IMG/VR virus record: IMGVR_UViG_2526164632_000013
Origin: a virus
Taxonomy: Duplodnaviria > Heunggongvirae > Uroviricota > Caudoviricetes
Length of the DNA stretch: 21,476 nucleotides
Reading direction: 5' to 3' (one strand)
In this document: piece after piece, positions 1-21,476 of the stretch
Layout of the letters: every line of letters begins with the position of its first letter
How positions within the stretch are numbered: position 1 is the stretch's first letter
Program-made: the position numbers and the translations under genes
Notes under the pieces: generated by a model
Told to the model about the DNA's origin: nothing
The model's database searches: none
The model's input: only the letters and a program-made list of their open reading frames with translations

Positions 1-1
1 G

Positions 2-340
2 CCCACCGACATCACCACGGAAGCCCTGCAGCGTATCGGTGAACTGTATGCCATAGAGGCAGAAGTCCGGGGATGTACAGCAGAACAGCGTCTGGCGGCA
101 AGAAAAGCCAGAGCTGCGCCACTGATGCAGTCACTGTATGACTGGATACAGACTCAGATGAAAACACTGTCGCGTCACTCGGATACGGCAAAAGCGTTCG
201 CATACCTGCCGAAACAGTGGGATGGCCTGAACGTGTACTGCAGTAATGGCTGGGTGGAAATCGACAACAACATCGCAGAGAACGCCTTACGGGGAGTGGC
301 CGTAGGCCGGAAAAACTGGCTGTTCGCGGGTTCCGAGTAA
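2..340 (+). pseudogene. IS66-family transposase (orfC/TnpC) C-terminal fragment; 5' end outside window, 3' end cut by the adjacent IS
   Basis: Frame opening at base 2 (no stop until 338-340) reads ...[17 protein letters not shown]...[16 protein letters not shown]...[25 protein letters not shown]. It shares blocks ([38 protein letters not shown]) with the C-terminal part of the intact 512-aa TnpC at 1214-2752 but stops about 50 codons early, at the GTAAGCG terminus of the next IS. Confidence 0.75.
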
Positions 341-365
341 GCGTCGTCTCAGCACCGTCTGGCAG
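337..365. repeat. IS66-family left terminal inverted repeat (imperfect)
   Basis: GTAAGCGT... matches the reverse complement of 2761-2789 over the first 8 nt, with further matching blocks (CAGCA, CCGT) when gapped; alignment done by eye. Confidence 0.5.
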
Positions 366-479
366 ATCCTGAAATTCCTGAGAGAATAGTGGACACCAAA
401 TATGGTGGACGCTATCCATGAAATCATTAACCGCAGTGCGTAAAAAAGCCCTAATTATCCCGTTGAGTTCAAAATCAAA

Positions 480-821
480 ATGGTTGAACTCTCGCATCGA
501 CCAGAGATCTCCGTAGCGCAACTCGCTCGTGAGCATGGGATCAACGATAATTTGCTGTTCAAGTGGCGCCAGTACTGGCGCGAAGGAAAACTACGTCCTC
601 CTTCAACAACAGAAAACAACGTGCCTGAGCTGCTCCCGATAACACTTGATGCCGAAGATGTTGTCCCTACAACCTCCCCCCGGTCACAACCTGTAGCTGC
701 TGCGACACCTGAATCACTCAATATCAGCTGTGAAGTGACGTTCCGGCACGGATCACTCCGTCTGAATGGTGCCATCAGCGAAAATATCCTGAACCTGCTG
801 ATACGGGAGCTCAAACGTTGA
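480..821 (+). CDS. IS66-family accessory protein orfA (TnpA)
   Basis: 113-aa ORF, first gene of the IS; MVELSHRPEISVAQLAREHGI... looks like a helix-turn-helix N-terminus. An in-frame stop at 441-443 means no longer N-terminus is available. Confidence 0.75.
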   Translation: MVELSHRPEISVAQLAREHGINDNLLFKWRQYWREGKLRPPSTTENNVPELLPITLDAEDVVPTTSPRSQPVAAATPESLNISCEVTFRHGSLRLNGAISENILNLLIRELKR

Positions 822-1165
822 TCCCATTACCATCAGGGACAAAGATCTGGCTGGTCGCTGGCATCACCGATATGAGAAACGGCTTCAACGGCCTGGCGGC
901 AAAGGTGCAGACGACGCTGAAAGACGATCCGATGTCAGGTCACGTTTTTATCTTCCGTGGGCGTAATGGCAGTCAGGTAAAGCTCCTCTGGTCTACCGGC
1001 GATGGACTGTGTCTGCTGACCAAACGGCTGGAGCGCGGCCGCTTCGCCTGGCCGTCAGCCCGGGATGGCAAAGTGTTCCTCACACCGGCACAGCTGGCGA
1101 TGCTGCTGGAAGGTATCGACTGGCGGCAGCCTAAAAGACTGCTTACGTCCCTGACTATGTTGTAA
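818..1165 (+). CDS. IS66-family orfB (TnpB)
   Basis: 115-aa ORF with a TTG start overlapping the orfA stop (TTGA), suggesting translational coupling; N-terminus IPLPSGTKIWLVAGITDMR as in IS66 orfB proteins. Confidence 0.8.
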   Translation: MIPLPSGTKIWLVAGITDMRNGFNGLAAKVQTTLKDDPMSGHVFIFRGRNGSQVKLLWSTGDGLCLLTKRLERGRFAWPSARDGKVFLTPAQLAMLLEGIDWRQPKRLLTSLTML

Positions 1166-1213
1166 GCCTCTTTATCCTGGTCGACGCTGAATGAGCCTGG
1201 TAATATACCCGGT

Positions 1214-2752
1214 ATGAGCAGCTCACTTCCTGACGATATCAATGCACTGAAACGTCTCCTTGCCGAACAGGAGGCGCTGAACCGTGCCCTGCTGGAAAAG
1301 CTGAACGAGCGTGAACGCGAAATAGACCATCTGCAGGCACAGCTGGATAAGCTGCGCCGGATGAACTTCGGCAGCCGCTCCGAAAAAGTCTCCCGTCGTA
1401 TCGCACAGATGGAAGCTGACCTGAAGGCACTTCAGAAAGAAAGTGATACCCTTACCGGTCGGGTTGACGACCCGGCCGTGCAGCGCCCGCTGCGTCAAAC
1501 CCGCACCCGCAAACCGTTCCCCGAATCACTCCCCCGCGATGAAAAACGGCTGCTGCCGGCAGCATCATGCTGCCCGGAATGTGGAGGCTCACTGAGCTAT
1601 CTGGGTGAGGATGCCGCCGAACAGCTGGAGTTGATGCGCAGCGCCTTCCGGGTTATCCGGACTGTACGTGAAAAGCATGCCTGTACTCAGTGCGATGCCA
1701 TCGTGCAGGCCCCCGCGCCTTCACGGCCCATCGAGCGGGGTATCGCAGGACCGGGGCTGCTGGCCCGCGTGCTGATCTCAAAGTATGCAGAGCACACCCC
1801 GCTGTACCGCCAGTCTGAAATGTACGGCCGCCAGGGCGTGGAGCTGAGTCGTTCACTGCTGTCGGGCTGGGTGGATGCATGCTGCCGGCTACTGTCACCG
1901 CTGGAAGAAGCGCTTCAGGACTATGTGCTGACTGACGGTAAGCTCCATGCTGATGACACGCCTGTCCCGGTGCTGTTGCCAGGCAATAAGAAAACGAAGA
2001 CCGGGCGGTTATGGACCTACGTTCGTGACGACCGTAACGCCGGGTCAACGCTGGCGCCGGCGGTGTTGTTCGCTTACAGCCCGGACAGAAAAGGCATCCA
2101 TCCGCAGACCCATCTTGCGGGGTTCAGTGGTGTACTGCAGGCGGATGCATACGCCGGGTTCAACGAGCTGTACCGGGATGGCCGGATAACGGAAGCCGCC
2201 TGTTGGGCTCACGCCCGCCGTAAAATCCACGATGTGCACGTTCGCACCCCGTCAGCCCTGACGGAGGAAGCGCTGAAACGGATCGGCGAACTGTACGCCA
2301 TCGAGGCAGAGATAAGGGGAATGACGGCGGAGCAGCGCCTTGCCGAACGTCAGTTGAAAACGAAACCGCTGCTGAAATCCCTGGAAAGCTGGCTGCGTGA
2401 AAAGATGAAAACCCTGTCGCGACACTCAGAACTGGCGAAAGCGTTCGCATACGCCCTGAACCAGTGGCCGGCGCTGACGTACTATGCAGATGATGGCTGG
2501 GCTGAGGCGGACAATAACATCGCTGAAAATGCGTTGCGGATGGTCAGTCTGGGCCGCAAAAACTACCTGTTCTTCGGTTCGGATCATGGAGGAGAGCGGG
2601 GAGCGCTGCTGTACAGCCTGATCGGGACGTGCAAACTGAACGGAGTGGAGCCAGAAAGCTACCTCCGCTATGTCCTTGACGTCATAGCCGACTGGCCGAT
2701 AAACCGGGTCGGCGAACTGCTCCCCTGGCGCGTAGCACTGCCGACTGAATAA
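1214..2752 (+). CDS. IS66-family transposase orfC (TnpC)
   Basis: 512-aa ORF with N-terminal coiled-coil/leucine-rich region, CPECGG...C..C zinc-finger-like motif, and a long catalytic region; homologous to the fragment at 2-340. Confidence 0.9.
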
Positions 2753-2760
2753 CACATCCC

Positions 2761-2789
2761 CGTCAATACGGTTCTTGCTGCACGCTTAC
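2761..2789. repeat. IS66-family right terminal inverted repeat (imperfect)
   Basis: ...CTGCACGCTTAC ends at 2789; its reverse complement GTAAGCGTGCAG... pairs with 337-365. Confidence 0.5.
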
Positions 2790-3300
2790 GGTAATCCGAA
2801 GAAGAAAATACAGTGATCGACGGCCAGCCAATCTTCAGGAAGGAGCCGTCAAGAAACATTTTATCGTGGACGTTGTTGTCATTACGGGAAGGACTGAGGC
2901 GCTTGCTGACCTCCGGACTGTGGCGAAACGTTCTGGAAAGACGCGTTCTGGAATGCTCACGCGCCTTCGTCTCAGTCATCTGCACCACCAGCATATCCGC
3001 CGGATCACAGATGATGCCGTACACAATCCAGCCATCAATCAGCCCTTCGGTTTTCCCGGTTCGCGCAGGTCCCACAAACACCACCGCGTCATATTCACGG
3101 GCTGATAATGTATTAATGGGGTCAATCATATAGGGCGTCAACGATGACTCCCACGGACCGGAAGTATTGGCTCCCCGTGGTACCCGCATATAACGCCTGA
3201 TGGCTTCCGCTACTGGTAACCGGCTGGGTGGGCGAAACAGCGAGGCCACTTCGCGCCAGATATCGGATGCGCGGCTATGGCTCTCGTTCACCTGATTCAC
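2790..3300 (-). pseudogene. Terminase large subunit (lambda gpA-like), N-terminal about 170 codons only; truncated by the IS66-family element
   Basis: GTG start at 3300 overlaps the small-terminase stop (GTGA). N-terminus MNQVNESHSRASDIWREVASLFRPPSRLP... and the ATPase-like VFVGPARTGKTE block resemble lambda gpA as recalled. The frame then runs into IS sequence at 2789 and stops at 2668. Confidence 0.75.
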
Positions 3301-3773
3301 ATATCGGCCTCATCACAACAGTCAATGACTGCCTTTTCCAGTGTATCGCGGATCTCATCAACCACAATCTGTACTTCATTCAGTTGTGATGCGGTCCACC
3401 CCCTGTCCCTCTCCAGCCGGTCAGGCCAGGTTTCCAGTACCTGAACTATCGCTTTCACCACGACAGAAAAGGACCGCCTGACATCACTGACTGGCACAAG
3501 CTGAACAGTTTCATGCTGAAATTTAAGACGCTCGCGCTCGGACTGATACCATGCCTTCCGATCATGTGGGTTCATCTCTTCATCTTCGGAAGCCGGTGGT
3601 TTTTCCAGCAACGAAATAATCAAATCCGTCAGGAGATACATTTTTTTCTTTTCATTACTGCCTGGTGCAAGAGGAACATCCGCCATTCTGGCGGCAACAG
3701 TCTGCCGGTGCAGACCTGAAAGGGCTGCCAGTTGATTAATATTTAACTTCATATTTTTCAGCTCGCCGTCCAT
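3297..3773 (-). CDS. Terminase small subunit (Nu1/NohA-like)
   Basis: 158 aa; N-terminal HTH-like KLNINQLAALSGLHRQTVAARMADVPLAP; GGAGGG Shine-Dalgarno 6 nt upstream of the ATG at 3773; lies about 200 nt downstream of the cos-like sequence and overlaps the large-subunit start. Confidence 0.75.
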   Translation of the reverse strand: MDGELKNMKLNINQLAALSGLHRQTVAARMADVPLAPGSNEKKKMYLLTDLIISLLEKPPASEDEEMNPHDRKAWYQSERERLKFQHETVQLVPVSDVRRSFSVVVKAIVQVLETWPDRLERDRGWTASQLNEVQIVVDEIRDTLEKAVIDCCDEADM

Positions 3774-3879
3774 TCACATCCCTCCACATAAACCGCTGAA
3801 CAAAAGTGGCTCTTTTTTTGTAAAGAAATGCCGCCATATAAAGATGTCGAACAAAAATCAACCACAATCATCATCTTTT

Positions 3880-3985
3880 TAATGTTAAACACATTAAAAA
3901 CAACAAGTTATGCTAATGATGATGATGACGATAAAATCACAAAAATGCGCCTTTTTCCGCGCCGTCCGCCCCGTGTTCAGGCCCA
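3880..3985. other. cos (cohesive-end) region, lambda-like cosN/cosB
   Basis: Read on the minus strand, ACGGGGCGGACGGCGCGG (about 3957-3975) resembles lambda cosN ACGGGGCGGCGACCTCGCGG, and CATAACTTGTTGTTTTTAATG resembles lambda CATAACTTAATGTTTTTATTT, at the lambda-like distance upstream of the small-terminase start. Lambda sequence is from memory. Confidence 0.45.
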
Positions 3986-4225
3986 CCCCACCAGGAGGAC
4001 CCGCAAAAATGATAATGGTTATCATTTTCAATGTAGTCCGGTTTCTTCCACCATCGCACCGGACAGGCGACTATGAGGGGACAACGCCGCGCTCCGTTAA
4101 CGCGGTAAACCCCGGTGTGTATCGTTTTTGATTATCCCCGCACACTCGCGCAGAGGAGTCTCCCTGTCGGGCTGCGGTCTCTGTTAATGAGGGAATACAG
4201 CGACGATACGGCGCATCAACAAAAC

Positions 4226-4693
4226 TTATTTCAGGCACTGAGTACGGATATATTCCTGCGCCCCTTCCAGTTGCTTGTGCATCGTCATCAGCCGCTCTCT
4301 GAGGGTGAAATAATCCCGTTCAGCGGTGTCTGCCAGTCGGGGGCCGGTTGCATTATCCACGCGGGCGGTGCCGGTGGCTTCACGCACGGGACCTGGACAG
4401 GTGGCGTTGATACGCAGGCGCTTACGACCAGCGGCAACGTCAGCGCGAAGAGTTTCATTTTCAGCTCTCGCATCGGCTAATTCCCTCGAGTATTTTGCAT
4501 CGAGCGCAGCAACATCACGCTGACGCATCTGCATGTCAGTAATTGCCGCGTTCGCCAGCTTCAGTTCTCTGACATTTTTGTCGCGCTGGGCTTTGTAGGT
4601 AATGGCGTTATCACGGTAATGATTCAGCCCCAGACTAAGCGCACCACAGGCCACCAGCATGACAATAATCACCACACACAGAACACGGTTCAT
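4226..4693 (-). CDS. Rz: Rz i-spanin
   Basis: From the internal ATG at 4693: [40 protein letters not shown]...[16 protein letters not shown]..., close to lambda Rz as recalled. The track ORF extends further 5' (to 4777), but that extension overlaps the upstream small ORF. Confidence 0.9.
4288..4473 (-). CDS. Rz1: Rz1 o-spanin lipoprotein, embedded in Rz in another frame
   Basis: 61 aa, [20 protein letters not shown] (lipobox LVVSAC) followed by a proline-rich segment ...[32 protein letters not shown], close to lambda Rz1 as recalled; lies entirely inside Rz. Confidence 0.85.
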
Positions 4694-4694
4694 A

Positions 4695-4781
4695 TCACCA
4701 CCAACGGATTGCCCAGACCAGAACAGCAATGGCCACAATACGAATGGCAAATGCCATTGCCCGAATAAGTTCAGCACTCAT
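4695..4781 (-). CDS. Tiny hydrophobic ORF D (28 aa), hypothetical
   Basis: [28 protein letters not shown]; its stop TGA is 1 nt before the Rz ATG (TGATATG). Not in the ORF track (under 60 aa). Confidence 0.25.
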
Positions 4782-4792
4782 CTTTTTAAAGT

Positions 4793-4915
4793 TCACGATT
4801 TCAGCGCAATGACCAGTTTTGCCAGCCCATATAGCATCGGAGACACAGCAATACCAACAGCCACCCACTTAATAGCAAAAGCCAGCGCTCTGCTGATGTC
4901 ATCAGTCACTGTCAC
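4793..4915 (-). CDS. Tiny hydrophobic ORF C (40 aa from a GTG start), hypothetical
   Basis: (M)TVTDDISRALAFAIKWVAVGIAVSPMLYGLAKLVIALKS; the GTG start overlaps the stop of ORF B (GTGA). It is the 3' part of track ORF 4793-5065. Confidence 0.25.
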   Translation of the reverse strand: MTVTDDISRALAFAIKWVAVGIAVSPMLYGLAKLVIALKS

Positions 4916-5043
4916 CCCAGCAGCCCCGACGAAGACAACATCACCCAGGCGAGGGACAGAAAAAGAGCAACCAGCATTAGTGAAAATGAAATACCGACAA
5001 TCACACACAGGACCTTTGCCGGCGTTATGAGTTTGTCTGACAT
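4912..5043 (-). CDS. Tiny hydrophobic ORF B (43 aa), hypothetical single-TM peptide
   Basis: MSDKLITPAKVLCVIVGISFSLMLVALFLSLAWVMLSSSGLLG; AAGGGG Shine-Dalgarno 5 nt upstream of the ATG; start is 2 nt after the stop of ORF A. Confidence 0.3.
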   Translation of the reverse strand: MSDKLITPAKVLCVIVGISFSLMLVALFLSLAWVMLSSSGLLG

Positions 5044-5045
5044 AG

Positions 5046-5141
5046 CTACCCCTTAATTGCCACAATTAACTGGGATACTACCCATAAAAAAGGGATGCTC
5101 CAGACCAGCAAAAATTTCCAGTTTGGTAATTGACTAATCAT
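5046..5141 (-). CDS. Tiny hydrophobic ORF A (31 aa), hypothetical
   Basis: MISQLPNWKFLLVWSIPFLWVVSQLIVAIKG; GGGAG 9 nt upstream of the ATG; 3' part of track ORF 5046-5258, whose 5' part spans a terminator hairpin. Confidence 0.25.
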   Translation of the reverse strand: MISQLPNWKFLLVWSIPFLWVVSQLIVAIKG

Positions 5142-5206
5142 GAGTCGCAACTCCCTAATCAGTTTGCTAAAATCAATCAAGGCAGCCTCCCATAGCTTAC
5201 TGCCAT

Positions 5207-5250
5207 AAAAACAAAACCCCGCTTGCTGCCAACAAACGGGGTTTTTACTT
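5207..5250. terminator. Bidirectional rho-independent-like hairpin downstream of the endolysin gene
   Basis: AAAACCCCG (5213-5221) pairs with CGGGGTTTT (5237-5245) around a 15-nt loop, with a T-run after the stem on the plus strand and an A-run before it (a T-run on the minus strand). Confidence 0.5.
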
Positions 5251-5335
5251 TTATTCACTTACGTTTCGCCAGTTCGCAGGATTTCGTGTTATCCGCCCGC
5301 GTGGCCATGCCTTATTTTTCAGCAAAATATTCTGC

Positions 5336-5869
5336 TTATCTGTCGATACCCCAGCACGCCAGCGCGCTCTCCTGGTCACGACGGGATACCTGACCGTAGC
5401 AGTTGTTTGAACGAATACGGCAGTCTCTGCCACCGTCCTTAATCCACCAGCGAATCGCCTCACACGCTCCCCTGCGATCACCTGCATTAATTCGTTTATA
5501 AAACGTCGACGGGAAACACTTACCGGGACCAATGTTGTACGGACAGAATGACGCGATCCCCGCTTTCTGGGGTTCGCTCAATGCCACTTTGATGTTTTTC
5601 TCCACCCATGCCAGCGCCTTATCACGCTCAATGGCGTTGACCTGGTCGCATTTTTCCTTCGACAGTTTCATACCGGGAAAAACGGGTTTTCCATCCACCA
5701 TCGTGGCCCCCCGACAGATGGTCCAGATGCCGGAACCATCGCGGTATGCCGTAGTGTGGTTACCCTCTTTTTCATCCAGAAACTGGTCGAGAATATCAGG
5801 CGCGGGCGCACCGACGGCAATCAGTGCCAGAACGGCAGCCGACAGGCCGTATCTGATTTTTGCGTTCAT
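5336..5869 (-). CDS. R: SAR endolysin (lysozyme, phage 21 R-like)
   Basis: 177 aa; N-terminal weakly hydrophobic Gly/Ala-rich segment YGLSAAVLALIAVGAPAP typical of signal-arrest-release endolysins; lysozyme-like core; sits downstream of a pinholin. Confidence 0.85.
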   Translation of the reverse strand: MNAKIRYGLSAAVLALIAVGAPAPDILDQFLDEKEGNHTTAYRDGSGIWTICRGATMVDGKPVFPGMKLSKEKCDQVNAIERDKALAWVEKNIKVALSEPQKAGIASFCPYNIGPGKCFPSTFYKRINAGDRRGACEAIRWWIKDGGRDCRIRSNNCYGQVSRRDQESALACWGIDR

Positions 5870-5932
5870 GGATATTTATCAGGATTTATCGGTTTCTGCC
5901 CACGGACAGGTTTATCTGTTCTGGTCAGTGAC

Positions 5933-6283
5933 TTAAGGTTGTGATTCCGGAGGAGTCTTCAGAGAACCAGTAATTCTTCCTGGTAGCTTTCCTTTGTAGG
6001 TTATCCACACATTCTGCGCCTCTAAAATTACGGGGCACTTTTCCGGCGACTGCTCATCCCCTTCACATAACCCGGCAGCAACATCCAGGAAGACCTGTCT
6101 GATGCTCCTTCTGGCTGCTGCCTCATAAAACTCCAGCGCGGCACCTTCAACACGGTCCAGCGAGATGTCCAGGTCAAAAATTTCACCGTCAAAGCGTTTT
6201 TTGTCCCGTAACGCTAAAGTTACCGTAACTTTATTCTCAAAATTGCGGATCCCTTTCACAATCAGTTCATAGTTTTGAGTCAT
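5933..6283 (-). CDS. Hypothetical protein between holin and endolysin (the position ydfR occupies in K-12 Qin)
   Basis: 116 aa; GGGGAGAG Shine-Dalgarno 7 nt upstream of the ATG; starts 4 nt after the holin stop. Family not recognised from sequence alone. Confidence 0.65.
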   Translation of the reverse strand: MTQNYELIVKGIRNFENKVTVTLALRDKKRFDGEIFDLDISLDRVEGAALEFYEAAARRSIRQVFLDVAAGLCEGDEQSPEKCPVILEAQNVWITYKGKLPGRITGSLKTPPESQP

Positions 6284-6287
6284 TGAA

Positions 6288-6503
6288 TTACTCTCCCCGT
6301 GCCGCCTTACGACGGTCCTCTCTGATTTTGAAATACAGGTTAGTCAGATATGTCAGCAGCCCAAACAGCAGACTCCCCAGCACGCCTATTGCCGCCCACT
6401 GAGACGGGGAAACCCTGTCCAGCAACTGCAGGAACCAGTAGCCCGTTCCCACCGCTGACGTGGTGTATGACACACCTGTTGTGATTTTTTCCATCTGGTA
6501 CAT
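6288..6503 (-). CDS. S: Pinholin (S21-like class II holin) with dual-start motif
   Basis: 71 aa [71 protein letters not shown], near-identical over the TM and C-terminal regions to phage 21 S as recalled. Met1 and Met4 give the antiholin/holin dual start. The track's longer ORF (to 6608) spans a terminator and is rejected. Confidence 0.9.
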
Positions 6504-6536
6504 ACCCCGTCTCCCGTTATCCGGAAGCTGACAACA

Positions 6537-6568
6537 ATAAAAAAGCCACCAGTTAAGTACTGATGGCT
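6537..6568 (-). terminator. Rho-independent terminator between the esterase gene and the lysis cassette
   Basis: Minus-strand GCCATCAG-tacttaa-CTGGTGGC (8-bp stem) followed by TTTTTTATT. Confidence 0.55.
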
Positions 6569-6652
6569 CTGATAACTCATGCAGGCGTCTCAGACGACCC
6601 ACTGACACTACCGGTGAGTTTAACGATACCTTCCATTTGACTGGCTCACTTT

Positions 6653-8515
6653 TTATGATGATGCCGGTGCATTTATCTCCAGCACCAGACTTTCTATCTC
6701 AACGCCATACGTTGCATTTTTGGTAATATCCGTCAGCGTCAGTGCATTTAGTCCCACTGTCAGACTGTCTTTTATGACCTGGAATGCCGGGCCAGCCACT
6801 CCATTCAGTTTCGGAGTAACCGTGGCACTGCCGGCGGTGAACACCAGCTCCAGCGTCTGCCAGTCGTTACTGTAATTCCCGAACTCGCCCAACTTTGTGT
6901 TTCCTGCTTTCTTGTGATGCATCAGATTCAGTTTGCCGTCTGTGGTCTGGGTGAAGAACGACATCAGGAACGGGTTACCAGTCCCGGTCATCGCCACGAC
7001 GTCAGGTAACGCTACATCGGTATACAGATAAATTCCCAGACCGAACTGGTTGTTGGTCAGTGCGCCTGACAGGCGAAACTTACAGCTCAGTCTGCCACCC
7101 CGTGTCAGCAGGGAGACTGCGTCATCCACCGGGCGCGTCAGGGACCAGGCTTTATTGCTCTGCTTGGTGATCTTAAATACACCATCTGACAACTGAATTC
7201 CGCCATTCTTAATGCTCCAGCCCTGCGCAGCAGCGTCTCCGGCTGTCGGCAACAGGGAGATTGTGCGTATGGATGCATCTTCAGACGGCCCCGATGGCGT
7301 GTCGCCGCCGGGCGAGGGTTTGATTTCCGGTGCCTTACCACTAATGAAGGCTGAGGTGCGCCCGGCTGCGTTCAGAATAGCGGTTGCCATACGATCGGGA
7401 ATAATGCCACGACGCGCCCATGAGCTGAAATGCGTCGGGCGATTTGATGATACCCAGTTTTTGTTCGTTCGGGATGCCGAACCGTAATAACCAGACCCGA
7501 CAATATCAGGATCTTCTGACGGGTTGTTTGTCGGTGTATTAACTCCGCTACCATCGGTCATAAAGGGAACAAAATAAATCTGCTGGGATTCTTTACCTTT
7601 ATATGCACCATATACCACTTCATATTGCGTACCGTGTTCTTGTTTCCACGCGTATGTCGTGTCGCCACAAATCCAGGGGACTGATGCCGGACTTCCACCG
7701 TGACACTGCGCCGCCAGCCCGGCAAGGTCAGCACGGAACTGCTGTACCATTGCAAGAAATGCTGCTGGCTGCTGGGCGTAACTGGCATTCGTCATATCGA
7801 ATTCCCCCTGCATCCAGCATATCGCCAGCAAAACGTTTTTCGGGTTTTTCTGCAATGCTGCCTTCGTGCGGAAAAGCAGATCCTGATATAACGGCTTACC
7901 CACTCCCCAGCGAGCCGAATCCTGACTGGCCCCCGTGGACTCGCTGAATGTCCCCTCCGTGCCCTGGGTGAATGCCGAACCACCACGACAGCATGGTACC
8001 AGCAGGATCCCCGCATTATTAGGGATATACGGAAGCAGTTTTTTGGCAATATGTAAGCCCTGTCCGACACAGCCGTACTGCCCTTTGCTCAGGTCAGCCC
8101 GGGGATGATTAATCGTACTCATATCCTGAACATCATGCAGACAATGGTCAGCAGGAATGATGTCGTTAAATACGCATACTTCACCACCGGGAGTCACTGT
8201 GTTACGACGGGCCAGTTGCTTAATGCGCGGATGGGGCGCATCGTATGAATCCGGAAGCGGAAGCCCTTCACCGTAAGCCATGGCATTAGACTGCCCGGCC
8301 AGTACGATGACGTAGTACCACTCCGGCTCAGTTGCACCACTGACGACCACATCACCTTCTGCGACAATCGCCTGAATAAGTGCTGCGCCATCATCCGTAT
8401 ACGAAGAAAACGGCCCGCCGTATGGTTGCCATCCTTCACGAATTTTTTGAGCAAGTGCATCAGCAAGGTCTGACGGCGATACCGCCCTGACAACATCATA
8501 GTGTTTAAATGCCAT
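6653..8515 (-). CDS. nanS: Prophage sialate O-acetylesterase (NanS-p-like)
   Basis: 620 aa; [24 protein letters not shown]-type esterase motif; GGGAGGA Shine-Dalgarno 3 nt upstream of the ATG; located between the tRNA cluster and the lysis genes, where NanS-p genes sit in Stx-type prophages. Confidence 0.8.
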
Positions 8516-8963
8516 GAATCCTCCCGGCCGGGATAATATTGTGAGTAAAATGAGGAGCGGGCTGAAGTCCGGAAGTTACAGGACAATGGCAGAAGAGAGA
8601 CAACAGCCCGCAATACGAAAAAGGCCGCGCTATTGCGCAGAGTGATTACTGTCGGATATTATTCGCCAGCTGAAATATTACTTCACGTTTTGTTGTTTAT
8701 TCCTTGCCGCCCGCGTCTCCCAGCGCGGGCTTTTTTTGTCCATAAGAAAGCCCCTCCGGAGAGGGGCTGGAGAGTGGCGCTATGTGCCATTGCATGGTGC
8801 CGGGTGCCTCCCGGTGAATTCAGTACCAGCACCTGAATCCGCGATTATCCCATATACCTACTCGCTGATTGCCCCTCCGCACAGGGGGATTCACCATGCC
8901 AGTTTCTTTTAACAAACTCCCCGCAAAACAGACAACTGTCAACCGTCTGAATTGTGAGACATT

Positions 8964-8988
8964 TAAAAAAAAGCCCGCAAAAGCGAGC
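8964..8988 (-). terminator. Rho-independent terminator immediately after the tRNA cluster
   Basis: Minus-strand GCTCGC-tttt-GCGGGC followed by TTTTTTTT. Confidence 0.6.
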
Positions 8989-9003
8989 CAGGGAAAATAA
9001 GTG

Positions 9004-9080
9004 TGGCGCGTTGTACTGGATTCGAACCAGTGACCGATTGCTTAGAAGGCAATTGCTCTGTCCGGCTGAGCTAACAACGC
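9004..9080 (-). tRNA. argO: tRNA-Arg (anticodon UCU)
   Basis: Manual fold: acceptor GCGTTGT/ACAACGC, anticodon stem ATTGC/GCAAT, loop CTTCTAA (anticodon TCT), T-arm GGTTCGAATCC, discriminator G, CCA encoded. Symbol assigned by position, following the ileZ-argN-argO order of Stx-phage late regions. Confidence 0.85.
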
Positions 9081-9093
9081 ATGATGCAGATAA

Positions 9094-9170
9094 TGGACCG
9101 CCATCGGGGACTTGAACCCCGCGCAGCCAGCTTCGAAGGCTGGCGCTCTTTCCTGATGAGCTAATAGCGG
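9094..9170 (-). tRNA. argN: tRNA-Arg (anticodon UCG by manual fold)
   Basis: Acceptor CCGCTAT/ATGGCGG (one G-U pair), anticodon stem CCAGC/GCTGG with loop CTTCGAA (anticodon TCG), T-arm GGGGTTCAAGTCCCC, CCA encoded. Symbol by position only. Confidence 0.75.
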
Positions 9171-9177
9171 TATGTGA

Positions 9178-9253
9178 TGGTGGCCCTTGCTGGATTTGAA
9201 CCAGCGACCTGGCGATTATGAGTCGCTCGCTCTCACCACTGAGCTAAAGGGCC
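9178..9253 (-). tRNA. ileZ: tRNA-Ile2 (anticodon CAU, AUA-reading ileX/ileZ-like)
   Basis: GGCCCTTTAGCTCAGTGGTGAGAGCGAGCGACTCATAATCGCCAGGTCGCTGGTTCAAATCCAGCAAGGGCCACCA is near-identical to E. coli ileX as recalled; anticodon loop CTCATAA. Confidence 0.85.
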
Positions 9254-9293
9254 GGGAGCCGCATAATAACGACGCGTAATTAATTCTTCAATA

Positions 9294-10352
9294 TCATCCG
9301 TTCTGGCTGACTAAATCCTGTACTTCCCGAACCGTCTGCTCAAAACGTTCAGTCTCCAGCTCAACGCCAATTGCACGACGCCCGAGCGCCAGTGCCGCTT
9401 TCACTGTCGAACCCGACCCCATGAAAAAATCTGCAATCAGGTCACCCGGACGACTGCTAGCGCTGATTATCTGCTGCAGCATTTCTGCCGGTTTTTCGCA
9501 CGGATGTTTCCCGGGATAGAACTGCACCGGTTTATGCGTCCACACATCGGTATACGGCACCTGCACCGTCACGCCAAAATACCGCCGCAGATGCTTATAT
9601 TCACTCAGCAGTTCCATATACTGCCGGTTCAGCTCACTGTATGTGCTGACCAGTTGGTAATGGGACTTTTCCAGTTCTCCCCGCTGATGTTTCTCTTCTG
9701 CCACCCGGGCAAACAGCGACTGTAATTTCAGATAATCGCTTTCGTTCGGTAGCTGCCACTGACTGGCACTGAACCAGTGCGACACCATGTTTTTCTTTCC
9801 TGTGGCATCTGCAATCTGTTTTGCCGTTATCCCCAGGGCCGCGCGCGCATCACGAAAGTAAGAAATCAGCGGGGCCATCACATGCTGTTTCAGTGCACTG
9901 CCCTTCGCCGCATACCCGGCATCTTTCGGACGATACGGCCCCTGATAATGTTCCGCGAACAGAATGCGCTCTGTGGCGGGGAAATACGCCCGCAGGCTTT
10001 CCTTGTTGCATCCGTTCCAGCGTCCGGACGGCTTCGCCCAGATAATATGGTTCAGCACACTGAAGCGTTCACGCATCATGATTTCGATATCAGATGCCAG
10101 GCGATGACCACAGAACAGGTAAAGACTTCCGGCAGGTTTCAGCACCCGCCAGAACTGCGCCAGACACTGGTCCAGCCACTTCAGGTAATCATCGTCGCCC
10201 TTCCACTGGTTATCCCAGCCCTCGGGCTTCACTTTAAAGTATGGCGGGTCTGTGACTATCAGATCGACAGAGTTTTCCGGTAAGGTCTGGATAAATTCCA
10301 GGCAATCAGCGTTGATTAACTCACAACTGGATATTTTTACAGCATTAGCCAT
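9294..10352 (-). CDS. Orphan DNA methyltransferase, beta-class amino-MTase (probably N6-adenine)
   Basis: 352 aa; motif IV IVTDPPYF near the N-terminus and motif I FFMGSGST near the C-terminus (CcrM/RsrI-like order); no adjacent restriction endonuclease candidate. Confidence 0.85.
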   Translation of the reverse strand: MANAVKISSCELINADCLEFIQTLPENSVDLIVTDPPYFKVKPEGWDNQWKGDDDYLKWLDQCLAQFWRVLKPAGSLYLFCGHRLASDIEIMMRERFSVLNHIIWAKPSGRWNGCNKESLRAYFPATERILFAEHYQGPYRPKDAGYAAKGSALKQHVMAPLISYFRDARAALGITAKQIADATGKKNMVSHWFSASQWQLPNESDYLKLQSLFARVAEEKHQRGELEKSHYQLVSTYSELNRQYMELLSEYKHLRRYFGVTVQVPYTDVWTHKPVQFYPGKHPCEKPAEMLQQIISASSRPGDLIADFFMGSGSTVKAALALGRRAIGVELETERFEQTVREVQDLVSQNG

Positions 10353-10490
10353 AGATCAATAAGCACTTCTCTGATAGGCTCATACCGCTTTTGCGCAAAG
10401 CAGATGGGCCTGAGGTTTGCTTGTGACCCCAACGCATGAGCAGATGGCTGGCAGGTGCCGCTAACACCCACCAGCCGCCCATTACCACAA

Positions 10491-10516
10491 ATAAAAAAGC
10501 CTTCACTGAGGAAGGC
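10491..10516 (-). terminator. Rho-independent terminator overlapping the stop of the small ORF
   Basis: Minus-strand GCCTTC-ctcagt-GAAGGC followed by TTTTTTATTT; the TGA stop of ORF 10503-10823 lies in the loop. Confidence 0.5.
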
Positions 10517-10823
10517 GTCTGTAACAACCGAACTGATAATCTGCCAGACCCGCCATAACAAGCTGGGTCAGTATTAACTGGCAGCGTTCGCGTGAAAGAT
10601 AAGTGTTCTGCGCAATTTCCCCGGCGGTCGCCGGTTCGGTGACGCTTAATTCATTAAACACCACTCTGGCGGTTTCGGTCATATCCTGCTGTTTTAGCAT
10701 GCCTTTTTCCATTTTCCGGTTAACGTGACATACCAATAACTCTTGTCGAAAAAGCCAGCAAGTTGAAAGACCGGTATTAGCAACCACCAGCGCGTTTAAC
10801 GCCCCGTGCCGTTTTTCAGTCAT
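10503..10823 (-). CDS. Hypothetical small protein, possibly a winged-helix DNA-binding protein; start uncertain
   Basis: 106-aa ORF bracketed by two terminators; the C-terminal half (...ATAGEIAQNTYLSRERCQLILTQLVMAGLADYQ) looks HTH-like. The first ATG lacks a Shine-Dalgarno and abuts the upstream terminator T-run; an internal start (MEKGM.../MLKQQ...) is possible. Confidence 0.4.
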   Translation of the reverse strand: MTEKRHGALNALVVANTGLSTCWLFRQELLVCHVNRKMEKGMLKQQDMTETARVVFNELSVTEPATAGEIAQNTYLSRERCQLILTQLVMAGLADYQFGCYRRLPQ

Positions 10824-10848
10824 AAAAAAACCCGCAAAAAGCGGGCTC
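10824..10848 (-). terminator. tR'-like terminator about 80 nt downstream of the Q-like gene
   Basis: Minus-strand CCCGC-ttttt-GCGGG followed by TTTTTTT; position matches the Q-antiterminated terminator of lambdoid late operons. Confidence 0.6.
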
Positions 10849-10924
10849 TTTCAAATGTCCATGTCTGCTATTCGCCTCGCGGTACAGCTTTGCGAAGCTT
10901 ACCGGAATTGAAGCAGTTTTTACG

Positions 10925-11491
10925 TCAAAAAGCAATAACTTTTTTCTCTATACCAAAAGCCATAACCATTGGTTTGTACAAAATAAATTCTGCCACCTTT
11001 AGCCAATGCTCAATGCGTCTTTCACAGGTTCTTAAACTCCATTCCGGATGTGCATCATTCAGCAGTTCAGCCATTTTGCGCTTAGTCATCCCCCGCCCCA
11101 CATAACGCTGACTCAGAACATTGAGCAGCCCGGGATAACCTGCCAGTACTTCACCAATAACCCTGTCGATTATTAACGCCTCTGAATCGGTACAATGTGC
11201 CAGCCAGCTTTTTTGATTGCCGTTGATCATATCCCGCAAAAAAGCCTCAAGTTCAGGTTTGTCCAGACCCGCTTTTTTCATCCTCCGGAGCGCCTCGTTA
11301 ATTGCCGTTTTTGTCAGCTTTTTAGAGGTCAGTAATTGGTTGAACATATTTCCCGTCTTACCGTCGCCAATATACGACCAACGCCCCCACATACGCAGTT
11401 TCCCCTGGATCCAGACACTTTCCAGCGTTTTCAGGCGTAAATGCTCACCGCTTTTGCCTGTAATTTCCGGGTATATCATATTTATGCTCAC
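10925..11491 (-). CDS. Putative late-gene antiterminator Q (Q82/QuuD-like)
   Basis: 188 aa from a GTG overlapping the rusA stop (or 184 aa from the ATG at 11479); a MWGRWS motif reminiscent of the RWGAWA motif recalled for phage 82 Q; sits between rusA and a tR'-like terminator. Confidence 0.6.
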   Translation of the reverse strand: MSINMIYPEITGKSGEHLRLKTLESVWIQGKLRMWGRWSYIGDGKTGNMFNQLLTSKKLTKTAINEALRRMKKAGLDKPELEAFLRDMINGNQKSWLAHCTDSEALIIDRVIGEVLAGYPGLLNVLSQRYVGRGMTKRKMAELLNDAHPEWSLRTCERRIEHWLKVAEFILYKPMVMAFGIEKKVIAF

Positions 11492-11847
11492 TCACTTTCA
11501 ATTTTGTAAATCTTCACGCCCAGCCGCCCACCAGAAACGAGCTGACCGCGCACAATATTGATTTCATCAAACTGCTCGTCGTCTATAAGTAGTCCGGCAT
11601 GCGTAAGCGCATCCAGTGGTGCCTTCAGGATATTGTCCAGGTCGCGGCGGCGCTTATCCGGTGGCTCTGCAATAATCTTTATCGCCAGCCTTCCGGACAG
11701 GTTTAATTTCAGCCGCTGCTGGCGAACAATAAGTGCCACATCCCGGCGATAACGCTCACCGGCTTTTGACACAAAATATGTGCTGCCACGACGTCGCCAG
11801 TAGGTGTTCACCGTCGGCGGGTAAGGCAAAACAAACTCTATACGCAT
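11488..11847 (-). CDS. rusA: Holliday-junction resolvase RusA
   Basis: 119 aa, MRIEFVLPYPPTVNTYWRRRG...PDKRRRDLDNILKAPLDALTHAGLLIDDEQ, close to E. coli RusA including the DxDN catalytic region; AGAGG Shine-Dalgarno. Confidence 0.9.
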   Translation of the reverse strand: MRIEFVLPYPPTVNTYWRRRGSTYFVSKAGERYRRDVALIVRQQRLKLNLSGRLAIKIIAEPPDKRRRDLDNILKAPLDALTHAGLLIDDEQFDEINIVRGQLVSGGRLGVKIYKIESE

Positions 11848-11859
11848 CAGTAACCTCTT

Positions 11860-12909
11860 TTACCCGAGCACGCCGGTTGCAAAGGCGCGATCAAGAAAAC
11901 GAAAAATTAAATCAATCTGGGAACCATGCTTTTCTTCAAATGCCAGCGGATCAGCATGAAGTTCGTTGTGATGCTCCCGGCACAACGGTAGCGTGAAAAT
12001 ATCGTGGGCTTTTGTCCCTATTCCGCCCTGACCATGACCAATCAGGTGATGGGGATCGTCGGCTGGCTTACCACAACACGCACACGGCTGTGTCTTTACC
12101 CAGCGCGTATATTTCTCATTTACCCAACGGCGACGTTTAGGTCGCTTCATTAAAGATTCCGGAGACTCCGGATCAACAGCAATGCTGACCACCGTCTTTT
12201 CCTGTGGCGGGTTCTGTTGCTGGTGGGCGTGAGGCAGCGGCGCAAGATTTTTTGTGCGCTGTTTCAGTATGCTGGTGGCGGTCTGCTCTCCCGGTACGAT
12301 GTCGCTTTCACGGTACATTGAGCGGATTTTTTCCGCACGCAACCCCAGCGAACGACGTAATACCGCTTCCGGTAGCGCGTCCGCCACCTGATTGCGGATC
12401 GCCCACCAGGATAATTCAGCCAGCGATAATTCCCGTTCCTGCGAGCCATTCATTGCATGGCGTATGACGTCAATCATCCATGCAGACAGGTTTTGGTGAG
12501 CAAGTTGCCCGAGTGATTCGGAGGTCTGGTCGCGCAGCTGGTTGTCGCAGTGCCAGCACAACACCATTGCGCCGGTACCATAACGATGTATGACGGTTTC
12601 ACTGTGATGGTAGTCACCATGAGGCCACTGGCAGGATTTGACATGACGCAGGAGCCAGTCAGACAGTGCGCCAGCGCCGCCAGCAGCACGAATCACACGC
12701 TCATCGCTGAAAAATGGCAGTAATGATTTATCCTCCGCCAGCGGCTGGCGAACGGCAGGGACGACTCCGGACGGCAGACCGCGCATGCTTTTCGGTTCCG
12801 GCTCCACCAGCACCCTGCCGCAATGAAAAACCGGCAGTGATTCGCGACCGGGCTTAAGGACCACCAGCCCGAGTTCCGGTACCAGAACAGGTCGAAGTAA
12901 TACCCGCAC
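11860..12909 (-). CDS. DUF968-family prophage protein (YdfU-like)
   Basis: 349 aa, the same length recalled for K-12 Qin YdfU; Cys/His-rich C-terminus (CACCGKPADDPHHLIGHGQGG...CREHHNELH); GTG start with GGAGG Shine-Dalgarno. Confidence 0.75.
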   Translation of the reverse strand: MRVLLRPVLVPELGLVVLKPGRESLPVFHCGRVLVEPEPKSMRGLPSGVVPAVRQPLAEDKSLLPFFSDERVIRAAGGAGALSDWLLRHVKSCQWPHGDYHHSETVIHRYGTGAMVLCWHCDNQLRDQTSESLGQLAHQNLSAWMIDVIRHAMNGSQERELSLAELSWWAIRNQVADALPEAVLRRSLGLRAEKIRSMYRESDIVPGEQTATSILKQRTKNLAPLPHAHQQQNPPQEKTVVSIAVDPESPESLMKRPKRRRWVNEKYTRWVKTQPCACCGKPADDPHHLIGHGQGGIGTKAHDIFTLPLCREHHNELHADPLAFEEKHGSQIDLIFRFLDRAFATGVLG

Positions 12910-12910
12910 G

Positions 12911-13189
12911 TTACCTCCAGATGCGTTGCTGGAATGTGCGGGACAGACGCGGTGGGCGTTCGGAGTAAGGAAGCCCGACGGAGATTATCCAGTGACGGTA
13001 GTCGAGGCTAAGGGCTTTTTTAACCTCGCATCCGCGCCTGCGGTAACACTGAATGAGCCATTCGGCCTGTTCTTCAGTGCATGGGGGATGCTGGTACCAG
13101 TCTGACTTAAATGCGTGAGAATACCGCTCGTGCGTGTGGGCAAGAACGGTCGAATTATCATGATTGTAATATTTTGCGTTGCGTGCCAT
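12911..13189 (-). CDS. Hypothetical nin-region protein
   Basis: 92 aa; GGAGG Shine-Dalgarno 6 nt upstream of the ATG; its stop is close to the downstream gene start. Confidence 0.6.
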   Translation of the reverse strand: MARNAKYYNHDNSTVLAHTHERYSHAFKSDWYQHPPCTEEQAEWLIQCYRRRGCEVKKALSLDYRHWIISVGLPYSERPPRLSRTFQQRIWR

Positions 13190-13255
13190 CGGTTTCCTCC
13201 GGCGGCACGGTGTTACTCAGCGGGAGTTCAGCCCCGCGCAAGATTGTAGATGAGT

Positions 13256-13507
13256 TTATTCTTCTGAAAAAGCAGAAAAGCCAGCTTTTATTCCGATCTC
13301 TTTCAGTGCCTGTAATGAAGTGACAAACTCACCTTCGCGCAAGATAAATCCGTCTGTCACTCGACCATCCACAAAATTAATTAACGCAGCCCCATTCTTT
13401 CGCAAACACACAATGCGGTAATGACTAACAATATTTCCATTTTCAACGCACACAGCATAGAGGCCATCTTCACAAAAAATTTTACGCAGTTCTTCGATGT
13501 TCATCAT
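13256..13507 (-). CDS. Hypothetical protein, Rem-like by size and position
   Basis: 83 aa, directly downstream of hok as rem is downstream of hokD in K-12 Qin; GGAAGGA Shine-Dalgarno. Family not confirmed by sequence. Confidence 0.55.
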   Translation of the reverse strand: MMNIEELRKIFCEDGLYAVCVENGNIVSHYRIVCLRKNGAALINFVDGRVTDGFILREGEFVTSLQALKEIGIKAGFSAFSEE

Positions 13508-13610
13508 CAGAATCCTTCCGGATAATTAGCTCTCCCCTTTAAGGGACCATCCCTCTTATCCCTGCGCGCTACTTAAGTATTTTTGATTCTATTCCGACAC
13601 CGTCCAGAAC

Positions 13611-13646
13611 TTCAAATGCGTTGAAAATAAAAACAAAAACCCGCCG
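13611..13646 (-). terminator. Rho-independent terminator of the hok transcript
   Basis: Minus-strand AACCCGC-ttcg-GCGGGTT followed by TTTTGTTTTTATTTT. Confidence 0.6.
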
Positions 13647-13723
13647 AAGCGGGTTAAGTGCGGGTGCGTTGAGGATGCCTGACACATCAGCGGTGGCGAG
13701 GGATTTCTCCCCCGCCTGGTCTC

Positions 13724-13879
13724 TTACTCCTCAGGTTCGTAAGCTGTGAAGACAGCGACCTCCGTCTGGCCGGTTCGGATTCGTACCTCGCAGAGGTCTT
13801 TCCTCGTTACCAGTGCCGTCACTATGACGGTTAAACAGATGACGATCAGGGCGATTAACATCGCCTTTTGCTGCTTCAT
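13724..13879 (-). CDS. hok: Hok/Gef-family type I toxin (HokD/RelF-like)
   Basis: 51 aa MKQQKAMLIALIVICLTVIVTALVTRKDLCEVRIRTGQTEVAVFTAYEPEE, the Hok family signature; AAGGAG Shine-Dalgarno. An in-frame upstream ATG (13936) with its own Shine-Dalgarno gives a 70-codon mok-like frame. Confidence 0.85.
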   Translation of the reverse strand: MKQQKAMLIALIVICLTVIVTALVTRKDLCEVRIRTGQTEVAVFTAYEPEE

Positions 13880-14090
13880 AGCCTGCTTCTCCTTGCCTTT
13901 CGGCGCGTAAGAGGCTAACCTACGTTTGTGAAGCATAGATTGGGCCTCAGATTAATGTTAAGCGTCTTGCAGGACGCGTAATGTTAACTGGGGCTTTTCT
14001 CTGTCTGCCTTACGGTGGCATGCCCGAGGCAGACAGCCTCAAGCACCCGCAGCAATTCTACTTAACTCCCGTCACCTCGCCAATATAAAA

Positions 14091-14180
14091 TCAATCAGAA
14101 AGGCGATCCATAAGAACAATAGCAAGACAATAAATTGCCACTACAGCCGCAATAGCCAGCGCGCATTTGAGAACCAGCAC
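14091..14180 (-). CDS. 29-codon hydrophobic ORF with strong RBS (hypothetical small membrane peptide)
   Basis: AGGAGG then 5 nt then GTG; (M)LVLKCALAIAAVVAIYCLAIVLMDRLSD; 70 nt downstream of the SIR2-like gene on the same strand. Not in the ORF track (under 60 aa). Confidence 0.35.
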   Translation of the reverse strand: MLVLKCALAIAAVVAIYCLAIVLMDRLSD

Positions 14181-14250
14181 GATAACCTCCTGTATTGGAC
14201 GTACACCAGCTCTGATAAATATGAGGCTGCCTCTTTAACTTCGCATTGCG

Positions 14251-15282
14251 CTACCAATCAATAAAATCAGTGATGTTATCCAACCTAATTACAGTAACTT
14301 CCCGTCTCAACTGGTTTTTCCAATATATCTCACGAGCGTTTTGTTCACCAGCACCGCTCCACTCAATTACTCTTAAAGGCTTAGAGGTTAGGTAAGGTCG
14401 AATAAGCAGGTTAAGGTGAATATCGAGACCAGAGTAACCAAACAATATTATTTCTTCTGATTCAAATAATGCAAACTGCAAATAATCCCAGTACGTAGAA
14501 AGAACATTAGATGCTGCTATAACTGACGGTTTTCTTTTTATATGAGTTAACACTATATGCTCACTAGGTTCATCTATGTCAAGAGTAAGTTGTGAGCGTG
14601 AAAGTTTTAAAACATTTTCATGCTGATTAATAAATAGTGGTGAACCATGCAAGTGCAAATAATAACCAAACCTACGATTGTATTTCCGTTCGAGCGCTGC
14701 AGAGGAAAATCCGTGGCTTAGCATCCCATCAACTAAAACCCCATCATACCCGTTGAATATATCATTATCTATGAATGAATTGTATAATAATTTGTCATAG
14801 TTTAATGTCGCGATATGTGAGTGTGTGTTCTTTACAAACTCCACAAGCGCATTTTCGAATCTTTGTGGCAAACCTTTATCGTAATTATGCAACCTGGTTG
14901 CAACTTTGTGAATATAAGTGGCGGTAATTTTGGGGAAGTTTAGTCCATCTTCAGTAAGCCAATGCACGTTCCCCTCTCCAATTTGAGCAAGAGCTTTACA
15001 ATATGTGACAGCCTGGTGAAGGGTATCCAACTCATGTTCTCCTTCTGGTGGACCTTGCCGCTGAAGACAACGCTCGATAAGTTGCTTGTGGATATCTTTT
15101 AAAAAATTGGGGCGATGCCAAATTTCTTCCAACGCTCTGTCTAAGGAGAAGTGAGCAGGATCTAAAGCCATACCGAGACCGTTGCCGAATATTATTAATT
15201 TTCTTGCCATATAGGGGGACTCATATTGGAATAACGCTGGATAGCGTCGCGCGATACGCTTAAGTTTAGGATTAATAGACAT
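14251..15282 (-). CDS. Standalone SIR2-like (SIR2_2-type) protein, candidate NADase defence effector
   Basis: 343 aa with the ordered motif set of defence-type SIR2 domains as recalled from ThsA: IIFGNGLGMA (Gly-rich NAD loop), IATLNYDKLL (TNYD-type, putative catalytic Asn161), YYLHLHGS (putative catalytic His212), ILFGYSGLD. No other domain. The gene and its 370-bp upstream region are visibly AT-rich compared with flanking phage genes (not computed). Confidence 0.8.
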   Translation of the reverse strand: MSINPKLKRIARRYPALFQYESPYMARKLIIFGNGLGMALDPAHFSLDRALEEIWHRPNFLKDIHKQLIERCLQRQGPPEGEHELDTLHQAVTYCKALAQIGEGNVHWLTEDGLNFPKITATYIHKVATRLHNYDKGLPQRFENALVEFVKNTHSHIATLNYDKLLYNSFIDNDIFNGYDGVLVDGMLSHGFSSAALERKYNRRFGYYLHLHGSPLFINQHENVLKLSRSQLTLDIDEPSEHIVLTHIKRKPSVIAASNVLSTYWDYLQFALFESEEIILFGYSGLDIHLNLLIRPYLTSKPLRVIEWSGAGEQNAREIYWKNQLRREVTVIRLDNITDFIDW

Positions 15283-15650
15283 TCCGTTTGATTACTCTTG
15301 TTATTACAAACTTGCATGCAAAGAAGCCCAAGCTGTTAGGTAAACAGAGACCGCAGTGGCAAGATAATCTAGATATAGCCTATAAAATCCAACAACAAAT
15401 AGCGGCCTGTTTTCTATGACTTTTCTTTTCCCTAAATATCGCTTATCTAATAAAATGCAATAATGTATTGCACAGTATTTAATGTGTATTAATATAGATA
15501 AGTATTGGTCTTATTTGATAACAAATCCTGAGCCTCAAAATGTCTGCTTTTCACACAAAACCAACAAGTAGGCTATTTTTAGCTCTGTGCCGCGAAAATG
15601 TCAATTCATATCCGAACCAATACTCTTTAATTTCATTACCTGTGACAATT

Positions 15651-16058
15651 CTAGGCATATCCCTGATAGAACGCCAATACACGCTGCATAACTTCGCTCT
15701 TCCGGCACTCGCGACAGATTATGTTCATACGCCTGTCGTAGCGGCGTATTTCTCCGTCGGGTAATGTCCAGATAAGGCCCGGATCAACCACAACAGGTTT
15801 CTTCACCTTTGCCCTCGAGAGTTTTTTGCGGGCGTTTTGCCAGTCCTTACGAGCCCGTTCTGACGGGAACACCCCATAGCCAGAGTGATATACATCACCA
15901 CTGGCAACCAGCTCTCTGGCAAGAACGCTCATCAGATATCTTGTCGCACCTGTTTTAGCTTCCAGTTGCCGTAACGTCTCACGACCGCTCTGGCGCACGA
16001 GTTCCACCACCTGTCCTTTAATTTTTTCCCGCTCTTCCTGTGTAAATACTTTTGCCAT
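15651..16058 (-). CDS. Hypothetical protein downstream of the replication initiator
   Basis: 135 aa; AGGAGG Shine-Dalgarno 4 nt upstream of the ATG; basic, with a CRECRK motif. Not recognisable as a helicase loader. Confidence 0.6.
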   Translation of the reverse strand: MAKVFTQEEREKIKGQVVELVRQSGRETLRQLEAKTGATRYLMSVLARELVASGDVYHSGYGVFPSERARKDWQNARKKLSRAKVKKPVVVDPGLIWTLPDGEIRRYDRRMNIICRECRKSEVMQRVLAFYQGYA

Positions 16059-16098
16059 AAGTCCTCCTGAACATTACTTTATGCCCTAAAATCACCAC

Positions 16099-17118
16099 TT
16101 ATCCCCTGAAACCAGGCGGAATTTCGGTATCCGGTTCAGAAATATGATTCACACAACACTGTACAGGTGAACGCCCCAGGCGGATGACCAGGTCGTCCCA
16201 TTTTTCGCGAAGCTTTGACGGGCTCATGATGTTTTTTACCCAGAATGGATCTCGCTGTACCCGACCAAACATTTCGCAAATTTGTCTGTGGCTTCTGCCA
16301 TCCAGCATCCGCATTGTGCGCACGTCATTGGCCCATGCGGTCCAGTTTGGTTCTTTCGGTCGCGTGATCTCGCCATCATCGCTGGCAGCCTGCTCGTAAA
16401 GACTCACGATTCGTCCCCAGATCCACTGTGCGCACGCCAAATCTTCCTGACTTCCCCACTGGCGTTTTTTCGCACTGAACACAACCGCGTCAGGGTGTCG
16501 GGTTAAAAAATCCTGTTCAGCCGTCTGCGGGTCCGGTTGCGAAGCTTCCGGACGAGAAGTGTTTTTATTCTCTGTAGTAATCTCTGTTGTATTCTCTGTA
16601 AGATCATCAGGCCATTTTGACCCGATGACATTGGGTCGTTTTGAACCAATGGAGCGTGCCATTTTGACCTCTTCCATCGTGTCATTTTGACCCGATGGAG
16701 CGGCGCATTTTGACCTGATGGATTCGCTCACTTTGCCACCATCTAAAAGCTCACTCTCGTAATTAATCGTGTAAAAATTAGTCATATCACGCTTTGATTT
16801 GTTGAGCTTTTCGCAACGCAAAAGCCCCAGCGTTTTCAGACTTGCAAATGCGCGTTTTAACGTTGACTCTGACCAGAACGGGAACTGTTCCAGCCATTGT
16901 TCTGTTGTGTTATAAATCCAGCGAACCCCGTCACATTCCATACCGGAACTGGTATCTCTCAACCAGTAATGCAACTGCTGCAACACAATGGCTTCATTTA
17001 AGCCAATCTTCATCGCAAGCTGTGTGTTTATAACCAGTGGGCGTTCAGCAAAAAGAAGGCTCATAATTCCATCCAGCTTTTTGTTGGTATTGCTGACGAT
17101 ACGCATGCTTGAAAGCAA
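16099..17118 (-). CDS. Replication initiator / replisome organiser (lambda O-like) containing the origin iterons
   Basis: 339 aa; N-terminal HTH-like region (PLVINTQLAMKIGLNEAIVLQQLHYWL...TLKRAFASLKTLGLL); central repetitive segment (TENTTEITTENKNT) encoded by DNA repeats; six 23-bp iterons inside the coding sequence. Start uncertain (17118, 17103 or 17064). Confidence 0.75.
   Translation of the reverse strand: MLSSMRIVSNTNKKLDGIMSLLFAERPLVINTQLAMKIGLNEAIVLQQLHYWLRDTSSGMECDGVRWIYNTTEQWLEQFPFWSESTLKRAFASLKTLGLLRCEKLNKSKRDMTNFYTINYESELLDGGKVSESIRSKCAAPSGQNDTMEEVKMARSIGSKRPNVIGSKWPDDLTENTTEITTENKNTSRPEASQPDPQTAEQDFLTRHPDAVVFSAKKRQWGSQEDLACAQWIWGRIVSLYEQAASDDGEITRPKEPNWTAWANDVRTMRMLDGRSHRQICEMFGRVQRDPFWVKNIMSPSKLREKWDDLVIRLGRSPVQCCVNHISEPDTEIPPGFRG
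16611..16740. repeat. Origin of replication iterons: six 23-bp-spaced repeats, core CATTTTGACC
   Basis: Cores at about 16613, 16637, 16660, 16683, 16706 and 16729 (CATTTTGACCC, CGTTTTGAACC, CATTTTGACCT, CATTTTGACCC, CATTTTGACCT, CACTTTGCCACC), flanked at 16741-16815 by an AT-rich stretch; the layout matches ori-lambda inside O. Confidence 0.7.
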
Positions 17119-17566
17119 TAGCTTTTTCTATAAGCTCGTCAGTCTCACGTTCCACAACAGATGGATCCGCAAAAAGCAGCCCGGACTCCACCACATCACC
17201 ATATTCTTTGTTTAACCCGGCGATCATGTACGTAATGCTTTTTCCGTCAGTAATTTCACAATACAACCTGAAATCGCTGATCCGGATAGCCTCCATAATT
17301 GCCGGAATCAGCGCCGTGAATTTTTCCCGCTTATCCCTGGTGTCGATAGCTTTCCAGCGTTCGAATATCTTCACCCGGTTAACGCCCAACGCCCGTTGAT
17401 CAACCTCGCCATCATTAAACGTGACGCGTTGAACATCGATGTTCGGGCGTTCTTTCAGAGCCCAGAATGCTTCCGTGATTAATATCGTCGCCTGCTCCTG
17501 TGTCATTCCTGGTCGGCATACCCAGGCATCCAGAGCCTCACAAACCTGTTCAGGGGTGATTTTCAT
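17045..17566 (-). CDS. Hypothetical early protein (cII-position gene)
   Basis: 173 aa; ATG start overlaps the end of the cro-like gene by 17 nt; family not recognised. Confidence 0.55.
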   Translation of the reverse strand: MKITPEQVCEALDAWVCRPGMTQEQATILITEAFWALKERPNIDVQRVTFNDGEVDQRALGVNRVKIFERWKAIDTRDKREKFTALIPAIMEAIRISDFRLYCEITDGKSITYMIAGLNKEYGDVVESGLLFADPSVVERETDELIEKAIAFKHAYRQQYQQKAGWNYEPSFC

Positions 17567-17777
17567 TGTTCAACCGCCCCGCCCGCTTTGCCTTACGATA
17601 TTCGTCATAAACTTTGGGGTCGTACTGAAGTTCCCCGCCGGATGCCTCTTGCAGGCGCATCGCGCGACCTTCAGGAACCAGTTCCCCCCATGCAGCAACA
17701 CTTGCCAGTTTCACTCCTGCGGCATTGGCAAGTTTTGTTTTGCTGCCAAAAAAAGTAATTGCGTCAACTTTAAGCAT
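17550..17777 (-). CDS. dicC: Cro-like regulator (DicC-like)
   Basis: 75 aa from the ATG at 17777 (a TTG one codon upstream gives 76); GAGGGGG Shine-Dalgarno; divergent from the DicA-like repressor; size as recalled for DicC (76 aa). Confidence 0.75.
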   Translation of the reverse strand: MLKVDAITFFGSKTKLANAAGVKLASVAAWGELVPEGRAMRLQEASGGELQYDPKVYDEYRKAKRAGRLNNENHP

Positions 17778-17780
17778 CAA

Positions 17781-17857
17781 AGCCCCCTCTTGTTAGATAT
17801 TCCTAACAGTAATGTGCGCGGGATACCTAAGTCAAGAAAAATTAGAATTACCTAACT
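17781..17857. promoter_or_regulatory. Divergent dicA/dicC control region with operator-like inverted repeat TGTTAG-N6-CTAACA
   Basis: 77-bp intergenic region between divergent regulator genes; inverted repeat at about 17792-17809; same half-site as the sites downstream of dicA. Confidence 0.5.
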
Positions 17858-18265
17858 ATGGATACAAGAACCCTAGGCCAGCGAGTTCTGGCACGACGAA
17901 AAGAATTACGCCTAACACAACGAGAAGCTGCACGCCTCGCTGGGGTAGCTCACGTCACAATTTCACAATGGGAAAGAGACGAAACCCAACCGGTCGGGAA
18001 GCGGTTATTTGCTTTAGCTGATGCGCTGAAGTGCTCGCCTACATGGCTAATGTTTGGTGACGAAGACAAGGCACCAGTGCCAGCACAAGAACTTCATGTG
18101 GAAACCGAGTTAACTCCCAGCCACAAAGAATTGATCGAATTATTCGATGCTCTTCCCTCCTCCGAGCAGGAAGCCTTACTGTCTGAAATGCGCGCAAGAG
18201 TAGAGAATTTCAATAAACTCTTCGAAGAAATGCTTAAAGCACGTAAAAACAAATCAATAAAATAA
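17858..18265 (+). CDS. dicA: XRE-family HTH repressor (DicA-like)
   Basis: 135 aa; HTH LRLTQREAARLAGVAHVTISQWERDETQP; C-terminal ...SPTWLMFGDEDK...MRARVENFNKLFEEMLKAR resembles DicA as recalled; 135 aa is the size recalled for DicA. Confidence 0.8.
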   Translation: MDTRTLGQRVLARRKELRLTQREAARLAGVAHVTISQWERDETQPVGKRLFALADALKCSPTWLMFGDEDKAPVPAQELHVETELTPSHKELIELFDALPSSEQEALLSEMRARVENFNKLFEEMLKARKNKSIK

Positions 18266-18296
18266 CACTCCTTTCAGATACTTAGATTCCCTCACT

Positions 18297-18355
18297 CTTT
18301 TTGTTAGACCAATCTAACAAAAATACTTGCTACATTTGTTAGGTTATTCTAAATT
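18297..18355 (+). promoter_or_regulatory. Promoter/operator of the dicB operon
   Basis: Perfect palindrome TTGTTAGA-ccaa-TCTAACAA (18301-18320) and a further TTTGTTAG (about 18335-18342) overlapping a sigma70-like promoter TTGCTA-N17-TAAATT (18327-18355), just upstream of the ydfA-like gene. Confidence 0.55.
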
Positions 18356-18432
18356 AATCTCCACCAAGACACCGCACGGTGTTCTCAGCAAACAGTTCCG
18401 CTACCCCGGCGTTAAGGGGAAATGAGGTCAGC

Positions 18433-18588
18433 ATGAATACTATCGATCTTGGCAACAACGAATCTCTGGTATGCGGCGTGTTTCCCAACCAGGACGGCAC
18501 GTTTACCGCGATGACGTATACCAGAAGCAAAACGTTTAAAACCGAAAATGGTGCCCGTCGCTGGCTGGAAAGAAACTCAGGTGAGTGA
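18433..18588 (+). CDS. ydfA: YdfA-like small protein (first gene of dicB operon)
   Basis: 51 aa from the ATG at 18433 (TGAGGT Shine-Dalgarno); size and position match ydfA of K-12 Qin as recalled; sequence MNTIDLGNNESLVCGVFPNQDGTFTAMTYTRSKTFKTENGARRWLERNSGE. Confidence 0.65.
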   Translation: MNTIDLGNNESLVCGVFPNQDGTFTAMTYTRSKTFKTENGARRWLERNSGE

Positions 18589-18589
18589 T

Positions 18590-18718
18590 ATGGATTTCGA
18601 CACAATCATGGAAAAGGCTTACGAAGAATACTTCGAAGGCCTTGCCGAAGGCGAAGAAGCTCTCAGCTTCAGTGAGTTTAAACAGGCGCTTTCCAGCTCG
18701 GCAAAATCTAACGGCTGA
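18590..18718 (+). CDS. ydfB: YdfB-like small acidic protein
   Basis: 42 aa MDFDTIMEKAYEEYFEGLAEGEEALSFSEFKQALSSSAKSNG; ATG 1 nt after the ydfA-like stop (TGATATG); not in the ORF track (under 60 aa); 42 aa is the size recalled for YdfB. Confidence 0.6.
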   Translation: MDFDTIMEKAYEEYFEGLAEGEEALSFSEFKQALSSSAKSNG

Positions 18719-18747
18719 TAAGCGAAGCAGCACCGCGAGGAATCAGT

Positions 18748-18966
18748 ATGCAGAAACGAGAACCCGTCATCATCTCGCCAGACTATACCGATGATGAACT
18801 TTATGAGTGGATGCGCCAGAAAATTAATGCAGCGCAGGATCTGAAATGGGCCAATGAAGCCAGGGCTAAGCAGGCTGAAAATCTGTCCGCTCTGGAGCAG
18901 GATATCACCAGGCTGGAAAAAGCAGCGGCATTAAGCATTGCCAGAATGATTACATACCCGCGTTAA
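18748..18966 (+). CDS. ydfC: YdfC-like protein
   Basis: 72 aa; GAGG Shine-Dalgarno; size and order match ydfC as recalled. Confidence 0.6.
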   Translation: MQKREPVIISPDYTDDELYEWMRQKINAAQDLKWANEARAKQAENLSALEQDITRLEKAAALSIARMITYPR

Positions 18967-19306
18967 TAGCTAACCAACGAAGCTAAGGTTGGTAATTAAG
19001 GAGTTCTCCACGGGTGAGGTGGAGTGCGTGCGCCGGACATGGGTGAGCATCCGGCACTGACAGTTTACTGAAAGGATATTTCCATGAAAAGTCAGACCAT
19101 AACGCGAAAGCGCACGGCGAGGTAGCTGGTTCATAGATAGCCTGTCGTTAAATTTTCGTCGACCGTGCGCTTCCGGTTGTGGCACTCCGCGAAATGGCGC
19201 GGCGGTAAGTATGGCGGGGTTATTCCTTCCCCGTTGAGGACACCGGGTTGTCAGGTTGACCATACGCTTAAGCGACAACCCCGCTGCAACGCCCTCTGTT
19301 ATCAAT

Positions 19307-19364
19307 TTTCTGGTGACGTTTGGCGGTATCAGTTTTACTCCGTGACTGCTCTGCCGCCGTTTTT
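19307..19364 (+). ncRNA. dicF: DicF small regulatory RNA (ftsZ-targeting)
   Basis: TTTCTGGTGACGTTTGGCGGTATCAGTTTTACTCCGTGACTGCTCTGCCGCC followed by GTTTTT matches the 53-nt DicF sequence as recalled; lies in a 570-bp non-coding gap between the ydfC-like and dicB-like genes, as in Qin. Confidence 0.8.
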
Positions 19365-19532
19365 AAAGTGAATTTTGTGATGCGGTGAATGCGGCTGAGC
19401 GCACGCGGAACAGTTAAAACCAAAACAGTGTTATGGGTGGATTCTCTGTATCCGGCGTTAATTGTTAACTGGTTAACGTCACCTGGAGGCACCAGGCACC
19501 ACATCACAAAATTCATTGTTGAGGACGCGATA

Positions 19533-19721
19533 ATGGAAACGTTATTACCAAACGTTAATACGTCTGAAGGTTGTTTTGAAATTGGTGTCACTATCAGTAA
19601 CCCTGTATTTACTGAAGATGCCATTAACAAGAGAAAACACGAACGGGAGCTATTAAATAAAATATGCATTCTTTCAATGCTGGCCCGTTTACGTCCGATA
19701 CAAAAAGGATGCTGGCAATGA
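19533..19721 (+). CDS. dicB: DicB-like cell-division inhibitor
   Basis: 62 aa METLLPNVNTSEGCFEIGVTISNPVFTEDAINKRKHERELLNKICILSMLARLRPIQKGCWQ; GAGGA Shine-Dalgarno; immediately downstream of DicF; 62 aa is the size recalled for DicB. Confidence 0.75.
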   Translation: METLLPNVNTSEGCFEIGVTISNPVFTEDAINKRKHERELLNKICILSMLARLRPIQKGCWQ

Positions 19722-19909
19722 ATACAGCATTTGCACTTGTTCTGACAGTTTTTCTTGTTTCCGGAGAGCCAGTTGATATTGCAGTCAGTGTTCACAGGAC
19801 AATGCAGGAGTGTGTGACTGCAGCAACCGAACAGAAAATTCCCGGTAACTGTTACCCGGTCGATAAAGTTATTCACCAGGATAATAACGAAATCCCGGCA
19901 GGTCTTTAA
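19718..19909 (+). CDS. ydfD: YdfD-like small membrane/lysis protein
   Basis: 63 aa MNTAFALVLTVFLVSGEPV... with an N-terminal hydrophobic segment; ATGA overlap with the dicB-like stop; 63 aa is the size recalled for YdfD. Confidence 0.7.
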   Translation: MNTAFALVLTVFLVSGEPVDIAVSVHRTMQECVTAATEQKIPGNCYPVDKVIHQDNNEIPAGL

Positions 19910-20000
19910 AACAGTTCCGTAATAAACATCCGGTTTCATTCTTATATGCCAGCAATGGCAGGGATTTGTTCACCCTTAAATCTGTAATGAGGTAAAACAA

Positions 20001-21476
20001 AATGAGTAAAGTCTTTATTTGCGCTGCTATTCCTGATGAACAGGCCATAAAAGAAGATAGCGCTGTTGCGGTGGCCACTGCCATTGAAGCTGGTGATGAG
20101 CGTCGCGCACGCGCAAAATTTCATTGGCAATTTCTGGAGCAATTCCCTGCAGCTCAGGACTGCGCTTATAAATTTATTGTCTGTGAGGATAAACCCGGCA
20201 TACCCCGCCCTGCCCTCGATTCCTGGGATGCTGAATATATGCAGGAAAACCGCTGGGATGAGGAGTCTGCTTCCTTTGTCCCGGTTGAGACTGAATCCGA
20301 TCCGATGAACGTCACTTTTGACAAGCTGGCCCCTGAAGTACAGAACGCTGTCATGGTTAAGTTCGACACATGTGAAAACATCACCGTTGATATGGTTATT
20401 AGCGCACAGGAATTGTTGCAGGAAGACATGGCAACATTCGACGGACATATCGTTGAAGCGTTGATGAAAATGCCAGAAGTTAACGCCATGTATCCGGAGC
20501 TTAAGCTGCATGCCATCGGGTGGGTTAAGCATAAATGTAAGCCTGGTGCCAAATGGCCCGAAATTCAGGCAGAGATGCGCATCTGGAAAAAACGTCGCGA
20601 AGGTGAACGCAAGGAAACCGGAAAATACACGTCTGTTGTTGATCTCGCCCGCGCCAGAGTCAATCAACAGCACACTGAAAATTCAACAGGAAAAATCAGC
20701 TTGGTCATTGCTGCCATTCATCGCGAATACAAGCAGACATGGAAAACACTGGATGACGAACTGGCCTACGCTCTCTGGCCTGGTGATGTGGATGCCGGAA
20801 ACATTGACGGCAGCATCCATCGCTGGGCAAAAAATGAAGTTATCGACAACGGCCGCGAAGACTGGAAGCGTATCTCGGCATCAATGCGCAAACAGCCTGA
20901 TGCCCTTCGCTACGACCGCCAGACTATTTTTGGCCTTGTCCGTGAACGTTCGATCGACATTCACAAAGATCCCGTAGCACTGAACAAATATATCTGCGAA
21001 TACCTGACGACAAAGGGCGTGTTTGAGAATGAAGAAACAGACCTGGGCACTGTTGATGTTCTCCAGTCATCAGAAACACAAACTGATGCAGTGGAAACTG
21101 AGGTATCTGATATCCCAAAAAATGAAACCGCGCCGGAAGCTGAACCATCTGTAGAGCGTGAGGGGCCGTTCTACTTCCTCTTCACCGACAAGGATGGCGA
21201 AAAATACGGTCGCGCAAACAAACTTTCTGGTCTGGATAAGGCGCTGTCTGCTGGGGCTACTGAAATCACGAAAGAAGAATATTTCGCCCGCAAAAACGGT
21301 ACATACTCAGGTTCACAACAAAATACTGGTGCATCTGACACGACCGCACAACCAGGGTCAGTAAAAGTTACCGCTGACGAAGTAAACAAAATTATGCAGG
21401 CAGCCAATATCAGCCAGCCTGACGCCGATGAACTGCTTGCAGTATCACGTGGTGAATTTGTTGAAGGGATTAGCGA
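20001..21476 (+). CDS. Large ORF of unknown function (the position ydfE occupies in Qin), 3'-partial; at least 492 codons
   Basis: Translated by hand from the ATG at 20001: no stop to the window end (MSKVFICAAIPDEQAIKEDSAVAVATAIEAGDE ... acidic linker ETDLGTVDVLQSSETQTDAVETEVSDIPKNETAPEAEPSVEREGP ... GEFVEGIS). Absent from the ORF track, presumably because no in-window stop exists. The antisense track ORFs 19942-20673 and 20166-20552 are low-complexity and rejected. Confidence 0.7.

Follow-up and report, generated by a model that had tools for sequence, protein, structure and literature searches.

The lysis cassette of lambdoid phages is regarded as solved, with four genes: holin, endolysin, Rz and Rz1. 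Holins, whose gene lies before that of the endolysin, typically carry a hydrophilic, highly charged cytoplasmic C-terminal tail. In phage P2, the membrane protein LysA is encoded between the endolysin gene and the genes equivalent to spanins; it is non-essential and is reported to affect lysis timing. Small membrane proteins of phages are also known from other settings: HK97 gp15 and T4 Imm are small inner-membrane exclusion proteins expressed from their own promoters in the prophage or early in infection, and the type I toxin–antitoxin loci hok/sok, symE/SymR, ibs/Sib and shoB/OhsC, as well as bsrG/SR4 and txpA/RatA of Bacillus subtilis prophages, are often prophage-borne. Morons in the sense of Juhala et al. 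2000 reportedly have their own promoter upstream and a terminator downstream and are expressed from the prophage. A non-holin helper has been described in phage Mu, where gp25, the 'releasin' (DUF2730), is a small membrane-anchored helper of a SAR endolysin encoded near the endolysin and spanin genes; it comprises 99 aa, adopts an N-out/C-in topology and has a 73-aa acidic cytoplasmic domain (PMC9239132). In E. coli O157 Sakai, the small ORF XECs191 (ECs_1966), which belongs to family B described below, was called translated by RIBOseq (RPKM 12.6 and ribosome coverage value 0.43 in LB) and its product is predicted to reside in the inner membrane with a single TM helix; Hucker et al. 2017 reported only its existence (PMC5597208). 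The RIBOseq signal is weak, and the cultures were uninduced. In the literature we found no description of genes between R and Rz, and the sequences of the peptides presented here occur in no paper's main text; "The Cryptic Bacterial Microproteome" mentions neither lysis nor prophages.

The locus considered here lies in a 21,476-nucleotide stretch of Caudoviricetes DNA (IMG/VR record IMGVR_UViG_2526164632_000013) from an E. coli prophage, hereafter the window. An insert of about 640 bp between R and Rz had been described in an earlier note made from the sequence alone, and on re-reading it measures 642 bp on the minus strand (4694-5335), with R ending at 5336 and Rz starting at 4693. The features of the region are collected in Table 1. 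The N-terminus of R is a hydrophobic, SAR-like segment, and the GC content of the insert is slightly lower than that of its flanks. E. coli 55989, where the array lies at NC_011748.1 1117246-1117936, has a copy of the interval that matches it at 100%, and among 5,426 complete E. coli genomes 585 contain no less than 80% of it. The insert carries four intact genes drawn from a mix-and-match set carried by hundreds of related prophages. In four-ORF arrays (n=15; 8 unique alleles) no ORF is disrupted, all copies are of identical length with frames intact, and variable sites fall at 15 of 177 non-coding but only 5 of 471 coding nucleotides, four of the coding changes being synonymous and one non-synonymous.

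Table 1. Features of the lysis region and of the R–Rz insert in the window
Feature	Position	Strand	Description
Class II (S21-type) holin	6288-6503	-	Pfam PF04971 (9e-33); upstream of R, same late operon
YdfR/DUF1327	5933-6283	-	Pfam PF07041 (2.8e-42); upstream of R, same late operon
Endolysin R	5336..5869	-	177 aa; from the ORF list; Pfam PF00959 Phage_lysozyme (7.7e-24); bounds the insert upstream
Post-R segment	5257..5335	-	~80 nt; in all occupied junctions; conserved core plus variable patch
Bidirectional intrinsic terminator	5205..5254	.	GC-rich stem 5213-5245 flanked by A-run and T-run; terminator scan
Antisense unit (predicted)	5165..5256	+	Extended -10 TGCTAAAAT at 5165-5173; start ~5180; end ~5246-5256
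ORF A	5046..5180	-	44 aa from TTG 5180 (MIDFSKLIRELRLMISQLPNWKFLLVWSIPFLWVVSQLIVAIKG); SD GGGAGG 5186-5191; phrog_6632
ORF B	4912..5043	-	43 aa; SD AAGGGG 5049-5054; phrog_4906 (4.5e-21)
ORF C	4793..4915	-	40 aa from GTG 4915 or 38 aa from GTG 4909
ORF D	4695..4781	-	28 aa; starts 11 nt past the C stop; ends in RWW and the stop codon
Rz i-spanin	4226..4693	-	155 aa; from the ORF list; Pfam PF03245 (2.1e-51); bounds the insert downstream
Rz1 o-spanin	4288-4473	-	Embedded within Rz

The segment directly behind R begins with the same sequence in 43 unique alleles and has a 70%-identical copy behind the GH19 endolysin of Salmonella locus L164. It matches no Rfam family at gathering score, and a coding role was rejected on the grounds that its 24-codon frame is interrupted in some alleles.

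The four small hydrophobic ORFs lie in a row on the minus strand, as the earlier note had it, with the amendments that A most likely comprises 44 rather than 31 aa and that the four, although separate and intact, are not equal, C and D being truncated paralogues. The junctions read there (TAG-ct-ATG between A and B, the GTGA overlap between B and C, TGA-t-ATG between D and Rz) and the AAGGGG Shine-Dalgarno ahead of B are all in place. By profile matching, A, B and C/D are assigned to three catalogued phage families (PHROG 6632; 4906; 1115/3246/4493), all annotated as 'unknown function'. A single superfamily was rejected: profile–profile comparison gave only a 14-column match between the tails of A and C (E 0.011, probability 3.7%), B matched nothing, and the three are treated here as separate families with swapped tails. 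When A, B, C and D were compared with Pfam, nothing matched at E <= 1; NCBIfam had no match for the small ORFs, a PADLOC search with A, B, both forms of D and long C returned 0 families at the same cut-off, and none of the small ORFs resembles S, R or Rz at the DNA level.

Mean Kyte-Doolittle hydropathy of the ORFs reaches 1.9-2.9 over the best 19-mer, and the predicted structures combine a short N-terminal helix with a single long hydrophobic helix. Fold searches of BFVD and the PDB with two AlphaFold models found no matches, as expected for helix-loop-helix peptides. The N-terminal flanks of the 28-44-aa peptides are basic, and the C-terminal flanks are restricted to 2-5 residues (KG, ALKS, AIRWW) or, in B, uncharged. 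The four ORFs probably encode single-pass inner-membrane micro-proteins, each with its N-terminus in the cytoplasm. The suggestion of a cassette of small membrane peptides is supported by the recognised families, the SDs or coupled starts, the coding-type substitutions of the B and long-C families, the predicted helices and the B homologue called by RIBOseq.

For ORF A, the previously proposed 31-aa frame runs from ATG 5141 to the stop at 5046, and this ATG is internal. The start is most likely TTG 5180, given the strength of its SD, the alignment of the family from that codon and the better PHROG match. GGGAGG lies 5 nt upstream with an anti-SD duplex of -10.2 kcal/mol, where just 5% of the candidate starts in the region attain -8; the family is alignable from the start codon onward in 8 lineages, with TTG, GTG or ATG at that position; and the long form (70-aa) matches its PHROG profile at 1.3e-12 compared with 6e-5 for the shorter one. 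AlphaFold models A with helices at residues 4-16 and 21-43 (mean pLDDT 79.7), and the A-family protein is conserved across six genera. The R–Rz junctions of some relatives carry a single 45-aa ORF, here called A2.

ORF B has one hydrophobic helix (residues 11-36). All 103 database clusters of its family are from Escherichia, and a full-length family ORF was found in 276 phage records, mostly of Stx phages. Purifying selection appears to act on the B and long-form C families: dN/dS is 0.38 for B (24 alleles, no stops) and 0.18 for long C (27 alleles, whose variable sites are spread 18/5/36 over the three codon positions), compared with 0.8-3.7 in control frames, which abound in stops. The dN/dS values pool alleles that recombine and are not independent, and the genes are very short. 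B and Rz have a GT(T/C)CTGTGTGTG motif in common, which had looked suggestive of duplication. An origin of B as a duplicated Rz transmembrane segment was rejected, the local alignment being ordinary against codon-shuffled controls (p 0.25).

ORF C may start at the GTG 4915 that forms the GTGA overlap with the B stop, or at GTG 4909, which is preceded by an SD-like GGGGTGA. Its matches to the phrog_1115/3246/4493 family (6.4e-25 / 2.4e-20 / 5e-17) identify it at the sequence level as an N-terminally truncated member, long-form relatives of 60 aa carrying MEKYKRILLRLTMKNGLELKAP in front. ORF D matches the same families (3.8e-6 and 9.2e-5) and is truncated compared with its 50-57-aa relatives, long forms of which occur in L082, GER2 and phiSTEC1575. 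When aligned, C and D share the core A-x-AFAI-K/R, which marks them as paralogues, both lacking the conserved N-terminal helix predicted for relatives of 50-60 aa. D has no SD (SD energy +0.3). With the N-terminal helix missing from both and no SD ahead of D, C and D may be inert passengers here. The last codons of D contain the SD-like GGTGGTGA of Rz (SD energy -6.2).

To assess the variability of the R–Rz junction, 80 viral contigs with the closest R were compared. The arrangement taken as normal in the earlier note, with R running directly into Rz, was found in 33 of them, as an overlap (GTGA) with no insert, and the junctions of K-12 Qin and DLP12 are likewise empty; an occupied junction is nevertheless the majority state, so that the insert is common rather than odd. 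The four-ORF array is present in 18 contigs, a single A2 in 19 and the C-B order in four, the remainder being C-D, D, Ant-B or Ant-A-B. Layouts seen include R-C-B-Rz, R-C-D-Rz, R-D-Rz, R-A2-Rz and R-Ant-B-Rz, amounting to ten or more occupancy states, empty included, at a fixed site between conserved genes. Since ~42% of close relatives lack an insert, these genes are dispensable and any effect on lysis would be optional.

Lysis cassettes of unrelated make-up also have family members directly ahead of their spanin-type genes. In Salmonella, a GH19 endolysin and a holin_3_1-family holin are followed by a member directly before Rz; in Enterobacter, with holin_8 and holin_3_7 holins and a GH19 endolysin, a member precedes an overlapping pair of genes of 92/63 aa. 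Others occur in a holin_3_1 cassette with DUF2514, in M15-endolysin cassettes and in a cassette whose endolysin is GH108-like by eye. Outside lysis cassettes, members lie behind tail-fibre assembly genes, ahead of gpJ and within a baseplate operon.

The bidirectional terminator-like hairpin noted earlier was recovered with its stem (5213-5245), its T-run and a stable predicted fold on both strands. RNA folding gives an MFE of -24.2 kcal/mol for the gene strand (z -5.4, 0 of 200 shuffles as good) and -15.3 kcal/mol on the other (z -3.1), with U-runs on both sides. The hairpin precedes every A-family ORF at the same place in 8 lineages, with compensatory changes in 5 of 13 pairs. Its spacing of 25-50 nt upstream of the SD is kept across these lineages in very different gene neighbourhoods, and hairpin and ORF thus behave as an autonomous unit. 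'Head' ORFs (A; long C/D in relatives) are always accompanied by a bidirectional terminator. A scan of the window found nothing promoter-like on the same strand within the insert or ahead of it, and no terminator between D and Rz.

The first codons of head ORFs are conserved at the nucleotide level and are promoter-like in the antisense direction, which leads us to predict an antisense RNA of ~80 nt that, judged by its position, would pair with the start codon and SD of A. The antisense TGCTAAAAT is invariant in 8 lineages although adjacent codons vary synonymously; the window scan did not flag this promoter, owing to its weak -35. The homologous position of long C/D holds the only promoter-like site in the region (TAGTCA-18-TATACT, 9/12; TGGACA-18-TATACT, 10/12). 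Between E. coli and Salmonella, codons 3-18 of long C differ at 0 of 48 nt compared with 35 of 126 elsewhere (p 3.5e-6), with synonymous changes at 0/16 compared with 14/31 (p 0.0016). Rfam searches over the interval gave nothing at gathering score; the best match, OhsC on the gene strand, reached 20.1 bits against a gathering score of 50 (E 5.1), and this and the other sub-threshold matches (rnk leader and others) were rejected as terminator look-alikes. No Hfq-bound RNA is listed in the R–Rz intervals of Sakai, and matching sequence strings are absent from the supplements of the EDL933 TSS paper. Among described anti-sRNAs, AgvB and AsxR, which occupy the moron site just past pR' (PMC4104026) and not R–Rz, and EcOnc11, which lies ~215 nt beyond Rz in a segment missing from the window, were rejected as candidates.

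We tentatively favour, as a quite possible reading, that the insert serves the late lysis operon as an exchangeable accessory module and that its inner-membrane peptides are expressed late and tune lysis. Late-only expression is suggested by the strong terminator before the ORFs together with the lack of a detectable same-strand promoter; the ORFs would be made essentially only on read-through from pR' by Q-modified polymerase. Ribosomes would enter at the SDs of A and B and, by start/stop coupling, go on to translate C, D and finally Rz, a coupling that would replace the direct R/Rz overlap of insert-free relatives. The peptides would then share the inner membrane with the pinholin, the membrane-tethered endolysin and Rz, and would most likely adjust the timing or efficiency of the membrane step of lysis as helpers, not as essential components. 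The analysis shows the ORFs, their families and modular spread, purifying selection on the B and C families, the translation signals and the terminator; that expression is confined to the late phase, how the peptides are oriented in the membrane and whether they influence lysis are inferred. Counted against lysis tuning are the lack of homology to any known lysis protein, the members outside lysis cassettes, which fit a generic mobile 'moron' equally well, and the consideration that the endolysin–spanin junction may be merely a permissive insertion site.

The presence/absence polymorphism and shuffling among near-identical prophages, the members in tail and baseplate modules, the antirepressor-like gene occupying the same site, the slightly lower GC of the insert and the RNA and ribosome footprints of the B homologue in uninduced Sakai cultures would all suit morons expressed in the lysogen. 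In that somewhat unlikely case, peptides made by the resident prophage would change the inner membrane of the host; they might, like HK97 gp15 and T4 Imm, keep out the DNA of superinfecting phages, or they might modulate a membrane complex of the host, and the lysis-cassette site would be merely tolerated. Presence at the fixed site is indeed variable, but nothing promoter-like was found on the same strand within or ahead of the insert, the strong terminator stands upstream of the ORFs and not downstream, translation is tightly coupled into Rz, PADLOC gave no match, and spontaneously induced cells could explain the uninduced signal. A frameshift-decayed remnant of one ~140-aa, four-TM gene of the P2 LysA type, which the earlier note had offered as an alternative, is extremely improbable. 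Four consecutive hydrophobic segments do lie at the place that lysA occupies in P2, and one 83-aa B-C fusion protein (P0193) was seen in one short assembly; yet comparison of the R–Rz interval among relatives revealed no single intact ORF, with 0 continuous ORFs in ~250 related loci, the units are found singly, in subsets and in the reversed C-B order, all array copies have the same length with intact frames, each unit has its own start signal, and a profile search of 1.84 billion representatives found C/D relatives of only 20-87 aa.

A type I toxin–antitoxin-like arrangement, in which A (or long C/D in relatives) is membrane-damaging and is silenced by a cis-antisense RNA that starts in the first codons of the ORF and ends at the bidirectional terminator, serving retention or abortive infection, seems distinctly unlikely. 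The small, hydrophobic ORFs, the autonomous unit of ORF and two-strand U-run hairpin in 8 lineages, the invariant antisense TGCTAAAAT, the nucleotide conservation of codons 3-18 of long C and the promoter-like antisense matches at exactly that place all speak for it; but the toxin mRNA would have no promoter, the ORFs form part of an operon to which they are coupled, B, C and D have no such head elements here, no Rfam antitoxin family reaches threshold (OhsC lies on the wrong strand and is essentially terminator-only), Hfq-bound RNA is not listed in the Sakai R–Rz intervals, the -35 of A is weak and uncalled by the window scan, and the nucleotide conservation could reflect a recombination linker or mRNA structure. 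Recombination scars acting as ribosome relays, with frames that only carry translation to the Rz start and peptides that are inert, would apply especially to the truncated C and D, which lack the conserved N-terminal segment of their family. It is in keeping with such relays that the GTGA overlap where C starts is the very site at which Rz starts in R-C-B-Rz relatives, that the last codons of terminal ORFs (RWW-stop, GLLG-stop) fall on the SD or the start of the gene that follows, that chimeric ORFs exist (P0219, P0212) and that D has no SD. The amino-acid constraint on B and C (dN/dS and codon positions given above) and the conservation of the A-family protein across six genera nevertheless make this explanation improbable, as does the fact that hydrophobic helices and motifs like A-x-AFAI-K/R are unneeded for a relay and that insert-free relatives join R to Rz directly without one.

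We also consider, as a doubtful hybrid of type I toxin–antitoxin system and lysis accessory in at least six enterobacterial genera and, by way of family B, in most Stx phages, that the head gene (A; long C/D) is a self-contained, mobile, safety-locked unit composed of the bidirectional terminator, the RBS and an ORF of which the first dozen codons would also act as an antisense promoter. The ~80-nt cis-antisense RNA would mask the RBS in lysogens and would be overcome by the antiterminated late mRNA, and the products could act as toxin-like membrane perturbants, that is, as auxiliary lysis triggers or modulators beside the spanin genes.

In most close relatives of this prophage, the endolysin–spanin junction is occupied, and the same holds, through family B, for the 276 mostly Shiga-toxin phage records. 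The occupants are conserved micro-protein genes under apparent selection that have so far gone unstudied. Should their products set the time of lysis or the collapse of the membrane, burst size would be affected, as would the release of toxin by Stx phages. The predicted antisense lock, if genuine, would give phages a compact new means of silencing dangerous late membrane peptides in lysogens. With no measurable effect, the genes would be small hypothetical phage genes of the ordinary sort. Comprising A, A2, B, C and D, with and without N-terminal helices, the modular set constitutes a natural mutant series.

Among described genes, XECs191/ECs_1966 of Sakai prophage Sp10 and ORF50 of BP-4795 are like the window's B in belonging to the same family, with 65% identity; XECs191, however, stands alone between an antirepressor-like gene and Rz, unlike the four-ORF array. 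The type I loci share with the head unit a small hydrophobic peptide gene, a short antisense RNA, predicted here, over the RBS, and an end at a terminator; in contrast to them, the ORF has no dedicated toxin promoter, sits in a late operon coupled to Rz, has an antisense RNA known only by prediction and matches no Rfam antitoxin family. HK97 gp15 and T4 Imm resemble the insert in being small proteins of the inner membrane whose presence varies at fixed hot spots in genomes that are otherwise collinear, but no promoter of their kind was found here, nor a PADLOC model match. The holins and antiholins S21 68/71 and lambda S105/S107 are likewise small lysis-cassette membrane proteins, acting through helix–helix contacts in the inner membrane, whereas this cassette already has an S21-type holin upstream of R. 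Identity with holins was rejected in view of the lack of a Pfam holin match (E <= 1) and of a charged C-terminal tail, and of the position of the genes after R; identity with i-spanins, because no residues follow the helix and hence there is no periplasmic coiled-coil domain. Mu releasin provides a precedent for non-holin helpers, being an accessory membrane protein near endolysin and spanin. Identity with it was rejected, with no DUF2730/Pfam match and with peptides of 28-44 aa that have basic N-terminal flanks; moreover, the families of the window (28-60 aa) are probably N-in, have almost no extramembrane part and also occur beside endolysins other than SAR lysozymes (GH19, M15). P2 LysA, finally, is one polypeptide with several TM segments, whereas the window carries separate one-helix genes that are shuffled independently.

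The window carries on its minus strand a lambdoid late lysis operon, whose parts are collected in the table together with the other features discussed. Every feature that the earlier note had listed for the R-Rz interval was found in the sequence: a hairpin followed by a T-run and, downstream of it, four small hydrophobic ORFs (A to D) with the junctions TAG-ct-ATG (A/B), GTGA (B/C) and TGA-t-ATG (D/Rz). The hairpin folds with -24.2 kcal/mol (z -5.4) on the gene strand and -15.3 kcal/mol (z -3.1) on the opposite strand, with U-runs behind the stem on both. ORF A exists as proposed, but family conservation places its start 13 codons upstream of the suggested ATG, at TTG 5180, preceded by GGGAGG (duplex -10.2 kcal/mol). 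From this start the A-family consensus reads MIDFSKLIRELR.M..LP.WKF; the family is present in Escherichia, Salmonella, Providencia, Citrobacter, Enterobacter and Klebsiella, and its start codon is TTG, GTG or ATG at one position in 8 lineages. C and D are paralogues with the common core A-x-AFAI-K/R. Their relatives of 50-60 aa (long C and long D) open with a conserved basic segment (MEKYKRILLRLTMKNGLE... or MRKYKRFFLRLSIMKGIE...), which both window copies lack. C starts in the GTGA overlap, which is the Rz start in R-C-B-Rz relatives, or alternatively at the next GTG, with a better Shine-Dalgarno sequence (SD); D lacks an SD and begins 11 nt past the C stop. The YdfR/DUF1327 gene between holin and endolysin forms a second occupied junction of the same cassette; it is intact in the window and present in K-12 Qin, and E. 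coli 55989 has it as a pseudogene truncated at the C-terminus.

Positions of the lysis operon, its insert and associated elements
Feature	Sequence	Position	Strand
S21-type class II holin	window	6288-6503	-
YdfR/DUF1327	window	5933-6283	-
R, lysozyme-family endolysin with hydrophobic N-terminus	window	5336-5869	-
R-Rz interval, 642 bp	window	4694-5335	-
Conserved post-R segment	window	5257-5335	-
Hairpin stem	window	5213-5245	
Predicted cis-antisense RNA	window	about 5180 to about 5256	+
Promoter-like site at A/B junction	window	5037-5066	+
Rz	window	4226-4693	-
Rz1, embedded in Rz	window	4288-4473	-
Fur-box-like palindrome	window	4005-4029	
hok/sok-type Sok RNA	window	13874-14048	-
DicF	window	19308-19359	+
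STnc100	window	8738-8928	-
Three tRNA genes	window	9007-9253	-
Post-R segment 5' of long C, Salmonella	L164	2828-2959	
A-/C-family units outside lysis cassettes	L254	2501-2638	
	L257	2001-2138	
	L166	2989-3201	
Small-ORF/lipoprotein coupling	L213	2825-3022	
	L249	2149-2331	
EcOnc11	Sakai NC_002695.2 (L261)	~1946959-1947007 (~5460-5508)	-

The earlier note had left two readings, a cassette of small membrane peptides or the frameshifted remnant of one gene of about 140 aa, and had proposed comparing the R-Rz interval across relatives. The ORFs were mapped on two sets of loci, one centred on R homologues (80 viral contigs, 79 species genomes) and one on long C (80 viral contigs); as these sets are similarity-ranked and partly C-seeded, the architecture counts are not population frequencies. 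The comparison revealed many junction states and no single intact ORF. Among the 80 closest contigs the junction is empty in 33, with the R TGA overlapping the Rz GTG; it holds a single 45-aa ORF (A2) in 19, the A-B-C-D array of the window in 18, and long C followed by B, the opposite order, in 4 (73 in the C-seeded set). Long C with D, long D alone, and an antirepressor-like gene followed by B, C, A-B or A-B-C-D were also seen. Since no mapped locus has a continuous ORF over the insert, a C/D-family profile run against 1.84 billion representatives found 28 clusters, all of 20-87 aa, and the junction is empty in K-12 Qin and DLP12, the decayed-gene reading is refuted; occurrence of the units alone, in subsets and in opposite order likewise rules it out, and the peptide cassette stands. 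About 42% of close relatives lack any insert, so the genes are optional. Two different antirepressor-like genes (189 and 231 aa; related loci L003, L059, L064, L163 and L248) occupy the junction behind a different terminator-like hairpin (GGCACCGTAATGGTGCC plus T-run), with A and/or B next, the arrangement of most Stx phages.

The array recurs intact. E. coli 55989 matches a 691-nt stretch at 100% identity; 585 of 5,426 complete E. coli genomes contain at least 80% of that stretch, and 2,076 contain parts of it. None of the 15 A-B-C-D arrays among the fetched loci (8 unique alleles) carries an indel or broken frame; 15 of their 20 variable sites fall in 177 non-coding nt and five, four of them synonymous, in 471 coding nt. 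In long C (27 unique alleles, Salmonella included) variable sites are distributed 18/5/36 over the codon positions, pooled dN/dS is 0.18 with zero stops, and the other two frames, with 136-172 stops, reach 0.78 and 3.7. The 24 alleles of B yield a dN/dS of 0.38, their control frames 0.78 and 1.45. All these values pool alleles that are related and recombine, from very short genes. The SDs before A, B and long C are retained in every different upstream context, and terminal codons of the small ORFs also supply the SD or start of the gene that follows. The families exchange tails, ...AIKG or ...ALKS (then stop) before another small ORF and ...RWW (then stop) before Rz, and chimeric proteins of these families are present in the database. 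A B-family ORF between ant and Rz in Sakai prophage Sp10, XECs191 (now ECs_1966), is one of 465 intergenic ORFs that RIBOseq supports in O157 Sakai, with an RNA RPKM of 30.0, a footprint RPKM of 12.6 and a ribosome coverage value of 0.43 in LB, and is predicted to be an inner-membrane protein (Hucker et al., PMC5597208). Intact B-family ORFs, usually without annotation, occur in 276 phage records, most of them from Stx1/Stx2 phages. In AlphaFold models from family alignments, a short N-terminal helix is joined by a loop to one long helix (long C: H3-14, H23-59, pLDDT 75; A: H4-16, H21-43, pLDDT 80). The position of the basic residues, N-terminal to the helix, suggests that the peptides are oriented N-in. 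Hydropathy and charge, the only basis for topology, predict tiny single-pass inner-membrane peptides.

A hairpin, preceded by an A-run and followed by a T-run, stands 25-50 nt 5' of the SD of every "head" ORF (A, A2, long C, long D) in all contexts, including behind antirepressor-like genes and foreign endolysins. Hairpin sequences vary by lineage with pairing kept (13 consensus pairs, 5 with double changes, among only 8 sequences). The first codons of head ORFs are conserved at the nucleotide level: in the A family GAT TTT AGC AAA and GAG TTG CGA are invariant in 8 lineages, with synonymous changes in codons between and after them. Between E. coli and Salmonella, long C shows 0/48 differences in codons 3-18 versus 35/126 in codons 19-60 (Fisher p 3.5e-6), and synonymous changes in 0/16 versus 14/31 same-amino-acid codons (p 0.0016). 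On the opposite strand these heads are promoter-like and directed towards the terminator (TGCTAAAAT with an extended -10 in A; TAGTCA-18-TATACT in long C and TGGACA-18-TATACT in long D, each the sole match in its region). Promoter and terminator calls, all of them consensus matches, together predict a cis-antisense RNA of roughly 75-95 nt over start codon and SD, for which no transcript appears in the published Sakai Hfq-bound RNAs or EDL933 TSS supplements; a recombination linker or mRNA structure could also account for the conservation. B, C and D in the window have no such heads. The sole promoter-like site reported near the insert (CTGACA-18-CACAAT with TG) is antisense and spans the A-stop/B-start junction; chance alone should yield about two such matches over the region scanned, so this one is probably noise. 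All occupied junctions retain the ~80 nt that follow the R stop; these contain a hypervariable patch (…AAGGCATGGCCACGCGGGC… versus …GCGGTTTGCTCACACGGAC…), hold neither a conserved ORF nor an Rfam match, and in Salmonella also lie 5' of long C behind an unrelated GH19 endolysin.

Downstream of Rz, at ~200 nt, lies a near-perfect Fur-box-like palindrome, GAAAATGATAACCATTATCATTTTT (compare the Fur-box sequence GATAATGATAATCATTATC). The window and Sp10 share 189 nt after Rz (94.7%), and similarity ends at 4037, the divergence falling exactly at the palindrome. EcOnc11 and its homologues EcOnc10/12, strongly Hfq-bound RNAs (Tree et al. 2014), map to the antisense strand some 215 nt beyond Rz in Sp10, Sp9 and Sp12, on the 3' side of ECs_1967; Sakai coordinates shift here by +140 between the old and new versions.

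A- and C/D-family members lie directly 5' of spanin-type genes in cassettes of otherwise unrelated parts: holin_3_1-family holin, GH19 endolysin, long C and Rz, or lysozyme, antirepressor-like gene, long C and Rz, in Salmonella; holin_8 and holin_3_7 holins, GH19 endolysin, A and an overlapping 92/63-aa gene pair in Enterobacter; a holin_3_1 cassette with A then DUF2514; M15-endolysin cassettes; and a further cassette with long C and B before a 65-aa lipoprotein, its endolysin GH108-like by eye only. Members favour the endolysin-spanin junction strongly but not exclusively, occurring also after tail-fibre assembly genes, before gpJ and within a baseplate operon. The A-/C-family units at such sites (Salmonella, Citrobacter and Klebsiella, respectively) each have their own hairpin where checked, behaving as small mobile units. 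In cassettes without a recognisable Rz, long C plus B, or long D, shares start/stop coupling with a 60-65-aa lipoprotein that carries a lipobox (LVGC) and three more cysteines; it may be a so far unrecognised lysis component of the outer membrane, or a lipoprotein for exclusion.

No same-strand promoter for the small ORFs was seen in the scan and a strong terminator stands in front, which points to expression with the Q-antiterminated late transcript. That transcript would carry the ORFs, with translation starting at the SDs of A and B and passing by coupling through C and D into Rz, so that the peptides would be made at the time and place of pinholin, tethered endolysin and Rz. A non-essential lysis-tuning role is the best-supported reading, put forward tentatively. 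Membrane morons expressed in the lysogen are an unlikely explanation, with the missing same-strand promoter speaking against it and the units at non-lysis sites for it. A selfish unit resembling type I toxin-antitoxin loci, which the predicted antisense RNA would fit, is improbable. The hok/sok-type Sok RNA that Rfam finds elsewhere in the window, along with DicF, STnc100 and three tRNA genes, indicates that the same prophage already has a classical locus of that type. Equally improbable is that the ORFs are functionless relay frames, a reading most plausible for the truncated C and D, against which stand the dN/dS values of B and long C.

The sequences themselves are already in databases (the NCBI pipeline annotates B, C, D and sometimes A as hypothetical proteins), and one homologue has been reported as a novel gene that is translated. 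What appears undescribed in the searched literature is the junction's modular grammar, the evidence for selection, the repeated position before spanins and the predicted head of terminator and antisense promoter. Among the nearest precedents, P2 LysA occupies the same position but is one multi-TM protein, and Mu gp25 releasin differs in topology, size and family; with antiholins, type I toxin loci and moron-encoded exclusion proteins also considered, the tests that could be made placed the ORFs in none of these classes. None of the four matches Pfam, NCBIfam or PADLOC, and the only families to which they belong are uncharacterised PHROGs: 6632 for A, 4906 for B, and 1115/3246/4493 for both C and D.

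Follow-up and report, generated by a model that had tools for sequence, protein, structure and literature searches.

A vacant stx insertion point beside a conserved two-strand sRNA locus in the late operon of a defective lambdoid Escherichia coli prophage

Short RNAs made from the late promoter are general in lambdoid phages, as described for StxS (PMC7547250), and a moron is defined as a gene that sits among the phage genes and brings a promoter and a terminator of its own (Juhala et al. 2000). In Sakai, an architecture of convergent sRNAs has been described at the moron site; there EcOnc05 (about 222 nt) and EcOnc08/21 (about 271 nt) were detected on northern blots, and both are Hfq-bound peaks (PMC4104026). 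STnc100 has been equated with EcOnc27 and with sRNA103, which lies downstream of stx2B (PMC12711010, PMC12370729). Two methylases of the strain that encodes M.EcoGII are reported to be completely non-specific for A, M.EcoGI is identical to M.EcoGII at 333 of 349 residues, both M.EcoGI and M.EcoGII are reported to be silent in lysogens, and constitutive expression of M.EcoGII is harmful to the cell (PMC5778455). M.EcoGII has a central helix-turn-helix recognition domain, and its reconstructed ancestors, Anc291 and SUPREM, keep largely non-site-specific activity (PMC11551740).

The window analyzed here (the whole stretch of 21,476 nucleotides) contains the gene order rusA, Q, small ORF, methylase, tRNAs, esterase, holin, and lysozyme, as judged from ORFs, Pfam, and PHROG, and every feature listed by the first-pass annotation was found on the minus strand where it had been placed. 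We suggest, with a probability of about 85%, that a defective mosaic prophage of E. coli, lambdoid (Qin/Sp4/Sp11-like) and without stx, has its late operon here, and that the region covers the promoter-proximal part of this operon. An IS66-family element splits the terminase gene, so the prophage cannot package DNA, and its late operon may have no part in phage production in this host. The methylase, the three rare-codon tRNAs, the sRNA pair, and the sialic-acid esterase have each already been described in Stx phages and their relatives. The region is therefore ordinary and contains nothing new; the value of the analysis for annotation is practical, and it opens no new question. A consensus scan listed 13 terminator-like sites in 6000-12000, compared with 5.6 ± 2.3 in shuffled sequences.

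An empty cargo (moron) insertion point lies at 8962-8965, as defined by the BLAST breakpoints 8961 and 8966. The proposal that stx occupies this slot in Stx phages is borne out by two comparisons. The Stx2a phage Stx2_KH16-043 (LC616079) aligns collinearly with the window on either side of a 1,335-bp cassette which replaces 8962-8965 and whose ORFs are Stx2A and Stx2B, and in Sakai Sp5 stx2AB has the same boundaries. In other prophages, the corresponding interval is occupied by stx1AB (Stx1 phage) or a TerB-like cassette (Sp11), and TerB/DUF3927 genes are inserted at the slot in strains GE3 and TB06053. The reported absence of stx was also confirmed: in the 21.5-kb window, no tblastn match to the Stx1 and Stx2 subunits was better than E = 1.5 and a blastn search with the cassettes was negative, so the pair of stxA and stxB that marks an Stx-converting prophage is lacking. 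The stx site here is cleanly unoccupied, as in many other E. coli prophages, with the tRNA terminator on one side and STnc100 on the other. This provides a clean base-level view of a vacant stx insertion point, which should be useful for comparing Stx and non-Stx prophages.

The 488 bp between the tRNAs and the esterase gene (8516-9003) had been described as non-coding and hairpin rich. Several terminator-like hairpins are indeed present, three on the sense strand (8989-8972, 8768-8749, and 8640-8625) and one on the plus strand (8730-8709), and no credible CDS was found in the stretch, where RefSeq places a pseudo-CDS upstream of nanS-p; however, it is not devoid of genes, as it contains RNA genes on both strands. 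On the minus strand, 8738-8928 is the sRNA STnc100 (= EcOnc05/EcOnc27/sRNA103, PasD related), with its own terminator at 8768-8749. It matches the Rfam covariance model RF02076 over positions 1-206 of 206 with 139.2 bits, where the gathering score is 47, and the EcOnc05 northern probe of Tree et al. (2014; PMC4104026, supplement) matches 35/35 at 8836-8870. The size of about 222 nt on northern blots from another strain suggests that the RNA starts near 8955-8965. On the plus strand, 8571-8738 contains a convergent antisense RNA homologous to EcOnc08/21/42, which ends at the terminator 8709-8730 followed by T7. The probe for EcOnc08/21/42, from the same supplement, is the minus-strand sequence of 8629-8663 (35/35) and hence detects a plus-strand RNA, and the Hfq peaks of that study fall on the antisense RNA once the Sp4 coordinates are transferred. 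Judged from the northern size in the other strain, its 5′ end probably lies further upstream, near or inside the start of nanS-p. A third sense-strand terminator-like hairpin (scan; 8620-8640, stem at 8640-8625), located before the nanS-p leader, is conserved in Sp5, the Stx1 phage, and KH16-043.

In Sakai Sp4, the interval from argO to nanS-p matches the full length of the spacer with 98.98% identity over 488/489 nt. Among complete E. coli genomes, 2,867 of 5,426 match the spacer, and in 977 of the 5,426 at least 80% of its length is found at a single place. In Stx1 and Stx2 phages, the same sRNA locus lies 3′ of stx; it thus flanks the stx slot and does not fill it. The antisense RNA resembles the anti-sRNAs AsxR, AgvB, and EcOnc03 in that it is antisense to the late operon, lies between the cargo genes and nanS-p, converges with an STnc100-type sRNA, and ends at a plus-strand terminator. 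Those RNAs are 51-60 nt, whereas EcOnc08/21, the homologue of the RNA here, was about 271 nt on northern blots. Membership in the AsxR and AgvB families (RF02703 and RF02702) was rejected, as there was no Rfam match at the gathering threshold or even at E ≤ 1, and the core of their conserved 3′ region of about 42 nt, TTGCCCGAACCCA, is absent from the window and present in Sp5. The arrangement is also similar to the PasD-type (Pas) sRNA system, in which the esterase gene immediately follows an STnc100/PasD-type sRNA and a terminator-bearing gap separates esterase and holin; however, the element here scores as STnc100 proper and is placed beside the Pas sRNAs by description, not by sequence.

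It had been proposed that the 488 bp might be a scar or a regulatory leader. The first proposal implies that the prophage was once an Stx phage and lost its stx operon by deletion, and some similarities are in its favor: in many Stx phages, the DNA 3′ of stx1B or stx2B shares 95-98% identity with the distal 306 bp (8516-8821), an Stx2a phage matches 8966-10835 at 92% identity, and repeated stx loss has been given as one possibility for such prophages (Zhu et al. 2026). However, no stx remnant is present at the protein or DNA level, and the junction consists of a complete tRNA terminator directly joined to the STnc100 flank, a joined spacer which is 99% identical in Sakai Sp4 and which recurs at full length in O157, O111, and O104 strains among the sampled matches. 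Unrelated cargo (TerB-like genes, in Sp11 and GE3) occupies the same point or interval elsewhere, as expected for an insertion hot spot, and none of the Stx phages in the phage collection has a Q module of the type found here. We therefore consider a deletion scar highly improbable. Comparison of 8516-9003 with stx-flanking DNA, suggested by the first-pass annotation as a check, thus gave a divided answer, because the stretch does match stx-flanking DNA but is also conserved as it is in many E. coli genomes. That the stretch is mainly a cis-acting 5′ leader controlling nanS-p and the lysis genes appears doubtful rather than far-fetched. The final ~100 nt (8620-8516) must be the nanS-p 5′ UTR and are highly conserved, the antisense RNA covers this segment, and three terminators in series would put downstream expression under Q. 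Nevertheless, an independent sRNA family with a terminator of its own is matched at full length and accounts for 191 of the 488 nt, both STnc100/EcOnc05 and the antisense RNA were detected in Sakai as discrete Hfq-bound species, and STnc100 is also found apart from this esterase leader in other prophages, the match in many genomes being confined to the STnc100 core (query 227-454). The 488 bp are a conserved two-strand sRNA locus, mapped experimentally in Sakai, and neither a deletion scar nor merely a leader; in annotations, the "empty" spacer upstream of nanS-p should read STnc100/EcOnc05 plus an antisense EcOnc08/21-type RNA.

The closest relative of the spacer is the argO1-to-ECs_1088 interval of Sakai Sp4 (Tree et al. 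2014), which has the same neighbors (tRNA cluster upstream, nanS-p downstream), the same empty cargo site, and exact matches to both probes. Sp4 differs in carrying genes for a CAAX protease and an AraC-family regulator upstream of the tRNAs in place of the methylase, and its Q is different. With KH16-043, the window shares the winged-helix gene, the M.EcoGII-type methylase, ileZ-argN-argO, and the tRNA terminator at a DNA identity of 92%, and the succession of STnc100, antisense region, and nanS-p that comes next is also that of KH16-043 and of Sakai Sp5/933W-type Stx2 phages. Apart from stx2AB, which both KH16-043 and Sp5 carry at the slot, these phages differ from the window in the Q/tR′ module, homology to KH16-043 ending at 10835. 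In addition, Sp5 retains only the last ~37 codons of the methylase, and its antisense sRNA is AsxR.

Upstream of the small ORF, a gene at 10925-11491 (minus strand) encodes a Q-like late antiterminator of the DUF1133 type (Pfam DUF1133, E = 3.7e-105; Phage_antitermQ, 33 bits with a cut-off of 26). The protein belongs to PHROG 753 ("anti-termination protein Q-like"), is 100% identical to Sakai Sp11 ECs_2193, annotated as "phage antiterminator," and shows 67% identity to the product of a gene annotated q in phage Rac-SA53. As in the lambdoid Q/late-promoter/tR′ module, this gene is immediately followed by an intrinsic terminator: a hairpin (10848-10830) with U7, which together span 10848-10824 about 75 nt past the Q stop codon (MFE of −29.7 kcal/mol for 10900-10815, z = −3.4). 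The consensus terminator scan did not list this site, presumably because the stem can extend into the T-run. We suggest that it is the probable tR′ of a Q-dependent late promoter. Between 10925 and 10848, a scan found no consensus match to a sigma-70 late promoter or Q-utilization site, and only poor hexamers were seen by eye. Because the promoter was not located, the putative short late-promoter transcript (10824-10900, minus strand) is placed by position. An isrK-like match spans this transcript from end to end, but its 19.8 bits are far below the gathering score of 50. A strong intrinsic terminator shortly 3′ of a Q-family gene and followed by a small ORF is an arrangement shared with lambda 6S RNA, StxS, and Gifsy-1 IsrK, although the RNA predicted here would be about 75 nt long, compared with 258 nt for full-length StxS.

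The first-pass annotation had described the following ORF (10823-10503, 106 codons, minus strand) as a moron between two terminators. The ORF and both terminators are present, the second (10491-10516, minus strand) overlapping its stop codon with a hairpin at 10516-10499 (stem GCCUUC/GAAGGC, then U6) and a T-tail to ~10491. However, the first of the two is the probable tR′, and a promoter scan found no promoter between the tR′ hairpin and the ORF, for which only the terminator, of the two signals of a moron, was detected. Moreover, the true CDS is probably formed by the last 65 codons (10503-10700, minus strand), with the 106-codon ORF being an over-extension. The 65-aa protein is probably a winged-helix (TrmB-like) protein, according to a weak Pfam TrmB match, and belongs to PHROG 331, which has no known function.

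The methylase gene (9294-10352, minus strand) encodes a predicted beta-class N6-adenine methyltransferase. The first-pass annotation had called it a beta-class DPPY enzyme without a restriction partner, and this assignment holds. Pfam PF01555 (N6_N4) matches with E = 1.3e-43, split by an insert of ~90 aa; DPPY (motif IV) comes first, at residues 35-38 near the N-terminus, and FMGSG (motif I, FxGxG; FMGSGS in full) comes last, at residues 310-314 near the C-terminus as counted on the translation, with a central helix-turn-helix recognition domain between them. No nuclease family was matched by Pfam in the flanking genes scanned. The protein is identical to M.EcoGII at 327 of 349 residues, or about 94%, a value which is approximate because the M.EcoGII sequence printed in the supplement of PMC11551740 was machine-read from the PDF with obvious reading errors; four of the differences fall inside the recognition domain (residues 160-237). 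PADLOC assigned it to MTase_II (E = 6e-165), and the 2,775 clusters of homologues at E ≤ 1e-20 have named top matches that are all from enterobacterial genera. Like M.EcoGII and M.EcoGI, which come from E. coli O104:H4 C227-11 (Murray et al. 2018), it is prophage borne and has no restriction partner; relative to M.EcoGII, the allele here differs by ~20 substitutions and, with 352 aa, extends slightly further at the C-terminus. Being M.EcoGII-like, the enzyme is probably non-specific for adenine, and the gene should be flagged as such instead of simply as "DNA-methyltransferase." The suggestion of an anti-restriction role is reasonable, and the identity to M.EcoGII makes this predicted role more specific. 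Of the signals expected for a moron, the scans found neither a promoter nor a terminator belonging to this gene.

For both genes, another interpretation has to be weighed. The whole 106-codon ORF could be translated from the ATG abutting the tR′ U-run, as PHROG 331 aligns across residues 1-105 and several database entries have 97-106 aa, including Klebsiella proteins covering 92% of the query. In the homologues of Klebsiella, Citrobacter, and Buttiauxella, however, the 41 N-terminal residues are unrecognizably different and the C-terminal 65 are highly conserved, with every invariant column of the alignment starting at M42. Across prophages, the C-terminal part is 94-95% identical and the N-terminal extension 71-95% (71-78% in 3/4 loci). 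The best-populated homologue clusters have 63-65 aa, RefSeq calls a CDS of 65 aa and not 106, and GGAAAAAGG precedes the ATG at 10700, whereas no Shine-Dalgarno sequence was seen before the upstream ATG. Translation of the longer ORF is thus quite unlikely, and we recommend that the gene be called at 65 aa. As for the methylase, the absence of a restriction partner and the ~6% of residues that differ from M.EcoGII, the four in the helix-turn-helix domain among them, would be compatible with a sequence-specific orphan enzyme acting in the lysogen as an epigenetic regulator, a role which had also been suggested. This is argued against by M.EcoGI, which, close as it is to M.EcoGII, we take to be the second of the two completely non-specific methylases; by the broad activity of the reconstructed ancestors; and by the silence of M.EcoGI and M.EcoGII in lysogens and the harm caused by constitutive expression (PMC5778455, PMC11551740). 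The gene here is also preceded by two intrinsic terminators and has no recognizable promoter. A regulatory role in the lysogen is therefore unlikely, and its combination with sequence specificity hardly credible.

Taken by position, the late promoter just past the Q gene would yield only a short RNA in the lysogen, halted at tR′ (10848-10824), with the second terminator (10516-10499) as a backup. The winged-helix gene and the M.EcoGII-type methylase would thus be off, because both terminators would stop the late transcript. Upon induction, RNA polymerase modified by Q, by the antitermination mechanism known from the literature, would pass tR′ and the four later sense-strand terminators, and four things would be made in turn, including the 65-aa protein, then the rare-codon tRNAs, and then the NanS-p esterase and the lysis genes. 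In the spacer, the two Hfq-binding RNAs, STnc100/EcOnc05 in the sense and EcOnc08/21 in the antisense direction, would converge on a shared terminator region, and the antisense RNA would overlap the nanS-p leader, a position from which it might regulate nanS-p in cis. Since the Q gene, the methylase, the tRNAs, and the sRNA pair are intact although the terminase gene is split, the head of the late operon may have been kept for the host. In such a scenario, which we regard as a long shot, SOS-triggered Q read-through might lead to adenine methylation, irrespective of sequence context, in the DNA and RNA of the host or of co-resident phages, and the plus-strand EcOnc08/21-type RNA might act in cis on nanS-p and in trans on host targets, either via the GU-rich GUUUUGUUGUUUAUU or via its CA-rich complement on the read-through sense RNA as a GcvB decoy; only a short sequence resembles GcvB sites, perhaps by chance.

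The tRNA cluster (9004-9253, minus strand) had been read as tRNA-Ile(CAU) plus two tRNA-Arg genes with their own terminator, and ARAGORN and Rfam both detect the three tRNAs. It consists of ileZ (CAU, 9253-9178), argN (UCG, 9170-9094), and argO (UCU, 9080-9004), which have the order, anticodons, and homology of the Stx-phage tRNAs and are identical to the best-matching Sakai copies at 76/76, 72/77, and 77/77 positions, respectively. ARAGORN labels the CAU tRNA as Met, but the Sakai gene with which it agrees at 76/76 positions, ileZ2, is annotated as tRNA-Ile. A promoter scan identified TTGAAG-17-TATTAT at 9263-9291 (minus strand), and its TTG and TATTAT elements are unchanged in four contexts, including Sp4 with a different upstream gene. 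The terminator (8964-8989, minus strand; hairpin 8989-8972, scan, z = −3.5) is also found upstream of stx2A in KH16-043 and Sp5. With a conserved promoter and its own terminator, the tRNA operon fits the definition of a moron and would be expressed independently.

The gene at 6653-8515 (minus strand), between the stx slot and the holin gene, encodes a NanS-p-type sialate O-acetylesterase (PHROG 143), in accordance with the NanS-p-like esterase that had been noted: it has DUF1737 at the N-terminus, SASA, and DUF6645 at the C-terminus. It is 82-83% identical to Sakai ECs_1088 and ECs_2189 and 54-56% identical to the copies of Stx phages.

The 488-bp stretch at 8516-9003, which separates the tRNA cluster from the NanS-p-type esterase gene (6653-8515, minus strand), had been described in the first-pass annotation as non-coding and as a possible scar or regulatory leader. 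However, it was found in this study to carry an sRNA locus. A full-length STnc100 lies on the minus strand at 8928-8738 (139 bits, against an Rfam gathering score of 47), and the stretch is end to end 98.98% identical to the argO1-to-ECs_1088 spacer of Sp4, a prophage of E. coli O157:H7 Sakai, the strain in which Tree et al. mapped Hfq-bound RNAs in 2014 (PMC4104026). In that study, "convergent sRNAs" were described downstream of the late promoter, with the cargo genes on one side and a conserved phage ORF on the other (PMC4104026). Its northern probe for the STnc100-type sRNA EcOnc05 (Sp4, ~222 nt) is the plus-strand sequence of 8836-8870 and therefore reports a minus-strand RNA, and the probe for EcOnc08/21/42 (~271 nt) is the minus-strand sequence of 8629-8663 and therefore reports a plus-strand RNA. 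When the coordinates of the Hfq peaks were transferred, they covered the 3' half of STnc100 and plus-strand 8571-8734, the latter peak stopping at a plus-strand terminator (8709-8730). The published coordinates are offset by ~+138 nt at Sp5, but the probe positions put the offset at ~0 at Sp4, which rules out a uniform offset of ~+138 nt. A full-length STnc100 facing a convergent antisense RNA, with both probes matching, thus replaces the reading of the spacer as a scar or a mere leader. STnc100 has been equated with EcOnc27 and sRNA103, directly downstream of stx2B (PMC12711010; PMC12370729), and a preprint (Zhu et al. 2026) links it to PasD.

For a 271-nt antisense RNA to end at 8709-8730, its start would have to lie near 8468, which falls within the 5' end of the esterase gene, so it probably covers both the leader and the start codon of that gene. 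This RNA gave no Rfam match to AsxR, AgvB, or EcOnc03 and lacks their conserved 3' core. An AgvB-like GcvB decoy had been suspected from a CA-rich run after STnc100. Membership in the AgvB/AsxR family was rejected because this run is on the wrong strand and because no match was obtained to the Rfam models or to the conserved core of the anti-sRNAs. The sense strand at 8686-8700 is AAUAAACAACAAAAC, which is CA-rich and resembles GcvB target sites and the AgvB decoy, so the antisense EcOnc08/21-type RNA has the GU-rich GUUUUGUUGUUUAUU; the resemblance could be due to chance. RefSeq carries an "incomplete hypothetical protein" pseudo-CDS at 8784-8909 (plus strand) in O111:H2 12A and O104:H4, which lies inside STnc100 and antisense to it and is probably an annotation artefact.

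The region had been proposed to be the slot where Stx phages carry stx, and comparison with the Stx2a phage Stx2_KH16-043 supports this proposal. KH16-043 matches 8966-10835 at 92% identity and 7373-8961 at 73% identity, and the 1,335 bp separating the two blocks encode Stx2A and Stx2B. The breakpoints of Sp5, another Sakai prophage, are the same as both of these, and in the Stx1 phage the sRNA block comes after stx1B. The insertion point can therefore be placed at 8962-8965, between the terminator of the tRNA operon and the 5' flank of STnc100. In Sp11 (also from Sakai) and in strains GE3 and TB06053, the interval from the tRNAs to STnc100/nanS-p is occupied by TerB-like genes, and in the window and in Sp4 the slot is empty.

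The absence of stx, as first reported, was confirmed by protein and DNA searches of the window, neither of which found a trace of it. The spacer does match stx-flanking DNA and is also widely conserved: among 5,426 complete E. coli genomes, 977 carry at least 80% of it in one place and 2,867 show a match of any extent, and O157, O111, and O104 strains are among the sampled matches with the full-length joined spacer. This pattern of occupied and empty slots is more in line with an insertion hot spot than with a scar left by deletion; an old and precise loss is possible but less likely. The modules around the slot differ in what they match. The Q module has its matches in Sp11 and Rac-type phages and none among the Stx phages of the phage collection, the block running from the small ORF through the tRNAs finds its match in KH16-type Stx2a phages, the spacer matches Sp4, and the esterase has 82-83% identity to the copies in Sp4 and Sp11. 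Given this mosaic, simple deletion of stx from a known Stx phage does not account for the window.

The sequence at 8400-11000 is 100% identical to prophage DNA of E. coli O111:H2 12A, FDAARGOS_1059, and strain 602687. According to the RefSeq annotation of the O111:H2 copy and Pfam and PHROG scans, the late genes are on the minus strand in the order DUF968 protein, RusA, DUF1133 Q-like antiterminator, small hypothetical protein, DNA methyltransferase, tRNA-Ile, tRNA-Arg, tRNA-Arg, SASA/DUF6645 esterase, holin, YdfR, lysozyme, and lysis genes. All features listed in the first-pass annotation are present, and all components belong to described families. The sok antitoxin RNA (13874-14048, minus strand, 116 bits) with hokD, and DicF RNA (19308-19359, plus strand, 72.5 bits) near dicB, identify the prophage as a Qin-like lambdoid element. 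The IS66-family element ISEc22 (tnpA, tnpB, and transposase; 480-2752, plus strand), with terminase fragments on both sides, interrupts the large terminase gene; as a result, the prophage is defective and cannot package DNA. In the early region, a lone SIR2_2-domain protein (14251-15282, minus strand) adjoins hokD/sok; its matches are weak (Pfam, 26 bits; PADLOC SIR2 and PDC-S21, E ~1e-5), and it is possibly a defence gene.

The hairpin at 10848-10824 had been taken as the first of two terminators bracketing the small ORF. It lies ~75 nt past the stop codon of the Q-family gene, which shares 100% identity with the Sp11 gene annotated as an antiterminator. By analogy with lambdoid phages, the hairpin occupies the position of the late terminator and is taken here as a putative tR' instead. 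In such phages, a constitutive late promoter gives rise to a short RNA (lambda 6S RNA, StxS, and IsrK) unless Q acts (PMC7547250; PMC4825925). No convincing late promoter was found between Q and tR', and a search for promoters of the small ORF and of the methylase gene likewise gave nothing convincing. A match to isrK was below threshold (19.8 bits), rested mainly on the terminator, and was kept as a positional analogy only. Within the small ORF (106 codons, 10823-10503), conservation across the Klebsiella, Salmonella, Citrobacter, and Buttiauxella homologues is confined to the last 65 codons (10700-10503). Database entries are most often 63-65 aa long, RefSeq annotates 65 aa, and the protein has a weak TrmB-type winged-helix match.

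The methylase (9294-10352, minus strand) is a 352-aa protein with the beta-class motif order, in which a ~90-aa insert separates the two halves of the Pfam domain. It agrees at 327 of 349 positions with the M.EcoGII sequence given in the PMC11551740 supplement; that sequence was machine-read, and some of the mismatches are evident reading errors in it. The cluster representative P0008 (349 aa) was rejected as a clean M.EcoGII because it is a different allele (90% identical), and the comparison therefore rests on the supplement. M.EcoGII and M.EcoGI are prophage-borne sisters with 95% identity, and two methylases of the M.EcoGII source strain are reported to modify adenine in any context (PMC5778455); the second of these we take to be M.EcoGI, M.EcoGII being the first. 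Neither is expressed in the lysogen, constitutive expression of M.EcoGII is harmful, and the authors suggested that both are switched on at prophage induction (PMC5778455). A location behind tR' and the second terminator in a Q-dependent operon would provide a simple basis for this silence. The anti-restriction role proposed for the methylase at first reading is plausible. This is a very large family, with 2,775 clusters at E <= 1e-20, and the named top matches are all from enterobacterial genera. Sp5 keeps only the last ~37 methylase codons, just upstream of ileZ2 (4612-4722 of the Sp5 sequence compared, against window 9294-9404). This remnant contains the conserved TTGnnn-17-TATTAT promoter that serves the tRNA operon, which may explain why the remnant was retained.

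The three tRNAs correspond to the ileZ-argN-argO set found in Stx prophages and their relatives, and the cluster has its own terminator as well as this promoter. The corresponding rare codons are used moderately in the late genes and heavily in stx2A of KH16-043 (88 per 1,000 codons). Of these tRNAs, tRNA-Arg(UCG) (9094-9170, minus strand) has diverged furthest, with 72/77 and 70/77 identical positions to the Sakai argN copies; it scores 55.8 bits in Rfam, compared with 70-72 for the other two, and its acceptor stem is intact.

The interval 6000-12000 holds an excess of terminator-like hairpins (13, compared with 5.6 +/- 2.3 in shuffles), and taken singly, the hairpins also fold more stably than shuffled sequence. 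The esterase carries the set of domains typical of NanS-p. The 149-nt gap between its stop codon and the holin start (6503-6653, minus strand) contains a strong terminator hairpin (6570-6542). This gap, which has been given as the site of the PasA/PasC sRNAs (Zhu et al. 2026), is 94-96% conserved in Stx1 and Stx2a phages.

Follow-up and report, generated by a model that had tools for sequence, protein, structure and literature searches.

The window, a 21,476-nucleotide stretch of DNA, carries a lambdoid, Qin-like prophage. Between the Q-like DUF1133 gene of this prophage (upstream) and its holin, lysozyme and Rz genes (downstream) sits a cassette of three tRNA genes with the following parts:

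9263-9291, minus strand: sigma-70-like promoter TTGAAG-17-TATTAT, found by a consensus scan and aligning with the annotated pT of phage 933W
9178-9253, minus strand: ileZ, a CAU-anticodon tRNA and first gene of the cassette (ARAGORN, as Met; Rfam, 72.5 bits; tRNA-Ile in RefSeq and 933W)
9094-9170, minus strand: argN, tRNA-Arg(UCG), 77 nt including an encoded CCA (ARAGORN, Rfam, minimum free energy fold, RefSeq and 933W)
9134-9136, minus strand: the UCG anticodon of argN, cga on the plus strand (sequence reading; ARAGORN anticodon at position 35)
9004-9080, minus strand: argO, tRNA-Arg(UCU), reader of AGA and AGG and third gene of the cassette (ARAGORN; Rfam, 70.1 bits; RefSeq; 933W)
8965-8989, minus strand: intrinsic-terminator-like hairpin GGCTCGCTTTTGCGGGCT (8989-8972) followed by a T-run (scan; conserved in 933W)

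The genes are ordered Ile2(CAU)-Arg(UCG)-Arg(UCU) on one strand, with spacers of 7 to 13 nt. The promoter-like site lies just upstream of ileZ, and the terminator-like hairpin lies 15 nt past argO. ARAGORN called three tRNAs in the window, all on the minus strand and at the coordinates above: Arg(tct), Arg(tcg) and Met(cat). The Met label belongs to ileZ, which RefSeq and 933W call tRNA-Ile (a reader of AUA after lysidine modification). The original prediction had read the flanking anticodons as UCU and CAU; ARAGORN, 933W and RefSeq agree on both, and the CAU tRNA is of the Ile2 type.

In addition to the DUF1133 and lysis genes, the window prophage has cI/Cro-like regulators, dicB, DicF, hokD/sok, rem, RusA, a DNA methyltransferase and terminase, and its annotation contains no stx genes. 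The sok antitoxin RNA occurs with hokD (13874-14048, minus strand) and the DicF sRNA with dicB and ydfC (19308-19359, plus strand); these mark the prophage as a Qin/Kim-like element. From position 337 on, the window is 99.6% identical to its best RefSeq match, and no alignment to the closest complete genome covers its first 336 nt. Set against the RefSeq annotation, the window shows an IS66-family element, ISEc22 (tnpA, tnpB and transposase), at about 418-2752 on the plus strand, with terminase fragments on either side (about 2779-3300, minus strand, and before about 338). Because this element splits the terminase large-subunit gene, the prophage is probably unable to package and defective. 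A stand-alone SIR2-family protein of 319 aa is encoded at 14251-15210 (minus strand), between hokD/sok and the replication genes. Its PADLOC matches are weak (Aga_SIR2, 3e-6; PDC-S21, 1e-5), its gene is very rich in ileZ and argO codons (11 AUA, 6 AGA and 3 AGG), and it may be a prophage-borne defense moron.

Closer to the cassette, the methyltransferase gene (9294-10352, minus strand; PADLOC MTase_II match, 6e-165) ends 40 nt upstream of ileZ, with the tRNA promoter-like site just beyond its 3' end. It separates the Q-like gene from the tRNAs, an interval filled in 933W by pR'/tR' sequence alone, and no restriction partner is apparent nearby in the window. An STnc100-type sRNA and a DUF6645 protein are encoded on the other, downstream side. 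The sRNA is a full-length Rfam match (139 bits) at 8738-8928 on the minus strand, about 45 nt past the terminator hairpin. Members of the STnc100 family lie past the cassette, or past stx, in 933W and in several related loci too, adjoining AsxR in 933W and AgvB in locus L122.

Is the middle gene a sound tRNA? By hand-folding, the original prediction had placed a prophage tRNA-Arg with a UCG anticodon at 9094-9170. ARAGORN returned the same coordinates and anticodon and set the gene on the minus strand. The anticodon loop, given earlier as CTTCGAA, is exactly CUUCGAA on that strand, a 7-nt loop that is the reverse complement of plus-strand positions 9132-9138. This loop call was right although the palindrome around it had been transcribed with one G dropped: it was quoted as GCCAGC-TTCGAA-GCTGGC, and the plus strand reads GCCAGC-TTCGAAG-GCTGGC. 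A terminator-like scan flagged the same palindromic arm, and a tRNA on the plus strand was considered there. We dropped that reading because the T loop and the CCA end exist only on the minus strand, as do the tRNA calls of ARAGORN and Rfam.

On the minus strand, argN reads CCGCUAU-UA-GCUC-AUCAGGAAA-GAGC-G-CCAGC-CUUCGAA-GCUGG-CUGCG-CGGGG-UUCAAGU-CCCCG-AUGGCGG-U-CCA. Its stems of 7, 4, 5 and 5 bp, 7-nt anticodon loop, U33 and purine at position 37 are those of a canonical elongator tRNA. The acceptor stem (CCGCUAU/AUGGCGG) opens with C1-G72, contains a U5.G68 wobble and is followed by the discriminator U73; this wobble is the one G.U pair in the molecule, and the stems hold no mismatches. The D loop AUCAGGAAA (G18 G19 A20) numbers as A14 U15 C16 A17 G18 G19 A20 A20a A21, and the T loop is UUCAAGU. 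Read against the conserved tRNA positions, the sequence keeps U8, A14, G18G19, A21, T54-Psi55-C56 and A58. The minimum free energy structure is a cloverleaf (-32.7 kcal/mol, z = -2.06). Rfam RF00005 matched each of the three genes along the whole model, argN at 55.8 bits (model 1-71; E = 8.7e-10; gathering score, 29), about 15 bits below argO and ileZ and typical of intact argN alleles, which score 54.8 to 58 bits. No ORF of at least 60 aa overlaps argN in the window.

RefSeq NZ_CP066032.1 (E. coli FDAARGOS_1059) contains the very same sequence, which it lists as tRNA-Arg with no pseudogene flag. Neither another anticodon or isotype nor a pseudo-tRNA was thus returned for the gene, ARAGORN giving Arg(tcg) and RefSeq an unflagged tRNA-Arg. 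As marks of argN decay we took stem mismatches, a lost TTC T loop, a deleted or replaced anticodon arm and a score below about 45 bits. The window copy, full length, with its T loop, unmismatched stems and score as above, shows none of them.

The gene has been described before. The record of Stx2 phage 933W (AF125520) names the three genes ileZ, argN and argO, and annotates a putative tRNA promoter, pT, upstream and a possible rho-independent terminator downstream, where the window hairpin sits. Its note on argN reads 'codons recognized: CGH; CGG?'. By megablast, a 281-bp cassette query is about 95% identical to 933W, and the promoter, three tRNAs and terminator together align over 392 columns at 95% mean column identity. 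The two argN genes match at 72 of 77 positions. By its sequence, then, argN is an already described, named and long-annotated gene of the Stx-type lambdoid prophage cassette, an identity that the original prediction missed. A search of the available literature with the names ileZ, argN and argO found nothing relevant, and the prior record consists of the AF125520 annotation and passing mentions of the tRNAs. The tRNA promoter is active in an O157 Stx2a lysogen, where mapping located a transcription start site that drives the tRNAs ahead of stx2 (PMC7547250). Most likely, a constitutive promoter of their own, pT, drives the three tRNAs as a single transcript that ends at the hairpin past argO.

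Megablast with the 281-bp query found the cassette in 289 phage records, mostly of Stx2-converting phages, at 90 to 96% identity, and 77 of 123 scanned sequences share the three-tRNA architecture. An argN-like sequence is present in 2026 of 5426 complete E. coli genomes (about 37%; median, 2 copies; maximum, 8) and absent from the other 3400. Among 185,579 prokaryotic species representatives (one genome per species), the argN body occurs in only five: three Escherichia or Shigella and two MAGs, one labeled Proteobacteria and one Collinsella. We conclude that argN is an accessory, prophage-borne gene of the Escherichia/Shigella clade. In the lambdoid prophages of these two genera the cassette sits between the Q/late-regulatory region and the lysis genes, and Shiga-toxin phages have it too. 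The only known arginine tRNAs of K-12 are argQVYZ (ACG), argX (CCG), argU (UCU) and argW (CCU). The tRNA-seq table for EDL933 (O157:H7) likewise lists only ACG, CCG, CCU and UCU as arginine isoacceptors (PMC13185646). As far as this table and the 3400 genomes free of argN-like sequence can show, the original prediction was right that E. coli itself has no UCG arginine tRNA.

What might argN contribute to decoding? Its sequence carries A20, the major ArgRS determinant, as well as C35 and G36. The combination of U73 with C1-G72 is unusual; position 73 is a purine in each of the four known host tRNA-Arg species. The bacterial arginine determinants compiled by Giege and Eriani (2023; PMC9976931, Table 1) are A20, C35, U/G36 and A/G73 or U73. 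We infer that argN would be cotranscribed, processed and charged with arginine, and that it would read CGA by U34:A Watson-Crick pairing and probably CGG by U:G wobble. Inosine:A wobble is inefficient in E. coli, and argN would bypass this wobble of the host tRNA-Arg(ICG).

The host reaches the A-ending CGN codons through inosine on tRNA-Arg(ACG) (PMC13185646). According to the same study, the host ICG tRNA accounts for 58,299 normalized reads in EDL933, against 4,471 for Arg-UCU-1. In its AQRNA-seq table, prophage-type Arg-UCU and Ile2-CAU tRNAs fill multiple rows and are abundant; Arg-UCG has none, though EDL933 carries an intact argN. The missing row could reflect very low abundance or an artifact of the reference or filter.

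Codon demand was measured on the window's own ORFs (28 intact annotated genes, 4162 codons) and, for the host, on 40 core genes (12,289 codons) from one 50-kb chromosomal region of the closest complete genome. [quoted passage not shown]

CGA: 5.3 per thousand in the window vs 2.7 in the host, 1.9-fold, p = 0.025
CGG: 11.3 per thousand in the window vs 5.5 in the host, 2.4-fold (30-gene set), p = 4e-7
AGA: 8.4 per thousand in the window vs 0.57 in the host, 15-fold, p = 4e-16
AGG: 6.5 per thousand in the window vs 0.49 in the host, 14-fold, p = 6e-13
AUA: 11.3 per thousand in the window vs 2.0 in the host, 5-fold, p = 6e-12

Codon demand makes a strong case for ileZ and argO but a weak one for argN. 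Downstream of the tRNAs, the nine late genes total 1419 codons; they contain 9.2 AGA and 5.6 AGG per thousand, both raised, but their 2.1 CGA per thousand is at the host level of 2.7. The original prediction had proposed that a phage-borne CGA reader would be a specific codon-usage adaptation, to be sought in the late genes against the host. That idea is supported only in part: the overall excess of CGA is 1.9-fold, the late genes are enriched for the argO codons and not for CGA, and argN is the member of the cassette that decays most often (see below). In 933W, the 319 codons of stxA2 include 15 AUA, 6 AGA, 2 AGG and 2 CGA. The cI-like repressor gene of the window (17858-18265, plus strand) looked CGA-rich, at 4 of 135 codons or about 30 per thousand; its uncorrected P of 0.006 is not significant over 28 genes. 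A neighboring gene of 321 aa has 5 CGA codons.

To compare alleles, we fetched 120 viral contigs with a 33-nt argO seed, ran ARAGORN on them and extracted the ileZ-argO segment. A global MAFFT alignment of all loci mixed cassette architectures, making its diversity values meaningless, and regex-bracketed extraction was used instead. It gave 47 distinct middle segments between ileZ and argO. Across the 102 loci with full flanks, ileZ has a pi of 0.0028, with 93 of 102 copies identical. The pi of argO is 0.0098; the seed biases argO conservation, and we therefore also report the non-seed part of the gene (0.0167) and searches of complete genomes with each tRNA. For argN, pi is 0.086 among the 76 loci bearing full-length alleles (31 alleles, 29 of 77 sites variable), and at 26 of the 102 loci the allele has indels or is overwritten. 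Pi reaches 0.18 in the 13-nt spacer that follows argN. In the complete E. coli genomes, the window ileZ allele is identical in 2730 records, and argO is identical in 1330 and 95 to 99% identical in 1246. The corresponding figures for argN are 3 identical records, 449 at 95 to 99%, 1019 at 90 to 95% and 534 at 80 to 90%.

The argN slots of 105 re-extracted cassettes were classed as follows:

Mismatch-free, with UCG and a TTC T loop: 40 of 105, the window allele included
Mismatch-free, other: 2 of 105, one with the anticodon UCU (L022) and one with a mutated T54
One or two stem mismatches: 25 of 105, the common allele having A6.A67 and A52.C62
Multiple defects: 10 of 105, some lacking the TTC T loop and having acceptor-stem C.A mismatches
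Indel: 28 of 105, with the anticodon arm deleted, or overwritten and a G-run of 5 to 14 replacing the 5' side of the T arm

About 60% of the sampled cassettes hence have an argN that is mismatched, T-loop-less, truncated or overwritten, and about 40% have one free of mismatches. Rfam scores fall with class, from the range of intact alleles given above to 42.9 bits with two mismatches and below threshold for the multidefect and indel classes, while ileZ scores 72.5 bits everywhere. Alleles vary at D-loop positions 17 and 20a, at T-loop position 57, in the variable loop and through stem disruptions. A20 is invariant in all 31 alleles. Within the mismatch-free alleles nothing is more constant than the anticodon loop CUUCGAA, from which L022 (CUUCUAA) alone departs. 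No compensatory double substitutions were found among the UCG alleles, only G.U changes or disruptions; within the 31 alleles, compensatory double changes are confined to a single Lys(UUU) variant. Relative to the commonest intact A17/A20a allele (L097), the window copy has one private change, C5 to U, which creates the U5.G68 wobble. Mismatch-free argN was present in 7 of 7 cassettes followed by stx2A versus 25 of 67 without stx, in samples that are not phylogenetically independent. Of the three cassette tRNAs, argN appears to be the least needed and the most often decayed.

Several individual alleles deserve mention. Seven contigs (L101, L010, L005, L039, L115, L117 and L076) share a poly-G allele that is common in the argN slot. 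It keeps the 5' half of the acceptor stem and the D arm, but its anticodon arm is unrelated, a G-run of 5 to 14, depending on the contig, stands in for the T-arm 5' side, and neither ARAGORN nor Rfam sees a tRNA. L022 (2133-2209) has the UCU anticodon on a mismatch-free argN body adjoining stx, the same specificity as argO, and L088 (13661-13737; 46 bits) has a GCG anticodon and an anticodon-stem mismatch on an argN body. At position 37, the argO gene of 933W (L001, 3010-3086) carries a G in place of A (loop CUUCUGA), either a real mutation beside the anticodon or an error in the 1999 record; the seed holds A37, so the other loci have A37 by construction.

These data cohere best if argN is taken as a real CGA/CGG reader whose role is marginal. 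We put at roughly 0.6 the probability that it is a structurally intact middle gene of the cassette whose product is arginylated and reads CGA and CGG, with a contribution that is probably small. The contribution is probably small because prophage demand for CGA and CGG is only about 2-fold above that of the host, because the host ICG tRNA is very abundant, and because argN drifts and decays while ileZ and argO stay fixed. Such a gene would be kept in active Stx phages and left to decay in cryptic prophages.

Perhaps, however, the intact-looking argN makes no measurable contribution at all, the cassette being kept for ileZ and argO while argN drifts neutrally toward a pseudogene? We regard this as a real but distinctly less probable alternative. 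The pi of argN is 9 to 30 times that of its neighbors and approaches that of the adjacent spacer, and the damaged alleles in about 60% of cassettes score 43 bits or below threshold. The window allele has its private C5-to-U change and is found unaltered in only three E. coli records. CGA in the late genes is at host level, EDL933 tRNA-seq has no Arg-UCG row, and the IS66-family element in the terminase gene means that lytic-phase selection is probably gone from this prophage. Yet the window allele has no stem mismatch, its sole private change is a G.U wobble, and the canonical tertiary positions, A20, C35, G36 and the CCA end are all retained. The mismatch-free copies in about 40% of cassettes, and in all seven that are stx linked, point to some purifying selection, at least in active phages, and CGA plus CGG are about 2-fold enriched in the prophage.

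Two further ideas take the diversity of argN as the product of selection. In the first, slot 2 of the cassette is evolvable: its conserved acceptor and D-arm body would gain new anticodon arms (UCG, UCU, GCG and UUU) or be overwritten under selection, for example for nuclease escape or as a decoy. If so, argN would be a counter-defense element and not a codon supplement; we consider this improbable. In the second, which we hold to be still more doubtful, argN resupplies or decoys tRNA-Arg against a nuclease (colicin-D-like or an anticodon nuclease), and its hypervariability records an arms race. Phage tRNAs can rescue translation from tRNA-targeting defenses, allele diversity is unusually high in just one of the three tRNAs, and anticodon-arm variants do occur on one body (UCU in L022, GCG in L088 and UUU in L123). 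However, it is the anticodon loop that varies least among the mismatch-free alleles, the changes in the D, variable and T loops and the stems have the pattern of relaxed constraint and not of nuclease evasion, many alleles are destroyed by deletions or poly-G replacement, and no tRNA-Arg nuclease is evident in the window.

Finally, C1-G72 and U73, which are atypical for E. coli tRNA-Arg, could mean that another synthetase than ArgRS charges argN, or that none charges it well, so that it mistranslates CGA or acts as a nontranslational RNA; C2-G71, G3-C70, U73 and C35 also partly resemble tRNA-Gly determinants. We find this scarcely credible, since the strong E. coli ArgRS determinants A20, C35 and G36 are all present, A20 never varies among the alleles, GlyRS needs C36 and G1-C72, both lacking in argN, and U73 itself is among the bacterial arginine determinants (PMC9976931).

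The gene itself is textbook content of Stx-phage genomes, and confirming it changes nothing. What is modestly new is that, within one 260-bp cassette, ileZ and argO are frozen while argN drifts and is often pseudogenized, in proportion to codon demand. Conservation of each tRNA tracks the overuse of its codons by prophage genes: those of ileZ and argO are 5- to 15-fold enriched and the genes essentially frozen, whereas those of argN are enriched about 2-fold and can already be read by an abundant host tRNA. In the sampled stx-linked (active) phages, argN is intact. This contrast argues against taking every phage tRNA as an adaptation, and annotators have reason to check argN copies for decay.

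Compared with known systems, the window argN is closest to that of 933W, with which it shares gene order, strand logic, the UCG anticodon and the same acceptor, D and anticodon arms. The two cassettes are also alike in the position of the promoter, the terminator after argO and the placement at a late-regulatory site upstream of the lysis genes. The window gene differs from that of 933W at U5 (its private G.U wobble), A17, A20a, A57 and C63, and its T stem is fully Watson-Crick where that of 933W has one G.U pair. The cassette is followed by the STnc100-type sRNA and DUF6645 protein in the window and by stx2AB in 933W, and the window prophage, unlike 933W, is Qin-like with an IS-disrupted terminase.

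The second comparison is with the host tRNA-Arg(ICG) (argQ/V/Y/Z). Like argN, it would decode CGA as arginine, and the two share C32, C35, G36, A37 and A20. It uses an I34:A wobble for CGA where argN would use U34:A, and it is by far the most abundant arginine tRNA in the EDL933 reads (PMC13185646). No sequence homology between the two was detectable, and the complete-genome search returned argN-type bodies only.

A variant cassette, Ile2(CAU)-'Lys(UUU)'-Thr(UGU)-Gly(UCC), occurs in E. coli FORC_082 and ECMA0423 and in S. flexneri SFBU1023. It lies at:

L123, 2424-2733: variant Lys(UUU) cassette
L125, 1247-1556: variant Lys(UUU) cassette
L127, 7651-7960: variant Lys(UUU) cassette

Like the window cassette, the variant sits after Q and before holin, and its ileZ is identical; its downstream partner tRNAs are different. 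The 'tRNA-Lys' (Rfam, 44.4 bits) shares the acceptor and D arms of argN and is identical to it at 63 of 77 positions. It differs in its UUU anticodon arm, three compensatory pair changes, C33 in place of U33 and an A.C in the T stem.

The last comparison is with the codon-compensating model of phage tRNAs (Bailly-Bechet, Vergassola and Rocha 2007, as cited in PMC7946995 and PMC3636060). In the terms of that model as cited there, argN, carried by a phage, would serve a codon poorly decoded by the host, but it fits weakly: CGA is 1.9-fold enriched overall and not at all in the late genes, and the gene is often lost. By contrast, argO and ileZ, with codons 5- to 15-fold enriched, fit the model well.

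Follow-up and report, generated by a model that had tools for sequence, protein, structure and literature searches.

Sequence elements of an apparently complete hok/mok/sok locus of the hokD/hokW lineage in a Qin-type lambdoid prophage of Escherichia coli

The toxin gene hokD (relF) of the Qin prophage of E. coli K-12 is the third gene of relB-relE-hokD and is co-transcribed with the two genes in front of it. A hok gene of the same kind is found on the minus strand of the DNA analyzed here (the window, 21,476 nucleotides of the virus record IMGVR_UViG_2526164632_000013), where its upstream genes are a SIR2-family gene and a 29-codon open reading frame (ORF) instead of relB and relE. This raises the question if the gene is a complete RNA-controlled unit, a silent remnant of one, or a gene that is read from the operon upstream. 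The original prediction took it for a self-contained hok/mok unit next to SIR2 and without relBE. Both parts are borne out, as a SIR2-family gene occupies the upstream position that relB-relE takes directly in front of hokD in the K-12-type locus, and as promoter-like site, leader, mok frame, fbi element and terminator all belong to the window locus itself. We are highly confident that the minus strand from about 14083 to 13628 represents a complete hok/mok/sok type I toxin-antitoxin locus of the hokD/hokW lineage, located in the early-right region of a Qin-type lambdoid E. coli prophage. This is directly supported by the sequence elements, by their conservation and covariation, and by homology to experimentally studied loci. 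The locus is an ordinary and already known one: hok/sok is an RNA-controlled toxin-antitoxin module and the founding type I system, the prophage relative hokW-sokW has already been characterized and the exact window allele is annotated in thousands of genomes, so that as a discovery it matters little.

The elements of the locus and their coordinates are collected in Table 1. The interval 13611-14050 that was originally assigned to the locus holds its features, apart from the hok promoter-like site, which lies outside. Two further elements of the original prediction are present at shifted positions: the terminator, placed at 13611-13646, is off by about 10-25 nt, and the 9-bp hairpin in the leader, placed at about 14010-14045, by about 9 nt.

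Table 1. Elements of the hok/mok/sok locus in the window, in the order of the predicted toxin mRNA, followed by the antisense strand
Element	Position	Strand	Description
hok/mok mRNA promoter-like site	14083-14055	-	-35 TTGGCG 14083-14078, 17-nt spacer, -10 TAGAAT 14060-14055
Predicted full-length hok mRNA, ~420 nt	14048..13628	-	from the tac 5' end to the T-run of the terminator
tac element	14048-14037	-	GGGUGCUUGAGG; 5' end of the mRNA; pairs with fbi in the MFE fold and the RNAalifold consensus
Transient (metastable-type) 5' hairpin	14040-14036 with 14030-14026	-	GAGGC-ugucu-GCCUC; competes with the tac-fbi helix and the 9-bp hairpin
9-bp hairpin	arms 14036-14028 and 14009-14001	-	CUGUCUGCC...GGCAGACAG; second helix of the hok leader
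Sok-target stem-loop of the hok mRNA	13994-13942	-	its complement is the Sok terminator hairpin
mok	13948-13724	-	GAGG 13948-13945, ATG 13936, 70 codons in frame with hok, stop 13726-13724
ucb-like box	13914-13907	-	CCUCUUAC; predicted pairing with GUAAGAG at the hok stop codon (13727-13721)
hok	13892-13724	-	Shine-Dalgarno GGAG 13892-13889, ATG 13879, 51 codons, stop 13726-13724 shared with mok
fbi element	13674-13662	-	CCUCAACGCACCC; ~50 nt 3' of the hok stop; pairs with tac
Intrinsic terminator of the hok mRNA	13655-13628	-	7-bp G+C-rich hairpin AACCCGCTTCGGCGGGTT 13655-13638, followed by TTTTGTTTTT (terminator scan)
Sok promoter, assigned by homology	13893-13921	+	-35 TTGCCT 13893-13898, 17-nt spacer, -10 TAACCT 13916-13921
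Predicted Sok antisense RNA, ~71-75 nt	~13928 to 13998-14002	+	both ends are predictions

The reading frames are the most readily recognized part of the locus. In agreement with the original prediction, which called the Hok peptide unambiguous, the product of the ORF 13879..13724 (51 amino acids plus stop) matches the Pfam family PF01848 (Hok/Gef) along profile positions 1-42 of 42 with E = 3e-23, as well as PHROG 251, 'MokW-like host killing', with 8e-33. The RefSeq accession WP_000813254.1 covers both the window hok product and K-12-type HokD. The predicted in-frame upstream ATG at 13936 likewise has its own Shine-Dalgarno sequence, a GAGG 8 nt 5' of it, and the resulting 70-codon mok frame corresponds to the Hok peptide with 19 extra N-terminal codons.

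For comparison, 53 related loci were fetched, one genome per species, and 36 copies from Escherichia, Shigella, Kluyvera, Pseudocitrobacter, Citrobacter, Pantoea and Photorhabdus were aligned. The mok ATG and its GAGG are kept in nearly all of these 36 relatives, with an aligned ATG in 34. The frame is open and in frame with hok at an offset of 57 nt, as in the window, in 25 relatives, including hokW and most hokC-type copies (e.g. L016, L019-L022, L025 and L027). In the other 11 it is out of frame (offset 55, 56 or 58 nt), and nine of these 11 still read past the hok ATG. In plasmid R1 the mok start (116-118) and the hok start (174-176) are likewise separated by 58 nt and out of frame, in contrast to the window, and what matters is that translation of mok reaches the hok start, not the Mok product (PMC9841398). 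The in-frame mok was therefore rejected as a distinctive trait of the window locus and is regarded as a common variant.

To describe the 5' part of the toxin mRNA, promoter, covariance-model and folding analyses were combined. The promoter-like site of the hok mRNA has 9 of 12 consensus matches in the scan, and the predicted start is found 6 nt past its -10 hexamer, at the first G of GGGUGC (14048). Relatives with unrelated upstream DNA also harbor a -10-like hexamer (TATAAT, TAGAAT, TATATT or TATTAT) about 6 nt in front of the conserved GGG. From this start the Rfam family RF01794 ('sok antitoxin'; model length 157, gathering score 59 bits) matches the 5' 175 nt of the mRNA (14048-13874) along model positions 1-157 of 157, with 116.2 bits and E = 3e-26. 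An Rfam search for Sok and hok mRNA, put forward with the original prediction as a check, is thus positive, although it is the hok-sense leader that is matched and not the antisense strand: the hit is on the minus strand and ends at the hok AUG. RF01794 also hits the hok-sense strand in the same register in an R1-type IncFII plasmid (87 bits) and in the hokW Stx phage (113.5 bits), and in the window, the R1-type and the hokW loci the match begins exactly at tac. As all three hits fall on the hok-sense strand, RF01794 models the hok leader and confirms the locus rather than transcription of Sok. For the same reason the Rfam hit was rejected as evidence for the antisense RNA. A practical use of the window is hence a warning that RF01794, despite its name, reports the hok-sense leader and not the antisense gene. 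The complete 420-nt mRNA folds with a minimum free energy of -173.7 kcal/mol (z = -6.5 relative to 100 shuffles) and is closed by 5'-3' pairing of the first 12 nt with 13674-13662. Together, the E value of the RF01794 match and the z-score of the fold place the features of this locus far beyond chance.

Next, the conservation of the individual helices was analyzed. A consensus structure was calculated with RNAalifold on the 36-sequence alignment, with the pairing not given beforehand, and in addition the cells with a standard pair were counted and compared with controls in which the pairing partner was slid, and cells changed on both sides were compared with shuffles. The tac-fbi duplex has an energy of -21.5 kcal/mol, which was matched by none of 200 shuffles. 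The 3' segment that pairs best with the 5' end is located 44-55 nt past the hok stop in nearly all 36 relatives, and the duplexes calculated for the single loci range from -17 to -26 kcal/mol, apart from two degenerate copies (L016 and L048) in which the conserved fbi partner is missing. RNAalifold predicts the 5'-3' closure as well, with pair 4-408 being U-A in 22 sequences and C-G in 11. A standard pair was found in 89% of the tac-fbi cells, compared with 33-55% when the partner was slid, and 18 cells were changed on both sides, a number reached by none of 500 shuffles. The value of 89% is an underestimate, since in the Photorhabdus group, which has no bulge, half of the helix is displaced by one alignment column; this register shift depresses the counts at positions 7-12, at which the duplexes of the single loci do show pairing. 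Conserved fold-back elements, by which the original prediction proposed to judge the locus, are therefore present, the tac-fbi pairing being maintained, with compensatory changes, among relatives of 4-5 genera.

The short hairpin GAGGC/GCCUC within the leader is conserved as well, with a standard pair in 180 of 180 cells as compared with 21-56% in the slid controls, and with two pairs changed on both sides. Its counterpart in the R1 model (PMC9841398) would be the 5' structure that forms transiently while the mRNA is being transcribed. The 9-bp hairpin is a helix both of the RF01794 alignment and of the RNAalifold consensus (columns 13-20 with 42-49) and shows G-U and compensatory variants. 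Such variants were also observed in the Sok-target stem, including 12 double changes from A-U to G-C at pair 61-101 of the RNAalifold alignment. Compared with the Rfam consensus, this stem carries an extra inner hairpin, GCGUC-CUGCAA-GACGC (13977-13962), which is an insertion of 16-18 nt relative to RF01794. The same insert is present in the hokW, Shigella and Kluyvera copies, with compensated changes in two relatives (L024 and L026). Finally, the CCUCUUAC box and GUAAGAG form a helix in the RNAalifold structure (columns 141-147 with 328-336) in which all pairs are invariant, so that covariation neither supports nor opposes this predicted pairing. In hok mRNAs, boxes of the ucb/dcb type sequester or release the mok Shine-Dalgarno sequence.

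A Sok-like RNA on the plus strand had originally been expected at roughly 13880-13980. The promoter hexamers assigned here do lie in this interval, whereas the predicted transcript extends from about 13928 to 13998-14002. In a consensus promoter scan of the window, the Sok promoter stayed below the threshold, its -10 hexamer TAACCT matching the consensus at just three of six positions. This hexamer is too weak for the scan, and the assignment of the promoter rests on homology to the mutagenesis of sokW. A promoter-less sokW construct made with primer YO-421 loses protection against HokW (Takada et al., 2021; PMC8621323). When this primer was mapped onto the window, it changed the homologous TAACCT to GAGCCG, the same hexamer as was mutated in hokW-sokW of Sakai prophage 5 (Sp5). 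Both hexamers and their spacing are kept in relatives. The sokW and hokW probes also map to the expected places in the window; the sokW northern probe YO-592 is found at 13957-13928 with four mismatches. The predicted Sok folds with -30.7 kcal/mol (z = -4.7) and has the shape expected of such an RNA: nine unpaired nucleotides at the 5' end, which are complementary to mok AUG-CUU-CAC, precede a long hairpin and a U-rich CUUUUCUCU tail. Sok is presumably transcribed from the plus strand of the window copy. Its predicted hairpin exceeds that of the Rfam consensus by about 18 nt. An unusually long Sok was considered as a novelty and rejected: as the insert recurs with compensated changes in the hokW, Shigella and Kluyvera copies, the longer hairpin is a trait of this clade.

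The closest characterized system is hokW-sokW of Sp5 and of 933W-type Stx phages (PMC8621323), which shares both architecture and clade with the window locus. In the hokW copy of Stx2-converting phage I, which three of the Takada primers match exactly, the alignment with the window runs along the whole mRNA, and tac, the extended Sok-target hairpin, the Sok -35 and -10 hexamers, fbi and the in-frame mok at 57 nt are the same. RF01794 scores are similar (113.5 bits for hokW, 116.2 bits for the window), nucleotide identity is about 93% over the part aligned by megablast (76% of the 551-base query), and both loci reside in lambdoid prophages. They differ in the C-terminus of Hok, which ends in FTAYEPEE in the window, as in K-12 HokD, and in VDYESEK in hokW, and in the 3' flank past fbi, where the hokW copy is without the terminator hairpin of the window in the aligned stretch. 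Moreover, hokW adjoins an EaA-like gene in the Stx phage, whereas the window locus is located downstream of replication genes and SIR2. For hokW-sokW a toxin-antitoxin pair was demonstrated that is partly RNase III- and Hfq-dependent (Takada et al., 2021; PMC8621323).

The comparison with the K-12 relBE-hokD locus, suggested along with the original prediction, shows where the two forms part. K-12 hokD and the window encode a Hok of the same accession, have the same downstream neighbors (rem, a 92-aa ORF and DUF968/ydfU) and are 98.5% identical in nucleotide sequence from just upstream of the hok Shine-Dalgarno sequence through the 3' end. The similarity starts at about 13893 and everything upstream of this point is absent from K-12, where relBE is found in place of the hok promoter, tac, the 5' hairpins, the Sok target, the mok start and the Sok -10 hexamer, all of which the window has. 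In line with this, a search of the K-12-type relBE-hokD locus with RF01794 gave no match. HokD itself was toxic as a control in a survey of Hok proteins (preprint 10.1101/2025.08.07.668861). The complete form is the common state of the gene in E. coli and lambdoid phages and K-12 is the truncated exception. Since most E. coli have the complete form and other genera share it, we infer that the K-12 arrangement is the derived one. Pedersen and Gerdes are said to have concluded in 1999 that the relBE-hokD arrangement of K-12 is derived. The window can thus serve in practice as a display of K-12 hokD before relBE replaced its control region, with the elements placed to the base.

Plasmid R1 hok/sok (parB), the prototype of the family, was also proposed for comparison and is built from the same elements, with Hok/Gef toxin, overlapping mok, tac/fbi logic and, for the window as a prediction, a cis-antisense Sok across the mok start. 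The Hok proteins are 42% identical, the Sok-target/Sok terminator stem of the window is about 18 nt longer than that of R1, and R1 is a plasmid, while the window is a prophage. A blastn search of plasmids with the window locus did not reach R1 hok/sok, as similarity is limited to short leader segments, and R1-type hok/sok was located via the Hok protein. The element order of the window was furthermore found in mokC/hokC (gef) and other chromosomal Escherichia hok loci, and hokC-type copies have the tac-fbi pairing at the same distance from the hok stop. Their leader is shorter and without the extra inner hairpin, the region of the Sok -10 hexamer reads CACTCT or CAGTCT instead of TAACCT, and their Hok is about 80% identical to that of the window and encoded at core-chromosome sites rather than in prophages. 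The tac/fbi arrangement has been described for hok mRNAs (PMC9841398).

A stretch of 551 bases around the locus is 100% identical to the chromosome of E. coli FDAARGOS_1059, in which the gene is hokD (WP_000813254.1) and lies in a Qin-type lambdoid prophage between the replication module with a SIR2-family gene on one side and rem, DUF968, rusA and a Q-like gene on the other. DNA similar to the locus was detected in 4726 of 5426 complete E. coli genomes, and 3020 of the 4726 have a query coverage of at least 80%, with the leader included. The exact 70-aa product occurs on 177 public contigs under the name 'type I toxin-antitoxin system Hok family toxin'. In E. coli and lambdoid phages the gene is annotated as hokD, MokW or Hok family toxin, and phage records use the names MokW, HokD, gef or 'host killer protein'.

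Based on the R1 and hokW paradigms and on the elements found, the canonical hok/sok mechanism, which is described in PMC9841398 and PMC8621323, is the best supported one for the window copy, for which we infer transcription from both promoters, 3' processing, toxicity and a biological role. A weak constitutive promoter would yield a stable mRNA of about 420 nt, in which the 5' tac segment is kept in the short transient hairpin during transcription. Once the mRNA is finished, tac and the 3' fbi element would pair, and the closed molecule would be neither translated nor bound by Sok. Slow trimming of the 3' end would then take off the terminator and fbi (about 46 nt), upon which the leader would refold and expose the mok ribosome-binding site and the Sok target. 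Ribosomes translating mok would cross the hok start, leading to synthesis of Hok, a 51-aa peptide expected to depolarize the membrane. As long as the locus is present, the unstable Sok (about 72 nt) would be made from the TTGCCT/TAACCT promoter on the plus strand and pair with the mok start region, by which translation of mok, and hence of hok, would be blocked and the duplex marked for RNase III. If the element is lost, transcription shut off or the prophage induced, the supply of Sok would fall, and Hok would be made and the cell killed or lysed. In the prophage such a module may serve its retention, help with lysis, as was reported for hokW, or exclude other phages.

Intact sequence is, however, no guarantee of classical activity, since the chromosomal loci hokA, hokB and hokC reportedly neither mediate post-segregational killing nor become activated upon rifampicin treatment (introduction of 10.1101/2025.08.07.668861). 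The window locus might accordingly be a sequence-intact but functionally silent chromosomal hok relic, like the hok loci reported not to kill. The weak consensus matches of the hok promoter (9/12) and the Sok -10 hexamer (3/6) would fit with this, yet the regulatory elements are intact and constrained: tac-fbi, the transient hairpin and the Sok-target stem all show compensatory changes. Within the locus, neither an IS element nor a frameshift or stop was found in the sequence and the ORF list. In addition, the close relative hokW-sokW, which shares leader architecture and Sok promoter hexamer with the window locus, is a functional pair that affects phage release, so that silence of the window copy appears improbable.

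Even less probable is that hok is expressed mainly by read-through of the early-right operon, on a transcript of SIR2 and the small ORF and with antitermination, and that Hok arises mainly upon prophage induction. From the cro-like to the Q-like gene, across the replication genes, SIR2, hok, rem, DUF968 and rusA, all genes are co-oriented, and the terminator scan detected no strong terminator between SIR2 and hok but just a weak terminator-like hairpin inside the small ORF, so that read-through transcripts may contribute. HokW protein was increased after mitomycin C treatment in a RecA-dependent manner, and a contribution to lysis and phage release was reported for hokW (PMC8621323). Read-through as the main source is nevertheless opposed by the -10-like hexamer in front of the GGG, which is also found in non-prophage chromosomal and Photorhabdus copies among the clades with unrelated upstream DNA, by tac being located exactly at the start of the RF01794 match in all relatives, and by the retention of the leader across at least 36 different upstream contexts. 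Read-through and an own promoter are not mutually exclusive, and neither silence nor read-through alters the identity of the locus as a hok/mok/sok system.

Besides the hok/mok/sok locus, its upstream flank was inspected. Between SIR2 and the promoter of hok, a 29-codon hydrophobic ORF with a strong Shine-Dalgarno sequence is located at 14180-14091. About 1,050 E. coli genomes carry this ORF, which is conserved but mostly unannotated: a few GenBank records call it a hypothetical protein, and in the 14 listed records with a spanning match (six E. coli records checked) no feature was assigned to it. The ORF was open in all 120 phage copies sampled, which had been gathered by a DNA pattern and are therefore biased towards copies with an intact Shine-Dalgarno sequence. 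These contained 12 distinct synonymous and 12 mostly conservative non-synonymous changes, and in 110 of the 120 a distance of 132 nt separates the start of the ORF from the 5' end of hok. Family searches with the 29-aa product in Pfam, PADLOC and PHROGs gave no match.

When 101 phage loci were compared, the 1.46 kb upstream of the block formed by the small ORF and hok sorted into at least 36 clusters without relation to each other, and strong PADLOC matches were obtained for five of ten tested occupants (PDC-S15, AbiH, PD-T7-1, PDC-S06 and dCTP deaminase). The SIR2 gene of the window thus occupies a variable cargo slot that often holds defence genes, and flagging it as such, as a more promising lead than the hok locus itself, is a further practical use of this analysis. 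It is conceivable, though rather doubtful, that the 29-codon ORF encodes a small membrane protein working with hok/sok, as a second toxin-like peptide or a modulator, and/or that the small ORF and hok form the conserved right border of a hypervariable hotspot for anti-phage cargo. If true, Qin-type lambdoid prophages would harbor such a hotspot, and hok/sok would act as an addiction module protecting the adjacent defence gene, SIR2 in the case of the window. Elsewhere in the window, Rfam reported STnc100, DicF and three tRNAs.

A short open reading frame of 29 codons lies between the hok promoter and the SIR2 gene on the minus strand, and its product, MLVLKCALAIAAVVAIYCLAIVLMDRLSD, consists of a hydrophobic helix followed by an acidic tail. 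No feature is annotated for it in RefSeq E. coli records, a few GenBank records list it as 'hypothetical protein', and no match was obtained in Pfam, PADLOC or PHROG. The block formed by this ORF and the hok locus was found in about 1,050 of 5,426 E. coli genomes. Among 120 IMG/VR copies, a sample skewed to copies with an intact Shine-Dalgarno sequence (SD), the reading frame was intact in every one, and the distinct changes amounted to 12 synonymous and 12 non-synonymous ones, the latter mostly conservative. Its start lay at a constant 132 nt upstream of the 5' end of the hok mRNA in 110 of these copies. Phage mEp460 has retained the ORF, although the gene upstream differs.

Sequence clustering was applied to the slot upstream of the block, which proved hypervariable, with at least 36 unrelated sequence clusters in 101 phage loci. 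Strong matches to anti-phage models were obtained for five of ten representative occupants, the models being PDC-S15, AbiH, PD-T7-1, PDC-S06 and dCTP deaminase. In the window the slot is occupied by a SIR2_2 protein of 343 aa (Pfam, 1e-5), which matched defence-type SIR2 models only weakly; in PADLOC these were Aga_SIR2 and PDC-S21, both at about 1e-5. In K-12, relBE occupies this position.

A putative plus-strand promoter-like site, picked up by its match to the consensus, overlaps the hok promoter in back-to-back orientation. This site would direct antisense transcription into the 29-codon ORF.

Features of the window and equivalent loci (L058-L177, phage loci sampled from IMG/VR; L178, R1-type IncFII plasmid copy; L057, Stx phage copy carrying hokW)
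Feature	Position	Strand	Basis or detail
29-codon ORF with SD	14091-14194	minus	GTG start 14180; SD AGGAGG 14194-14189
Variable slot upstream of the block	14251-15282; equivalent position in L058-L177	minus	sequence clustering
Promoter-like site (TTAACT, 18 nt, TAAAAT)	14062-14091	plus	consensus match
RF01794 matches	window 13874-14048; L178 232-403; L057 2521-2695	hok-sense	Rfam
STnc100	8738-8928	minus	Rfam, 139 bits
DicF	19308-19359	plus	Rfam, 72.5 bits
Three tRNA genes	9007-9253	minus	Rfam

In the window, the plasmid and the Stx phage copy alike, the Rfam model RF01794, named 'sok antitoxin (CssrC)', matched the strand that carries hok, opposite to Sok, which could mislead automated annotation. 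As each match lies on this strand and extends as far as the start codon of hok, it signals the hok mRNA leader.

In the plasmid copy (pMTY1886_IncFII, L178 344-403) the mok ATG lies 57 nt upstream of the hok ATG and is thus in frame, whereas R1 numbering implies an offset of 58 nt (PMC9841398). Single-base indels therefore switch the mok frame between close relatives.

The other RNA genes of the window, STnc100, DicF and the tRNAs (Ile, Arg and Arg according to the RefSeq annotation of an identical genome), are typical contents of Qin-type and Stx-type lambdoid prophages.

What the first reader, a model, noticed from the sequence alone, without database searches (positions are those of the whole stretch)
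14091..14180. 29-codon hydrophobic ORF with a near-perfect RBS immediately downstream of the SIR2-like gene
AGGAGG-5 nt-GTG precedes an ORF encoding (M)LVLKCALAIAAVVAIYCLAIVLMDRLSD, a single predicted TM helix with a short charged tail. It is on the same strand as the SIR2-like gene, 70 nt downstream, with no obvious intervening terminator. It could be a membrane-acting partner of the SIR2 protein, an independent type I toxin-like peptide, or chance. It is too far upstream of hok to be mok. The ORF track cannot show it (under 60 aa).
Basis: seen in the sequence. Interest (0 to 1): 0.6.

Follow-up and report, generated by a model that had tools for sequence, protein, structure and literature searches.

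The report
Conserved prophage mini membrane-protein gene
The 29-codon reading frame is a real, conserved gene for a tiny single-helix membrane protein of unknown function; it travels with the neighbouring hokD toxin locus of E. coli and Shigella prophages rather than with the SIR2 gene beside it.

Summary

It is not chance. The segment occurs in 2510 of 5426 complete E. coli genomes, in Shigella pINV plasmids and in four temperate phages. About 135 further copies keep the frame. Changes are enriched for synonymous sites in this frame only (P=0.009), and dN/dS is about 0.1–0.5. A 34-aa homologue, about 50% identical over the aligned helix and with many synonymous codon differences, sits in the same place upstream of hokD in 837 genomes.

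Most copies also carry a promoter footprint: TTGA[AG][TG], a variable 17-nt spacer, then an invariant CATATT. This window's copy has lost the −35 hexamer.

It is not a SIR2 partner. SIR2 lies upstream in 9 of 134 loci, whereas Hok lies downstream in 106 of 116. The gene marks the conserved right border of a cargo hotspot.

No antisense RNA, structured mRNA or known toxin family was detected, so "type I toxin" is unproven. Databases call it "hypothetical" or "membrane protein", and I found no functional study.

Verdict: a genuine, uncharacterised small membrane-protein gene of modest interest.

The parts
14091..14180 (-). sORF coding sequence: GTG start, 29 codons plus TGA. The peptide is (M)LVLKCALAIAAVVAIYCLAIVLMDRLSD, one hydrophobic helix (about residues 6-24) with an LM(D/E)(R/H) end and a short polar tail.
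   Evidence: The frame is kept in about 135 copies. Synonymous changes are in excess only in this frame. dN/dS is 0.1-0.5. PGAP annotates it in some genomes as WP_000960667.1.
14186..14191 (-). Shine-Dalgarno sequence AGGAGG, 5 nt before the GTG.
   Evidence: GGAG is kept in all 26 copies found without using the SD as a search term, as CAGGAGG, CAGGAGA or TGGGAGG.
14212..14223 (-). Conserved block CATATTTATCAG. CATATT is the predicted -10 hexamer of the sORF's own promoter, and the transcription start is inferred about 7 nt downstream. In this window the matching -35 (TTGA[AG][TG] in other copies) is replaced by ATGCGA, because the 3' end of SIR2 reaches into this region.
   Evidence: CATATT is invariant. 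The spacer is always 17 nt but 15 of its 17 columns vary. TTGA is invariant in 11 of 12 unique upstream sequences.
14055..14083 (-). Predicted hokD promoter (TTGGCG, 17 nt, TAGAAT). It starts 8 nt after the sORF stop codon, so the sORF lies outside the canonical hok mRNA.
   Evidence: Position 1 of the Rfam sok/hok-leader model aligns at 14048.
13874..14048 (-). hok mRNA leader with the sok antisense region (Rfam RF01794, 116 bits).
13724..13936 (-). mok (70 aa), which contains hokD (13724..13879, 51 aa; Pfam HOK_GEF, E=3e-23).
13638..13655 (-). Intrinsic terminator-like hairpin followed by a T-run after hokD. It is the first terminator-like site outside coding sequence downstream of the sORF.
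14251..15282 (-). SIR2-family gene (343 aa). It is variable cargo inserted immediately upstream and is not part of the conserved unit.

Best explanation
The ORF is a genuine, autonomous gene for a 29-residue single-pass inner-membrane protein. It belongs to the conserved sORF-hokD/sok-rem flank of Qin-like lambdoid prophages of Escherichia and Shigella. SIR2 is merely one of many cargo genes inserted just upstream of that flank.

Shown by computation: the frame, start codon and Shine-Dalgarno sequence are conserved; the protein sequence is under purifying selection; two deeply diverged alleles (29 aa and 34 aa) occupy the same position; and most copies carry a sigma-70-type promoter footprint (TTGA[AG][TG], 17 nt, CATATT) that gives a leader of about 30 nt.

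Inferred: in most prophages the gene is transcribed from its own promoter in the lysogen, like a 'moron', and also by read-through of the phage early-right operon. In this window the -35 hexamer is lost, so it is probably co-transcribed with SIR2. With no terminator before hok, its transcript probably continues into the hok locus. The peptide inserts into the inner membrane as one helix and acts there through helix-helix contacts with itself or a membrane partner.

A constitutive-looking promoter, a strong RBS and no detectable antitoxin make it more likely tolerated at native level (a modulator or exclusion-type small membrane protein) than an acutely lethal toxin.

Rough probabilities: real translated gene about 0.85; linked to the hokD flank and not to SIR2 about 0.9; own promoter about 0.6; the specific non-toxic membrane-modulator role about 0.4.
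For: The segment is present in 2510 of 5426 complete E. coli genomes, in 143 plasmids of which 124 are Shigella pINV, and in 4 temperate phages.

Of 137 pattern-anchored copies, 126 analysable ones carry the standard 29-codon ORF. Three are 35 aa through an 11-nt deletion of the stop, one is 31 aa, and none has a premature stop or frameshift.

There are 47 distinct site changes, 22 of them synonymous against 29% expected (P=0.009). By codon position the counts are 16, 8 and 23. None of the other five frames is significant. Pairwise dN/dS is 0.10-0.5 for most diverged pairs.

The 34-aa homologue on L138 and L139 has 12 of 23 aligned helix residues identical, 7 of them with different codons. It has its own AGGAGG-type RBS and an ATG start, and it again lies just upstream of the hok promoter. 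It occurs in 837 genomes.

Hok lies within 600 nt downstream in 106 of 116 loci, and SIR2 lies upstream in 9 of 134. The SIR2 gene is in only 46 genomes.

Intact copies exist without hok, in L009-type loci and on pINV. Some annotators already call it 'hypothetical protein' or 'membrane protein'.
Against: No transcription, translation or localisation data were found. The peptide strings and accessions occur in no searchable paper, nor in the held supplements of the Sakai Ribo-seq study.

The hexamers score only 8 of 12 against consensus, below the promoter scanner's threshold, and this window's copy lacks the -35.

The sequences are closely related (mostly above 80% identity), so the selection test rests on 47 changes. 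The family is confined to Escherichia and Shigella, which limits comparative power.

Variability shows no significant helical periodicity, so there is no evidence for a specific interaction face. The proposed non-toxic role is an argument from the absence of antitoxin signals, not a measurement.
Confidence: 0.7

Rival explanations
1. It is the toxin of a previously unrecognised type I toxin-antitoxin pair. A membrane-depolarising peptide would be held in check by an as yet unseen antisense or trans-acting sRNA, next to and possibly cooperating with hok/sok.
For: It is a small, extremely hydrophobic peptide with a short charged tail, 29 aa like TisB and ZorO (lengths from my own knowledge). It lies adjacent to a bona fide type I locus. 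A promoter-like site on the opposite strand (TTAACT, 18 nt, TAAAAT; 14062..14091, + strand) would produce an RNA antisense to the ORF. RNAalifold pairs the SD (CAGGA) with the 3' end of the ORF (UUCUG), a layout reminiscent of the 5'-3' sequestration seen in type I toxin mRNAs.
Against: In many variants the antisense -10 reads TGAAAT instead of TAAAAT, and in the 34-aa allele the whole spacer differs. No terminator was found for such an RNA. There is no Rfam match and no repeat indicating a complementary sRNA gene. The mRNA folds no better than shuffled sequence (z=0.12). The consensus structure is weak, with 2 compensatory pairs, and the SD pairing is invariant and therefore uninformative. 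There is no Pfam, NCBIfam or PADLOC toxin family. HMM scores against Hok, TisB, Ldr, Ibs, ShoB, DinQ and ZorO fall within the shuffled range. A conserved constitutive-type promoter plus a strong RBS is hard to reconcile with an unguarded lethal toxin.
Confidence: 0.15
2. It is a functional accessory of Hok. It would be co-transcribed with hok from the upstream promoter and would modulate Hok insertion, oligomerisation or lysis timing after prophage induction. Alternatively it would protect the lysogen from leaky Hok.
For: Hok lies within 600 nt downstream in 91% of loci. Two deeply diverged alleles both sit directly before the hok promoter. No terminator separates the two genes. In a HokD-anchored sample, about 60% of loci carry some small hydrophobic ORF at this position. 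A prophage Hok (HokW) has been shown to assist lysis and phage release after induction (PMC8621323).
Against: Gene order in lambdoid phages is conserved in any case, so synteny is weak evidence. Intact copies persist without hok (L009-type loci and pINV). Many hokD loci, K-12 among them, have no such ORF. The four small-ORF types at this site are not detectably related to one another. There are no interaction data.
Confidence: 0.2
3. It is a membrane partner or effector of the SIR2 protein, forming a two-gene defence system.
For: It is on the same strand, 70 nt downstream, with no terminator between. In all three SIR2-carrying genomes inspected, the SIR2 gene sits at this site.
Against: SIR2 is upstream in only 9 of 134 sORF loci, and 12 different upstream sequence clusters precede the ORF. 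The sORF is in 2510 genomes against 46 for SIR2. Homology to other loci begins about 20 nt after the SIR2 stop, so the two genes lie on different mosaic segments. Other cargo at this site includes a restriction endonuclease, a DUF4145 protein, QueH and an acetyltransferase. PADLOC links the SIR2 protein only weakly to SIR2 families and has no model matching the peptide.
Confidence: 0.03
4. It is a non-functional or only cis-acting ORF. It would be conserved by hitch-hiking with the hok promoter region, or its translation rather than its product would matter, for example by stopping ribosomes or transcription before hok.
For: The copies are closely related. Stop-creating mutations are intrinsically rare in this sequence (about 1% of possible changes), so the absence of stops is uninformative. 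There is no experimental evidence for the product.
Against: There is a frame-specific synonymous excess and dN/dS below 1. The 29-aa and 34-aa alleles have saturated dS but keep the helix core ALA..V..(I/V)YCL..(L/F)M(D/E)R. Hydrophobicity is retained in all variants.
Confidence: 0.1

Closest known systems
Small single-pass inner-membrane proteins of E. coli and its prophages, found by RBS models and ribosome profiling (the class that includes MgtS, AcrZ, YohP and the Qin-prophage protein YnfS)
   Same: Under 50 aa, one hydrophobic helix, a strong RBS, a location in a formerly 'intergenic' stretch, narrow taxonomic range and frequent omission by annotators.
   Different: No sequence relationship to any named member. 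There is no Pfam, NCBIfam or PHROG family. YnfS scores only 9.5 bits against the family HMM, while shuffled controls reach 6.3. Function, partner and expression have not been studied.
Hok/Gef type I toxins with the mok/sok/fbi regulatory architecture (R1 hok/sok, chromosomal hokA-E, prophage hokW-sokW)
   Same: A hydrophobic N-terminal helix containing a Cys, and a location directly beside a complete hok/sok locus in a prophage.
   Different: It is 29 aa rather than about 50 and lacks the periplasmic C-terminal domain. It has no HOK_GEF match even at E<=10 and scores -6 bits in the reciprocal HMM test. It lies upstream of the hok promoter and has no overlapping mok-like frame, no sok-like RNA and no structured mRNA.
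Other E. coli type I toxins of similar size (TisB, ZorO, DinQ, ShoB, Ibs, Ldr)
   Same: Size and hydrophobicity, and toxicity on overexpression would be plausible.
   Different: No sequence similarity. No cis-antisense or divergent complementary sRNA was detected. The helix has no internal charged residues, unlike TisB, ZorO and DinQ (from my own knowledge of those sequences).
Phage 'morons': promoter-bearing accessory genes expressed from the prophage
   Same: It has its own conserved sigma-70-type promoter footprint inside an otherwise operonic region. It sits at the edge of a cargo hotspot and is carried by active temperate phages (Tritos, Evi, mEp460_ev081, HannyBb).
   Different: It has no terminator of its own, so its transcript should run into hok. 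It is a conserved flank element rather than variable cargo.

Membership tests
Hok/Gef family (PF01848) and the hok/mok/sok locus | Match to the HOK_GEF profile, with a toxin of about 50 aa carrying a conserved C-terminal periplasmic region | tested here: not met
   No HOK_GEF hit for the peptide at E<=10, whereas the neighbouring mok/hok ORF scores E=3e-23. HokD scores -6 bits against the sORF family HMM.
Hok/Gef family (PF01848) and the hok/mok/sok locus | Position inside the hok mRNA, overlapping or coupled to hok as mok is | tested here: not met
   The ORF ends 8 nt before the predicted hok -35 and 43 nt before the position aligned to nucleotide 1 of the Rfam hok-leader model.
Type I toxin-antitoxin system (generic) | Small hydrophobic membrane peptide | tested here: met
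   29 aa, GRAVY 1.9, one hydrophobic stretch of about 19 residues.
Type I toxin-antitoxin system (generic) | Cognate antisense or partially complementary sRNA antitoxin | tested here: not met
   There is only a non-conserved promoter-like site on the opposite strand, with no terminator. No Rfam family matches. No repeat indicates a complementary sRNA gene. An unknown sRNA cannot be excluded without RNA-seq.
Type I toxin-antitoxin system (generic) | Stable, highly structured toxin mRNA with a sequestered RBS | tested here: inconclusive
   The MFE is -43.4 kcal/mol against -43.8 for shuffles (z=0.12). The consensus fold is -15 kcal/mol with 2 compensatory pairs. The predicted pairing of the SD with the 3' end is invariant and so carries no covariation support.
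Type I toxin-antitoxin system (generic) | Growth arrest or killing on expression, neutralised by the RNA | not testable with these tools
   Requires inducible expression. No report was found.
SIR2-based multi-gene defence systems (a SIR2 protein plus an obligate partner) | Consistent co-occurrence of the partner gene with the SIR2 gene | tested here: not met
   9 of 134 sORF loci have SIR2 upstream. The sORF is in 2510 genomes and SIR2 in 46. No PADLOC model matches the peptide.
Small inner-membrane proteins (operational class) | Conserved ORF under 50 aa with an RBS and a predicted transmembrane helix | tested here: met
Small inner-membrane proteins (operational class) | Demonstrated synthesis and membrane localisation | not testable with these tools
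   No Ribo-seq, tagging or fractionation data were found for this ORF.
Phage moron | Own promoter active in the lysogen | tested here: inconclusive
   The phylogenetic footprint is TTGA[AG][TG], a 17-nt spacer and CATATT, with a variable spacer and invariant hexamers. It matches only 8 of 12 consensus positions, the -35 is lost in this window, and no TSS data exist.

The most novel reading that the evidence does not exclude
The sORF, together with the unrelated 27-aa, 32-aa and 34-aa hydrophobic ORFs that replace it at the same spot, may represent a position-specific class of Hok-associated mini membrane proteins. Under this reading, prophage hok/sok loci would be three-component modules. An upstream peptide, co-transcribed into the hok mRNA from its own promoter, would either be a second membrane toxin or would tune Hok pore formation, lysis timing or abortive infection.
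Probability: 0.15. Interest if true: 0.6.

Novelty: new member of a known kind. Interest (0 to 1): 0.35.

Why it matters
Nearly half of complete E. coli genomes and the Shigella virulence plasmids carry this gene, yet it is usually unannotated and has never been studied. It lies between two things people do study: a hotspot where lambdoid prophages exchange defence cargo (here SIR2), and the hokD/sok toxin locus.

Knowing that the ORF belongs to the conserved flank prevents it being mis-assigned as part of a 'SIR2 system'. It also gives a precise landmark for the right edge of the hotspot. And it flags a promoter whose transcripts should enter hok, which could matter for how prophage Hok is switched on after induction.

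If the peptide proves to be toxic or to modulate Hok, the classic two-part hok/sok picture would need a third player in prophages. If not, it is one more small membrane protein awaiting a partner.

Tried and rejected
I worked around this with a 40-codon window reference. It returned only Escherichia hits.

2. A full HMMER scan of 1.84 billion representatives found 9 hits, all at least 80% identical. There is no wider family.

3. Pfam, NCBIfam, PHROGs and PADLOC have no family for the peptide.

4. Rfam at permissive thresholds, a single-sequence fold, RNAalifold and a repeat search all gave no support for a structured RNA or a partner sRNA.

5. I tested for a conserved helical face, which would suggest a specific helix-helix interface. 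It was not significant (P about 0.4), so I make no such claim.

6. I tested for homology to Hok, TisB, Ldr, Ibs, ShoB, DinQ and ZorO, and to the other small ORFs found upstream of hok. All scores fell within the shuffled range.

7. Literature searches for the peptide strings and RefSeq accessions, for the hokW-sokW paper, and in the Sakai Ribo-seq supplements and the CFT073 small-protein preprint found no mention of this ORF.

8. A 96-aa ORF overlaps the sORF in another frame in L001 (2849..3139). I rejected it as coding because that frame shows no synonymous excess (8 of 47).

9. A 13-nt imperfect inverted repeat flanks the sORF cassette in L001. It is not conserved on pINV and I treated it as chance.

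10. The MAFFT conservation profile of extended flanks was dominated by non-homologous outliers and I did not use it.

Full report
**Observation**

The ORF is real and lies on the minus strand: GTG at 14180..14178, 29 codons, TGA at 14093..14091. AGGAGG occupies 14191..14186, 5 nt before the GTG. The SIR2-like ORF (14251..15282, minus strand; Pfam SIR2_2) ends 70 nt upstream, and the terminator scan finds no terminator-like site in between.

On both strands of the window, AGGAGG followed by a start codon within 4-9 nt occurs only three times. One precedes the DUF977 gene, one precedes this ORF and one precedes a 6-codon frame. The peptide (GRAVY 1.9) is more hydrophobic than all 105 other ATG ORFs of 20-45 aa in the window.

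**Setting**

The window is a Qin-like lambdoid prophage. Rfam finds DicF, three tRNAs, STnc100 and a full-length hok-leader/sok match at 13874..14048.

Read on the minus strand, the gene order is DUF977, SIR2, the sORF, hokD with mok and sok, rem, DUF968, RusA.

A promoter-like site (TTGGCG, 17 nt, TAGAAT; 14083..14055) lies just upstream of the nucleotide that aligns to position 1 of the hok-leader model. The sORF therefore ends 8 nt before the hok -35 hexamer. It is outside the canonical hok mRNA and is not mok, which is the 70-aa ORF at 13724..13936.

**What the ORF travels with**

Megablast of 13650..14300 shows that only about a dozen of the best hits cover the SIR2 end. Well over a thousand genomes match from 14233 down through hokD with different genes upstream.

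The sORF segment alone is found in:
- 2510 of 5426 complete E. coli genomes;
- 143 plasmids, 124 of them Shigella pINV, where it lies upstream of icsP and hok is truncated;
- four temperate phages: Tritos, mEp460_ev081, Evi and HannyBb.

In 134 loci with upstream context, a SIR2 homologue is present in 9, and the adjacent 300 nt fall into 12 unrelated clusters. Hok is found within 600 nt downstream in 106 of 116 loci.

The SIR2 gene itself occurs in only 46 genomes, and in the three I inspected it sits at this site. Other cargo seen at the site includes a restriction endonuclease, a DUF4145 protein, QueH and an acetyltransferase.

The ORF therefore belongs to the conserved right flank of a cargo hotspot. 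Its proximity to SIR2 is positional.

**Is it coding?**

I anchored a search on upstream non-coding sequence plus the SD and start codon, leaving the ORF body free. It returned 137 copies.
- 126 analysable copies carry the standard 29-codon ORF.
- 3 are 35 aa, because an 11-nt deletion removes the stop.
- 1 is 31 aa.
- None has a premature stop or an internal frameshift.
- The only 1-codon hit is a chance pattern match, and one further copy is cut by a contig end.

Among 27 nucleotide haplotypes there are 47 distinct site changes. Twenty-two are synonymous, against 29% expected (binomial P=0.009). By codon position the counts are 16, 8 and 23. None of the other five reading frames shows such an excess.

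Nei-Gojobori dN/dS is 0.10-0.5 for most diverged pairs, for example 0.10 between the window and L009 and 0.32 between the window and pINV.

The absence of stop codons is not informative by itself, because only about 1% of possible changes would create one.

**A diverged allele at the same position**

The strongest single piece of evidence came from a tblastn hit. It is a 34-aa ORF (MSDDLSLAMEGALAVISVVGVYCLVVFLMDRMGN) with its own AAAGGAGG RBS and an ATG start, lying just upstream of the hok promoter on an IncY plasmid. A close variant sits upstream of hokD in 837 genomes, O157:H7 included, and PGAP annotates it as a hypothetical protein.

Over the 23 aligned helix codons, 12 residues are identical to the window peptide, and 7 of those 12 use different codons. 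dS is saturated and dN is about 0.3-0.4. The flanking non-coding DNA is unrelated until the hok -10.

So two old alleles of one small protein occupy the same position.

**Expression signals**

I assembled 26 copies without using the upstream motif as a search term, which gave 17 unique upstream sequences. Twelve representative ones were tabulated.
- The hexamer CATATT is invariant.
- TTGA[AG][TG] lies exactly 17 nt upstream in 11 of the 12.
- 15 of the 17 spacer columns vary.

This is the footprint expected of a sigma-70 promoter, although it matches only 8 of 12 consensus positions. It predicts a leader of about 30 nt.

The window's own copy is the exception. The 3' end of SIR2 replaces the -35 with ATGCGA, so here the ORF is probably co-transcribed with SIR2. 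With no terminator before hok, transcripts should continue into the hok locus and end at the hairpin at 13655..13638. These steps are inferred, not shown.

**Is it a type I toxin?**

Size and hydrophobicity fit. The other defining features were not found.
- The mRNA folds no better than shuffled sequence (z=0.12).
- The consensus fold is weak, with two compensatory pairs. A predicted pairing of the SD with the ORF's 3' end is invariant and therefore untestable by covariation.
- The one promoter-like site antisense to the ORF (14062..14091, + strand) loses its -10 adenine in many variants and has no terminator.
- There is no Rfam match and no repeat suggesting a complementary sRNA gene.
- No Pfam, NCBIfam, PHROG or PADLOC family matches.

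A conserved promoter and a strong RBS without a visible antitoxin argue that the peptide is tolerated at native levels. I therefore rank a lysogen-expressed small membrane protein above a type I toxin, but neither is demonstrated.

**Relation to Hok**

Synteny with hok is strong, but gene order is conserved in lambdoid phages in any case. Intact copies also persist where hok is absent, in L009-type loci and on pINV.

I took 80 IMG/VR loci chosen only for an identical HokD and looked at the position just before the hok promoter. It holds:
- the 29-aa type in 13;
- the 34-aa type in 8;
- a 27-aa ORF (M[TS]WPEA..VYSICRWG) in 21;
- a 32-aa ORF (MEKIDVLIL..CIEYWR) in 15.

The 27-aa and 32-aa ORFs are hydrophobic and not detectably related to the 29/34-aa family. 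A prophage Hok (HokW) has been shown to aid lysis and phage release after induction (PMC8621323). That paper does not mention an upstream ORF. A Hok-linked role is therefore possible but untested.

**Distribution and prior knowledge**

Every database hit is from Escherichia or Shigella, or from obviously contaminated MAG contigs.

Exact-sequence look-ups show that the peptide is deposited as 'hypothetical protein', 'membrane protein' or 'conserved hypothetical protein', in REL606 and BL21(DE3) among others. PGAP calls it in some genomes (WP_000960667.1) but not in the genome identical to this window.

No paper in the searchable library contains the peptide strings or accessions.

**Verdict**

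Chance and the SIR2-partner reading are rejected. The toxin reading is unproven and lacks its regulatory hallmarks.

The ORF is a genuine, uncharacterised small membrane-protein gene. It is a new member of a known kind and part of the conserved sORF-hokD flank of a prophage cargo hotspot. Interest is modest (0.35). It would be higher if the peptide proves to be a third component of prophage hok/sok modules.

Noticed in passing
window 14251..16058 (minus strand); compare L001, L005, L006, L008, L009, L011: The interval between the DUF977 (Ren-like) gene and the sORF-hokD flank is a cargo hotspot. Different prophages carry SIR2, a restriction endonuclease, a DUF4145 protein, QueH, an acetyltransferase or hypothetical genes there, on either strand. 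Homology resumes about 20 nt after the SIR2 stop.
   Followed up: partly
L143 1206..1289; L142 1144..1242; L138 1364..1447; L139 about 2388..2465: Two other small hydrophobic ORFs occupy the position just upstream of the hokD promoter in other prophages. One is a 25-27-aa ORF (M[TS]WPEA..VYSICRWG), often overlapping the upstream gene's stop as ATGA. The other is a 32-aa ORF (MEKIDVLILMFGHINALFLGVFMAVMCIEYWR). They are found in 21 and 15 of 80 HokD-anchored loci and are not detectably related to the 29/34-aa family.
   Followed up: partly
L007 (pWR501) 1744..1833, with icsP at 2123: Shigella virulence plasmids carry an intact ATG-initiated copy, MLVLKGTLAIAAVMTIYCLIVVLMERFSD. Its promoter footprint and the hok promoter hexamers are retained, but the hok leader decays after about 60 nt and runs into the icsP upstream region. 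The hok-type promoter lies about 245 nt before the icsP start codon.
   Followed up: partly
L010 about 2060..2170; also L077 and L087: A variant downstream of a second SIR2 allele (87% identical) has an 11-nt deletion that removes the stop codon and part of the hok -35 region. This extends the peptide to 35 aa (..FSDWRGRGS). In L010, hok is in addition interrupted by an ISEsa1-type element.
   Followed up: partly
L221 2869..3942; L140 2740..3828: In ETEC and pig isolates an IS481-family element is inserted between the sORF and hokD, separating the two genes.
   Followed up: no
L141-L220 series (the 'neither' class): Some hokD loci keep only the last six codons of the sORF (..MDHLSD*) fused to unrelated upstream sequence. 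Others keep only the 3' flank of the 34-aa allele. These look like recombination or cargo-insertion breakpoints inside the small gene.
   Followed up: no
L001 2740..3000: About 260 nt of non-coding sequence upstream of the sORF promoter footprint is conserved in the largest group of loci (96 of 134). It has no Rfam match and no convincing ORF, and its function is unknown.
   Followed up: partly
L139 2606..2660; L138 1588..1645: In the 34-aa allele the spacer before the hok promoter contains a near-perfect palindrome, CCGTATGGGAATTCCCATATCGG, followed by a small GCAAA..TTTGC hairpin. Both are absent from the 29-aa allele.
   Followed up: no
L003 (K-12 MG1655) 5120..5634: K-12 hokD sits 72 nt after relE. 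It lacks the sORF, and homology to the window starts only inside the hok leader, so its upstream part appears to be missing. The standard laboratory strain cannot be used to study this ORF.
   Followed up: yes
window 8738..8928, 9007..9253 and 19308..19359: An STnc100 sRNA homologue (139 bits), three tRNA genes (Ile, Arg and Arg in the identical RefSeq genome) and DicF are present in the same prophage.
   Followed up: no
window 14062..14091 (+ strand): A promoter-like site (TTAACT, 18 nt, TAAAAT) lies back-to-back with the hok promoter and would transcribe antisense to the sORF. Its -10 is not conserved in many variants.
   Followed up: partly

Follow-up and report, generated by a model that had tools for sequence, protein, structure and literature searches.

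The gene described here belongs to a discrete, partner-less and mobile SIR2 family with a fold of the SIR2-HerA type, whose vehicles are integrons and prophages. Recognition of this family is what is new; the SIR2 domain call itself is not, since 'SIR2 family protein' is the existing annotation of the gene. It was studied in a stretch of 21,476 nucleotides from a tailed virus (Caudoviricetes; IMG/VR record IMGVR_UViG_2526164632_000013), hereafter the window, where it lies on the minus strand.

Our best reading, which we hold with moderate confidence, is that the standalone protein would be an anti-phage enzyme that depletes NAD. Three observations favour it: the fold is nearest to that of defence-type SIR2s, the active site does not vary, and integrons and several unrelated prophages carry the gene. 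To our knowledge, SIR2 NADases are among the commonest effectors of bacterial immunity, and every characterised system couples SIR2 to a sensor domain or a partner. If the reading is true, a wholly solitary SIR2 defence would show how little it takes for phage sensing to be coupled to the loss of NAD+, and it would offer a very small and tractable E. coli model with its native prophage.

The SIR2 protein and its family

The coding features of the gene are the following.

14251..15282, minus strand: long-form SIR2 open reading frame of 343 aa, start M1, from the ORF list
14251..15210, minus strand: core SIR2 open reading frame of 319 aa, start M25, the RefSeq 'SIR2 family protein' WP_000101550.1
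15211..15282, minus strand: 24-codon N-terminal extension of one subclade, with the conserved core R-[ILV]-x-L-R-Y-P-x-L-F
14794..14808, minus strand: codons of TLNYD (T135-L-N137-Y-D139), with the catalytic Asn and Asp, read from the sequence
14641..14655, minus strand: codons of HLHGS (H186-L-H188-G-S), with the catalytic His, read from the sequence

The sequence-only reading had recognised a SIR2-family protein by four motifs, and IFGNGLG, TLNYD, HLHGS and GYSGLD are indeed found in this order in a real open reading frame. Structure prediction, which had been proposed as a check, gave a confident SIR2 fold that fills the whole protein of 319-343 aa and whose nearest relatives are defence-type SIR2s of the SIR2-HerA type. 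The Gly-rich loop follows beta1, TxNxD follows beta2 and HG follows beta3, as in a Rossmann-type SIR2 fold. To this Rossmann core is added a small domain made entirely of helices, and a zinc ribbon is lacking: the sequence contains two cysteines and no CxxC pair. The longer aligned length indicates that the helical small domain, and not just the Rossmann core, resembles the SIR2-HerA type. A canonical sirtuin protein deacylase (CobB/SIRT, PF02146) was rejected, as there is neither a Cys4 zinc ribbon nor a match to the PF02146 profile.

The catalytic residues are 98-100% conserved in 126 family representatives: N137 in 98%, D139 in 100%, H188 in 99% and the adjoining G189 in 100% (N137 and H188 of the 319-aa numbering are N161 and H212 in the 343-aa numbering). 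G258, G261 and D263 are likewise conserved in 98-100%. The most variable parts in the same representatives are the helical small domain, at about residues 23-130, and residues 195-215.

The 319-aa core has the length of most family members, and the rest of the compact family is without the 24-residue extension. Among the best 120 homologues listed, 11 clusters, at 71-99% identity, have 343 aa. In all nine of the 343-aa homologues that were read (of the 11 clusters) the extension is in frame, with the same length and motif. Its Y, P, L and F codons differ synonymously from locus to locus, suggesting selection on the protein. The motif is in frame in Klebsiella, with no ATG there, and in Serratia a stop codon and a 1-nt deletion interrupt the region. 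In the AlphaFold model, the extension forms short helices (pLDDT 74-81). The long 343-aa reading frame may be the correct one for this subclade, and the RefSeq start too short.

A search with the Pfam SIR2_2 HMM (PF13289), also proposed as a check, placed the window protein above the curated cutoff, marginally (26.1 versus 24.5 bits, E 1e-5), and all 40 close homologues match this family weakly (best E 5e-7). DUF4917 (PF16263) gave weak matches in 26 of the 40 (best E 7e-8) and none at E<=1 for the window protein. There was no match for the protein in NCBIfam, and PHROGs gave nothing useful. Its PADLOC matches were weak (Aga_SIR2, PDC-S21 and SIR2 models, E 4e-6 to 4e-4); divergent family members reached E about 1e-12 to 1e-13 at best with any PADLOC v2 model. 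Because the Pfam and PADLOC matches are weak, we regard the compact family as related to the existing defence models but outside them. A family profile retrieved no PDB sequence at E<=1, so that kinship to solved structures is visible at the level of the fold only.

A word-indexed search returned 794 homologues. The best 120 of these have 56-99% identity, most are of 319-320 aa, and their genera include Escherichia, Pantoea, Serratia, Citrobacter, Klebsiella, Aeromonas, Vibrio, Pseudoalteromonas, Chromohalobacter and Chromobacterium, among others. When 1.84 billion representatives were scanned exhaustively with HMMER, just 305 clusters reached E<=1e-3; almost all of them have 310-365 aa and match over their full length. 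This is a compact, discrete SIR2 family in which the standalone architecture is the rule. Identity across bacterial orders is 56-82%, and 80 loci from GTDB span Gamma-, Beta- and Alphaproteobacteria and a few Chloroflexota, Verrucomicrobiota and Binatia.

The search for a partner gene covered 83 loci (the 80 from GTDB species genomes and three from assemblies), whose genes within 5 kb were clustered all against all. No neighbour cluster was present in more than five of the 83 loci, and the window neighbours of the gene had no PADLOC match; both results bear out the claim that the gene stands alone. At 75 loci, the nearest flanking ORFs belonged to 123 Pfam families, none of them seen more than three times. 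The immediate neighbours at these loci were mostly ordinary or housekeeping genes with few of defence or mobility type, and an enrichment of defence islands among them was not evident. For example, the homologue follows sucD in Aeromonas, has a LysR regulator on one side and a small ATPase-like gene on the other in Klebsiella, and adjoins a Fic gene in Serratia; one metagenomic relative is near rpsU-dnaG-rpoD, and another (locus L088) is beside a TacAT pair and an IS110 fragment.

Additions at the N-terminal side occur in two other places. A gene of about 200 aa overlaps the SIR2 start at five alphaproteobacterial loci, with no Pfam or PADLOC match, and two Vibrio proteins (P0042 and P0044) have a putative N-terminal fusion domain of 190-220 aa. 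This domain is homologous between the two, has no Pfam match and shows no relation to the alphaproteobacterial gene product.

The prophage cassette and other carriers of the gene

The features of the gene's surroundings in the window are these.

14234..15660, minus strand: AT-rich cargo cassette (island) that fills the variable DUF977-hok slot, delimited by GC and homology boundaries
15283..15565, minus strand: non-coding 5' region that travels with the gene, visibly conserved with the L088 copy
15575..15604, minus strand: sigma-70 promoter-like site, TTGACA, a 17-18 nt spacer and (T)AAAAAT, matching 10 of 12 consensus positions, a consensus match only
15651..16058, minus strand: DUF977 gene, upstream boundary of the slot and outside the cassette (Pfam DUF977, E 1.7e-29, E. 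albertii copy)
13725..14048, minus strand: hokD/sok type I toxin-antitoxin locus, downstream boundary of the slot (Rfam sok and RefSeq hokD)

Positions 337-21476 of the window match, at 99.6%, a lambdoid prophage that lies beside yccA in strain 12A of E. coli O111:H2. Along the minus strand come, in this order, a Cro/CI-type regulator, YdaT, a protein of the replication region, DUF977, SIR2, hok/sok, rem, DUF968 and RusA. The sok match (13874-14048) scored 116 bits, and hokD is annotated in RefSeq. The terminase gene of the prophage is split by an IS66-family element, and for this reason the prophage looks defective.

The windowed GC calculation agreed with the AT-rich island seen from the letters: the 1.4 kb at 14234-15660 have a GC of 0.378 against 0.51 in the rest of the window (z = -3.9), and no other stretch of the same length is as low. 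The GC3 of the SIR2 ORF is 0.35, versus 0.50-0.55 in the neighbour genes. On the hok side, the homology of other prophages and phages stops at 14233, and on the DUF977 side at about 15660. The metagenomic copy L088 is independent, in a different genomic context and with 88% protein identity to the window protein; its homology with the cassette begins about 330 bp before the ORF and ends exactly 17 nt beyond the stop codon (14234). From this extent, we conclude that the gene travels with its own 5' non-coding region, the conservation of which is roughly 80% (by eye, from alignment blocks).

In the 5' region (15283..15565) we found no tandem repeats and no Rfam match, and its RNA fold was not significant (z-score -0.61); an RNA antitoxin or a type III toxin-antitoxin-like repeat array there was rejected on these results. 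The promoter that the sequence-only reading had proposed is present as a site at 15604-15575, just upstream of the conserved 5' block. Because it falls outside this block, it is no more than a candidate for the native promoter of the gene.

The DUF977-hokD slot holds at least five alternative cargos in other E. coli prophages: QueH, with or without a methyltransferase, an alpha/beta hydrolase (O157:H7), a DUF5677 protein, and DUF7167 with hypothetical genes are found there. In the K-12-type Qin prophage, relB-relE lie directly upstream of hokD and the downstream synteny is the same as in the window, so that the equivalence of the slot to the relBE position of Qin, suggested from the sequence, is correct. 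The SIR2 cassette occupies the slot in 46 of 5426 complete E. coli genomes and also in E. albertii; the E. coli carriers include the EPEC/EHEC-type serotypes O111:H2 and O55:H7. A variable slot in otherwise syntenic prophages and a deviant composition are the marks of moron or accessory cargo, and a horizontally acquired AT-rich cargo of a lambdoid prophage is what the evidence supports. This keeps the earlier proposal of an acquired moron as far as the island and its own 5' region are concerned, and it does not extend to a recent arrival. A variant of the cassette with 89% identity lies in the same slot of related prophages, and one unbroken alignment of 3.5 kb, at 88.7%, covers the replication genes, DUF977 and SIR2. 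The variant has co-diverged with the phage flanks, which indicates a long-standing resident and not a recent insertion. If the proposed function is true, the DUF977-hok slot would join the known accessory hotspots of lambdoid prophages.

The family has other carriers. Homologues at 41-53% identity are on unrelated viral contigs of 40-51 kb, beside terminase and portal genes or an endolysin, so that temperate phages have recruited the family several times. Neither the 50,697 deposited phage genomes nor BFVD yielded a homologue, and the 72,556 plasmids yielded one. In V. cholerae, the SIR2 ORF (6001-6960 of locus L093) exactly fills the gap between two copies of the 133-nt VCR/attC repeat, which occurs seven times in the array. 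The SIR2 ORF of V. parahaemolyticus (locus L094) lies three cassettes after the IntI integrase and is followed by a ccdAB cassette, and the loci of the Aliivibrio and Brumicola homologues have repeat arrays too. These one-gene cassettes leave no room for a partner or an RNA antitoxin and are the strongest evidence that the protein is autonomous. The window copy is not itself an integron cassette: it has no attC, only 17 nt separate the stop codon from the prophage flank, and a 5' region of 370-440 bp takes the place of the upstream attC. If the proposed function is true, prophage cargo and integron cassettes would be linked as two vehicles for the same SIR2 gene.

Proposed function and alternative explanations

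The analysis establishes the fold, the intact active site, the lack of a partner gene, the mobility and the place in a cargo slot; the NADase activity, auto-inhibition, trigger and defence phenotype of the protein are what we infer. The enzyme would be autonomous, with a single SIR2-fold domain that binds NAD+ and most likely hydrolyses it, and it would act without HerA or any other linked partner, unlike the SIR2-HerA systems. Its gene moves as a one-gene unit, in Vibrio as an integron cassette and in Enterobacteria as a 1.4-kb cassette with the 5' region. No antitoxin accompanies the gene, so the protein must be silent at rest; the lysogen would produce it in a form without catalytic activity, probably a homo-oligomer like that of PsSIR2. 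Infection would switch the enzyme on through a cue that the protein itself senses. The part that senses it would probably be the helical small domain, which evolves fast, or the 24-residue N-terminal extension of this subclade, and the N-terminal add-ons of three subclades are candidate sensory or regulatory parts. Once active, the protein would deplete NAD+ and abort the infection, protecting the lysogen population and the prophage.

A more tentative proposal, to which we give somewhat less credence than to the defence function, is that the compact family represents a minimal form of SIR2 immunity, in which about 320 residues would combine sensor, switch and NADase in one domain pair. It might be a HerA-independent offshoot of the SIR2-HerA lineage, streamlined for integron and prophage slots, with direct sensing through the helical small domain or an oligomeric change and with the extension as an added regulatory element.

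Several points stand against a role in defence. The immediate neighbours are mostly housekeeping genes, no homologues are found in the 50,697 sequenced phage genomes, and the promoter is a consensus match. The closest structural relatives have no NADase activity when HerA is absent, and the family, at 56-82% identity across orders, is unusually well conserved for an immune sensor. The AT-rich cassette region could also be silenced in E. coli, which would count against the anti-phage reading.

The same high conservation would fit a conserved substrate, as expected if the protein were an NAD-dependent protein-modifying enzyme (a lysine deacylase or ADP-ribosyltransferase) whose target is a host, phage or eukaryotic-host protein, and thus SliP-like regulatory or virulence cargo instead of an immune NADase. 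The weak DUF4917 matches in 26 of the 40 close homologues point the same way, since sirtuin deacetylase activity and an effect on neutrophils are reported for a DUF4917 protein, and so do the EPEC/EHEC-type carriers (O111:H2 and O55:H7) and the mostly non-defence neighbourhoods. We consider this explanation unlikely; were it correct, the gene would be a widespread mobile regulator. The dependence of the closest solved relatives on HerA, their only activator, with Sir2 alone auto-inhibited or inactive, would suit a split system, with an unlinked activator elsewhere in the genome, either a HerA-like ATPase or the synthase of a signalling molecule. The overlapping alphaproteobacterial gene of about 200 aa and the Vibrio N-terminal domain, as modules attachable to the SIR2 body, are consistent with it. 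But the gene moves alone as an integron cassette and is a solo insert in Aeromonas, Klebsiella and Serratia, and no partner recurs among the 83 loci. Unlinked dependence is also hard to square with a spread over Gamma-, Beta- and Alphaproteobacteria and beyond, and such a system is improbable.

There is, finally, little probability that the gene is a selfish toxin that stabilises its mobile element, or a passenger that now serves no function and is decaying. Toxin-antitoxin genes are neighbours at several loci (hok/sok here, TacAT in L088, ccdAB in L094), and the prophage, with the IS66-family element in its terminase gene, looks defective. However, the 5' region contains no antitoxin gene or RNA, and the Vibrio cassette has no room for one. 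The ORF is intact, the catalytic residues are invariant across about 300 clusters, and the 89% variant, which has diverged together with its phage flanks, shows no decay.

Comparison with known SIR2 systems

SIR2 domains of this structural class are NADases in SIR2-HerA, Thoeris, DSR, SPARSA and Avs5. The sequence-only reading could assign the gene to no named multi-gene system, and the comparison with Thoeris, SIR2-HerA, DSR and SPARSA led us to the same conclusion. For Thoeris (ThsA/ThsB), the SIR2 fold fills the whole protein, leaving no SLOG domain, and there is no TIR gene nearby. DSR1 and DSR2 are large single proteins in which SIR2 is fused to a sensor region, with a length of about 1000 aa or more; the members of the present family have 310-365 aa. 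For SPARSA, the match to Aga_SIR2 (E 3.8e-6; best family member 1.7e-12) covers the SIR2 core only, and no pAgo gene is nearby. Fused domains in such systems are SLOG, large C-terminal repeats, APAZ and STAND, and the obligate partners are ThsB, pAgo and KomAB. ThsA, DSR1/DSR2, SPARSA, Avs5 and the KomC of Kongming thus each have a fused sensor or regulatory domain or an obligate partner, and the window protein has neither.

The SIR2 subunits of the SIR2-HerA systems (Nezha; PDB 8w9l, 8j4u, 8sub, 8wld) are of the same structural type as the window protein, at an identity of just 15-17%. Membership was rejected, as neither the window nor the surroundings of the 83 homologues contain a HerA gene and the PADLOC SIR2 models match weakly. 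The NADase activity of these systems has been reported to require HerA: PsSIR2, the nearest relative, is an auto-inhibited dodecamer that becomes a NADase once HerA binds, and a type III Sir2 alone showed no NADase activity in vitro. A second two-gene system, PD-T7-2 of E. coli, consists of a DUF4917/SIR2_2 protein and a HerA-like ATPase (Vassallo et al., 2022). PD-T7-2A is, like the window protein, an E. coli protein of SIR2_2 type, and this DUF4917-type protein is validated in phage defence. The window protein belongs to a different family, its locus is without the ATPase partner, and no PD-T7-2 model is among its PADLOC matches at E<=1.

The PADLOC candidate PDC-S21 is also a single gene, with a profile of similar length (336 positions). 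It is matched weakly by 63 of 81 family representatives, the best at 1.6e-13 over about half of the profile. The window protein aligns to profile positions 18-213 of 336 with 23 bits (E 8e-6), and we consider it a relative and not a member.

SliP of Campylobacter jejuni (DUF4917) has been reported as a secreted sirtuin that deacetylates proteins in host cells and has an effect on neutrophils. By its description, it is likewise a small standalone SIR2-like protein of the DUF4917/SIR2_2 neighbourhood; the window protein has no DUF4917 match at E<=1, and 26 of its 40 close homologues have weak ones.

A literature search on WP_000101550.1, PDC-S21, standalone SIR2 and integron SIR2 cassettes gave nothing specific, and no experimental study of the family was found. 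Integron cassettes are described as a setting of compact defence genes (Darracq et al.; Kieffer et al.), and the portions of these two texts that were available mention no SIR2 cassette. The Vibrio SIR2 homologues share with such streamlined integron defence genes the setting of a one-gene cassette, whereas the E. coli copy is carried in a prophage, without attC.

State and RNA genes of the prophage

The window prophage is probably defective, because an element of the IS66 family splits the terminase large-subunit gene. Bases 1-336 of the window differ from the O111:H2 reference record, the matching prophage of E. coli strain 12A. RNA genes were found with Rfam; the reference assigns the three tRNA genes among them to Arg, Arg, and Ile.

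Insertion element and RNA genes in the window
about 418-2753, plus strand: IS66-family element (tnpA, tnpB, and an ISEc22-type transposase) interrupting the terminase large-subunit gene
8738-8928, minus strand: STnc100 sRNA (139 bits)
9007-9253, minus strand: three tRNA genes
19308-19359, plus strand: DicF RNA, upstream of dicB (72.5 bits)

The DUF977-hokD interval and its contents

Comparison of window positions 13720-16060 with other E. coli prophages showed that the interval between DUF977 and hokD is a variable cargo slot. Elsewhere it is occupied by relBE (Qin), by QueH with or without a methyltransferase, by an alpha/beta hydrolase (O157:H7), by a DUF5677 protein, or by DUF7167 together with hypothetical genes. 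The slot may be an accessory or defence hotspot of lambdoid prophages. An 89%-identical variant of the SIR2 cassette lies in the same slot and has about 97 additional bases between the 3' end of the cassette and the hok flank (6976-7072 in locus L105, and likewise in L104, L106, and L107), which are missing in the window.

Between the stop codon of the SIR2 gene and sok there is a small ORF without a RefSeq annotation. It is part of the hok-side flank that the window shares with phages Tritos and mEp460, and its product might be a toxin or a small membrane peptide.

Small ORFs and coding segments at the SIR2 gene
14091-14180, minus strand: 29-aa ORF, strongly hydrophobic (MLVLKCALAIAAVVAIYCLAIVLMDRLSD), with an AGGAGG Shine-Dalgarno sequence
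15211-15282, minus strand: N-terminal extension of the SIR2 ORF, 24 codons, with the conserved core RYPxLF

The RefSeq start of the SIR2 gene is M25, downstream of the extension. All nine of the 343-aa homologues compared (71-88% identity) carry the extension in frame and at the same length, and the Y, P, L, and F codons of its core vary synonymously between loci. The 24 codons may encode a regulatory peptide specific to the subclade.

Genomic settings and added modules of the homologues

Two Vibrio homologues are carried as one-gene integron cassettes, and the integron is chromosomal in both V. cholerae and V. parahaemolyticus.

Integron cassettes with a SIR2 homologue
L093 5845-7089: V. cholerae, with 133-nt VCR repeats on both sides
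L094 3773-7650: V. parahaemolyticus, three cassettes past IntI, beside a ccdAB cassette

Among the 145 nearest flanking ORFs of 75 homologue loci, a nicotinate phosphoribosyltransferase (NAD salvage) and a second SIR2_2 protein each occurred twice, too few to interpret.

In an alphaproteobacterial subclade (L054, L066, L069, L075, and L080), a conserved gene of about 200 aa lies directly upstream of the SIR2 homologue, and its stop codon overlaps the start of the SIR2 gene. Pfam and PADLOC scans of this upstream gene gave zero matches. The pair may represent a two-gene form of the system. The Vibrio proteins P0042 (506 aa) and P0044 (541 aa) have an additional N-terminal region of 190-220 aa, to which no Pfam family was assigned; the two regions are mutually homologous (30% identity, E 8e-12). 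Both proteins are putative fusions of this region to a well conserved SIR2 body, in which the added part may act as a sensor domain.

Follow-up and report, generated by a model that had tools for sequence, protein, structure and literature searches.

Among the closest described counterparts of the locus analyzed here is the origin of phage lambda, which is placed centrally in the initiator gene, within a cro-cII-O early operon, and combines dyad-symmetric iterons with an adjacent AT-rich unwinding region. RepA_N plasmids of Gram-positive bacteria also carry an iteron origin inside the rep gene, and a loader-less, “initiator-solo” type of phage replication module was reportedly recognized as a category by Weigel and Seitz in 2006. 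The lambda iteron reads ATCCCTCAAAACGAGGGA; the Stx phages 933W and P27 have six-iteron origins, and iteron number varies between relatives (4 vs 6; PMC7466680). A domesticated O-like/P-like pair, DopC/DopE, has been described as well (Brezellec et al. 2017; PMC5509034).

Here, we analyzed a 21,476-nt stretch from a Caudoviricetes virus (IMG/VR record IMGVR_UViG_2526164632_000013; hereafter “the window”), in which positions ~16525–16749 very probably serve as the replication origin of a lambda-like E. coli prophage, located inside its own initiator gene. Five or six iterons of 23 nt, three of which are dyadic, are followed, along the direction of transcription, by three ACAGAGAWTACW repeats. 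A preliminary description had proposed an ori-lambda layout with another iteron sequence, and this holds: iterons and a low-stability element occupy the linker-coding middle of the initiator gene, in a comparable early operon, and the iteron centre TCAAAAYGA resembles the lambda iteron, although the arms of the iterons and their period (23 nt) are not those of lambda. Unlike in lambda, the N-terminal domain of the initiator is not of the Phage_rep_O type, conserved 12-nt repeats make up the AT-rich element, P is missing, and the protein ends in a DnaT-type tail. The O/P arrangement of lambda does recur in sister modules of the window, which have P.

The O-like initiator gene spans 16099–17064 on the minus strand (321 aa from the RefSeq start; the mechanical ORF extends to 17118). 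Upstream of it lie a YdaT/cII-like gene (17045–17566, minus strand; PF06254, phrog_163), which shares 20 nt at its end with the start of the initiator gene, and a cro-like gene (17550–17780, minus strand; PF14549 P22_Cro), the first gene of the rightward early operon, whose transcription crosses the origin; a cI-like repressor gene (17858–18265, plus strand) is divergent. The initiator matches phrog_391, “replication initiation O-like”, at E 7.5e-95 (residues 35–339 of the 339-aa ORF, profile positions 11–298 of 298), and belongs to no Pfam or NCBIfam family. In particular, Pfam PF04492 (Phage_rep_O) was not matched at E 0.01, while a control protein (L026) matched it at 2.7e-34. In RefSeq the protein is labeled “hypothetical protein”, and in other pipelines and phage records “Primosomal protein I”.

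Structure prediction (AF2) divides the protein into three parts. Residues 1–108 (16741–17064, minus strand) form a predicted winged-helix DNA-binding domain, with helices and a β-hairpin over residues 14–108 (pLDDT 60–86); residues 109–175 (16540–16740) form a disordered interdomain linker that houses the origin (pLDDT about 25); and residues 183–296 (16177–16518) form a helical C-terminal domain, “type A” (pLDDT 70–90). Foldseek searches with the full-length model returned generic winged-helix matches only, all weak, with the N-terminal domains of RepA_N initiators (4pql, 5kbj, and 4pt7; pSK41 and pTZ2162) as the top class. This likeness is to be read with caution, since E-values were 0.035–0.06 and TM-scores on the target 0.44–0.45 for 4pql and 5kbj, the RepA_N matches ranged from 0.035 to 0.3, and generic winged-helix regulators scored alike; moreover, unlike RepA_N proteins, with which it shares no sequence similarity, the initiator belongs to a phage rather than a plasmid system. 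The C-terminal domain matches phrog_2357, phrog_277, and phrog_2514 and is also found behind unrelated N-terminal domains (L152, 94% identical), and its model had no PDB fold neighbor (best E 4) and no DnaT structure among its matches, so that the idea of the whole domain being DnaT-like or DnaD-like was dropped.

Next, we evaluated the repeats themselves. The preliminary description had noted six evenly spaced 23-bp iterons inside the initiator gene, and repeat search and TRF reproduced this periodicity, with five clear copies and one degenerate: 23-nt repeats lie at 16605–16627, 16629–16651, 16652–16674, 16675–16697, and 16698–16720 (spacings of 24, 23, 23, and 23 nt), followed in register by the degenerate unit at 16721–16743, whose core CACTTTGCCA retains 7 of 10 matches. 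The array (16605–16743) thus comprises six units, whose core reads GGTCAAAATG on the coding strand. Within the window, the exact 10-mer CATTTTGACC is found four times, always within 16613–16715, against 0.12 expected, and at least four copies were seen in none of 100 shuffles. Allowing up to two mismatches, the iteron motif is not enriched in the whole window (24 observed, 25.8 expected), i.e., the signal is one of clustering and not of motif count. Three iterons (16605–16627, 16629–16651, and 16675–16697) form 10+3+10 palindromes that fit a 23-nt dyad consensus, with a chance expectation of 0. As expected of a lambda-type origin, the locus hence has more than four repeated sites, three of them with internal dyad symmetry, placed within the part of the gene that encodes the interdomain linker (the repeat arrays cover gene nt 322–501, aa 108–167). 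A natural 290-aa variant of the initiator lacks exactly 31 aa of this linker, in frame, which corresponds to 93 nt or four iterons. No DnaA box was found near the origin, the closest being at 15087–15095 with one mismatch, and a search of the origin region against Rfam gave no RNA family.

We then asked at which level these repeats are maintained. Because a 23-nt period places the core in three frames, the copies are translated as GSKW, GSKR, VKMA, GQND, and RSKC, using all three reading frames, so that the repeat is retained as DNA and not as peptide. Across 62 distinct close relatives of the initiator gene, synonymous sites are nearly frozen in a zone at 16525–16749 (gene nt 316–540): third-position diversity is 0.021 there vs 0.157 in the rest of the gene (Mann–Whitney p 3.5e-10), while diversity at codon positions 1 and 2 is no lower than elsewhere in the gene. 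The iteron core positions are nearly invariant in the same relatives, and the 12-mer array has the lowest diversity of any gene segment (π 0.002). Beyond close relatives, N-terminal domains 50–78% identical to that of the window are encoded by phages of Klebsiella, Pseudomonas, Staphylococcus, and Bacillus. Of 19 genes with a homologous N-terminal domain, 17 have the GGTCAAAATG core, as against none of 13 that lack such a domain (p 3e-7), and the core-free set includes genes whose C-terminal domain is 94% identical. In these comparisons, which span phages of several phyla, the iteron core tracks the N-terminal winged-helix domain whatever C-terminal domain is attached. In Staphylococcus phage 96, for instance, the “DnaD-like” initiator has an N-terminal domain 50% identical to that of the window, with GGACAAAATG iterons and a ACAGAGACTA motif in the same place, but the protein has a DnaB_2-like C-terminal domain, and genes for a phage helicase loader and a DnaB-like helicase come next.

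The use of three frames, the drop in synonymous diversity, and the restriction of the core to genes with this N-terminal domain point to selection on DNA rather than peptide, and this applies to both iterons and 12-mers. Alternatively, the repeats could encode nothing but a low-complexity linker, or be a scar of recombination, and play no role as DNA, which would fit their variable copy number and their position in a disordered linker. We regard this as the most improbable of the explanations considered: the same core is translated in all three frames, only the synonymous sites are frozen, and the core co-varies with the DNA-binding domain.

Two regions adjacent to the iterons could serve as the unwinding element. 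On one side, TCTCTGT copies at 16569, 16581, and 16593 (period 12; repeat search and TRF; 7 copies in the whole window vs 1.86 expected) belong to three 12-nt repeats at 16566–16601 which, on the minus strand, encode LTENTTEITTENKN. These three copies had been described beforehand as a repetitive peptide linker; their presence and T-E-x-T coding were confirmed, but they prove more than that, being the least stable and most conserved DNA of the gene. The least stable 40-mer of 15600–17800 is 16562–16601, i.e., the 12-mer array (dG −44.3, top 0.8% of the window). On the other side, an AT-rich flank at 16741–16815 encodes KLNKSKRDMTNFYTINYESELL of the winged-helix wing, and contains the runner-up among the 40-mers of 15600–17800 (16760–16799, dG −45.1, top 1.2%). 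Both least stable 40-mers of the region thus flank the iterons, giving the adjacent low helical stability of a lambda-type origin, and they are so close in stability that thermodynamics alone cannot place the start of melting. GC content across relatives separated the two flanks poorly.

The flank 16741–16815, on the N-terminal side in the coding direction, combines ordinary synonymous variation with strong amino acid constraint (π3 0.143, π12 0.012), i.e., it evolves as ordinary coding sequence, which makes the 12-mer array the more likely unwinding element. The array also occupies the position corresponding to the AT-rich region of lambda, which lies downstream of the iterons. The 12-mer motif is present in Trabulsiella, Edwardsiella, Citrobacter, a Klebsiella phage, Pseudomonas phage AF, Staphylococcus phage 96, and a Bacillus prophage. 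In enterobacterial genes it is always read in one frame (T-E-x-T), so that some peptide-level constraint is possible there, and two frames are used only in the Bacillus and Staphylococcus versions. Within this one gene, the 12-mers favor codons that are in the minority elsewhere, with ACA or ACT for 5 of 5 Thr inside vs 6 of 16 outside and GAG for 3 of 3 Glu vs 6 of 22, a small sample that is suggestive. The ACAGAGAWTACW 12-mers may even be a sequence-specific single-strand recognition element, shared from enterobacterial to staphylococcal phages, and not a generic AT-rich region.

The competing assignment, in which the origin consists of the iterons and an unwinding element at 16741–16815, the TCTCTGT repeats do no more than encode a peptide linker, and a SIR2 island has cut the module short, is in our view quite unlikely. 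It draws on the low stability of 16760–16799, a GC content of 0.32–0.38 over 16720–16819, and the in-frame T-E-x-T repeat, and the flank is indeed AT-rich, as first described, and unstable; however, its third-position diversity and wing-coding function speak against an unwinding role, and the near-absence of diversity, minority codons, and double frame usage (in the Bacillus and Staphylococcus versions) of the 12-mers against a mere linker. Truncation is contradicted by gene order: the contiguous series cro-YdaT-O-DUF977 recurs in phages HannyBb, mEp460_ev081, and PhiR42_1 and in 1,390 of 5,426 complete E. coli genomes, with the same O-DUF977 junction throughout, and the variable cargo slot, occupied here by SIR2, lies beyond DUF977.

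The 135-aa protein encoded after the initiator and before SIR2 had been described as unknown; its position stands, and Pfam assigns it to DUF977 (YdaW/LygF-type; 15651–16058, minus strand; PF06163, E 1.7e-29, 103 bits against a cut-off of 22.1, residues 1–134). Homologue searches with this protein returned only near-identical E. coli proteins. Since it directly follows the initiator, where P would be expected, and has a predicted DNA-binding N-terminus (phrog_2391), it could be an unrecognised helicase loader replacing P. This seems very improbable, because DUF977 genes also lie downstream of P or of DnaC-like loaders in sister modules: DUF977 follows P in prophage L115 and, among the matches listed, DnaC-like genes in 24 loci and the initiator directly in 26. 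L115 has the same backbone with the order O-P-DUF977, and its initiator, 72–77% identical to that of the window (72% in the alignment, 77% in the search table), has a different tail. In addition, initiators of other modules with the same FRG ending precede an unrelated PerC-domain protein or something else. Rac-type YdaU-YdaV-YdaW modules offer a further comparison: their YdaU-like DUF1376 initiators (L123) share the FRG tail and precede a DnaC-like gene, with DUF977 after it, but they differ from the window in their N-terminal domain and in encoding their own DnaC-like loader. A literature search gave nothing usable on “initiator-solo” modules, iterons in replisome-organizer genes, DUF977, or YdaU/YdaV with DnaT.

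No loader gene takes the place of P. The absence of a helicase-loader gene after the initiator, already noted in the preliminary description, extends to the whole window: P (PF06992) is absent beside the initiator, where DUF977 is the next gene, tblastn with three P proteins, DnaC, a DnaB-like helicase, and a phage loader found nothing in the window or across the whole genome of HannyBb, a related phage, and RefSeq and phage annotations likewise show a loader-less module. The initiator instead carries a DnaT-type C-terminal tail, CVNHISEPDTEIPPGFRG (16102–16155, minus strand), ending in SEPDxxIPPGFRG. In phmmer searches of PDB sequences only these 18 residues align, to DnaT 162–179 (2ru8, 6aep, 9zbt), and tblastn with K-12 DnaT gives E 1.3e-5, with 13 of the last 17 residues identical to DnaT 163–179. 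Neither the DnaT domain PF17948 nor the equivalog NF002770 matches the initiator, whereas K-12 DnaT and a phage protein (L186) match PF17948. The label “Primosomal protein I” on phage records rests on the C-terminal tail only, the C-terminal domain being different in fold from that of DnaT and unmatched.

To see which genes accompany this tail, we examined the first 120 and 54 pattern matches in IMG/VR, de-duplicated though not phylogenetically independent. Among these listed matches, genes ending in IP[PA]GFRG are followed by a P-like gene in 0 of 93 cases and by a DnaC-like gene in 24 of 93, while initiators ending in AWENTL are followed by a P-like gene in 43 of 43 and never by a DnaC-like gene (Fisher tests, p 2e-36 and 5e-5). 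Among the matches listed, the exact tail of the window has a DnaC-like gene 6 nt downstream in 11 cases and none in 13. A simple rule would accommodate these patterns, with interchangeable initiator bodies carrying AWENTL-type tails beside P and IPPGFRG tails beside a DnaC-like loader or no loader. The host offers a parallel, as dnaT adjoins dnaC in the K-12 chromosome and FRG-tail phage initiators are often found beside dnaC-like genes. DopC, too, joins an O-like N-terminus to a DnaT C-terminal motif (PMC5509034), but it is chromosomal, has a P-like partner, and has no detected iterons, while the window has iterons and no P, and its tail is anti-correlated with P.

Given that the module has no P, DnaC-like, or helicase gene, we infer that the initiator recruits the host DnaB6-DnaC6 complex through its IPPGFRG tail. 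Use of a host loader, one of two options raised at the outset, gains support from the company this tail keeps in sister modules, with DnaC-like loaders and never with P. The tail could also recruit PriA or the PriA-PriB-DnaT primosome instead of DnaC or DnaB-DnaC, and the origin would then fire through the restart pathway, like a primosome assembly site. The tail is that of DnaT, whose C-terminal domain docks on PriA (PMC13377028), and such a route would also account for the missing loader gene; however, the PriA-docked unit was modeled from 4OU7, which covers DnaT 84–153 without the tail, and the initiator has no DnaT domain. The pairing of the tail with DnaC-like genes and its alternation with a P-specific tail indicate a loader as its target, and we consider recruitment of PriA unlikely. 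In the DnaT literature, no partner was found assigned to residues 154–179.

Taken together, the locus is probably the vegetative origin of a Qin/mEp460-type lambdoid prophage. Dimers of the N-terminal domain would bind the iterons to form an O-some-like complex, next to which the 12-mer array would melt, probably assisted, as in lambda, by transcription from the cro promoter through the origin. The initiator would then bring in DnaB6-DnaC6 through its C-terminal tail, which corresponds to the AWENTL-type tail of sister initiators encoded beside P. DUF977 probably serves as an accessory gene, located like ren in lambda, and SIR2 occupies a variable cargo slot further downstream and has left the module undisrupted. 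Our literature search found no binding, unwinding, or replication assay for this origin type.

As an origin, this would be a new sequence type of familiar design, and it adds an annotation to a module carried by about one in four complete E. coli genomes, whose initiator RefSeq leaves without a function. The association between tail and neighboring gene offers a simple hypothesis, open to test, of how DnaB is loaded by lambdoid phages that lack a loader, and suggests which part of DnaT passes DnaB-DnaC to the restart primosome, a handover that recent structural and biochemical papers call unresolved. We tentatively propose that the IPxGFRG peptide, common to host DnaT and many enterobacterial phage initiators, may be a portable docking motif for DnaC-type loaders (DnaB6-DnaC6). 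If so, IPxGFRG would be a physical link between the PriA-PriB-DnaT preprimosome and DnaB/DnaC, and phages with this motif on their initiator could discard their own loader gene. The cassette of iterons and 12-mers, conserved across phyla, would in turn represent a mobile unit of origin and DNA-binding domain, recombined with host-specific C-terminal adaptors.

The window represents an E. coli lambdoid prophage. Positions 15600–17800 match three genomes at 100% identity, one of them O111:H2 strain 12A, in which yccA adjoins the prophage, with the integrase at one prophage end. On the minus strand, a cro-like gene (17550–17780) and a YdaT/cII-like gene (17045–17566) of the early-right operon are followed by an O-like initiator (16099–17064; 321 aa from the RefSeq start), directly after it by a DUF977 gene (15651–16058), and then by a SIR2 gene (14251–15282), hokD/sok and rem; a cI-like repressor gene (17858–18265) is divergent from this operon. 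The initiator matched phrog_391 (“replication initiation O-like”, E 7.5e-95) and no family in Pfam or NCBIfam, where no model covers either its N-terminal or its type-A C-terminal domain. Existing labels disagree: RefSeq lists a “hypothetical protein”, RAST-style phage records name it “Primosomal protein I”, and PHROGs classes it as “replication initiation O-like”. A 20-nt overlap (17045–17064) between the YdaT/cII-like gene and the annotated start of the initiator suggests that the two genes are translationally coupled. Elsewhere, Rfam matches in 13874–14048, 19308–19359, 8738–8928, and 9007–9253 comprise sok antisense RNA adjoining hokD, DicF, sRNA STnc100, and three tRNA genes.

Sequence evidence of four independent kinds supports a lambda-type origin within the O-like gene, as proposed in the preliminary description. 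The six regular 23-bp iterons were recovered computationally: a repeat search and TRF both reproduced the 23-nt period at 16605–16720 (spacings 24, 23, 23, and 23 nt), and a degenerate sixth copy lies in register at 16721–16743. The window contains four exact copies of the core CATTTTGACC (0.12 expected), all of them within the array, and a 10+3+10 dyad-symmetric consensus with zero occurrences in shuffles fits three of the copies. The three TCTCTGT copies were likewise found, with period 12, at 16569–16599, and AT-rich DNA flanks the iterons on both sides. At the junction of the iterons and the 12-mers there is a single GATC (16602–16605), which L008, L009, L016, and L113 also have at this position; a Dam or SeqA link is possible.

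Since 23 nt is not a whole number of codons, the coding-strand core GGTCAAAATG is translated in three frames (RSKC, GQND, VKMA, GSKR, and GSKW). We aligned 62 distinct close relatives (84–100% identical) from viral and genome collections: third-codon-position diversity was 0.021 at gene nt 316–540 (window 16749–16525) vs 0.157 elsewhere in the gene (Mann-Whitney p 3.5e-10), while diversity at codon positions 1 and 2 was, if anything, higher inside this zone (0.036 vs 0.023 outside), which is the reverse of normal coding constraint. In the same relatives, iteron core positions are near-invariant, and arms and spacers carry the variation. Frame use and diversity both indicate that the repeats are maintained at the DNA rather than the peptide level. 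Frozen synonymous sites reach ~40 nt past the 12-mers (16525–16565), over coding-strand AAAAACACTTCTCGTCCGGAAGCTTCGCAACCGGAC. In an AF2 model, the whole array falls within a disordered linker (aa 109–175, pLDDT about 25) that separates a winged-helix N-terminal domain (aa 14–108) from a helical C-terminal domain (aa 183–296). A natural 290-aa variant (protein P0020 of locus L116) lacks exactly 31 residues, i.e., 93 nt or four iterons; its gap corresponds to about 16629–16721, with the 12-mer-proximal iteron and the degenerate distal copy retained.

Across 32 initiator genes with mixed domain combinations, and allowing one mismatch, core GGTCAAAATG was found in 17 of the 19 genes with a homologous N-terminal domain and in none of the 13 with another N-terminal domain (Fisher p 3e-7), the latter including genes with C-terminal domains up to 94% identical to that of the window. 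Where repeats were detected in these 13 genes, they are of other types: L018 has a 15-nt TCTGACCCGTCAAAA unit, the true Phage_rep_O gene of L026 a 23-nt GTGTCACTACCACAGTGACAAAG unit, and L011 a further type. Such a distribution of the core would be expected if the N-terminal domain bound the iterons. The domain itself is 50–59% identical across phages of Gram-negative and Gram-positive hosts, including Staphylococcus phage 96 (L111, 2492–3247), Bacillus sp. (L023, 3992–4984), and Pseudomonas phage AF (L112, 2501–3286). Inside these three genes it is accompanied by GG(T/A)CAAAATG iterons and/or ACAGAGA-type 11-/12-mers, while C-terminal parts and next genes differ (a loader and DnaB-like helicase in one, a primase-helicase in another).

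The two least stable 40-mers of 15600–17800 border the iterons, one on the 12-mer side (16562–16601; dG −44.3, top 0.8% of the window) and one on the other side (16760–16799; dG −45.1, top 1.2%). The latter falls in the AT-rich flank (16741–16815) originally assigned to the origin, and codes for the conserved wing of the winged-helix domain with a pattern of ordinary coding DNA (pi3 0.143, pi12 0.012), which argues against the flank as the unwinding element; the 12-mer array is the most conserved DNA, with the lowest pi in the gene (0.002). In the transcribed direction this array comes after the iterons, in the same place as the AT-rich region of lambda. Iterons followed by three to five ACAGAGAWTACW units also occur in Trabulsiella, Edwardsiella, Citrobacter, Enterobacter, Raoultella, Izhakiella, and a Klebsiella phage. 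In Staphylococcus phage 96 and a Bacillus prophage both elements are recognisable, with the motif at an 11-nt period or read in two frames; Pseudomonas phage AF has 12-mers and lacks clear iterons, and 12-mers also accompany two unrelated N-terminal domains (L011, L241). Given its low stability, conservation, downstream place, and the wide recurrence of the cassette, the 12-mer array is probably the unwinding element. The conserved sequence of the array suggests more than mere instability, but enterobacterial copies always keep a T-E-x-T frame.

The preliminary description had also reported no P or DnaC-like gene after the initiator, and DUF977 indeed follows. In tblastn searches, neither the window nor phage HannyBb matched E. 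coli DnaC, any of three P proteins, a phage DnaB-like helicase, or a phage loader; the complete HannyBb annotation lists no loader or helicase. The suggestion that the module is truncated can be rejected: the order cro-cII/YdaT-O-DUF977 recurs in three sequenced phages (HannyBb, mEp460_ev081, and PhiR42_1), and a contiguous cro-YdaT-O-DUF977 block in 1,390 of 5,426 complete E. coli genomes. DUF977 as a substitute loader was excluded because it also follows P and DnaC-like genes. The SIR2 gene (weak PADLOC matches to Aga_SIR2 and PDC-S21, E about 4e-6 to 8e-6) lies beyond DUF977 in a slot (14049–15650, up to hokD/sok) with different cargo in relatives, i.e., a methyltransferase and a hypothetical protein in HannyBb, a 449-aa opposite-strand ORF in mEp460_ev081, and other ORFs in loci L006 and L010.

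The last 18 residues of the initiator, CVNHISEPDTEIPPGFRG, are its sole part matching a solved structure, and align with E. coli DnaT residues 162–179 (tblastn with K-12 DnaT, E 1.3e-5); domain and structure searches found the DnaT domain itself absent from this protein. Sister prophage L115 has the repressor-cro-YdaT backbone in common and an initiator 72% identical by alignment (77% in the search table); this initiator has the ending ...DWNSADGWEDVL, with a Phage_lambda_P gene and then DUF977 behind it. The initiators of L016 and L014 have the N-terminal and Phg_2220_C domains in common; L016 ends in ...SPEAWENTL with P present, and L014 in ...IPPGFRG with P absent. We scanned IMG/VR for both endings, and counts refer to the matches listed, de-duplicated and not phylogenetically independent. 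Among 93 non-redundant IP[PA]GFRG-stop loci with downstream sequence, the next gene was P-like in 0, DnaC-like in 24, DUF977 in 26, PerC-domain in 33, and other in 10, vs P in 43/43 and DnaC-like in 0/43 AWENTL-stop initiators (Fisher p 2e-36 and 5e-5, respectively). The DnaC-like proteins share 48–50% identity with E. coli DnaC, and their genes usually begin 6 nt past the initiator stop. The host pair, with dnaT immediately upstream of dnaC (L114, 1239–2518, K-12), mirrors this initiator-loader arrangement. Among the matches listed, the exact window tail has a DnaC-like gene beside it in 11 cases and none in 13, and a single 320-aa initiator type is found in both situations. At least five protein bodies carry the tail, including genuine DnaT-domain proteins and Rac YdaU-like proteins. 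Together, these sequence comparisons show the tail as a portable module tied to loader type. On IMG/VR contigs L186, L124, and L123, some initiators combine a genuine DnaT domain (PF17948) with the tail, at up to 62.8% identity to DnaT 86–179 (L186), and in Rac YdaU-like DUF1376 initiators the tail precedes DnaC-like and DUF977 genes. In the PerC-domain group (L011, L012, L014, L018–L020, and the 33 IMG/VR loci among the matches listed), a 145–165-aa PF06069 protein replaces DUF977 and overlaps the FRG-tail initiator stop by 4 nt.

We propose that the tail would dock a DnaC-type loader, most simply as a DnaB6-DnaC6 complex, and that modules lacking a dnaC-like gene would use that of the host. 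The host loader raised in the preliminary description thereby gains support by inference, through the tail-to-loader rule, of which we found no description in the literature searched. Because the DnaT literature examined assigns the tail no partner, recruitment of PriA remains a rival, although it agrees less well with the neighbour statistics and the initiator of the window has no DnaT domain. Removing DnaT residues 154–179 roughly halved ssDNA affinity (PMC4132743), and in 2026 preprimosome structures the PriA-docked DnaT unit was modelled from residues 84–153, the authors proposing the DnaT N-terminal domain as DnaB/DnaC recruiter by a mechanism they state is unknown (PMC13377028). A precedent for the tail-bearing initiator is DopC (PMC5509034), in which an O-like N-terminus is combined with the C-terminal motif of DnaT; it differs in having a P-like partner and no detected iterons, while the window module has iterons and no P. 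The origin follows a known design with a new type of sequence, and among the known initiator-loader modules the loader-less architecture with its DnaT-type tail represents a variant.

Follow-up and report, generated by a model that had tools for sequence, protein, structure and literature searches.

In lambdoid immunity switches the Cro protein uses the operators of the repressor, and in phage P22 these operators are 18-bp inverted repeats with an uninformative centre and the half-site ATTTAAG. The closest described relative of the locus studied here is the DicA/DicC switch of the Qin prophage of Escherichia coli K-12, for which operator sequences in both intergenic regions were first proposed in 1988 (PMC10448788). 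DicA binding to the 20-bp operator Oc (TTGTTAGTCATAACTAACAA) of this switch was shown by an in vivo repression assay and was lost upon a single A-to-C change in CTAACA; Oc is the only K-12 DicA operator experimentally shown to bind DicA, while the sequence-predicted Om and Oa were reported, as data not shown, to have no DicA binding (PMC3441716). Oc overlaps the -10 of the dicC promoter, and DicA on Oc represses dicC and is required for dicA transcription (PMC3441716). On dicCp the annotated DicA site extends from -8 to +12 (bioRxiv 10.1101/2025.05.13.653802), and plasmids carrying Oc are counter-selected (PMC3441716; bioRxiv 10.1101/2025.05.13.653802).

The second K-12 promoter, dicBp, lies upstream of ydfA; its activity rises 22-fold upon deletion of dicA and is unaffected by deletion of dicC (PMC10448788). 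The antirepressor Rem relieves DicA repression in a RecA-independent manner, and dicBp is not induced by mitomycin C (PMC10448788). By analogy with lambda, dicCp has been equated with PR and dicBp with PL (PMC10448788). In DicC ChIP-seq the strongest signal was found at the dicA locus, where a pair of sites flanking dicA was deduced, and the DicC motif is palindromic, TT(A/C/T)G...C(G/A/T)AA (PMC11430063). A 2020 survey rated the DicA site at dicB as 'low-evidence' with location 'unknown', and its regulator table lists DicA as a repressor of dicA too (PMC7567609).

The prophage and its immunity region

The window, i.e. the whole stretch of 21,476 nucleotides analysed here, is 100% identical to a lambdoid prophage beside yccA in E. 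coli FDAARGOS_1059 and belongs to the Qin-like lambdoid prophages of E. coli. The identical genome is annotated with an IS66-family element, ISEc22, that splits the large terminase gene (window about 418-2752 and 1-3300), so the prophage is defective. Relative to NZ_CP066032.1 a single-base indel shifts the coordinate offset by one base between ydfA and dicB (window 18588-19533). Rfam matches were STnc100, three tRNA genes and the sok antitoxin RNA (8738-8928, 9007-9253, 13874-14048), and a gene for a SIR2-family protein (about 14251-15210, minus strand), lying between hokD/sok and the replication genes, may be anti-phage defence cargo. The genes that matter for the switch are as follows.

13256-13507, minus strand: rem, antirepressor homologue ('protein Rem' in the identical genome's annotation, offset 1501 applied)
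17550-17777, minus strand: dicC-like gene for a Cro-type regulator (Pfam P22_Cro, E 1.9e-13; 83% identical to K-12 DicC)
17858-18265, plus strand: dicA-like repressor gene, 135 aa (HTH_3, E 1.2e-14; 57% identical to K-12 DicA)
18433-19909, plus strand: putatively controlled operon ydfA-ydfB-ydfC-DicF-dicB-ydfD (annotation of the identical genome, Rfam, K-12 comparison)
18433-18588, plus strand: ydfA (annotation of the identical genome)
18748-18966, plus strand: ydfC (annotation of the identical genome)
19308-19359, plus strand: DicF RNA (Rfam, 72.5 bits)
19533-19721, plus strand: dicB (product 89% identical to K-12 DicB)
19718-19909, plus strand: ydfD (product 94% identical to K-12 YdfD)

The names used in the first-pass annotation of this DNA (a dicA-like and a dicC-like gene with a dicB operon downstream) are upheld by these domain matches, the K-12 identities and the Rfam hit to DicF. 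The identical genome labels the dicC-like gene 'Cro/CI family transcriptional regulator'; a YdaT-family gene comes after dicC and rem lies further left, the Rem product giving no family in a Pfam search. In the 135-aa repressor the Pfam search found helix-turn-helix (HTH) domains alone and no peptidase domain. Residues 1-71 match the structures of P22 C2 (1adr, E 1.2e-18; 2r1j, E 3.5e-18), and Q21, V33, S36 and Q37 of the P22 C2 alignment are retained, with H32 in place of N32. K-12 DicA has identical residues at all five positions, which fits a half-site common to both alleles.

The window locus is an allelic member of the known DicA/DicC switch. It has the K-12 gene order (dicC, divergent dicA, then ydfABC-dicF-dicB-ydfD), the same half-site TTGTTAG/CTAACAA, the same distances of four sites from the gene ends, and a repressor and a Cro-like protein of the same families. 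Judged from the genes alone, both marks of the Qin type, a short repressor lacking a self-cleavage domain and a rem gene, are found in this prophage. The two loci differ in that the window repressor is only 57% identical to K-12 DicA, the DNA of the immunity region has diverged, and the prophage sits beside yccA rather than at the Qin site. Two parts of the DNA show about 93% identity to K-12 Qin, one being the 3' portion of dicC and the other beginning at about 18369; the divergence between them spans the 5' half of dicC to just beyond the dicBp -10, as expected of an exchangeable immunity cassette. Conservation inside this divergent segment is concentrated in the TGTTAG and CTAAC blocks.

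More distant systems share the logic. In lambda, as here, the repressor and Cro genes diverge around one operator region, and a second operator cluster lies on a promoter downstream of the repressor gene that drives early genes in the same direction; the window differs in its HTH family and operators, in having one strong site only in the divergent region, and in lacking SOS cleavage, induction being expected via the Rem antirepressor. P22 C2 is related through the homologous N-terminal DNA-binding domain (E 1.2e-18) and a partner protein of the P22_Cro family, and the 18-bp inverted repeat with an uninformative centre known from P22 is also seen in the window operators. Unlike P22 C2 and the related 434 system, the window has the half-site TGTTAGA, a 135-residue repressor with no LexA-like self-cleavage domain, and no triplet of evenly spaced strong operators on either side.

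Operator-like sites and candidate promoters

All three sites share one geometry, with a 6-base half-site on each side of a 6-base spacer, and we searched for it across the prophage as the first-pass annotation had proposed. The exact pattern TGTTAG-N6-CTAACA occurs twice in the 21.5-kb window, versus a mean of 0.00 in 100 shuffles. When up to two mismatches were allowed, five matches were found versus 0.63 expected (0/100 shuffles reached five), three of them within the 575-bp region 17781-18355. The three sites with a shared half-site claimed around the dicA-like gene are all present, and the shuffles exclude chance. With three mismatches there was no enrichment (11 matches versus 6.59 expected), and TTGTTAG alone, which is weaker evidence, was modestly enriched (6 versus 2.33). 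No additional site with up to two mismatches was found in regulatory regions of a 40-kb stretch of the identical genome. Another two-mismatch match (9059-9076) sits in a tRNA gene, probably by chance. The sites and candidate promoters are listed below.

17790-17809: operator 1, cTTGTTAG-ATATTC-CTAACAg, 0 mismatches to the pattern; homologue of K-12 Oc
17808-17835, minus strand: putative dicC promoter, -35 TTGACT (17830-17835), 16-nt spacer, ATTACT at the -10 position (17808-17813)
17840-17857: operator look-alike (K-12 'Oa'), AATTAG-AATTAC-CTAACT, 3 mismatches, abutting the dicA ATG
17843-17848, plus strand: putative dicA -10 TAGAAT, within the look-alike and ending 9 nt before the ATG
18298-18323: operator 3 (second site), perfect 26-bp palindrome TTTTTGTTAGA-CCAA-TCTAACAAAAA, core 18302-18319
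18327-18355, plus strand: putative dicBp, TTGCTA (18327-18332)-N17-TAAATT (18350-18355)
18337-18354: operator 4 (third site), TGTTAG-GTTATT-CTAAAT, 2 mismatches, covering the promoter spacer and -10

Operator 1 is the inverted repeat already noticed between the dicA- and dicC-like genes, although its 18-bp core (TGTTAG-ATATTC-CTAACA) occupies 17791-17808, one base to the left of the approximate 17792-17809 first quoted; the 7-base half-site TTGTTAG is at 17790-17796. An alignment with known DicA operators, also suggested at that stage, showed that operator 1 matches K-12 Oc column for column while the DNA around it has otherwise diverged. This operator of the Oc type (type motif TTGTTAG-N6-CTAACAA) overlaps the putative dicC promoter with the same placement relative to the conserved -35 TTGACT. 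We placed this promoter after the K-12 5'RACE result, in which Oc overlaps the -10 (PMC3441716); dicC transcription would then start near 17801, operator 1 covering -8 to +12. The -35 is conserved in nearly all relatives (AGTCAA on the plus strand), whereas the -10 is poor in the window subtype and weaker than that of K-12: ATTACT, the commonest variant of the allele having AATAAT (27 collected loci). The dicC promoter of this subtype may be weakened, or its start moved by 2 nt. A further difference from K-12 is that the middle site Om is unrecognisable, the best match in the divergent region of the window being 7/12.

The look-alike before the dicA ATG was considered as a true operator and rejected: it is unchanged in relatives with other half-sites, and K-12 Oa is reportedly without DicA binding (PMC3441716). 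Its position is conserved among relatives, but those with TTGAG or TAACT half-sites keep TTAAGAT or TTATATT at this place, showing no covariation, and every relative, whatever its operator type, has a TAnnnT hexamer 6-9 nt ahead of the dicA ATG. By its sequence and place the look-alike is probably the -10 of the dicA promoter, which would explain both the lack of DicA binding at K-12 Oa and the fact that a dicA promoter was not recognised earlier. No Shine-Dalgarno sequence precedes the ATG of the dicA-like gene, and the arrangement suggests a dicA mRNA that is leaderless or nearly so, as lambda cI mRNA from PRM is. The presumed dicA -35 region (about 17820-17825) adjoins the -35 of the dicC promoter, and one may speculate that DicA 'activation' of dicA is relief of promoter competition.

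Downstream of dicA, two putative repressor sites flank or cover a candidate promoter between dicA and ydfA, ahead of ydfABC-dicF-dicB-ydfD. The perfect palindrome TTGTTAGA-CCAA-TCTAACAA described at 18301-18320 was exactly confirmed and extends to a perfect 26 bp that stops 3 bp short of the -35; its core has 0 mismatches to TGTTAG-N6-CTAACA, whereas the K-12 counterpart is degenerate (TGTTAG-CTATAG-CATACA). The element TTTGTTAG noted in the promoter spacer is present at 18335-18342, but rather than a lone half-site it belongs to a whole degenerate 18-bp operator, the right half of which falls on the -10. Both downstream sites align with TGTTAG sites of K-12 that lie at equal distances. The centres of operators 3 and 4 are separated by 35 bp or about 3.3 helical turns, which does not put them obviously in phase for cooperative binding, and nothing above 7/12 was found in the window for a third operator at dicBp.

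The hexamers and 17-bp spacer of the promoter itself are present, but calling it a good sigma70 promoter was an overstatement, each hexamer matching at 4/6 positions (8/12 in total), and a promoter scan with a threshold of 9/12 reported nothing at TTGCTA-N17-TAAATT. The argument for dicBp comes from its conserved position rather than its score: TTGnnn-N17-TAnnnT was found at the homologous place in most relatives examined, and the version TTGACG-N17-TAAATT from a Bacillota MAG, scoring 9/12, was picked up by the scan. We also back-calculated the K-12 start from the RNase III cut 'between positions 813 and 814' and the 190-nt DicF species, which gave about position 2364 of locus L001, a few bases from the predicted start; the origin of that numbering is unstated, so this was not relied on. 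In the 5' leader of the operon, where near-identity to K-12 resumes, a small inverted repeat ACACCG-CA-CGGTGT (18369-18382) was observed, and Citrobacter-type relatives have a different hairpin at its place. The leader folds no better than shuffles, and no known RNA family was found in the promoter/leader region in Rfam at E up to 1.

Conservation and covariation with the repressor

Species genomes supplied 21 loci for the comparison, and viral contigs another 80. Positions were compared among E. coli K-12, E. albertii, E. ruysiae, Citrobacter, Rahnella and Symbiopectobacterium loci whose repressors have the helix-turn-helix TQR...[AS]HV[TS][IV]SQWE. In all of those examined except Symbiopectobacterium, sites of the TGTTAG-N6-CTAACA type were found at two places before dicA (start -67/-68 and start -18) and at two behind it (stop +36 to +42 and stop +71 to +77); in Symbiopectobacterium (L011) the start -68 site alone remains by the positional criterion. 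The operator 1 position, start -67/-68, is thus shared by all relatives with the same recognition helix, and the spacing between the counterparts of operators 3 and 4 is always 35-36 bp.

For the entropy calculation, 30 different sequences from upstream and 49 from downstream were used. Mean entropy was 0.04-0.30 bits in half-sites versus 0.73-0.98 in spacers and 0.57-0.67 at the remaining intergenic positions. For operator 1 the half-sites had 0.04-0.07 bits versus 0.98 in the spacer, and for operator 3 0.12-0.18 versus 0.97; the left half-site of operator 4 had 0.14 bits. Conserved half-sites with variable spacers are the pattern expected of a dimeric HTH protein. A lack of half-site conservation in homologous prophages had been named beforehand as an outcome that would speak against the sites; when the comparison was run, the half-sites were nearly invariant across about 100 loci.

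The repeated hexamer also changes with the repressor. Loci with TQR...[AS]HV[TS][IV]SQWE repressors have TGTTAG 2-5 times each. With other helices TGTTAG is absent (one locus has a single copy), and a different hexamer is repeated at the same places:

Helix S[HY]A[TS]ISLWES: hexamer TGTTGA
Helix SG/DSSISLWES: hexamer TGAGTT (TTGAG...CTCAA)
Helix SSVSVFKWE: hexamer TAACTT
Helix SHVTIFKWE: hexamer TTAACT
Helix 3 of the window type with a P22-like helix 2 (SQAALGKMV): hexamer CTTAGG

The last row, represented by L007, combines a window-type helix 3 with CTTAGG half-sites and shows that helix 3 alone does not set specificity. As a comparison of sequences, this covariation of helix and half-site is the strongest non-experimental argument that the repressor reads the repeats. 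Three enterobacterial-type DicA loci (L008, L012 and L013) stood under MAGs named Collinsella, Bacillota and Veillonella parvula; all three are probably misbinned contigs, L008 being almost identical to K-12 Qin.

Proposed switch and competing readings

We consider it likely, with a probability of roughly 0.85, that the sites are operators of a Qin-type (DicA/DicC) lambdoid immunity switch that represses dicC and the dicB operon. This reading builds on the presence, significance and conservation of the sites, their covariation with the repressor and the homology of operator 1 to K-12 Oc, while binding by the window allele, the promoter positions and the regulatory outcome are taken over by homology. 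A dimer of the 135-residue repressor would read each 18-bp site as two inverted TGTTAG half-sites around the uninformative 6-bp spacer. Bound to operator 1, over the -10 and start of the leftward dicC promoter, it would silence dicC and the genes behind it; in K-12, transcription of dicA depends on DicA at the corresponding operator. On the other side, operator 4, on the spacer and -10, and operator 3, just upstream of the -35, would bracket and cover the rightward promoter; taking an assumed start near 18362, they are centred near -16 and -51, respectively. Repressor on both would exclude RNA polymerase and turn ydfABC-dicF-dicB-ydfD off, so that neither the division inhibitors (DicF, DicB) nor the lysis protein YdfD would be made. 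The Cro-like DicC, which probably uses the same sites as the repressor, would flip the switch through them, and Rem from the same prophage would be the inducer that relieves repression. The first-pass proposal that DicA represses both divergent promoters and the dicB operon agrees with K-12 data for dicC and dicB (PMC3441716, PMC10448788) but is only half right on the divergent promoters, as K-12 DicA activates dicA (PMC3441716), although PMC7567609 lists it as a repressor there; its view that the sites define a switch over DicF, DicB and YdfD is supported by the operon genes, K-12 homology and site conservation.

The reading that comes nearest to this one, though we regard it as unlikely, is that the sites chiefly serve the Cro-like DicC, with the DicA-like repressor acting at operator 1 alone. 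It would account for the fact that binding by DicA in K-12 was demonstrated for Oc alone (PMC3441716), and that the sole in vivo occupancy data downstream of dicA concern DicC, whose motif fits TTAG...CTAA (PMC11430063). Against this, K-12 dicBp responds to the loss of dicA with the 22-fold increase and to the loss of dicC with no change (PMC10448788), and it is the DicA homologue whose helix-turn-helix changes together with the half-sites. Moreover, lambdoid switches share operators between both proteins, which makes DicC binding a complement to the repressor reading more than its rival. That the repeats are random matches in AT-rich intergenic DNA is barely credible: it could draw on the 3-mismatch pattern not being enriched and the modest enrichment of TTGTTAG alone, but the exact and near-exact matches far exceed shuffles, the positions are conserved across genera, the half-sites are conserved while the spacers vary, and the repeats covary with the repressor.

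A further possibility concerns the palindrome at 18298-18323, which might act as an RNA hairpin that terminates or stalls dicA transcripts before they reach the toxic operon, instead of or besides being an operator. It lies 33 nt past the dicA stop codon with an 11-bp stem, an 80-nt stretch containing it folds at -13.7 kcal/mol (z -2.8), and the terminator scan offered no other site between dicA and the promoter. However, the stem has only two G-C pairs and is followed by A5 (AAAAAUAC) rather than a U run, and the scan has no site at 18298-18323 either; as a Rho-independent terminator, which calls for a G+C-rich stem and a U run, the palindrome was rejected. The K-12 copy loses the symmetry (CATACA) and retains TGTTAG, the half-site recurs at operators 1 and 4, which are incapable of such a hairpin, and the sequence of the stem is conserved beyond mere pairing. 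We therefore hold a hairpin function to be improbable, even more so than the DicC reading. The idea that TGTTAG-type alleles alone lack a terminator was also dropped: hairpins seen by eye in L017, L007 and L012 were not supported by the scan, which found no site after dicA in the window (18266-18326), K-12 or any of these three loci. If the palindrome is an operator, as we prefer, it may in addition be a repressor roadblock keeping dicA transcripts out of the toxic operon.

These results leave the accepted picture of the DicA/DicC system unchanged and add three points to it. The repressor sites at the dicB-operon promoter, given as 'unknown' in location for K-12 (PMC7567609), are placed to the base by comparison; the table of helices and half-sites gives a short series of natural changes in specificity within the P22 C2 family; and 'Oa' is reinterpreted. 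It is possible, but rather doubtful from the sequences at hand, that DicA-type repressors with as little as 57% identity and one half-site form a single immunity group across several enterobacterial genera; in that case, one prophage would, through its repressor or its Rem, respectively shut down or switch on the division-inhibitor operons of other Qin-like prophages resident in the cell. The analysis places the switch that would keep DicF, DicB and YdfD silent in a DicA allele: the window allele was found in 566 of 5426 complete E. coli genomes (about one in ten), and the K-12 allele in 851. In E. coli B laboratory strains (the BL21 derivative Rosetta2-DE3 and NEBExpress) the repressor allele and its operators are those of the window (about 91% identity) rather than those of K-12.

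Follow-up and report, generated by a model that had tools for sequence, protein, structure and literature searches.

Introduction

What does the long gap between ydfC and dicB contain, and how is it used by the operon around it? DicF, the small RNA of this position in E. coli K-12, is among the earliest bacterial regulatory RNAs described. We analysed a stretch of 21,476 nucleotides from the viral record IMGVR_UViG_2526164632_000013 (Caudoviricetes), below called the window. A prediction made from its sequence had placed a non-coding gap with a DicF sRNA at 18967-19532. These limits are correct: the gap lies between the ydfC stop codon (18966) and the dicB ATG (19533), and its length is 566 bp.

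Our conclusion, held with high confidence, is that the DicF segment is a genuine dicF gene, placed between two cistrons of the dicB (dicBF) operon in a Qin-like lambdoid prophage. The analysis covered identity, structure, context, conservation and covariation; cleavages, targets and control by DicA are taken from the K-12 literature. Gene names and prophage context come in part from a twin locus (L002, NZ_CP066032), which is 99.9% identical and is annotated as a Qin-like lambdoid prophage adjoining yccA. The features of the region, all on the plus strand, are:

18328-18356 (+): putative dicB promoter, -35 TTGCTA (18328-18333), 17-nt spacer, -10 TAAATT (18351-18356), read from the sequence
18748-18966 (+): ydfC, last coding sequence upstream of the gap, from the ORF list; ydfC in the twin locus and in K-12
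18967-19096 (+): 5' part of the gap, small hairpins and no conserved ORF, from sequence and fold
19097-19182 (+): irregular helix of about 22 bp, 19097-19119 paired with 19160-19182, from the fold
19183-19285 (+): module A, about 100 nt, 5' body of the 190-nt DicF precursor, from alignment and covariation
19286-19306 (+): linker, mostly single-stranded, pyrimidine- and A/U-rich, its end marked by the slash in AUCAAU/UUUCUGG
19307-19364 (+): DicF sRNA (53 nt, 19307-19359) with the U5 of its intrinsic terminator, from RF00039, identity to b1574 and fold
19360-19531 (+): STnc100-like structured dicB leader, a multi-helix junction with a closing helix of about 23 bp, from RF02076, fold and consensus
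19519-19525 (+): dicB Shine-Dalgarno region UUGAGGA, predicted to pair with UUUUUAA (19360-19366) in read-through RNA, from the minimum-energy fold
19533-19721 (+): dicB (62 aa), cell-division inhibitor, from PF05358; dicB in the twin locus and in K-12

Identity of DicF

The Rfam family RF00039 (DicF) matches the window at 19308-19359 on the plus strand, over the complete model (positions 1-52 of 52), and reaches 72.5 bits, well over the gathering score of 48, with an E-value of 1.6e-14 for the whole window. In this alignment all consensus pairs are formed and none is non-canonical. Further, RF00039 is the sole plus-strand Rfam family above threshold within the gap; two weak matches, tsr32 (E 0.36) and mascRNA (E 7.1), are regarded as chance.

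When compared with K-12 dicF (b1574, 53 nt), 52 of the 53 bases at 19307-19359 are identical. The sole difference is the 3'-terminal base, nt 53, which is C in K-12 and G here (C53G); it is the last base before the U-tract and lies outside the stem. The RNA folds into a 7-bp stem, GGCGGUA/UGCCGCC, stacked on a 5-bp inner stem, matching the Rfam consensus, and TTTTT follows directly at 19360-19364. A rho-independent terminator (7 + 5 bp stem, then U5) is thus present at the 3' end of DicF. It was not flagged by a simple terminator scan, because the DicF loop is longer than the 8-nt limit of that scan. Both the coordinates 19307-19364 and the GC stem followed by a T-run, as given in the original prediction, are therefore real.

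The allele with G53 (...GCCGCCG-UUUUU) is the second commonest, found in 18 of 93 sampled cassettes, where the sample consists of cassettes bordered by the same downstream sequence. It spans several species-level lineages, for instance locus L017 of E. ruysiae.

In the study in PMC5069750, compensatory mutants place the pairing with ftsZ and pykA in the 3' region of DicF and that with xylR in the 5' region. As nucleotides 1-52 are identical to K-12, these regions are untouched, and the ftsZ-pairing region, where disruptive mismatches would have spoken against the prediction, is intact. A duplex calculated with RNAduplex between DicF and ftsZ (-60 to +30) was long and non-specific, and 43 of 500 shuffles were equally good. 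Since the energy of the whole-molecule duplex is no better than that of shuffles, we base target pairing on the identity with the experimentally tested RNA of K-12.

The DicF copy studied here is essentially the K-12 allele, a known element in its canonical operon. Its fold, its terminator, its location between ydfC and dicB and the processing structures on either side all agree with b1574; the differences are nt 53 and a few substitutions in the flanks. The window prophage adjoins yccA, whereas the K-12 dicF prophage is found at the Qin site. The finding of DicF is in this sense already known, and because it is a textbook element the locus needs correct annotation rather than follow-up: in the twin locus, RefSeq's PGAP annotation has no ncRNA entry at dicF. 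The modules that flank DicF are a modest lead, and the sole part of the locus possibly worth further work.

The operon and its transcription

Open reading frames and the annotation of the twin locus give the gene order dicC, dicA, ydfA, ydfB, ydfC, gap, dicB, ydfD. In NZ_CP066032 the order reads dicC-like cro, dicA-like repressor, ydfA-ydfB-ydfC, gap, dicB, ydfD-like gene, exonuclease and integrase. The dicB product matches the Pfam family PF05358 (DicB) over its full length with 127.4 bits. The window is 96.7% identical to K-12 over 991 bp and 98% identical across the gap. Of 5426 complete E. coli genomes, 4753 have the same region, and the median among these carriers is two copies, in keeping with the dicF expansion known from EHEC (PMC7873438).

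Repeats of the operator-like form TTAG...CTAA flank the putative dicB promoter, and the operon is normally under DicA repression (10.1101/2023.04.14.536235). A scan for sigma-70-like promoters between 18200 and 19800 found none on the plus strand; the minus strand had a single site, and shuffled sequences have more. We reject an internal dicF promoter: the plus-strand scan is empty, and the literature likewise has none (10.1101/2023.04.14.536235).

Processing of the transcript

In the original prediction DicF was regarded as part of a processed polycistronic transcript. This agrees with published work on K-12, and suitable structures are found where each cleavage reported there would be expected. 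These sources describe K-12 DicF as excised from the polycistronic dicBp transcript (Faubladier 1990, via 10.1101/2023.04.14.536235; PMC9438474). RNase III cuts between +813 and +814 and creates the 5' end of a 190-nt species, while the 5' end of the 53-nt DicF is made by RNase E and its 3' end is the intrinsic terminator (10.1101/2023.04.14.536235). An alternative DicF of 72 nt is ascribed to RNase III processing of the full-length RNA in PMC9438474. Two transcriptome maps of RNase III (PMC6212723, PMC5371410) only cite DicF and hold no site data for this locus.

We mapped the RNase III site onto the window by means of a putative transcription start at about 18363, placed from the promoter hexamers only. 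Adding 813 gives 19176, and a further 190 nt gives 19365, the end of the U-run. The mapped cut (about 19175/19176) falls in the 3' strand of the irregular helix of about 22 bp. The 5' end of K-12 dicF aligns to 19307, which gives a candidate RNase E-type site at 19306/07. The 72-nt RNA would end at about 19378, in the middle of a second helix of about 23 bp in which 19360-19382 is paired with 19508-19531. The published RNase III ends thus map onto two long helices.

By analogy with K-12, the following route would apply to the window. Transcription would start at the DicA-repressed promoter upstream of ydfA and pass through ydfABC into the gap, where most transcripts would end at the intrinsic terminator of DicF (19321-19364). 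RNase III would cut the first long helix at about 19175/76 and leave the 190-nt precursor with module A as its 5' body. This precursor is stable and builds up if RNase E is not active. RNase E, acting in the AU-rich linker at 19306/07, would then release the 53-nt, Hfq-dependent DicF. Its 3' region would bind the ribosome-binding sites of ftsZ and pykA and its 5' region xylR, and the pairing would block FtsZ synthesis and with it cell division.

The biogenesis of SroC, CpxQ and SdhX follows the same logic of a parent mRNA, an intrinsic terminator and 5' trimming by RNase E (PMC9438474). Unlike these, DicF has RNase III on both sides, and it precedes a toxic gene whose leader forms part of the RNase III substrate.

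Module A, the body of the precursor

The gap as a whole folds far better than shuffled sequences (z = -4.8, 0 of 100 shuffles equal). Beyond DicF it consists of defined, conserved RNA modules, and not merely of further hairpins.

Module A contains three hairpins: H0 (19187-19191/19198-19202), H1 (19215-19219/19229-19233) and H2 (19245-19252/19274-19281). Copies were gathered by the invariant loop sequence and kept if the rest of the module was present, giving 67 distinct homologues. For the three hairpins together with the pseudoknot described below, 94.8% of the cells in the alignment of these homologues are paired, and in nine pairs both partners have changed. This level is reached by 0 of 500 shuffles, and when the partners are slid the paired fraction drops to 37-54%. 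Most of the covariation is held by H1 and H2. In most copies H2 is GGGUUGUC/GACAACCC, and in L119 it is GGGUAACC/GGUUACCC.

A pseudoknot may also form between GUAUGG (19209-19214) and CCAUAC (19260-19265) in the loop of H2. It is 99% paired and shows a U-A to U-G to C-G series, in a loop that is partly fixed by the search pattern. Two homologues found by BLAST, that is, by no loop pattern, have the same 20-nt H2 loop and add no covariation. For these two reasons the pseudoknot is plausible but not proven. An extension of it by UAA/UUA is unsupported, as a loop column varies between T and C without a change in the partner.

A segment of about 120 nt immediately upstream of DicF recurs in unrelated phage settings at 77-89% identity, as seen by BLAST against phage genomes. 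Module A follows cI immediately in phage cdtI and the Stx2c phages, and it is also found in the leader of the ban operon of P1 and P7, about 40 nt past a C1-controlled promoter, and in Salmonella phage F1055 and phage pPE4. Scanning contigs with an 18-nt loop pattern gave 113 matches, about the number expected by chance for 596 Gb. Most of these were discarded, coming from unrelated phyla and being without the rest of the module; the real matches are only from Escherichia, Shigella, Trabulsiella and Serratia symbiotica. Module A is thus conserved, covarying and more widespread than DicF itself. It has no match in Rfam at E <= 10, and its covariance model finds no second copy in the window.

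In the P1 record NC_005856, positions 68791-68892 in the ban operon leader are annotated as a 'dicF-like region', with no function given. This region is module A: its covariance model scores 89.7 bits there, and 92.7 bits in P7. P1 also has an intrinsic terminator after module A and an STnc100-like element further downstream, ahead of tciA. Unlike the window, it has no DicF seed or hairpin, the terminator is unrelated, and tRNA genes are located between the two modules.

The best-supported role of module A is that of the structured body of the 190-nt precursor, in which it may serve as a stabilising or processing scaffold. A different explanation is that module A is a cis-acting regulatory RNA, such as an attenuator, a sensor or a put-like antiterminator, that chooses between termination at DicF and read-through into dicB. 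We consider this unlikely. In its favour is the position of the module: an intrinsic terminator, a different one each time, is located within about 60 nt of module A in each setting, always downstream in the three contexts of Qin dicF, cdtI/Stx2c after cI and P1/P7 ban, and the downstream genes need expression across it. Conservation is also higher in module A than in the sRNA downstream of it, and the 20-nt loop of H2 is invariant even in homologues that were not selected by their loop. However, module A is about 820 nt from the promoter in the window, loci of the Rac type have the order sRNA-leader-kilR without any module A, and the K-12 work detected no longer read-through species (10.1101/2023.04.14.536235).

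A possible switch for such a regulator is the GGCGGUA of module A (19201-19207), which equals the 5' strand of the terminator stem. In the minimum-energy fold of the 190-nt RNA it is paired with the 3' strand of the terminator. Outside this unlikely explanation we discard the anti-terminator pairing: it has no covariation support, the variation in the 3' strand of the terminator does not track module A, and it is absent in P1, whose terminator (GCCCAUCUUCGGGUGGGC) has no complementarity to GGCGGUA.

The putL and putR RNAs of HK022 are likewise structured RNAs of early transcripts, upstream of terminators that need read-through (PMC9378689), a setting that resembles the one of module A in P1 and cdtI. 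The architecture differs: a put RNA has about 70 nt and two stem-loops (PMC9378689), and module A has about 100 nt, three hairpins and the possible pseudoknot and, in the window, is far from the promoter. The covariance model built from the 67 sequences has no match in the HK022 genome, putL and putR included, at E <= 10, and therefore module A is not a put RNA.

The leader of dicB

Downstream of DicF, RF02076 (STnc100) aligns over its full model to the dicB leader with E = 6e-6 and 35.2 bits, short of the gathering score of 47. The leader folds with z = -5.1. A consensus fold from ten diverse copies, true STnc100 included, has 33 pairs, of which 15 show compensatory changes. With STnc100 and the related PasD sRNAs (10.64898/2026.05.13.724894) the leader has in common a UCACCnGGAGGCACCnGGCACC hairpin, a GGUGAAU...GCG hairpin and the closing helix. 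A true STnc100 is present elsewhere in the window, at 8738-8928 on the minus strand, with 139 bits; it has GCCCCUCUCCGGAGGGGC and a U-run. Apart from its score, the dicB leader differs from STnc100 in having no 3' terminator hairpin: positions of about 170-206 of RF02076 align to the start region of dicB, where no hairpin is formed. As it has no terminator of its own and runs into the Shine-Dalgarno region and the ATG, the element would serve as the leader of an mRNA and as a substrate of RNase III, and not as a separate sRNA.

The dicB leader is homologous not only to STnc100 but also to other leaders, which score 28-44 bits against RF02076. In Rac-SA53, POCJ13 and 666R9 a homologous leader precedes kilR by about 20 nt, and in P1, P7 and D6 one precedes tciA/terB. 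Like dicB, the genes kilR and tciA/terB are known or annotated cell-division inhibitors. In the kilR leaders of the Rac type UUUUU is paired with AAAAA at the equivalent place. The closing helix of the window has one C-A mismatch that is not found in the Rac-type copies.

These structures suggest what may follow read-through of the DicF terminator. The transcript would then contain the STnc100-like leader, and its closing helix would pair the U-tract with the dicB Shine-Dalgarno sequence. Translation of dicB would be gated by this helix until RNase III cuts it, and the same cut would yield the 72-nt DicF and presumably free the dicB mRNA for translation.

Variation between module A and the leader

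The cassette of 60-90 nt that lies between two constant parts, module A and the beginning of the leader, varies, and canonical DicF is its commonest form. In four loci (L008, L047, L140, L153) the 5' end of DicF is kept and the hairpin is short or different. In six others (L212, L231, L232, L238, L239, L121) both the 5' and the loop sequences are wholly different. Phage pPE4 has one variant cassette in a tandem duplicate ahead of kil. Phages of the Rac type have a DicF-like hairpin below threshold (39-41 bits) without module A. These variants were not found described in a limited search of the literature, and for that reason we do not claim novelty for them.

A broader reading is that the whole gap is a modular phage platform for an sRNA and a toxin, built from module A as a new class of cis-regulatory RNA, a swappable cassette of seed and terminator, and a leader gated by RNase III. 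We put it forward as a speculation that is unlikely to hold. In it, module A is the 5' domain common to lambdoid prophages and the P1/P7 ban leader, DicF is the common cassette beside at least five other variants, and the leader precedes the cell-division inhibitors dicB, kilR and tciA. Module A would either set the balance between termination (sRNA) and read-through (toxin) or direct processing. Taken together, module A, the leader and the RNase III ends suggest a model in which phages link the making of an sRNA to strict control over a toxic inhibitor of division.

State of the prophage

It could also be asked if this dicF copy is a silent relic, located in a defective, DicA-repressed prophage and impaired in function or termination by C53G and the changes in its flanks. 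The prophage does look defective, as the terminase gene of the twin locus is split by an IS66-family element; repression by DicA is the normal state of the operon, and the mismatch in the closing helix is specific to the window allele. Nevertheless, we find a relic very improbable. The body of the sRNA is identical to the functional K-12 RNA, the stem and the U-tract are intact, and the frequency and spread of the G53 allele over several lineages speak against impairment. The putative promoter and operators, dicA and dicC are all present, and so is a rem antirepressor homologue, annotated in the same prophage of the twin locus. Further, the Qin prophage of K-12 is likewise defective and still makes DicF. 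A genuine dicF is the reading that we retain.

Coding potential and the 5' part of the gap

The gap has two longer open reading frames, one of 68 aa on the plus strand (19165-19371) and one of 111 aa on the minus strand (18970-19305), neither of which has a match in Pfam. Of 77 distinct homologues of the region, only two have the 68-aa frame open, its usual stop being at codon 36, and 20 have the 111-aa frame open. A strong Shine-Dalgarno-like AAGGAG is found at 18998-19003; the short ORFs after it do not have the same lengths and start codons in the window as in K-12, and those in the 5' part of the gap are broken by the K-12 differences. A coding role, in which at least one small protein (from the 68-aa or 111-aa frame, or from shorter ORFs after AAGGAG) would be made and the RNA features would be secondary, is most improbable: several phage records do carry automated 'hypothetical protein' features over the region, but the substitutions track base-pairing and not codon periodicity, and RefSeq annotates no CDS in the gap in K-12 or in the twin locus. 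Coding potential is accordingly rejected and, judged from its reading frames, the gap is non-coding, as the absence of convincing ORFs noted in the original prediction had implied.

The 5' part of the gap forms the small hairpins CUCCAC/GUGGAG (19005-19026) and GCCGGA/UCCGGC (19032-19055). The latter, already pointed out in that prediction, does exist and is part of the minimum-energy fold; alone it is weak evidence, since the TCCGGA of K-12 at this place costs one pair.

In PPompW prophages an insertion of 630 bp with two ORFs is located directly after ydfC, at about 18985.

A structured module upstream of DicF

The RNA 5' of DicF, the cell-division-inhibiting sRNA encoded in the ydfC-dicB gap, forms a structured domain that we refer to as module A:

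19183-19285, plus strand: module A, about 100 nt, three hairpins and a possible pseudoknot, with covariation support

It has no family in Rfam. In the 190-nt precursor of DicF known from K-12, module A is the body on the 5' side. Copies of it are found in the ban leader of P1/P7, behind cI in the cdtI/Stx2c phages, in Salmonella phage F1055 and further in Trabulsiella and Serratia symbiotica genomes. The P1/P7 copy is annotated merely as a 'dicF-like region'. In every case an intrinsic terminator lies downstream of the module.

In phage cdtI a C4 antisense RNA (68.4 bits) adjoins isrK (60 bits) at positions 40-228 (minus strand) of locus L004; this pair is near the immunity region, about 2.3 kb from the module A copy.

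Exchange of the sRNA cassette between constant flanks

Between module A and the leader of dicB lies a cassette of 60-90 nt, of which DicF is the commonest version. In loci L008, L047, L121, L140, L153, L159, L212, L231, L232, L238 and L239 this cassette is exchanged while both flanks are constant. Some of the variants retain the 5' seed of DicF and have a different or shorter hairpin; in others the 5' and loop sequences are wholly different and the GGCGG/CCGCC base of the stem is unchanged. The variant cassettes may represent DicF-like sRNAs with other targets.

DicF-like hairpins also occur without module A, in Rac-type phages (L242 1445-1499, 41.1 bits; L244 1445-1500, 39.1 bits; Rfam threshold 48), where they are immediately 5' of an STnc100-like leader and kilR.

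A tandem duplication of a variant cassette, located between module A and the kil leader, is seen in phage vB_Apl-pPE4 (L250, 690-870). Although named as an Actinobacillus phage in its record, it shares about 85% identity with E. coli prophage sequence over this region, which includes dicA and kil.

At the other end of the gap, PPompW and some O157:H7 prophages carry an insertion right behind the ydfC stop, with the remainder of the gap intact:

1020-1660 of L247, equivalent to about 18985 in the window: insertion of about 630 bp with two ORFs, 135 aa (plus strand) and 77 aa (minus strand)

The 135-aa ORF has no significant match in Pfam.

The dicB leader is related to STnc100

The leader itself (19360-19531, plus strand) is a sub-threshold homologue of STnc100: it scores 35.2 bits, and the gathering score is 47. 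This leader recurs upstream of kilR in Rac-type and Stx phages and of tciA/terB in P1, P7 and D6; like dicB, these genes are known or annotated cell-division inhibitors. The reported RNase III end of the 72-nt DicF species falls within a closing helix of about 23 bp, and in the folding model this helix would pair with the dicB Shine-Dalgarno sequence.

The late region of the window contains a true STnc100 and tRNA genes:

8738-8928, minus strand: STnc100 sRNA (RF02076, 139.2 bits)
9007-9253, minus strand: three phage-borne tRNA genes, Arg, Arg and Ile in the annotation of the 99.9% identical twin locus

This STnc100 lies between the tRNA genes, which immediately precede it, and a downstream DUF6645 gene, an order paralleled in P1/P7, where the STnc100-like element likewise follows tRNA genes. 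The tRNA genes are themselves downstream of a DNA methyltransferase gene, the arrangement of Stx-type late regions.

In P7 (L005 2304-2388, 46.6 bits) and D6 (L245 1304-1388, 43.1 bits) a tRNA-Sec-like match barely below the gathering score of 47 separates the tRNA genes from the STnc100-like element. The D6 record labels this match tRNA-Ser with a UGA anticodon.

Other genes of the prophage

418-2752 (approximate): IS66-family element (ISEc22), twin-locus annotation
13256-13507 (approximate), minus strand: rem antirepressor homologue, close to hokD/sok
13724-13879 (approximate): hokD toxin gene, adjoining sok
13874-14048, minus strand: sok antitoxin RNA (RF01794, 116.2 bits)
14251-15210 (approximate), minus strand: SIR2-family protein gene, twin-locus annotation, between hokD and the replication genes

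ISEc22 interrupts the terminase large-subunit gene, which makes it probable that the prophage is defective. Rem reportedly derepresses dicBp. The SIR2-family gene is possibly a defence gene, and sok and hokD constitute a type I toxin-antitoxin pair.
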